25,134 nucleotides of DNA from Pseudogymnoascus verrucosus (Eukaryota): NCBI GenBank assembly GCA_001662655.1, contig KV460226.1; one strand, 5' to 3'. The notes beneath the pieces were generated by a model. The model saw nothing but the letters and a program-made list of their open reading frames with translations, was not told the origin of the DNA and did not search any database. Positions 1 to 25,134 of this stretch are shown here, piece by piece; positions within the stretch are counted from its first letter, which is position 1, and each line of letters starts with the position of its first letter. The position numbers and the translations under genes are program-made.

Positions 1-61
1 CATCCCGAAATGCAGGGCCAGATGCAACATGCCATCCCATCAGCGCTTACCTCCGTCAAAT

Positions 62-130
62 CTTACCACTTACCACTTACCACTTACCACTTACCACTTA
101 CCACTTACCACTTACCACTTACCACTTACC
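62..130. repeat. (CTTACCA)n heptanucleotide tandem repeat, ~9.9 copies
   Basis: Perfect 7-bp period read directly from 62 to 130. Confidence 0.95.
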
Positions 131-911
131 GTCTGACAAGTCTCCTCCTCAACCCTCCCTCCGCATATGTACACTACACTACACTATCAATACCAATACA
201 TCTCCCTCCCCCTACCTCCCCTTACCTCCCCCTACCTCCACCAACCACACTCCTCCCAAGTTACAGATACAGACTCAATACTCGCAATCCCACCGTCGGA
301 GACAACCACACACCACACGTGGCATGCTCCCCTCCCTCCCTCCCCTCCTCCCACCGTCGGACGATCGGCAACCCATTGGCGGATTCCGCGCCGAGGGGTC
401 ATCATTGCTTGAACGGGCCGAGGGTCTAGACGCGCCGTAGTGCGGCTTTACTCGTGTATCCATCGCTCCTTCCCTCTACAACACAATACAATCCCACTCC
501 CCTCACAAACCTCACTCTCCTCCTCCCCTTCTCTCCTCACAATCCATGCACCCTCCCATCCCCCATCTCCCCACGGAGTAAACTCCGACTATCACCCCCC
601 ATGAAAAAAACCCGCACGTCCCCATCCCATATCTCCCCGGCACACTCAAAAAAAAAAGGCCAACAGCCTACACACCCTACACCCACACCCCCAACCAACC
701 CCCCCATCCAACAAAGTGGAGCCATGACGTCCCCATGCATCCTGGACAACCAAATGACGTCGACTAGCCCCCTATGACGGCGTCGCGGGTGGGGCGGTCT
801 GGACCCGTCTCTGACCAATCCCGGGAAGCGGCGAGAGTGTGCAAGGGTCTTGGCGCGGATGGGAGGAGGAGGTGGCGGGCTTGGCGGTGGCTTGGCGGTG
901 GATGGGGGGCT

Positions 912-951
912 GTGGTGCGTGGTGGTGCGTGGTGGTGCGTGGTGGTGCGTG
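912..951. repeat. (GGTGGTGCGT)n 10-bp tandem repeat, ~4 copies
   Basis: Direct reading: tgtggtgcgt ggtggtgcgt ggtggtgcgt ggtggtgcgt. Confidence 0.85.
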
Positions 952-1180
952 CTGGAAGATTTTTGGGGGGAAGGAAGGAAGGTAGGGGAGGCTGGGCTGG
1001 GCTGGGGGGTTTTACCACGGGTTGATGGATGGATGGAGGGACGGGGATGGGGGGGAGTTCAGCCGGTGAGAGTGGGGAGAGGAGGAAGGGTAGGATAGTA
1101 GGGGATGGGAGGAGGGTAACTCGTGGTACGGGTGCACTGCGTGCGGTTAGAGGAGGGGAGGAAGGATTGTGATGTGAACA

Positions 1181-1205
1181 AGCACAGCACAGCACAGCAC
1201 AGCAC
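1181..1205. repeat. (AGCAC)5 microsatellite
   Basis: Direct reading. Confidence 0.85.
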
Positions 1206-1532
1206 GCCTGCATATACGCCCATCCTACTCTCTAATCCTCCCTCAGCCTTCCCTTCCCTTCCTACCACCCCCTACCCCCTCCCTCCTTCCCTCGGAGTAA
1301 CTCTCTCCCACCCTCCCCTCCCCTCCCTTCACACCACCACCACCACCCAACCTCCGACCCCGACCCGACCGACCCCGACCCCATCTCACCGCCCACCCAC
1401 CTCCCCTCCTTCCCTCCCACCCACCTGGCGAGCCGGTCCGAAGCACAGCACCGACCGGTCGCGTGCATGCATGCATGACGTAGCACCCCGCCCCCCGCCC
1501 GACGGCGCGGCACTGTTGGGATGGGGATGGGG

Positions 1533-1620
1533 GTGTGTGTGTGTGTCTATGTGTGTCTGTGTGTGTCTGTGTGTGTCTGTGTGTGTCTGTGTCTGTGTGT
1601 ATGTATGTATGTATATATGT
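1533..1620. repeat. Compound (GT)n/(GTGTGTCTGT)n/(ATGT)n microsatellite
   Basis: Direct reading; explains the spurious CVCV/THTH ORFs here. Confidence 0.9.
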
Positions 1621-1725
1621 ACTCGGCACGCAGCGCAGTGCGGCGCGGCGCATGGCATGGCATGGCTGGCTGTGGTACCGTGTGGGTGCGTGCTGGAGCG
1701 AGGGAGGGGGAGGTGCGCGGACCGG

Positions 1726-1754
1726 GTGCGTGCGTGCGTGCGTGCGTGCGTGCG
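1726..1754. repeat. (GTGC)n tetranucleotide microsatellite
   Basis: gtgcgtgcgtgcgtgcgtgcgtgcgtgcg. Confidence 0.85.
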
Positions 1755-2509
1755 GGCTGGTGGGTTGGTGGGTTGGTGGGTGGTTGCGTGGCTGCGTGGG
1801 AGGGTAGGTGACAGCTCCGATTGTGGGTGGATGGGTGGTGGTGGGTGCAGGCTGGGCGCGGAGGGATGTATGGGGGGAAGCAAGGGAGGTGAGGAGGGAA
1901 AGCTTGAGTGCTTGTGTGATGCTTGGTTGGGGGATGTGCGGTGCGGGTGGGAGGTGGGTGGAAGGTATGATGCTTGGTGGAGGGTGAGTGATGCTTGGTG
2001 GGTGTTCTGAAACGCTTCTATGCTGGGATGGGGGGAGTGTGGTTTGTCAGTGTTGGTTCTATAGGGGAATTGATGTGCGGTCGGTGGTGAGTTGGGGGCG
2101 GTTGGGAGGTGTTGGATGAGCGGCTGAGAGATGTGATGGGATGTGTAAGCCAGTTAGTGGGTGGGAGAGGTGTTGGGCAAGCCACTGTGCGGAGTAACAT
2201 GCAAGTAACCCATAGTGTGAAGTGATAATTCAGCCTCGACCTGGCTGCTTGCATTGCATTGAGGCGTTTTTTACAAGTTGATATTTCGTTTTCATGCCCC
2301 TGGCGCAGGGGGTGCGCATGTAGAATCTCTCCTTTCTTCCTGGTCCCTTCCTTAAAAGGACAGAAGCATTGTGGCCAAGCAATGGCGGGACAAACAGAGC
2401 TGAGACCCCGCAGAGCAAGAGATAATATACTTCTGGTATGGAAACGTACGATTCGCAAAAAACCAACTCCTCATTTTCTACACGGAAAATTGGAAGAGGC
2501 AAAGCTCAC

Positions 2510-2651
2510 GGCAGGTAGGCTATCACCGTCGTTACATTCTTGTCATCACCCTGAGTTCTCACTATCACTACACTCCTGTCACCGCCTAGTATCCTCACTA
2601 TTGTCCCGTTCTCTCACCAGGCCTGGTTTTTATTTCCGTCACGCCCGTGCT
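2510..2651 (-). repeat. Diverged inverted copy of the 8368-8664/20094-20399 repeat family, with ~3 degenerate 36-bp internal units
   Basis: Reverse complement of 2510-2547 matches 8471-8508 at 30/38 (7 of 8 mismatches are transitions); reverse complement of 2634-2651 matches 8438-8455 at 14/18 in colinear order. Confidence 0.55.
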
Positions 2652-2986
2652 TTCAAACAACGGGCAAAGGATTTTCTTCTTATTGTCATTGTTCATTCCA
2701 AGGCACAGAATCTTCTCAAATTGACTTCCGGAATTTACAGTATGGCTGGCGATGATGTTCACGATTCGTGTATGCGCAGGAAGCAGCGCAACGTCTCAAA
2801 TACCCAGCAGTCTTCCCAAACGCCTTGCCCTTCTTCTTCGTGGTTCTGTGGTAAAGTCACGGCCGATTTTCAAAGGGGCTGTTTCTCTACACCAGGTTCT
2901 GCCAGCTCATGATCATCCCAATCAAGGTCACTTCCAGGAAATAAATTCCTCGTCCATCATTGCTTGAGCGTATCACCACCACTTTA

Positions 2987-3653
2987 TTAAAGGCGCATCT
3001 CCAACACGCAACCCTGCCACTCCTTCTCCCCCGCCGTAAAGTCTTCAAGAACCTTAAACCCCTGACTCTCATAATACCTAAATCACCAAAAGCATCAGCC
3101 ATCCAAAAACCACAACACTCCACTCGCACAAGACCACTACTTACCGGACCAACTTCCGATCATTCCCCCTAAAACAATCAACACATATCCGCTTCACCCC
3201 CGTACTCTTAACCTGCTCCTTAGCAAACCCAATAAGCGCCGCCGCAGCCCCCTTCCTCTCCTCCCCCGCATCGCGATTCGAAATGAGGTACGCCAGATAC
3301 ACAAACGGATCACTCTCATCCTGCTCCGGCAGAACAGAGCTGACATATGCCGGCGCCTTCGAATCTAGCACCAATCCCGCCACGGGGACACCGCTACTTG
3401 ATTCCGCAATGGAGGCGCGACACCACTCACTACCCCATGGAGCGTTTTGCTCACTCCTCTCGATCCATAAGCGGGCTTTTTGAGTAACGGCCGGGTTGGC
3501 TTCGCGGACGGATTTGGTGCCCCATTGGTCGGCGCTGCCGACGGTTGAGAGCCAGGGAATTTGGGATTCTTGGAAGTCGACTAGGAGCTCGTGGTCTGAG
3601 GCTGCTATTGTGGCGGGGCGGATTGCGAGGGGGGGTGTGGTTGTTGATGACAT
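2987..3653 (-). CDS. GNAT-family N-acetyltransferase (2 exons: 3653-3145, 3077-2987)
   Basis: MSSTTTPPLAIRPAT...WLSTVGSADQWG...YLAYLISNRDAGEERKGAAAALIGFA...VDCFRGNDRKLVR, GTAAGT...GCTGAT...TTTAG intron 3144-3078, then YYESQGFKVLEDFTAGEKEWQGCVLEMRL*; GNAT acetyl-CoA motif A and the YYxxxGF motif. Confidence 0.88.
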
Positions 3654-4224
3654 TTTTTCTGGTGTTGGATGTTGTGTGGTTACTTGATATGGGTGATACT
3701 CACTATTTATCAAATGTTGGCACTGGCATGGAAATTGATAACGTGGTCTCTTACGTGGTCTTGCGTGGGACCTTCCTTACTTGGAATCTTGAATCGTGCC
3801 GCCTAAGGGAAGCTGCGAGAATGTGCCAAGCATTATCATGATAACATGACTTCGATTGGTCAGCCCGTGTTTTAGCGCGCGATGCTGCACTTCACATGCT
3901 TCACGAAGTATGAGATTTGACGCGAAGCAGGCTTCTGGGTAATCGTGGACACAGGCGCGGACGTAGGCCCTTAATTGCTTGTCGCTGTCCTTATTTCTTT
4001 GGGGTGGATTCTCACTATCTCGTTATCATCATGGTGTGGTGATCTTAGCTGCCACATGCTTCACTCGGGATTCGGTAGGGACAATTTACAACTTAATAAC
4101 TATGATCTCTCAAGTATATTAACTCTAGTATGTGATAATTAAAAACCGGGTGGGCCCAGCTAAAAAAATAAAAAATAATTAATAAAAAGCATAGTTTAAT
4201 TAGCAAAATAAGAAGTTCCAGATT

Positions 4225-5296
4225 TCACTTTCTCAGTTCAAGTCTGTTCTTGTTATGCAAAATAAAAATAAAAATAAAAATAATTGTGCCGAAGAGCCTC
4301 AAAAGAAAGAGCTGAGAAATATGACTCGATCCGTCCCTGTATATCGCGTTGTCCAGTCGCATAATAAAATTATTTATCATCTCCTCTTTTTTTTCCATGC
4401 TCCTATATATTCGTATTCGTTTCATCCCGAAAATCCTATGGAAGATTCTAACAATACGGTCATATGCATCTGGTGTATCTAAACGGTCGTTTCTCTGCCA
4501 TCTAGAAACCATTAGATCTCTTAACAGACTGCTCAGCGATTACTTACTTAATAGCATGCATGCTCCGAGTATTGATCTGCTCTAACCACCATGGCTCATG
4601 AATCCTGTAGCTGAGCTCTGAAAATGCAGCAATAAAGTGGTAAGTCAAGAGTGCTTGATAATCTGCGTTGTATGGATTGTAGCACATTGCCGTCGCTGGA
4701 TGAAAACACCGTATGGCGACGGATCTGCACCCCTCAATATCAATTTCGTCGCGAATTGTTGGGTTTCCGACCCCTCCTCCAACAAATTGCCCAACAAATT
4801 CGTTGCTACATGTAGCGGCGCCTTTGTTCCAACAGCATATCACTACTCGTGGCTTTTTGAATTTGAGCATTTGCTCGAGGAGCAAGTGACAGTCATCATC
4901 TGACGGCCACGCAGCCGTTAATCCAGGTTTAAAGGAATAAGCATCAAAAACCGATACCGTTTCGATGCTTCGTGTCCCTTTACTAGCATATCTGATGAGC
5001 TTGTCCACCGCATCCAAAGTAGGACAATCAGCCACGAATTTCTCAAAGTCCACCGAGTAGTTGTGGCGTGGAGCTGGCCGTTGAAGAATGATGACGAGAT
5101 CCGAGTAACCTTCGGCAAGGTCGCATGCTTGCCGTATCTCACTGATATCACGGTTGTATTTTCGCCCAAACTCTATGAGTAGATCGAGCACATTTCCGTC
5201 TCCCGGGTGAGATACTGGAACTGAGGGTGCCTTCACGAGCTCCCCGATGCAACGAGGCAATGGGATGTTCAGACATCCCTGGTCGTAGACTCCCAT
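4225..5296 (-). CDS. Uncharacterised protein with uracil-DNA-glycosylase-superfamily-like motifs (2 exons: 5296-4548, 4501-4225; start and 3' end uncertain)
   Basis: Long ORF with LVIILQRP, VSVFDAYSF, KKPRVVICC and IRCFHPA, in the order of UDG-fold motif A / central strand / motif B (HPS-like). Intron 4547-4502 (GTAAGT...CTAAT...CTAG) joins it in phase to the 4225-4512 ORF. Confidence 0.6.
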
Positions 5297-5519
5297 GTTT
5301 ATATAGAGAGTGAATTTGTAGCAATTATCTGCAACAAAATTTTGAATTAATATGAGCGAGCTTAATAATGGCGATGGGAATGAGGACATAATAAGATCGG
5401 CTGGGAGATATTGGCGCCTAATAGACCGACGGTGTTGGACTCTCGGCAGGCGAGGCTCCAAACCAACCGCCCCCATTATACTTCCATGCACCGCCCCAAA
5501 ACCAACGCAAAGTACAGTA

Positions 5520-6282
5520 TTATCTAGGCTCCCTCACCAGAAGTGCAGTTTTAACGTCACTTGCTCCTCCATAAGGACTATAATCCATCAAAATCTCATC
5601 TACCTCCTCCCAGCCATGCTTGAGGTACATCCCTACCCCCTGCACACTCCCCTGGACAAAAGCCTTTGCATTTTCCTTGTCAGCCTGTTCCAACACAGGG
5701 GTTAAGAGCATAGAACCGAGCCCCTTTCTTTGGTATTCTGGTCGCACGGCCAGAATGCTCATGACTTGTAGTACTTATTAGTAAATGTATACGCGGTAGA
5801 TTTTGCCATAAATGAGAAATGCAACGCAATACGAACAGTAATGCGTCTCAGGCACAACCCACTTCCTTCTCCCCCGGAGAAATTTGGTAAAGAACTCGAC
5901 AACCAATTCCTCATTTGATCCTGGTACGTGCTGCTGCATTCGTATGGCCGTTTCGGGGTCTTCGGCGTTCGGATCGGGGGTATGAGGATATACCCACTTG
6001 CTAAAAGCAACAATTTCGCTAACAGGTATGAGCCGGAAAATACTGCAATGGACATAAACCATACCCTGTATCTTCAAGTACAACCTTGAAATACTTCACT
6101 CCAGGTGCTGTGAAGCTCTTCTCAAAATTCTGTATCGATTTCTCCTTCAGTACCTTCGGGTCAGACCGAGGATAGAGGTATATTATGGCTGGGTCGTCGG
6201 CGAACGCTTCGTCAAATATGTCTGCGCACACAGTCATATCTGACAGTTCGCAGGGAACGACCTTAAAGTTTGAGAAAGCCAT
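5520..6282 (-). CDS. GNAT-family N-acetyltransferase (3 exons: 6282-6065, 6018-5837, 5764-5520)
   Basis: Three ORF pieces joined in phase by introns 6064-6019 and 5836-5765; FMSILAVRPEYQRKGLGSMLL (motif A Q/RxxGxG) and GVGMYLKHGW. Confidence 0.92.
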
Positions 6283-6549
6283 GTTAGATAGTTGTACTGT
6301 AGAGTTTCAATGATGTTAAAGCTGAAGGCACCCGCGAAATGAACGGGGCGGGACCACGGGAGATCGGCGACAAGGGTTGACCGCATGTGGCATTGGAGAC
6401 CAAAGCTTCGCCTCTTGGCATACCCTTGATCCCCCTTAAACATGTCAACAACCAACGTCCATATATTTATAGAAGCCCCCATACTATCTTGAGAAACTCC
6501 CCATTCTCTTTGTTGTCCCTCTGCAAACACCGCGCTCTAGTTCTCGCCA

Positions 6550-6885
6550 ATGGAAGAATCCCAGACAGAATCCCAAAAGTATCTCAATGAGAACTACGCA
6601 GGCGATATAGCCGAACTCAAGAAATACGCGATTTACCTCAAACGCGTGTTCTTCTTCTTTCTCTTTGTGGTCTTCACCAATATTGTGCTGACATACTTCT
6701 TGATCATGCACCCATCCAGGCTACCTTGCAAACCCACTGCTGAATTATGCGCAGCGTGTGCGGAAGCCAATCCTGCATGGACCGACCTCTTCGCGGAAAA
6801 TATCTGGGGCAAAGTGTCAACCACACTCTCATCTACACTGATCATATGCTGGGCGATCCATACCTATTATCATGGCCTGGTCTAG
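6550..6885 (+). CDS. Hypothetical small membrane protein (111 aa, 1-2 TM segments; gene model may be incomplete)
   Basis: ATG ORF with hydrophobic VFFFFLFVVFTNIVLTYFLIM and Cys-rich segment; TATA-like atatatttata ~85 bp upstream; an intron-like GTGAGC...GCTGAC...TAG stretch downstream hints at a longer or degenerate model. Confidence 0.45.
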   Translation: MEESQTESQKYLNENYAGDIAELKKYAIYLKRVFFFFLFVVFTNIVLTYFLIMHPSRLPCKPTAELCAACAEANPAWTDLFAENIWGKVSTTLSSTLIICWAIHTYYHGLV

Positions 6886-7237
6886 CCCAACAATGATAGG
6901 ATGTAGGGCTGAAGCTGCACAATGGGAGACACTGCACTTAATGTGAGCTTACCTCTCATATTTACGTGTTGGCAATTATACCGTCAATGGCTGACAAGGC
7001 TTACTATGTAGGAGAAATTTTTGGAAGCATCGCCATTGTTGGAGCCTTGTAGCATCGGAAATGCTGATGAGGAGGATATCAATATGAATCAATACAGTGC
7101 CGGCAAAACTATTCTCCGAATGCGCCACGCGATGCTGTCATAGAACCCCCAAACGCTTCTTCTCATAAGAGCATCTAAGCTCCATCTCACCTCCTCACCT
7201 CACCTCACCAACCTCAAATCCCAAAATCACACCCACC

Positions 7238-7993
7238 ATGCCCCCCAAACGCCCAACCCAACAACTAACCCATTTCCTCGCCCTCCCCCTCCACACCCCG
7301 ACCTCCCTTCCCCCCCTCCACACAACCCTCCGCACCCTTCCCCCCACCCTCCCCACACACCTCCGCCCCGCCCTCCGACCCCCCACAACCCTCCACTTCA
7401 CCCTCTGCGTCCTGGATCTGCGCGACCCCGTCCGCCTCTCCACCGCCCTCTCCATCCTCCGCACCCTCGACCTCCCACTCCTCTGGGCCATCGCACAGGG
7501 CCCTCCCGCCGCCGGGGGACAATTACAGAAAGATGTGCGTGTCACACTGAAGGGGCTGAAGGCAATGAGGAATCCAGAGAGCACGAGCGTGATTTATGCG
7601 CCGCCCGCGGATGAGACGAAAGCGCTCCAGCGATTCGGGGAGTTAGTCCGCTCGCACTTCGCGTGTCTGATTGGACCGCCTCCTACGCCTCCTTCTACAC
7701 CTCCAGGAGCGGCAGGGCCAGCGCGGCAAGAGACGGTGATACTACCGCCGCCGAGGCCGTTACCGGGGCTGCTGCTGCATGCGACGGTGTTTAATACGGT
7801 TTATATACCTGGGAGGAGTAGGAGGGATAGGCAGCGTTTGGAGATCGATGCAAGGGCGCTGATTGAGGCGTTTGGAGAGATGGTGTGGATGGAGAATATT
7901 AGGGTTGAGGAGCTGGTGTTGTGTAGGATGGGGGCGAAGGAGGTGGACGGGGTGGAGAAGTATGCGGCGGAGGGGATGGTGAGCATGCCTTAG
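7238..7993 (+). CDS. 2H-phosphoesterase, AKAP7 2'5' RNA ligase-like / ASCC1-like domain protein
   Basis: N-terminal LTHFLALPL, two HxT motifs (LHFTL, LHATV), and IDARALIEAFG...LCRMGA C-terminus typical of the fungal family. Confidence 0.88.
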   Translation: MPPKRPTQQLTHFLALPLHTPTSLPPLHTTLRTLPPTLPTHLRPALRPPTTLHFTLCVLDLRDPVRLSTALSILRTLDLPLLWAIAQGPPAAGGQLQKDVRVTLKGLKAMRNPESTSVIYAPPADETKALQRFGELVRSHFACLIGPPPTPPSTPPGAAGPARQETVILPPPRPLPGLLLHATVFNTVYIPGRSRRDRQRLEIDARALIEAFGEMVWMENIRVEELVLCRMGAKEVDGVEKYAAEGMVSMP

Positions 7994-8367
7994 TTGAGTT
8001 GTACGGCGAGTAGTGAAGAATATCCCATGAGCCCTGTATAGCTGGGATTCCACTTTCTACCTCTCGACCTCCCCGGCCACTCTGAGAGAGAGACAATGCC
8101 CAAATCCTTGAGATCGCGGTGCAGGAGGGATTTGCAAAGGATGCGCTTAAAGACATCCATAAGCTAGCGGGAGCAGTGAATGCAGGTGACGGGATAGCAA
8201 CGGAGAAGGAAGTTCAGGCAGTTTGTGCAAACACAGAGTCAGCTGCAGCGGATGCGACCACTGTGAGACAGGTGGCAGAGTTGCGGCTATATTTGCATTG
8301 TTGCGGCCTCCTCTTCCTATTACAGACGCAGGGAAGGTAGTAGTAGCGCTAGAGAGAATCGCTACAG

Positions 8368-8664
8368 CTTTGGAGAGAATTGCTACTCTCATAGAGAAGT
8401 TCGACCCGGGGATCTCATAGTAGACCCTAGTGGTTACAGCACGAGAGTGGCGAAAGTGTCAATTTAGAACGGTGACAGGATTATAACGACAGTGATAACC
8501 CATCTGCCTCATTCTCGAAACACGGGTAATACCGCTGTATTGCGTTTAATTCTAGACCCTATGTTCCTCCTAGATTGTTTATTAAATCTATCTAAGAACA
8601 TTTTCTAATTTATTCGCGCTTACGACAGTTCTTCTCGCTGGTTAATGACAGAAGTGACTGCCAG
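8368..8664 (+). repeat. Dispersed repeat copy 1 (less mutated); likely remnant of a mobile-element-associated gene (ALERIAT heptad repeat at its 5' side)
   Basis: Colinear alignment with 20094-20399 over ~300 bp, e.g. atagtagaccctagt, taaatctatctaagaacattttctaatttatt and gttaatgacagaagtg shared exactly. Confidence 0.85.
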
Positions 8665-9499
8665 GCGAGAGGATGTGCGCGCCGATCTCGTTGGTTTTTT
8701 TCGAGGAGGACGACGCGGAAGTCGTCGTTTCCAGTTCAATTGAGCTCTCCGTATATATATATATCCGTCTTCGTATTTGTTATTTGTGCGTGTGGGAAAG
8801 AGAGAAAGTGAAGTGTATGACGAGGTCTCTCGTATACCCTCCCTCTCGGCTTTCACACACCTCCCTCGGCGAAGCCTACCGTGGGCATAGCTCCAATCGC
8901 GATGGTACGCCTTTGGTGGGGTAAGGCGAGCCCGATACCTTCCACGCGACCAATTAGCGCCGCGCCGATTCAGAGCGTTTGCTCACCCTTCCCCCAAAGC
9001 GCAGGCAGGTTAGTAAGTTAAGTTTATAAATTACTATTGTAAAGGTACTTGCACTAATTGGTGGTCGCGAACGTCGGTTGACGGAGGTCGCTTCCTCCAA
9101 CCTTGAGCGAAGCAAAAGTTGGTCACGACGATTAAGATATTTGAGAATGGATGCAAGGATCTTATAGCGGATGTTACCATCTTGATGTACCGATCGCTTC
9201 CGGCACAGCTTTGTGTGGGTTTACCCGATTGCGAATATATGATGCGTCGGGACGGGTATTCATATGGGTATTCACATGTAGCGAGTACCCGCAAGCTAAC
9301 CAGATCTTAGATTGGGACATATATCGCAGTGTAAGCAGAGGTAGGACACGACACGCGGAAACAAACAGACCTTCGATTCAAAATCAGTTAATTACTGCTT
9401 CCGAAGCTTGTGTTGAAAATTCCATTGCGAAATATCTTATATTGCAAATACCAGAACATGCCAACCTCGATTGGTATTGCGTTGCGAGTGTCGCAGTGG

Positions 9500-10339
9500 A
9501 TGAGAAATTTACAACCTTTGGTAACTATGAATTCATACGAGCTATTATCACCATATGAGTACTGACGCTGTAGTCTCCAATCCAATGTTTAGCATATTCT
9601 CCGGTCAAGCAGGGCCTCTTGCCAAATTCGACAGTGTATAGTCAACGTCGGTGGTCAACACAAGCTGTTGTGTCGAAAGTGCCACAGACCCAAGAGATTC
9701 AAATGCCCCTCCATCGACAACTACAAAGGCAACATGCTCCACTCCCAAGCCAAGACACACAAAAAGGGGCAGCGGAATACGCATTGTTAGTCCCTCGCTA
9801 TTCCCAGCGTCACCTGTCGTACAGTTCTAACATCATAGAACCACAATGGACAAACTTGCCAATTGGGCGCATCAAGGCTCACTCTGGCCCGTAACTTTTG
9901 GCCTTGCATGCTGTGGAATCGAAATGATGAATACATCCATGCCACGTTATGACCAAGACCGGCTAGGCATAATATTTAGAGCTTCACCGCGCCAGGCCGA
10001 TGTGATGATCGTAGCTGGAACGCTGACGAACAAAATGGCACCGGCCATGAGACAGGTGTATGATCAAATGCCGGACCCAAAATGGGTTATAAGCATGGGC
10101 AGCTGTGCAAACGGAGGCGGATATTACCACTACAGCTATTCCGTCGTGCGCGGTTGTGATAGAATTGTGCCAGTCGACATCTATGTTCCTGGCTGTAAGT
10201 TTTGGGAAGCAGACATTTCTAAGAAGTAAGGCTAATAAAAGTAGGCCCACCGACGGCGGAGGCGCTTTTGTATGGAATATTCAAGCTTCAGAAAAAAATG
10301 CGGCGGTCGAAAACAATGAGGATGTGGTATAGAAAGTAA
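9500..10339 (+). CDS. NDUFS7: NADH:ubiquinone oxidoreductase 20 kDa Fe-S subunit (PSST/NuoB), 4 exons: 9500-9520, 9574-9785, 9839-10194, 10245-10339
   Basis: [50 protein letters not shown] and YVPGC|PPTAEAL (all four N2 Cys ligands). Three in-phase GT-AG introns; basic, Ser-rich presequence-like N-terminus (first exon least certain). Confidence 0.95.
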
Positions 10340-10829
10340 TGTTGGTGTCGAGGATGGGGTATTTTTTCTAGAGATAAATCAATCAACTTGTAAATTATGG
10401 TTAACAGAACTATGCCATCAACACACAAATAATCCCCACTAAGTAGTTTAGTACATTCATGAAGCTTAATGTTTTCTACGGAATATATTAATCTGCCTCC
10501 GGTGATATAACAGCAGGTCGATGTCGAATAACCAATTAACAACGGAATGCAAGCCGTTATGGGGACTGGTGTACTCGGGGATTCGGGGACTCGGGAATTG
10601 AAATAGTACTGACATCGAGTATTTTTTCGGGTCCCGTACAGAGGCATTAGGAAGCGCAAATACTTCTCTCCCTATTAAAGTAGAAATATTCGTAGGCTTT
10701 GGTACTTCGACTACATCTCGACACGTACTTGCGAGTCAAATCTTGGGAAGCATCATTCTAACCCATTCAAGAGCATTGATTCTTTTATCTGACACCCCAT
10801 ATACCTCACTTCTTACCCAGAGCATCCAA

Positions 10830-11503
10830 ATGCCGTCTAAAACAGTACCCGTGATACCCTAGCGAGATGTTTCTGAGAGCAACACATCAGCGAAATGCCA
10901 CGTTACGATGGGAGACAAGGCTTACGATATCACGGAATTCCTAGATTCACATCCTGGCGGAAAAGATCTTCTTCTTGAGAACGGCGGAAAAGATATAACA
11001 GACATTGTGCAAAATAAAGGTTTGCATGCTCACTCCGAAGCTGCATACGACATTCTGGAGGATTATATATTGGGCTGGTTGCCTCTCACAAGGAAGTCAG
11101 TGAGCTCAAGCAGGACAACCTAACTAAAGGCGTGCCCTCTACCACTATCTCATCTCCCTATGGATAAATACCGACTTGTTATGCCTCCTGCAATGTTTAT
11201 TATCCTTGCTCTCCCATTTTGGATGCTAGCACACACACTTTTTTGCTGGAGTTGGCATGTCGCTACTGCAGTCTTCTGTGGAGGTGTCTTTGGATATATC
11301 GGCTACGACTTAACACACTACTTTATTCATCATTCTCGGCTCTCATCATTCTACCAAGCTCAAAGAAATATCATCTTCAGCACCACTTCATGGATTACGA
11401 GAATGGATATGGGATCACCAGTCGCTTTTGGGACAGAATTTTCGGTACGGAACTAACGGAGCCAACCTCAATGGTGGCCAAGTCTATCAGCAAGCGATCA
11501 TGA
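10830..11503 (+). pseudogene. SCS7: SCS7/FA2H sphingolipid fatty-acid hydroxylase pseudogene (cytochrome b5 + hydroxylase remnants)
   Basis: MPSKTVPVIP*RDVS...YDITEFLDSHPGG (b5 heme motif) with in-frame TAG at 10860-10862; then jumps to LPMDKYRLVMPP...GYDLTHYFIHH with the central part missing; frameshift near 11360 before KKYHLQHHFMDYENGYGITSRFWDRIFGT. Confidence 0.88.
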
Positions 11504-11956
11504 CCTATGTTTTGTGCTTTTCTATTGAATAATATTGAATAGCCGGGTTAGACGGCGTTAAGGGCATATTACACCCTTGACACGGCAGAATAATGGGATT
11601 TCAACTAGTTAACCAGACGCTGAGCTTTGTAAAAGAAGCACTTTGAATTGCACAGCTTAGATGTTGCATAGAAGGCAGTATGCTAGTTTCATAAGTAAGC
11701 GTTGAGGATAACTGAAGAGCAGAGGAGGCATTTGAAAAGATCTAGTGTACTTTAATATTAAGGGAATTACTCTAACTTAAAACTGTTATGCTTATTTATT
11801 TAATCTTACCAGCTTCATCCTGCAACTGTTCCTATTTCATTAAACATCGCGTATTATGAACAAAATGCCCTTCCCAAATTGAGCTGAGTTAAGAGGAAGG
11901 TCGGCCCAAGGTACTCCAGTGTCAAATTCAAAGCCGGAATATCACAATACGCTGAG

Positions 11957-13896
11957 TCATGTTAAAGTGGCCGTGACCGTACGAAACTCGTCTTCCTGTC
12001 CTAGTACCGTTCCCATCGGTGTCCTGACCCCATTGGCATTTGGAATGTTTAGCAGCTCTCGGCCAATAGCTTTCATCTCTAGATTCGTCCTCCTGCCTAG
12101 TGGCCAAACTTCCGTAAACTCCTTTAAGGCCCCAATACCAAGACGGATGCGCTCTCGACCCTCGGCGGCTTTATTAGACTCAAGCACCAAGTTGCAGGCG
12201 GCCATTTGGCCCATGATGGCCATAGCAACACCGCATATTATTAGAGGCGTGTGCTTCAGAATAGGGGTTGGAAGGGCCATCATGCCAAGCAATGTTTCAA
12301 GACACGAGAGTGTCTTGTTGGTGTGGAGCGCGTAAGCTTTTTGCCTCATCCTCGTCATTTGTTCTGATGAAGGCGTAACTGTGCATTTTGACGAGCCTTC
12401 CACACCGCTATAGGCGAGACGTGATCTTGGGCGATGAAGGTAGAGCACGAGTCTATGTCAAATCAGCATCAAATATTTGCGAACGAATTGCGTCAGAATA
12501 GTATTTGTGCGAGCTGCTTTCAAATTAAGTACTTACAAATTGATGAGCATGTGCGCTTGAAAATTTACTTCATCCATCTTTCCACTCTCATGGATTATCT
12601 GCTTCTTAGATTCTGGCAGATGAACGACCCAGCTGACCAGTTTTGCATTTGCTGCGGTTGCCGCATGGTCAGAAGGCTCTCCAGCTTGGCTGATGGTTGG
12701 TAGTACAGAGCTGATGATTCGCGCCCCATCAATAAGGTAAGTAAATGACGAGAAAGCAATTTCTTCATCTGAAAACTCTCGAGTTTCATACTCCAGTAAT
12801 GATTTCGGAGCTGGTATATTCTGCAGATTCGATTTAGTCCAACTTGTAAGAGCTCTTGTGGAGTTCAACTTACTCCTTTGGCATACTCTCGCTCCTCGCA
12901 AGGCAGATCAACGTCAGTTGGGATATTTGACAGCCTAAATGATGTCTCATGCATAACACCAGCGAATGTGCCATCCATAATGAAGAGCAGCCACCACGTC
13001 CTCCTCCAGCTTTCTTCTAAAACAGCGTTACCTTCTCCGTTCGCTTGTGCAAATGACCTAGACTGCATTTTAATCTCTAACGCCATAGTGATAGCCCTGT
13101 CAAGGAGTACCCGAGACTCTTCAAAATTGTTACAGCAGTGCGTCGCTAATGCAAAAAGCATGAGAGCTTGCACGGAGAAGCCAGTCATCGGTAGATTCCC
13201 TGCTGACAGCTGAACACTTACTTTGTGCCTCAGATATTCCGATGCTATATGTGGAGTGTATAGCGATCCAATATATTCCATCACGTGCTCTACCTGTTCT
13301 AGGGATACCGGGTTCGATTGAAGCCGTGAGATTAGATAGCCCCGAGGCAAAGTAATAGGATGGGCGTCATGAAAATACGTGTAGTATGAGTCGAGAAACT
13401 GCATTGTCGAGTAGTCACGGTCATGAAACGAGCTGAGACCACTAGAGGCTTCAGAAGTCTCGGGCGTCGTACCGTTAGGAAATAATGCCGGCACTGCAAT
13501 GTTCGCAGGTTGATATTGAAGCGGACCGTGTAGGTCTAAACCTTCAGGCCAATGAGGATCCAAAGCAGTCTTTTTCCGCCGCCCCTTTGAGCGCTGTCCA
13601 CCCCTCCTTGACTTCGTATAAGAGCAAGTGCGATTGTCCGACTGACATTTTGAGCAGGACGGAGTCCGCGCGTCACACCTGATGTGGCGTGTTCTGCACG
13701 GTATGCAGGCCAGTGAGACCCTAGATCCAGCTTTTGGGTCTACTTCTGCACATCCAGCTTTTGGGTCTGCTTCTGCACCCTCTGCCACTTCAAGCTGGTC
13801 TAGATGCATGTAGAATTCGTCTTGCTGGTAGGAGAAAAGGTCGGCATCAAAGTAGAAATCCGTATCCAGGTCTAGCTGTGATGAACTCATATTCAC
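11957..13896 (-). CDS. Zn(II)2Cys6 transcription factor with fungal-specific TF domain (exons 13896-12874, 12820-12537, 12452-11957; 3' end uncertain)
   Basis: ACIPCRTRHIRCDARTPSCSKCQSDNRTC binuclear cluster; YYTYFHDAHP and EESWRRTWW...DLPCEE middle-homology motifs; in-phase introns 12873-12821 and 12536-12453. Confidence 0.93.
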
Positions 13897-15110
13897 ATGC
13901 TATAGAGATGGCTACTGTGTAATAGTATGAAAGGCCCCTTGTGGTGGTAACATATATTGTCAAATAGAGTTGATTGTGTAGTGGGAGGAGTTGTACGAAG
14001 GCCTGAAAAAGATGAGGCTGCACAACGCGGAGCCAGTTCCGTTGAATTGATTTACGGGTGGCGAAGTAACCCGTGATTAGGAAACGGGACAAAAACAATA
14101 CAGAGCGACGCTCTATGAAACCCAAAATAACCCAATGGTCGAAGTTTCTAGTTATTAAACGTGCCAAAGTATAGGTTTTGGTGAATTCCTATCATGCTCT
14201 CGTCGTAAAGATAATTCTCCTCAGTGCAACATTAAAAATTGCTCCGTGGTGGTGAGTCAGCCGGGTCAGCCCGGGTTCTCTCGTCATGGATCCCCAAACG
14301 GGCATCATCCTCGCAAGTCCGCCATCCTGCTAGTCTGCTCGGCGGATTATTATACCGTGGGATCCTACTGTGGCAGCGGCTTTTTTATGGAAGTTAAATT
14401 AGGCTAATAAAAAAGGAAACATAACCGATTTAAATTTCCAAGTGTCACCAGAGGTGTCGAGAGTGCAATACGCAACGACATAATACTAATCACACTCACA
14501 TTCACATTCACGCTTATCCAATAGCAACCGTTGCGGGACAAGATTAAGATCATGGTTCTGGTGTCGGAACGTCCCGGATCCGCAGCCGTTGCATACTGCA
14601 TTACGTTAGAATTATTTGCTTGTTAGAGGGATGACTTGAGTTGCGGGTTAATCAAATTCCCATTAGATGTGTGGAACTGTGGCCTACGTAGCCTTACATC
14701 CAGTTATGCATTATCTAGTTTACATTTATAGAACCGTAACCATAAAACGAACATATTATAAATATTGTCAAGGTCTCTACATGTTGGGATATTGCTACTA
14801 TAGTTGCATAAAATATAATAATATTGTTGCGCCTTTTAGTAATTACCGTCATCTAAAGCTAAAATACCACTGACTGCAGAGTCCAACAGATGAAAATGGA
14901 GAAAATGGAATGCGTCCTAAATAATTACAGAACTTTCTCATTTTATAACTATAGTACATTCTACAAACCATTCGATGTCGTGCTACTGTGGTGGCAGGCG
15001 ACATCCCTCCTGCACAAGACCGTCTAACCGCTTTATGGCAACCTTTATTATAACCCGTCTAAACTCATTTGCGTAAAATCGGTAGTCTCATGCCCTATGT
15101 TATACACCTT

Positions 15111-17141
15111 TCACTTAGAGAACTTTTGTCTCGTTGGCCTGCAGTGAGTGATGTTAGCCATACTCAACATACAGGTTGACGTAGAACTTACTTCAGCAAC
15201 AACGTCGCCACAACTGTCAGGGCAGCCCCAAGCAGACTAACAATGTAAGTATTCTTAATCGCATCTACCACCACAACCATAATTTTCTGCTGCACCTCAA
15301 TAGTCTGTGCGAGGATCGACTGTTTATCTGTTCCCTGAATAATCGCCCGCACTGTCTCAAGTGGCGTGCTAGGTGGCAGCAAAGCCGCCACGGACTTCTG
15401 CGCGACGTTCAGAAACAGGGAGCCGGAAACACACAGCGCAACGGTTAGCCCAACATACTGTGCCATGCAAATAAAACCTATGGTGGAGGGAATATCATGT
15501 GCCTTGACTTTAAATTGTGCAACAGAGTAGAAGAGCTGACCGACAGCGCCCGCCCCTACGCCAACCAGGGAGCTATATCCGTAAACTTTAGACTGGCTGC
15601 TAGTGATGTTGACGTCCGCATCTAAATATTTTAATGAGATTAGAAACGATCCACCTCGAGAAACATCTCACCGAGGTACTTACAAAATAGAGCTTCACCG
15701 ATAGTGGCTAATATACCACCACAGAAGAACCAGGGCCACCAATGACCTGTCTTTGAGACGACGACTCCACCTAGCATTACCATAAAGACGTAGGTCATGA
15801 CAATAGGAAGCAATCGCACAGCTGCATCAACAGGGCCATCGCCATGGACCAACTGGAAGAATATAGGGATGTAATAGATTGGTACCTAGCATGCATTAGT
15901 TGACTCCTCATTAAAGGTTAACTCGGAATTAGGTTAATATACCAAAACCGATCCGGCGATCGACGCAGTTATGAGCCACAATAGTAGCATGTCTTTATTC
16001 AACATGAACTGAACTGGGAATATTCTGTCATCTTCTGTTGTTAGGATGCAAAACGTCTGCTGGAGTGCAAACAGGACGAAGAGCACAGCCGACGTGACAA
16101 ACAATCCAATCGTCTCCCCGCTGCCCCACAGGTAAATTGTACCCCCAAAACTTATCGCCATGACCCCTGAAACAGAAGCTCCGATTTCAAGAACAGCACC
16201 TAACCAATCCATCTTTGCCCCTCTTGCAGTGAAGGAGATCTGCTGTCCCTTTTTCGGATCCCAGCTAGGAACCATGAAGATGATGATAGGTCCGAAAATG
16301 CCAAAAATGACCTAAACAATCGTTAGTACGCTGGTCTGGTTAATATATATAGGGCCGTAGCGTTACGTTACCAGATTTATGTAGAACGCCCAGCGCCAGG
16401 TTGCACCACTCTCAGCAAAGGCCCCTCCAATGACTGGTCCAAGGACAAAGCCTGCACCCCAGCTGAGACCTGTGTAGCTCATGTATTTCGGACGTTCCTG
16501 TTCAGATGTGTTGACCGAAATAACTAGATAATGGTTTCGGTTAATAACATAAGATCGGATGTGATTGATATACTAACGTGTCAAAGATCCGATATAAACA
16601 CCAGAAGCACCCAGTCCAGCAATAGCCCTCCCCACGATCATTGCATTCATTGTAGGTGCAGCACCACAGAGCGCAGAGCCAATTTCAAATACCACAGATG
16701 AGATAAAGTATAAATGTTTAGCATCCCACAAGGTATAAACCTTAGACCAGACAAGAATAGTCGACATCGATGACAACGTGAACGCCGTTCCTAGCCAAGG
16801 AAGCTTCTCGATCTCACCCAATGTTAATACAACATTAATGCCAATGTCGGCAACAATGGTGTTGTCTAGGGCATAGAGGAATGTCGATCCCGTAATAGCA
16901 AAGACAACGAGGGCCCACTGAAATACACATGAGCTTGATACCAACATATCTAGATTGTGAAGCTTACTGTAAATCCCTGAACACTTCTGACTGGCATTTC
17001 TAAGGCCTCAGGATCGGCTGCAGGTGGGCCTGGAGGAACCTCAATATCGGCCTCCTTTTCGGCGAGAGCCTTTATTGATGCACCGTTATGGCTGAACAAC
17101 AAGTCATCTGGCCCAGCCGCTACTTGATCAAAATTCGGCAT
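15111..17141 (-). CDS. MFS drug:H+ antiporter, DHA2 (14-TMS) family (7 exons: 17141-16968, 16917-16578, 16523-16372, 16311-15943, 15885-15684, 15621-15192, 15138-15111)
   Basis: FLYALDNTIVA, FEIGSALCGAAPTMNAMIVGRAIAGLG, WRWAFYINL, MDWLG, PIYYIPIFFQ; six GT-AG introns all joining in phase. Confidence 0.93.
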
Positions 17142-17449
17142 CCTGTGAAGGGTTTCCGTACAAGGGTGGTGATGAGGTGAATATTACCGATTGTCATTTG
17201 CCTTAAAGAGCCTAGAAAACTAAGCGCAGGTCACCTTATATGAGGGCCTCGCTCGGGGTTTTCGGAGTGATCGAATCGTAAAAACCACCCGTTACGGGTA
17301 TTAAGGATAGGTTTTTACCCGTTAGTGGAGCTCTAGCCAACAGTGGCAGAAAAAGCGGAGATCCTAGGAAGGGTCACTATTTGACGGAGGAGATTGTGGC
17401 TTCTCGTTCTGGCTTTTGGGTTGCCGAGTACCCGTCGACTCCATCTGCA

Positions 17450-17542
17450 TCGATCCCCGAATACCCGCGGACCCGTAAGTTCAGATGTAGCACCTTGCCT
17501 GCTGCAAATCAGCACCTTAAACCATATCATAAGTCGTGAATC
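17450..17542. repeat. Duplicated non-coding module, copy A (upstream of the MFS gene)
   Basis: Aligns to 19728-19803: 17/18 then 45/58 identities with one 17-bp indel. Confidence 0.75.
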
Positions 17543-17799
17543 CTGCTGTAGAGATGATGTAAGTACGTCTTCGGCCCCCCTTAGCACTTTGCTTTCGTTG
17601 AAGCTCATACCTTAAATTCAGCAAATATGGTGTTTTTTAAAGTCGCAGACATGGAAGAGCCAAAGTACGATTTAACGTAAGCGATCGAATCAACCGATAG
17701 TATCCATTAGCTTAGCTGTAGTCCTCTCGCAGACGTCCATTCCCGGACCTTGAAGTCCTCTTTAAGTACAAATTTCTTAACACCCCCGACAAGTCGATC

Positions 17800-18147
17800 A
17801 TGGGAACGAAAGTGACCCACCCTCCGAACGCTTCAACGCCACCCTATACCCATGCCGGAGCATTCGTGGCGGTACACGTCCTCACAGGAAGCGTTCTCAA
17901 CAAGATGAACGACAATCCGATGATAGTTTTTACGAGGCTCCAGGATGCATGCAGACATCGTATTAACGATAATGCCTGCAAGACTGAGGAAGCGAGCCTG
18001 TTTGTCACGATGGTAATGGATACAGGAAAGATGGAGGCAATTCTGGAAAAAGATGGCGTAGCGGGGCTTGTTGTAATTGATGAGGAATACAGGCAGGAAG
18101 TGATGGCACAGATAATGAAGTTGCAGGCTGAACAACAGGGGTCCTGA
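17800..18147 (+). CDS. Hypothetical protein (115 aa), no family recognised
   Basis: ATG ORF with globular-looking composition, AT-rich tttaagta ~35-40 bp upstream and AT-rich 3' region; occupies the gap between the MFS promoter and the hydrolase. Confidence 0.55.
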   Translation: MGTKVTHPPNASTPPYTHAGAFVAVHVLTGSVLNKMNDNPMIVFTRLQDACRHRINDNACKTEEASLFVTMVMDTGKMEAILEKDGVAGLVVIDEEYRQEVMAQIMKLQAEQQGS

Positions 18148-18486
18148 AGGGAGCAGGGAGCATGAACCTGTGCCATAGGGAAATAGTGCAATATCACATA
18201 TGAATTGGAAGATCGTTGTATTAGAAGTTTAGAATGCTGAACTTAAAGTATATATCTACCGCGATTGCATAGGCAGACTTGTTAAATTAAATCGCAATTA
18301 GCAGGATAGTATTTAAGCAGCGAGATGGTGCTAATAAAGTTGAAGGATGTGTCTTCACCTTAGTGTTGTGTCACAACGTTCTCAACTATTTCATTAGCAA
18401 GCTTAGAAGAATTTGCAAAGGGAGGCATTGTTTTCTATTGCACAAACGTCTCAGAGCAGAATTGAACATAACAAGCTTTCCTTTTT

Positions 18487-19260
18487 CTATTCTGTAAATG
18501 ACGCCACGGCTTCTATTATGAAATCAACAGTTTCCTTCGGCCTGCTCAGCATCGGCGAATGGCTGCTCTCAACCTCTCGCAAGGTGATATTTGCATTGGA
18601 ATCCTTCGCAACTTGCACAAGCATCATCTGAGCCTGAACAGGGAAAGCCTTGTCCTCTGTACATGCCAAAAACCAAACCGGCACATCCTTCCAGCCAGCA
18701 TAAGAATGCTCGCCACCCTCCATCAAAGCTTTCAGCGACTGTTTCTTCAGTTTGGTGACCCAGTAATCGCCCTCTGCCTCGGGAAGGTCGTGGTAGAACA
18801 ATTCCCTAGGTGGAACTGTTATGATGGCAAAACCGCTCGGATCAGCCCTCCATGATGGCGGTGGTTTGCCGCCAAGACCGTCAATGAAGCTTACCCCTGT
18901 CTGGCCGAATCCTGAGGCCATCATGACGATGCCGAGGACGTAGCCGGATTGGTCGTTTGAAGATGGCGGAACATTTTGCTTGACGCGGGTGAGGCCTTTG
19001 ATTGCACTCTGGCCGACTGCACCGCCGTAGGAGTGCACAACAACTACAACATCATGCCCTTGTGTGGTCTCCGCTGCGATGGAATCTCGAACGGCGTCGA
19101 CGTCTTCTCCGAAAGTTGCTGAATCATTCCCCGCTGTTGATGGAAGAGCTACGGGTACACATTTGTACTGCTGCGCCTCTAAGAGTGAAGAAACTTTATC
19201 CCATGTTTCAGTACTGTGCCATGCTCCAGGCACCAATATGAGTGTGGGCTTATCAGACAT
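18487..19260 (-). CDS. Alpha/beta-hydrolase (Abhydrolase_6, esterase-like), intronless
   Basis: LILVPGAWH oxyanion region, VHSYGG nucleophile elbow, CTEDKAF acid and SSHSPMLSRP catalytic His. Confidence 0.93.
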   Translation of the reverse strand: MSDKPTLILVPGAWHSTETWDKVSSLLEAQQYKCVPVALPSTAGNDSATFGEDVDAVRDSIAAETTQGHDVVVVVHSYGGAVGQSAIKGLTRVKQNVPPSSNDQSGYVLGIVMMASGFGQTGVSFIDGLGGKPPPSWRADPSGFAIITVPPRELFYHDLPEAEGDYWVTKLKKQSLKALMEGGEHSYAGWKDVPVWFLACTEDKAFPVQAQMMLVQVAKDSNANITLREVESSHSPMLSRPKETVDFIIEAVASFTE

Positions 19261-19727
19261 AGTGAAGTGATGGGAATGCTGAGGTTAAGGACCAAAGCAC
19301 TGAGTAAATTGAGGAGCTGAAGGGAGCAGCTTAAATAGAGAAGAGTCGTAGATATTAGAACAGAACAAGCGGCGGACACAAGCCTTTACTTAACTTGGCA
19401 TTACTGCAAAGATTCCCTACCGCGCCACTCCGTAAATCTCTTCTCGGACCTTTTCACGGTTCTCGTCATATTCTAGGGGCTCAGCCCAGCCAAGGGTATG
19501 TGCATATGTCCGTGGAGGAGCTAGGACACCTCTCTGGGGCGACACTCGTCCACACGCACTGAGTAGGAGCTGGCCAATTGCCCGCTCCCCGAATACCATA
19601 CCCTGCAGAGCCAGGGGTATTCACTTGTAACGGGTACCCGCAAACCCGCTAACCAAATTTGGCAGATCTATATATCCGGCGACCCGTTGCCGGTAGCTCG
19701 CTTATCCCGCAAATCTGCACTGCCTAG

Positions 19728-19803
19728 TCGATTCCCGAATACCCGATGTGGCATGTTACGTGCTGGAGATCGGCCACTTAAACCATGTGATAACTCGTGA
19801 ATC
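19728..19803. repeat. Duplicated non-coding module, copy B (upstream of the hydrolase gene)
   Basis: See 17450-17542. Confidence 0.75.
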
Positions 19804-20093
19804 GTGTCGTTATGCTAAATTGTTTTGCAGTTTAGAAAGTGTACTGGTGTAGCGCCCATATGATGGTCCCGCGAGCCAAGCACTTGTTGTGCGGCGAGAA
19901 TGTGGGACGAGGACATATTCCCGCAATAGCCTATCGCTCGGGAAGGTGAAGTTTTTAATATCCTACAACAGATCGCTAATTATTATCTCGTCTTTCCGAG
20001 TTGCTCGCAGTTTCATATCGGTTTTACCATCAACTCTTTCCTCTTATTTAGTTTTCGCCTAAATTAGATTCTGTTCTACTAAGTCGTAAACCA

Positions 20094-20399
20094 CTTTAGA
20101 GAGAATTACTACTCTTATAGTAGACCCTAGTAATAGTATAAGAGTAGTAGAAGTGTTAATTTAGAGAGTAGTAATAAGATAGGATTAGTAGAAGAATTTA
20201 AGAATAGTAATAGGATTATAATAATAGTAATAACCTATCTACCTTATTCTCTAAACATAGGTAATATTACTATATTATAGTTAATACTAGACCTAATATT
20301 CCTCTTGGATTGTCTAATAAATCTATCTAAGAACATTTTCTAATTTATTTATACTTATAACATTTCTTCTTACTAGTTAATGACAGAAGTGGCTACTAG
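20094..20399 (+). repeat. Dispersed repeat copy 2, heavily RIP-like mutated and AT-rich
   Basis: Relative to 8368-8664 most differences are C>T/G>A: tggagagaattgct>tagagagaattact, cacgggt>cataggt, ttcgcgcttacgac>tttatacttataac. Confidence 0.88.
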
Positions 20400-20513
20400 C
20401 CCTCTACTATATTAAGTTCACGTCTAAAGGCAAGATTGTTATTACTTAGTAGGAGGGAGGACCTCTCTAAAGGTCATCCTCTATACTTATGTTTTAATAC
20501 AAGAACAAAAACC

Positions 20514-20574
20514 ACATACAACTATAGACTTAAGAGAATTACGCATCCCGTCCGCTCTGCCATACACATGCTTG
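20514..20574 (+). pseudogene. 5S rRNA gene, 5' half (nt ~1-61), interrupted
   Basis: acatacaactatagacttaagagaattacgcatcccgtccgctctgccatacacatgcttg contains the ascomycete 5S hallmarks ACATACRACYATA and CATCCCGTCCGCTCTGCCATACACAAGC. Confidence 0.88.
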
Positions 20575-21233
20575 TAATTCAGTGGCTTAATACTTTTAAT
20601 CGTGCTAATAGGCCTAGCGTGGAATCTGAGCCCCTTGCGGCCTTAAGGGGTGAAGCTAGGGTGAGCAGGGTGAGCAGGGTGAGGCGAAGCGATGATTTTG
20701 TGTCAATTTTCGTGTCAGTCTCGCGTCGATTTCTAATGGTACTAGAGTGTGGCCGTTTTAGCTTACGTACCTGTTCAGGTGCCTTGGTCTTATTTTCTAT
20801 GTTGCACCTGTGAGCCATAAATCTGAGCCACGTAAACTGAGACCCCCAAAAGGTGCAGAGGTGCCACATCAAAGCCACAAGACTGTGAAATTCACGTAAT
20901 TTGGAGATTTGGAGGAGGAACAAAACCAACGACATTCGAAGTTCTCACAGGCATGGCAATTCCATCTACTGGACAATAGTGATCTCATTCTATGATCATA
21001 GGCGCTCAGCAGTCATCGCTCGGTGGTGATTGGGGTGGCTGCGACTTCAGTTTATATAAAAGAATTTCCTGGCTAAAAATCCACTCTAGGCATAGCATTT
21101 CATTGCCCCGCCCCGTTATATAAGTTAAATAGCATTGATGCTTTATACAAAATATTTTGAAAGCAACCGAGTAGGCGTTTCCGCCTCCACGGACTTCCTC
21201 AATCAAAAACAACTAAACCGCAGAAATAATTGT

Positions 21234-22223
21234 TCACTCAAGTGAAACATATTTCAGTGAAACATCCCACAGTTCCCTTGCGCCGGCCACATCGAAGGCA
21301 TGCTGGCCGTAACCTGGAGCCCACATCCCCCCTGCGGGATCATGCGGAGTTGATATCTGGCAGTTTTCCAGGTACTTTCCCCCTTGACCATTAAGATCCT
21401 TCGATACAGCCGCCCACACACTAGTAGCAGCGCCCTGAGCTGGGTTCATGTAGCTGGCCATAAGTTTTGGGTCCTGGGTTATGGCTTTGATCTCTTCCTC
21501 TGACATGTGTTGGCCTAGGTTGGTTGTAACGGCCCCCGGATGAACGCTGAAGGCGTGGAGTCGGTTAGACCCATAGCGCCTCTCGATCTCGTTTGCAGTC
21601 CACAGATTTGCTGTTTTGCTCTGCCCATATGCCTTCATTGCGTCAAACTCGCCGTCGAAATTGATATTCTTGAAATTGACGGAAGAAAACTTATGCCCAG
21701 TTGAGGACAGAACAATTACTCTTGATTCGAACGACGGGGTGGACGCCTTCAGTAGAGCCGGTGTGAGGAGATTGATGAGGAGAAAATGTGACAGGTGATT
21801 AACTCCAAATTGAAGCTCGAACCCGTCCTTCGTGAGTTCTTTGCGGGTCATCATGACTCCTGCGTTTGCAATCAAGAGATGCAATCGGTCATTCTCTGCA
21901 AGTAGTGCCGAAGCACAAGCCCGAACGCTATCCAGAGACTCCTGGTCAAGCTGCAGAAGATGGACATTGGGAGACTCTGAAAGCTCTCCGAGGGCTTTCT
22001 TTGCCTTTTCGAGGCTTCGTGCTGTTAGGTACATTTTTGCCCCAGTCTTGGACAACGCCTTTGCTGTCTCGACTCCGATGCCCGAAGAACAACCTGTTAT
22101 TAAGATCACCTTGTCCGCCCACTTTCCAACCAGACCTTCGTCTTGGATAATCTGTTCGGCTGTTGGGCGTGCATCCCCGGGGCCTTTCGGGTGTTCGTAA
22201 GCTGCAGCGTATCGAGAACTCAT
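21234..22223 (-). CDS. Short-chain dehydrogenase/reductase, retinol dehydrogenase/WWOX-like subgroup, intronless
   Basis: GPGDARPTAEQII N-terminus, TGCSSGIG, ANAGVM, FGVNHLSHFLL, catalytic YGQSK, SVHPG. Confidence 0.95.
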   Translation of the reverse strand: MSSRYAAAYEHPKGPGDARPTAEQIIQDEGLVGKWADKVILITGCSSGIGVETAKALSKTGAKMYLTARSLEKAKKALGELSESPNVHLLQLDQESLDSVRACASALLAENDRLHLLIANAGVMMTRKELTKDGFELQFGVNHLSHFLLINLLTPALLKASTPSFESRVIVLSSTGHKFSSVNFKNINFDGEFDAMKAYGQSKTANLWTANEIERRYGSNRLHAFSVHPGAVTTNLGQHMSEEEIKAITQDPKLMASYMNPAQGAATSVWAAVSKDLNGQGGKYLENCQISTPHDPAGGMWAPGYGQHAFDVAGARELWDVSLKYVSLE

Positions 22224-22664
22224 GATGAGGTGCAAGCGTAGTAACGTATGTAGAATTGCTAACGAAATAAAGAAGTCTTTTGTGCTTCACGAGGAACAGA
22301 CGGGAGTTACGTCTCTATATATACGAAGCGACGCTCGGATTTACGGCGAGGTAGCTCTATCATGCTACTCGCGGTGACCTACGTAAGTTTGCGCTTATAT
22401 GGTTCTCGCGAGTCATGACGACAAAGATTTGAGCGTGAGGATTGCCGCTTGACTCTCATACGTTGTTCAGTAGCTCAGTTTAAAGTTACGCTAATGCAGC
22501 TGGGTGACAGCCGCATTATTAGCGCATTCGTGGTTTCTCGGTAGCGGTCTTTCGCCGTGACTATAGGTTGGTGTTAGCCAACACCCGTCCTGCTCCATCC
22601 GGTTCTCTCCTCCTTCATATCGTATCACAATATTCGCGTTTATGAATGCACCCTGCTGTTAGAT

Positions 22665-23601
22665 ATGGAGGTGAATGTTCAGCGCCATATATCGGCCTCG
22701 GTCCCCGCCCACGGTTCCACTTCGCAGCATAACCCACCGCATATTGCATTCCGGATGCTAGATGATTGGACCGGCATCACTGATCCGAAAAGAAGGAAAA
22801 TAGCGCAGAATCGCTTGAATCAGAGAAAGCGCCGTAAGTCCGCCTTTCCCTCGTCAGCATCAATTGACCTTCTATCTAGGTCGCCGCCAGCGCTGTGCTG
22901 TGGACAATGCAGAGAGAGAGGACCGGCTGGCAACGCCACCTATAAGCCTTGTTGGCAACTGCATCAACCACTTTGCATGTCTAAGGGATCTTTACAGGCT
23001 TGGGATTCATTCGGAACAGGCGAAATGGGTCGCCTGTCAGCTGGAACACATATGTTATAGCCACTACCTAGCCGATTCTCCTCGCACGGAGCTTCTCCTC
23101 GGCCTGACGCAAGTAAACCTAATTCGGGCTCTGATGTTCAATATCGATGTCCTAGGGTATACGTCGACCCAGATGCACAACGATGCCTTGTCTCCTTTCT
23201 GCATTGCTGGTCCCTCACGGGTTGGCGATGAATTGGCTTCCCTCCCTCTTAGCTTACAGCCGACTGCTCTCCAGCGCTCGACTCCACACCACCCATGGCT
23301 TGATCTATTCCCAATAACTCAAATGCGCGATAATTTGATTGCCGCTGAGTCTTTTATAGATGAATACGGGCTCTGCGCAGACCTATGTAGCTCAATAGAA
23401 GGGACAGCAGGCATACTAGTCTGGAAAGACCCGTGGGATCCTAGCGGCTGGGAGGTAACGAGCTCATTTGCGTCTGTATGGGGCCTGGCAATCAAGGATT
23501 GTTGGGATTTGTTTCGGTCTACGAACTATTGGCGCCTAAAACGGGGAGGAAAGCCGTTGTTTTGTATCCCATCGGTTGTATATACGCCGAGGCAGACATA
23601 G
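22665..23601 (+). CDS. bZIP-like basic region + DUF3425 fungal regulator (exons 22665-22833, 22880-23601)
   Basis: DDWTGITDPKRRKIAQNRLNQRKRR; in-phase intron 22834-22879; LPLSLQPTALQRSTPHHPWLDLFP, MRDNLI, LCADL, GILVWKDPWDPSGWEVT, STNYWRLKRG. Confidence 0.92.
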
Positions 23602-23924
23602 GTTACCTCGAATTTCAATATCTGGCCATTCCGCAACGAGCCTCTATGAAATAAGATGCGATTAGGGCGTAGACAGGCGTGAACGCGAACCAAAATCATC
23701 ATGTAAGTCTCATGGATACGCGTATAAATTATTTGCTATAATCACCTCCTGCGAGTAGTCGACTTTCAGACAAATGCTGACCCCGCCTCCGCCCGAACAG
23801 CGGGAAAAGATAATTACAGTCCTTGCTCTGCTGTTGTGCAAGGGCTCGAGAAGCACCAACAGCATGTGTCAAGGTTGTCGATTGCTCTTTGGTCAAGAGG
23901 TGATGCAATACTAGCTGCAGCCAG

Positions 23925-24068
23925 TTTGTACGGACTTAACGGACTTTAAGGGGAATGCCCATCCTGTATGCTCTTGTGAGTAACTCTCACCCTTAACGTT
24001 AGGTGAAAGTTACTCACAAGAGCATACAGGATGAGCATTCCCCTTAAAGTCCGTTAAGTCCGTACAAA
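23925..24068. repeat. 144-bp near-perfect palindrome (67-bp arms, 10-nt spacer); foldback/MITE-like
   Basis: Arms 23925-23991 and 24002-24068 are reverse complements with 2 mismatches (23959, 23986). Confidence 0.95.
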
Positions 24069-24199
24069 GTCAACAATATAGGCAATATTTACAATCAATC
24101 GTTGGGGAGCAGGGTGGACCGTCCTTATGTGGGGTCGTTTTGTCCTGCGGAGCCAATTCTGCAAAGAAACATCATCACCTTTATTCACTATCCTCTACA

Positions 24200-24345
24200 A
24201 TGAGTCTTCCGAGCTTTTAGAGCCAATCTAAGATAAGAGAACAGTTATGGTAAACGGCGGCAATGGCGGTATAGGCTACGCATTGCCTGAGGTTTTATCA
24301 CTGCGAACGCAAAGAGGGTTATTGTCATCAGAGGAAGGACAAGGA
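24200..24345 (+). pseudogene. 5' fragment of a second SDR gene (dead)
   Basis: ATG AGT CTT CCG AGC TTT (MSLPSF), then across frameshifts DKRTVMVNGGNGGIGYA / IA*GFITANAKRVIVI: Rossmann GxxxGxG motif with stops; nothing further recognisable. Confidence 0.65.
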
Positions 24346-24540
24346 CATTAATGAGTAGGAGTTGGCGGTTGGTTCGGAAGCAAGATACTGGCCTAGAAAA
24401 CCAAGTTTACTAGCTCAATAGCAGTCCAGAGTAGCCTTATATTATAACACCTGGCCTGCTGTTGCCTGTCTGGAATATACCAGCGCTTTCATATTGCTAG
24501 AGCTTTACTTGCCACGTGCTAACGGACCCGCTGAATGTAT

Positions 24541-24624
24541 TAGTCTACGGACTTACCATTAACCTGCGGACTTACTACTAGTCTACAGACTTACTAGTAA
24601 TCTGCGGACTTACTATTAGTTTAC
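24541..24624. repeat. 19-bp minisatellite, ~4.4 copies
   Basis: tagtctacggacttaccat / taacctgcggacttactac / tagtctacagacttactag / taatctgcggacttactat / tagtttac. Confidence 0.85.
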
Positions 24625-24841
24625 TCTTGGACTGCGTTTCTTTAGAATATCTATGGCCATCTAAAGTCGCAGTGCATCGCGTTCATTACATCTTAATACA
24701 AGACCCACTTCGTACGTGTTGACGTGGCTGCTATTAGGTAGCTAAGGGGGACAACCGGATTATCGTGAGGCATTAAAAACTTAAGGGCGGCGACGCTCAC
24801 CTACTAGTCTAAATGGCACTGTCCTGAGTATTAAACCGCTT

Positions 24842-24906
24842 CAAGCTTGAGATCAGTGGATTAGTAGTTGGGTGGGTGACCACCAGCAAATACCCACTGT
24901 TGTTGT
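24842..24906 (+). pseudogene. 5S rRNA gene, 3' half (nt ~54-118)
   Basis: caagcttgagatcagtggattagtagttgggtgggtgaccaccagcaaatacccactgttgttgt contains the 5S box C region TTAGTAGTTGGGTGGGTGACCACCAGC and the 3' strand of the terminal helix. Confidence 0.9.
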
Positions 24907-24925
24907 TTTTTGTTATTTTTTTTTT
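24906..24925 (+). terminator. Pol III oligo-T terminator of the 5S gene
   Basis: T6 then T10 runs immediately after the 5S 3' end. Confidence 0.7.
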
Positions 24926-24969
24926 ACTATTTTTGTCGTTGCGTGATAACAACCTCTTCAATTGGTATA

Positions 24970-25120
24970 ACGTATTTCCCGTACGAGTGGCCCACCCGAA
25001 CGAGTGGCCCACCAAAACACCAAAATTGACTATTACTGCCTACTACTACACCACCACCCTACATAATAACCCTTATTCGATCGTAATTGAATCCTTGGGC
25101 CTCTCGCACGTACGGGAGTT
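24970..25120 (+). mobile_element. Internally deleted Fot1/pogo-like DNA transposon remnant
   Basis: TA|ACGTATTTCCCGTACGAGTGGCCCACCCGAACGAGTGGCCCACC: ACGT terminus after TA with a tandem sub-repeat, as in fungal pogo TIRs; degenerate inverted partner tgggcctctcg...tacggga at 25096-25117; ataacccttattcgatcgtaa resembles a RIP-mutated MxPIRSQ transposase start. Confidence 0.55.
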
Positions 25121-25134
25121 ATGGCCCATAATAC

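Follow-up and report, generated by a model that had tools for sequence, protein, structure and literature searches.

The window analysed here, a 25,134-nucleotide stretch of Pseudogymnoascus verrucosus contig KV460226.1 (assembly GCA_001662655.1), holds an insert of 4,267 bp (20575..24841, + strand), which is skipped by the intact-5S contigs of four of four related genomes (X2, X4, X5 and X6). Two intact, divergently transcribed genes are located on it: an intronless gene for a short-chain dehydrogenase/reductase (SDR) of 329 aa on the minus strand (21234..22223; adh_short, E 6e-26, with full-length homologs), and a DUF3425 (bZIP-like) gene of 296 aa on the plus strand (22665..23601; DUF3425, E 4e-14). 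The latter consists of the exons 22665-22833 and 22880-23601, separated by a 46-nt intron (GTAAGT...TAG, 22834-22879), and both exons were 100% identical to the annotated 296-aa protein P0400. Downstream follow a 144-bp hairpin (23925..24068), whose 67-nt arms are 97% complementary and bear the motif ACGGACTTA, with weak, below-threshold matches to miRNA models, and four to five tandem 19-bp units (24538..24632, + strand), each with (C/A)GGACTTAC and situated some 210-300 bp short of the right end; within the 25-kb window, CGGACTTA was confined to the insert. Neither the two genes nor the 27 non-genic frames of the insert contained a recombinase or transposase domain, DUF3435 included, and the same held for recombinase and transposase domains in 65 frames of at least 90 aa across the rest of the window. 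An earlier note on this DNA had described intact cargo with a missing captain, which agrees with these searches.

The stretches 20514-20574 and 24842-24906 on either side are the two halves of a single Pseudogymnoascus 5S rRNA gene, both on the plus strand. The 3' half (24842..24906) matched Rfam RF00001 at model positions 54-120 (24842-24908, truncated 5', 26.1 bits, E 4.5e-4; 21.8 bits in another scan), which falls short of the gathering score (38), as half a gene would be expected to. Rfam scans did not find 5S in the whole window and gave 0 matches for the 5' half alone; the identity of this half (20514..20574, 5S positions 1-61) follows from contig joins in the relatives, from the pairing of helices I and II and from the relatives' match, which begins at 20514 (loose contig ends). 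In all four related genomes, 20566 was joined directly to 24842 in contigs at 22-26x single-copy depth, with 2 letters assignable to either side; the shorter side of the join measured 54 letters in X5 (2 contigs) and only 22 in X2, X4 and X6. The joined 5S is 118 nt long, so that the predicted split of one gene and its restoration to a full length of about 118 nt upon removal of the insert were both recovered, as was the pairing across the joint, with 7/7 pairs in helix II and 9 bp in helix I except for one missing A at approximately 24903. Loose ends of relatives' contigs were also noted at 24903. A run of T (24907-24930) directly follows the 3' half. Folded without constraint, the joined RNA was not 5S-like and showed no gain in stability (-25.7 vs -24.1 +/- 3.7 kcal/mol for shuffles).

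Both halves carry one copy of an 8-bp direct repeat at the insert boundary. The left copy CATGCTTG (20567..20574, + strand) forms the final 8 nt of the 5' half, and the right copy CAAGCTTG (24842..24849, + strand), a perfect palindrome at 5S positions 54-61, forms the first 8 nt of the 3' half; they agree at 7/8 positions, as had been reported, with T at 20569 differing from intact 5S. Both this mismatch and the absent A in helix I are in keeping with an insertion that is old and decaying. Inverted repeats of 14 bp with 12/14 identity were found at the asymmetric spacing given before, the left arm (20581..20594, + strand) being 6 nt and the right arm (24827..24840, - strand) 1 nt inside the direct repeats. 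When the terminal 50 nt were shuffled, their score was reached in 7/2000 cases, and with the terminal 25 nt in 1/2000; it was not significant when the test was extended over 220 nt (77/300 shuffles). The earlier note had limited the similarity between left junction and 5S to 8 bp, and this had to be abandoned: 20579-20595, containing the left arm, also resembles 24853-24869 just 3' of the target at 14/17 positions (5/5000 shuffles). The latter stretch (24853..24869, + strand) is similar to both element arms and may be a recombinase half-site in the target, the motif being defined post hoc and built from the same three sites that the motif search recovers. In this sense the left arm copies the 5S immediately 3' of the target, an att-site-like layout that was not part of the earlier description. 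Such homology between arm and target at a near-equal offset would be predicted for a site-specific recombinase, not for a DDE transposase.

Both ends of the insert recur in the related genomes. The left terminal region (20575..20800, + strand), within which a 9-bp minisatellite GGTGAGCAG is located at 20660-20686, was repeated in 5-16 other contigs per genome at 20595-20657 (5-8 contigs at 20595, 13-16 at 20614), and the right terminal region (24643..24841, + strand) at ~87-90% identity in 9-12 contigs at 24835. Other right-end copies diverge upstream of ~24648 and continue into the 5S 3' half (e.g. record 5 of X2). The recurrence of both ~200-bp ends in 5-16 contigs per relative, some by 5S halves, is a new observation, and it answers the expectation that the ends would match other 5S-inserted copies with a multi-copy end family. 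Unrelated sequences also meet the 5S at 20574 (loose ends, 3 contigs each in X4 and X5), which marks this position as a recurrent integration point; loose ends in the relatives further gave an alternative right break at 24845, with the left break at 20574 in common. From a rough depth ratio, in which depth does not equal copy number, the ends amount to ~10-20 copies per genome. The cargo copy was present at single-copy depth in 4/4 relatives and the left flank continued into the 5S half in 4/4, so that the insertion looks fixed in the clade, and the single-copy cargo gives no direct sign that the 4.27-kb unit moved. The left junction was bridged by no contig among those listed. A search for empty sites in the relatives' contigs returned generic intact 5S copies only; since contigs break at the 5S repeat, a locus-specific empty site is unreadable in these genomes. 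A single metagenome scan for captain-bearing elements with these ends gave 2 chance matches, in bacterial DNA, and no such element was encountered.

Within Pseudogymnoascus, SDR identity was 98.8-99.7%. The protein was 90.9% identical in Talaromyces proteolyticus and 84.5-86.6% identical in four Penicillium species and Lipomyces kononenkoae, with identities of at most 61% in all other taxa, including other Leotiomycetes; a Pseudogymnoascus paralog of the SDR grouped normally with Botrytis and Cadophora. The SDR and DUF3425 genes also lie side by side in Talaromyces and Penicillium, and DUF3425 was placed next to the SDR in seven cases (by consecutive locus tags in two, by a same-sized contig in five). 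The unusual distribution of the gene pair across taxa, a new point, appears horizontal-transfer-like. Compared with two Pseudogymnoascus strains, the flanking hydrolase was 91.05% identical (23/257) vs 99.1% and 98.8% for their SDR (Fisher p 2e-6 and 1e-5), a contrast that sets flank against insert via different proteins. In X6, a flank piece showed 51/341 differences vs 25/3141 in the insert, the flank piece being possibly a paralogous RIP-affected repeat; a RIP-affected repeat adjoins the locus.

The insert was compared with the 5S-targeting Starships Voyager, Osiris navis of Aspergillus fumigatus, members of the Enterprise and Arwing families, and the starfish elements aspfum15_tyr1309 and aspche2_tyr886. 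In such elements, the direct repeats that correspond to 5S are strand-specific, 6-20 bp long and sometimes imperfect, and at least five distinct 5S target sites are known (PMC11162782, PMC9156397, 10.1101/2024.06.28.601215). That Starships insert in 5S, as stated in the earlier note, is consistent with the catalogued Starships of Aspergillus, whose direct repeats (aagccaca, and an imperfect repeat of 20 nt from which the inverted repeats are set back by 28 and 48 nt) may be read as the homologous 5S stretch (PMC11162782). Two Starship features were present at the locus, namely short target-matching direct repeats with near-end inverted repeats, and a specific target in the 5S coding region (5S positions 54-61). 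The insert further resembles 5S-targeting Starships in its Pezizomycotina host, its unequally set-back inverted repeats and its cargo with horizontal-transfer signatures. It differs from them in lacking a DUF3435 captain and the marker cargo DUF3723, FRE, NLR and PLP, in its size (4.3 kb with 2 genes vs 27-700 kb with many cargo genes) and in the abundance of its end family (roughly 10 or more copies per genome vs 0-4 reported copies). The accessible part of the starfish supplement lists many DUF3435 genes in Pseudogymnoascus genomes, and contains no match to the direct repeat and arms of the insert.

A small element with both ends kept, as found here, is known in mini-Hephaestus, which retains both flanks and undergoes excision once the captain is provided in trans (PMC10104507, 10.64898/2026.09.21.753150); acting in trans, a captain can mobilise a captain-defective mini element (PMC10104507). 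Unlike the insert, mini-Hephaestus is engineered, has flanks of 3.8 + 1.9 kb and targets TTAC(N7)A instead of 5S; the literature search found no natural counterpart. Degraded or 'Derelict' Starships share with the insert the missing captain and the persisting cargo; in PMC9156397 they are defined by at least three DUF3723/FRE/PLP/NLR matches without DUF3435, and they are described as large regions with at least 3-4 marker genes and usually no clean boundaries. The boundaries of the insert, in contrast, are intact and its marker genes number 0, DUF3723, FRE, PLP and NLR families being absent from its genes and searched frames. Truncated 5S pseudogenes, in which a 5' half reaching to about mid-gene is followed by a repeated foreign block, were described in the older Aspergillus literature. 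The locus is alike in its 5' half and non-5S repeat, but the 3' half that matches it is also present, 4.27 kb downstream, and this identifies the 'foreign block' as the end of an inserted element. Bacterial CIMEs and IMEs are att-flanked elements that carry cargo, have lost their integrase, are moved by the integrase of a related element and integrate at RNA genes. Two attachment sites, no recombinase of its own, cargo and an RNA-gene target are likewise features of the insert; the bacterial elements being prokaryotic, the parallel extends no further than the logic.

The insert is a real site-specific, recombinase-less cargo insertion into 5S. It is most likely dependent on a tyrosine recombinase of the Starship type, a reading held with even confidence, and resembles a small relative of the giant Starships that hitch-hikes or is stranded; we infer the label 'Starship-derived' from target site, end architecture and host group. 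The proposed element would be a cargo-bearing member of a multi-copy site-specific family whose integration site in Pseudogymnoascus 5S genes is the palindrome CAAGCTTG (5S positions 54-61). A captain-type tyrosine recombinase, probably encoded elsewhere, would bind the two inverted arms (AGYGGNTTARTA); in a putative circular intermediate these would flank the element's own core copy with a spacing of 15 nt. The enzyme would also bind the lone look-alike site in the 5S, located 5 nt beyond the core. After strand exchange within the core, the left junction would hold the element's copy, with its T, and the right junction that of the 5S, giving the observed 7/8 direct repeat. In this model the 4.27-kb unit itself would have moved. 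Classical tyrosine-recombinase cores measure 6-8 nt; the gap of 15 nt between the arms is larger, which counts against the captain model. More tentatively, and on balance doubtful, Pseudogymnoascus may harbour a natural family of captain-less Starship-type 'shuttles' of a few kb, which would retain only att-like ends of ~200 bp directed to the 5S palindrome and be short enough to escape RIP. Resident captains would move them in trans, and one such shuttle would have carried the two-gene SDR/bZIP module among Leotiomycetes, Eurotiales and possibly also Lipomyces.

Alternatively, the insert could be the dead stump of a full-size Starship that integrated in this 5S gene and from which an internal deletion later removed the captain and most of the cargo. 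The 4.27-kb unit would then never have moved as such, and the two genes would be the remainder. We consider this unlikely. Captain-less 'degraded' or 'Derelict' Starships have been described (PMC9156397, PMC12134995), and the only bounded Pseudogymnoascus element in the accessible part of the starfish supplement has just an 87-bp captain fragment; the single, apparently fixed cargo copy in 4/4 relatives and the signs of age in direct repeat and helix I point the same way. Random deletion, however, would not predict that both ends and both genes stay intact, the SDR/DUF3425 genes are found as a pair in several Eurotiales, and between Pseudogymnoascus lineages the insert is far more alike than the flank. 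Many of the contigs with the gene pair are just 3.9-4.9 kb long, a mere hint of a small repeat-bounded unit.

Still less probable is a non-autonomous element of another class, e.g. a DDE transposon that prefers 5S, makes an 8-bp target-site duplication and captured two host genes. The 8-bp duplication has the size typical of hAT elements, at least 10 copies with short conserved ends and subterminal 19-bp repeats are typical of DNA transposons and MITEs, and in animals the Dada superfamily includes transposons directed at small RNA genes. A hAT-like arrangement was nevertheless rejected, as the inverted repeats lie 6 and 1 nt inside the duplication instead of directly beside it and the terminal bases mismatch. 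A copy of the target's downstream sequence at the left end is needless for a cut-and-paste transposase, the common break at 20574 with a differing right break at 24845 suggests a crossover core and not a fixed staggered cut, and no transposase remnant was present in the frames of insert and window. Close to refuted is a locus without any mobile element, in which independent 5S fragments flank ordinary genes or rearrangement or repair placed 4.3 kb in a 5S gene: dispersed 5S genes and truncated pseudogenes are numerous in filamentous fungi (Rooney and Ward 2005, as cited in PMC9156397) and a RIP-affected repeat is close by, but the halves meet exactly, overlapping by 8 bp, and give a 118-nt gene, the inverted repeats are improbable by chance, and the ends are common to other 5S-adjacent copies.

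Starships are found via their captain gene, and elements that retain no more than the ends are therefore invisible to current surveys. If the shuttle family is true, captain-based surveys overlook a whole layer of eukaryotic cargo mobility. A small natural att-ended cargo element without a recombinase would be a fungal counterpart of the bacterial mobilisable elements, and its 14-nt arm pair and 8-nt palindromic core would offer a compact natural substrate for captain recognition. It would also account for the abundance of truncated fungal 5S 'pseudogenes', and would show that single metabolic modules, beyond giant islands, cross fungal classes. If the insert is a stranded remnant only, it would be a clear case of Starship decay that left working genes in a broken 5S gene.

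The 4,267-bp insert (20575–24841) splits a 5S rRNA gene into a 5′ half (20514–20574) and a 3′ half (24842–24906), as the earlier note had proposed. In Rfam scans, 24842–24908 was matched to positions 54–120 of the 5S model as a 5′-truncated hit (26.1 bits, E 4.5e-4; 21.8 bits in a second scan), and the 5′ half alone gave no Rfam match. Whether the halves belong together was assessed with Logan contigs from sequencing runs of four related organisms (X2, X4, X5 and X6), which are the best evidence that both form one gene: a contig joining 20566 to 24842, with 4,275 bases skipped, was present in all four runs at depths of 510, 1202, 907 and 859 (X2, X4, X5, X6), where the insert body had 22.5, 54.2, 40.7 and 33.1. 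On its shorter side, the joint is covered by 54 letters in X5 and by 22 letters in X2, X4 and X6. These fungi carry the joined sequence as their normal 5S gene, which is multi-copy. Within the joined 118 nt, the pairing across the junction claimed previously was recovered, helix II of the Rfam structure forming 7 of 7 pairs between the halves and helix I being perfect apart from one A missing in the window copy. The unconstrained fold of the joined RNA gave no support (free energy z = −0.43 versus shuffles). Intact 5S copies of the relatives diverge from the window sequence from 24903 onward. Variant 5S genes with an altered middle were also seen: in X2, 22 other letters stand between 20560 and 24862, and in X5 and X6, 4 or 6 other letters replace the first part of the 8-bp palindrome of the target (the core). 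The exact target is thus missing from some 5S copies, a situation also reported for the host of Voyager.

Two intact genes in divergent orientation were found in the insert, an SDR gene (21234–22223, minus strand, 329 aa) and a DUF3425 gene (22665–22833 and 22880–23601, plus strand, 296 aa). The 27 other frames of the insert gave no family match above the cut-off, so that the description as captain-less with intact cargo holds, the captain being the DUF3435 tyrosine recombinase of Starship elements; DUF3435 was also absent from the 65 frames of at least 90 aa in the rest of the window. The 296-aa protein is identical to an annotated P. verrucosus protein, and named proteins 99–100% identical to the insert proteins belong to Pseudogymnoascus (Leotiomycetes). 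The right 1.2 kb of the insert is non-coding and contains four to five 19-bp tandem units and a 144-bp hairpin (23925–24068; 67-nt arms, 97% complementary), which does not extend beyond these arms and at which the contigs of all four relatives break. A ACGGACTTA-type motif is common to the 19-bp units and the hairpin and, within the window, is confined to the insert; the units and the hairpin motif may be binding sites. A miRNA reading of the hairpin was rejected, since its score against a plant miRNA model, 57 bits, falls short of the threshold of that model and was attributed to the hairpin alone. At 24077–24150, 74 bases are skipped by a contig of single-copy depth in all four relatives and covered by another contig, a sign that the stretch may exist as an allele or in a further, partial copy.

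In the four relatives, the insert body stands at single-copy depth, and the insert ends form a multi-copy family. The left terminal part was found on 8, 5, 5 and 6 other contigs at 20595 and on 13, 13, 15 and 16 at 20614, the right terminal part on 10, 12, 12 and 9 at 24835 (four runs each), with a summed depth of the terminal parts of 6–24 times single copy, which is not a copy number. Over about 190 bp, the other copies resemble the right end (87–90% identity); further inside they are unlike the window. Other right-end copies continue into the 5S 3′ half (X2 record 5), and one was obtained as a contig of 2,583 nt in both X2 and X5. The 5S 5′ half runs to 20574 and then into quite different sequence on three contigs each in X4 and X5, and two X2 contigs resume the 5S gene at 24845; since different sequences abut the 5S gene at 20574 and it restarts at 24845, this position has been used repeatedly. 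In X4, one contig passes out of the 5S 3′ end and enters the left terminal region 25 nt beyond the element start (joint 24901→20599). In another contig (joint 20683→24845), the left terminal 109 nt and then 15 other letters precede the 5S 3′ half. A second 5S site with related ends and a solo-end insertion of roughly 125 bp are the suggested readings of these joints. A 21-letter left-end pattern was matched at two metagenome loci, both by chance, inside a bacterial membrane-protein gene adjoining a SAM riboswitch.

At the boundaries, 8 bp of 5S sequence are duplicated (left copy CATGCTTG, right copy CAAGCTTG, the latter a perfect palindrome), and the inverted repeats (arms) at 20581–94 and 24827–40, identical at 12 of 14 positions, are set 6 and 1 nt inside these direct repeats, in agreement with the asymmetric arrangement described before. 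When the terminal 50 nt were shuffled, 7 of 2000 trials reached the score of the arms, and no inverted repeat longer than the 14-mer was found between the two terminal 220-nt regions. New relative to the earlier reading is that the left end (20579–95) is a near copy of the downstream 5S stretch 24853–69 (14/17, score reached by 5/5000 shuffles), both lying at nearly equal distance past the core; the right end has no similarity to the 5S sequence upstream of the target (2485/5000 shuffles). A motif built from both arms and the 5S stretch, and defined after the fact, had no further site in the window. From the left-end and right-end motifs and the 5S look-alike, it follows that the right junction carries two inverted motifs around the core, 14 nt apart. 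Circularisation would bring the arms to a spacing of 15 nt, with the element's own copy of the core between them; an empty 5S gene offers one such motif. Judged from sequence, the ends and target are laid out as putative attachment sites for a site-specific recombinase would be, and not in the manner of a cut-and-paste transposon. With junctions counted as bridged by a 31-letter rule, the left flank was connected to the 5S half in all four runs and the right junction was bridged in one (27–28 letters in the remaining runs); no contig piece listed for the four runs bridged the left junction.

The insert is a real site-specific insertion of a mobile-element family. This part of the Starship-like claim stood; the insert is not filed as a Starship because it has no captain, on which the definition turns. 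Five or more distinct sites within 5S rDNA serve as Starship targets, the direct repeats measuring 6–16 bp (PMC11162782); Voyager lies 20 bp from the 5S start (PMC9156397), and the 5S genes of A. fumigatus are fragmented by Osiris elements (preprint 10.1101/2024.06.28.601215). The portion of the starfish supplement (the Starship catalogue of PMC11162782) covered here lists captains for many Pseudogymnoascus genomes, the direct repeat aagccaca for aspfum15_tyr1309, and for aspche2_tyr886 an imperfect direct repeat of 20 nt whose inverted repeats lie 28 and 48 nt further in. The window's direct repeat and arms had no match in the portion of the catalogue searched, beyond which catalogued matches may exist. 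The repeats of aspfum15_tyr1309 and aspche2_tyr886, which carry no 5S label there, we take to be 5S sequence homologous to the target, in part from the Rfam consensus UAAGC (model positions 54–58). A frameshifted mini-Hephaestus excises again with the captain supplied in trans (PMC10104507), and Starship movement passes through a circle (preprint 10.64898/2026.09.21.753150). Captain-less 'Derelict' regions (PMC9156397) differ in being large and defined by marker cargo, and literature searches turned up no published account of a natural Starship of kb size that lacks a captain and has both ends. The insert most likely works in a Starship-like manner, its att-like ends being acted on by a tyrosine recombinase, a reading given about an even chance. 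That it is a remnant stranded by a deletion is doubtful. Another transposon class is less probable still, the end layout being unlike that of cut-and-paste transposons; Helitrons, hAT elements and simple MITEs were rejected from the ends, which have neither 5′-TC/CTRR-3′ termini nor terminal inverted repeats. A non-mobile arrangement is very improbable, and a share of the probability is given to none of these readings.

The window is fungal DNA and further encodes a Zn2Cys6 factor, an alpha/beta hydrolase, a complex I 20-kDa subunit and fragments of MFS/TRI12-type transporters. Just upstream of the 5S half, the AT-rich stretch 20094–20399 (GC 0.25) is a degenerate copy of 8368–8664 (GC 0.42), 12 kb away, with 223/285 positions identical and 41/62 differences being G>A or C>T when read in the direction of the 5S-side copy, which looks RIP-like; the insert has no such bias. 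All four relatives carry the right flank 25011–25134, 100 bp beyond the 5S terminator, as a repeat of very high copy number (bin depth 3087–5409; one contig at depth 294), with a 17-bp tandem pair at 24978–25011. Window positions 1–4000 are GC-rich (0.54–0.64), with strong strand skew and GT-type microsatellites; both strands have long open frames that overlap and gave no Pfam family match.

The SDR belongs to a closely knit clade that has 100/100 support and takes up 18 of the 40 rows of the tree, with identities of 98.8–99.7% in Pseudogymnoascus, 90.9% in Talaromyces proteolyticus, 86.6% in Lipomyces kononenkoae and 84.5–85.8% in Penicillium lagena, P. brasilianum, P. ochrochloron and P. pancosmium; metagenome proteins also lie within it. 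In all other fungi, Leotiomycetes included, SDR identity is at most 61%, and a Pseudogymnoascus paralog takes the tree position predicted by the species tree. Among viral contigs, 10 pattern matches to the SDR protein were obtained and none confirmed. DUF3425 has the same taxon set at 67–75% identity, then drops to about 50%, and is the SDR neighbour in seven cases, two of them, Pseudogymnoascus sp. WSF 3629 and Penicillium lagena (N7510_011799 and N7510_011800), by locus tags that follow one another and the remaining five as inferred from contigs of matching size for both genes. In Talaromyces proteolyticus, the two genes bear the tags BGW36DRAFT_376270 and BGW36DRAFT_376268. As a control, the flanking hydrolase declines gradually across Leotiomycetes (66–73%), with no Eurotiales near the top. 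It is 91.05% identical to two Pseudogymnoascus strains, versus 99.1% and 98.8% for the SDR in those strains (Fisher p 2e-6 and 1e-5, respectively, unlike sequences being compared). The insert body differs at 12/3163, 15/3318, 29/3210 and 25/3141 positions (X2, X4, X5, X6), the left flank at 25/5348, 29/5348 and 43/4943 (X2, X4, X5); in X6, a single flank piece, which may be a paralogous RIP-affected repeat, differs at 51/341 versus 25/3141 for the insert. X6 gave no cover of 15000–20069 at ≥85% likeness, an absence not counted as evidence. The hydrolase/SDR contrast and the flank/insert contrast in X6, both drawn between unlike sequences, are suggestive of an insert more recent than the lineages in which it occurs, and the SDR/DUF3425 cargo would appear to travel between fungi.
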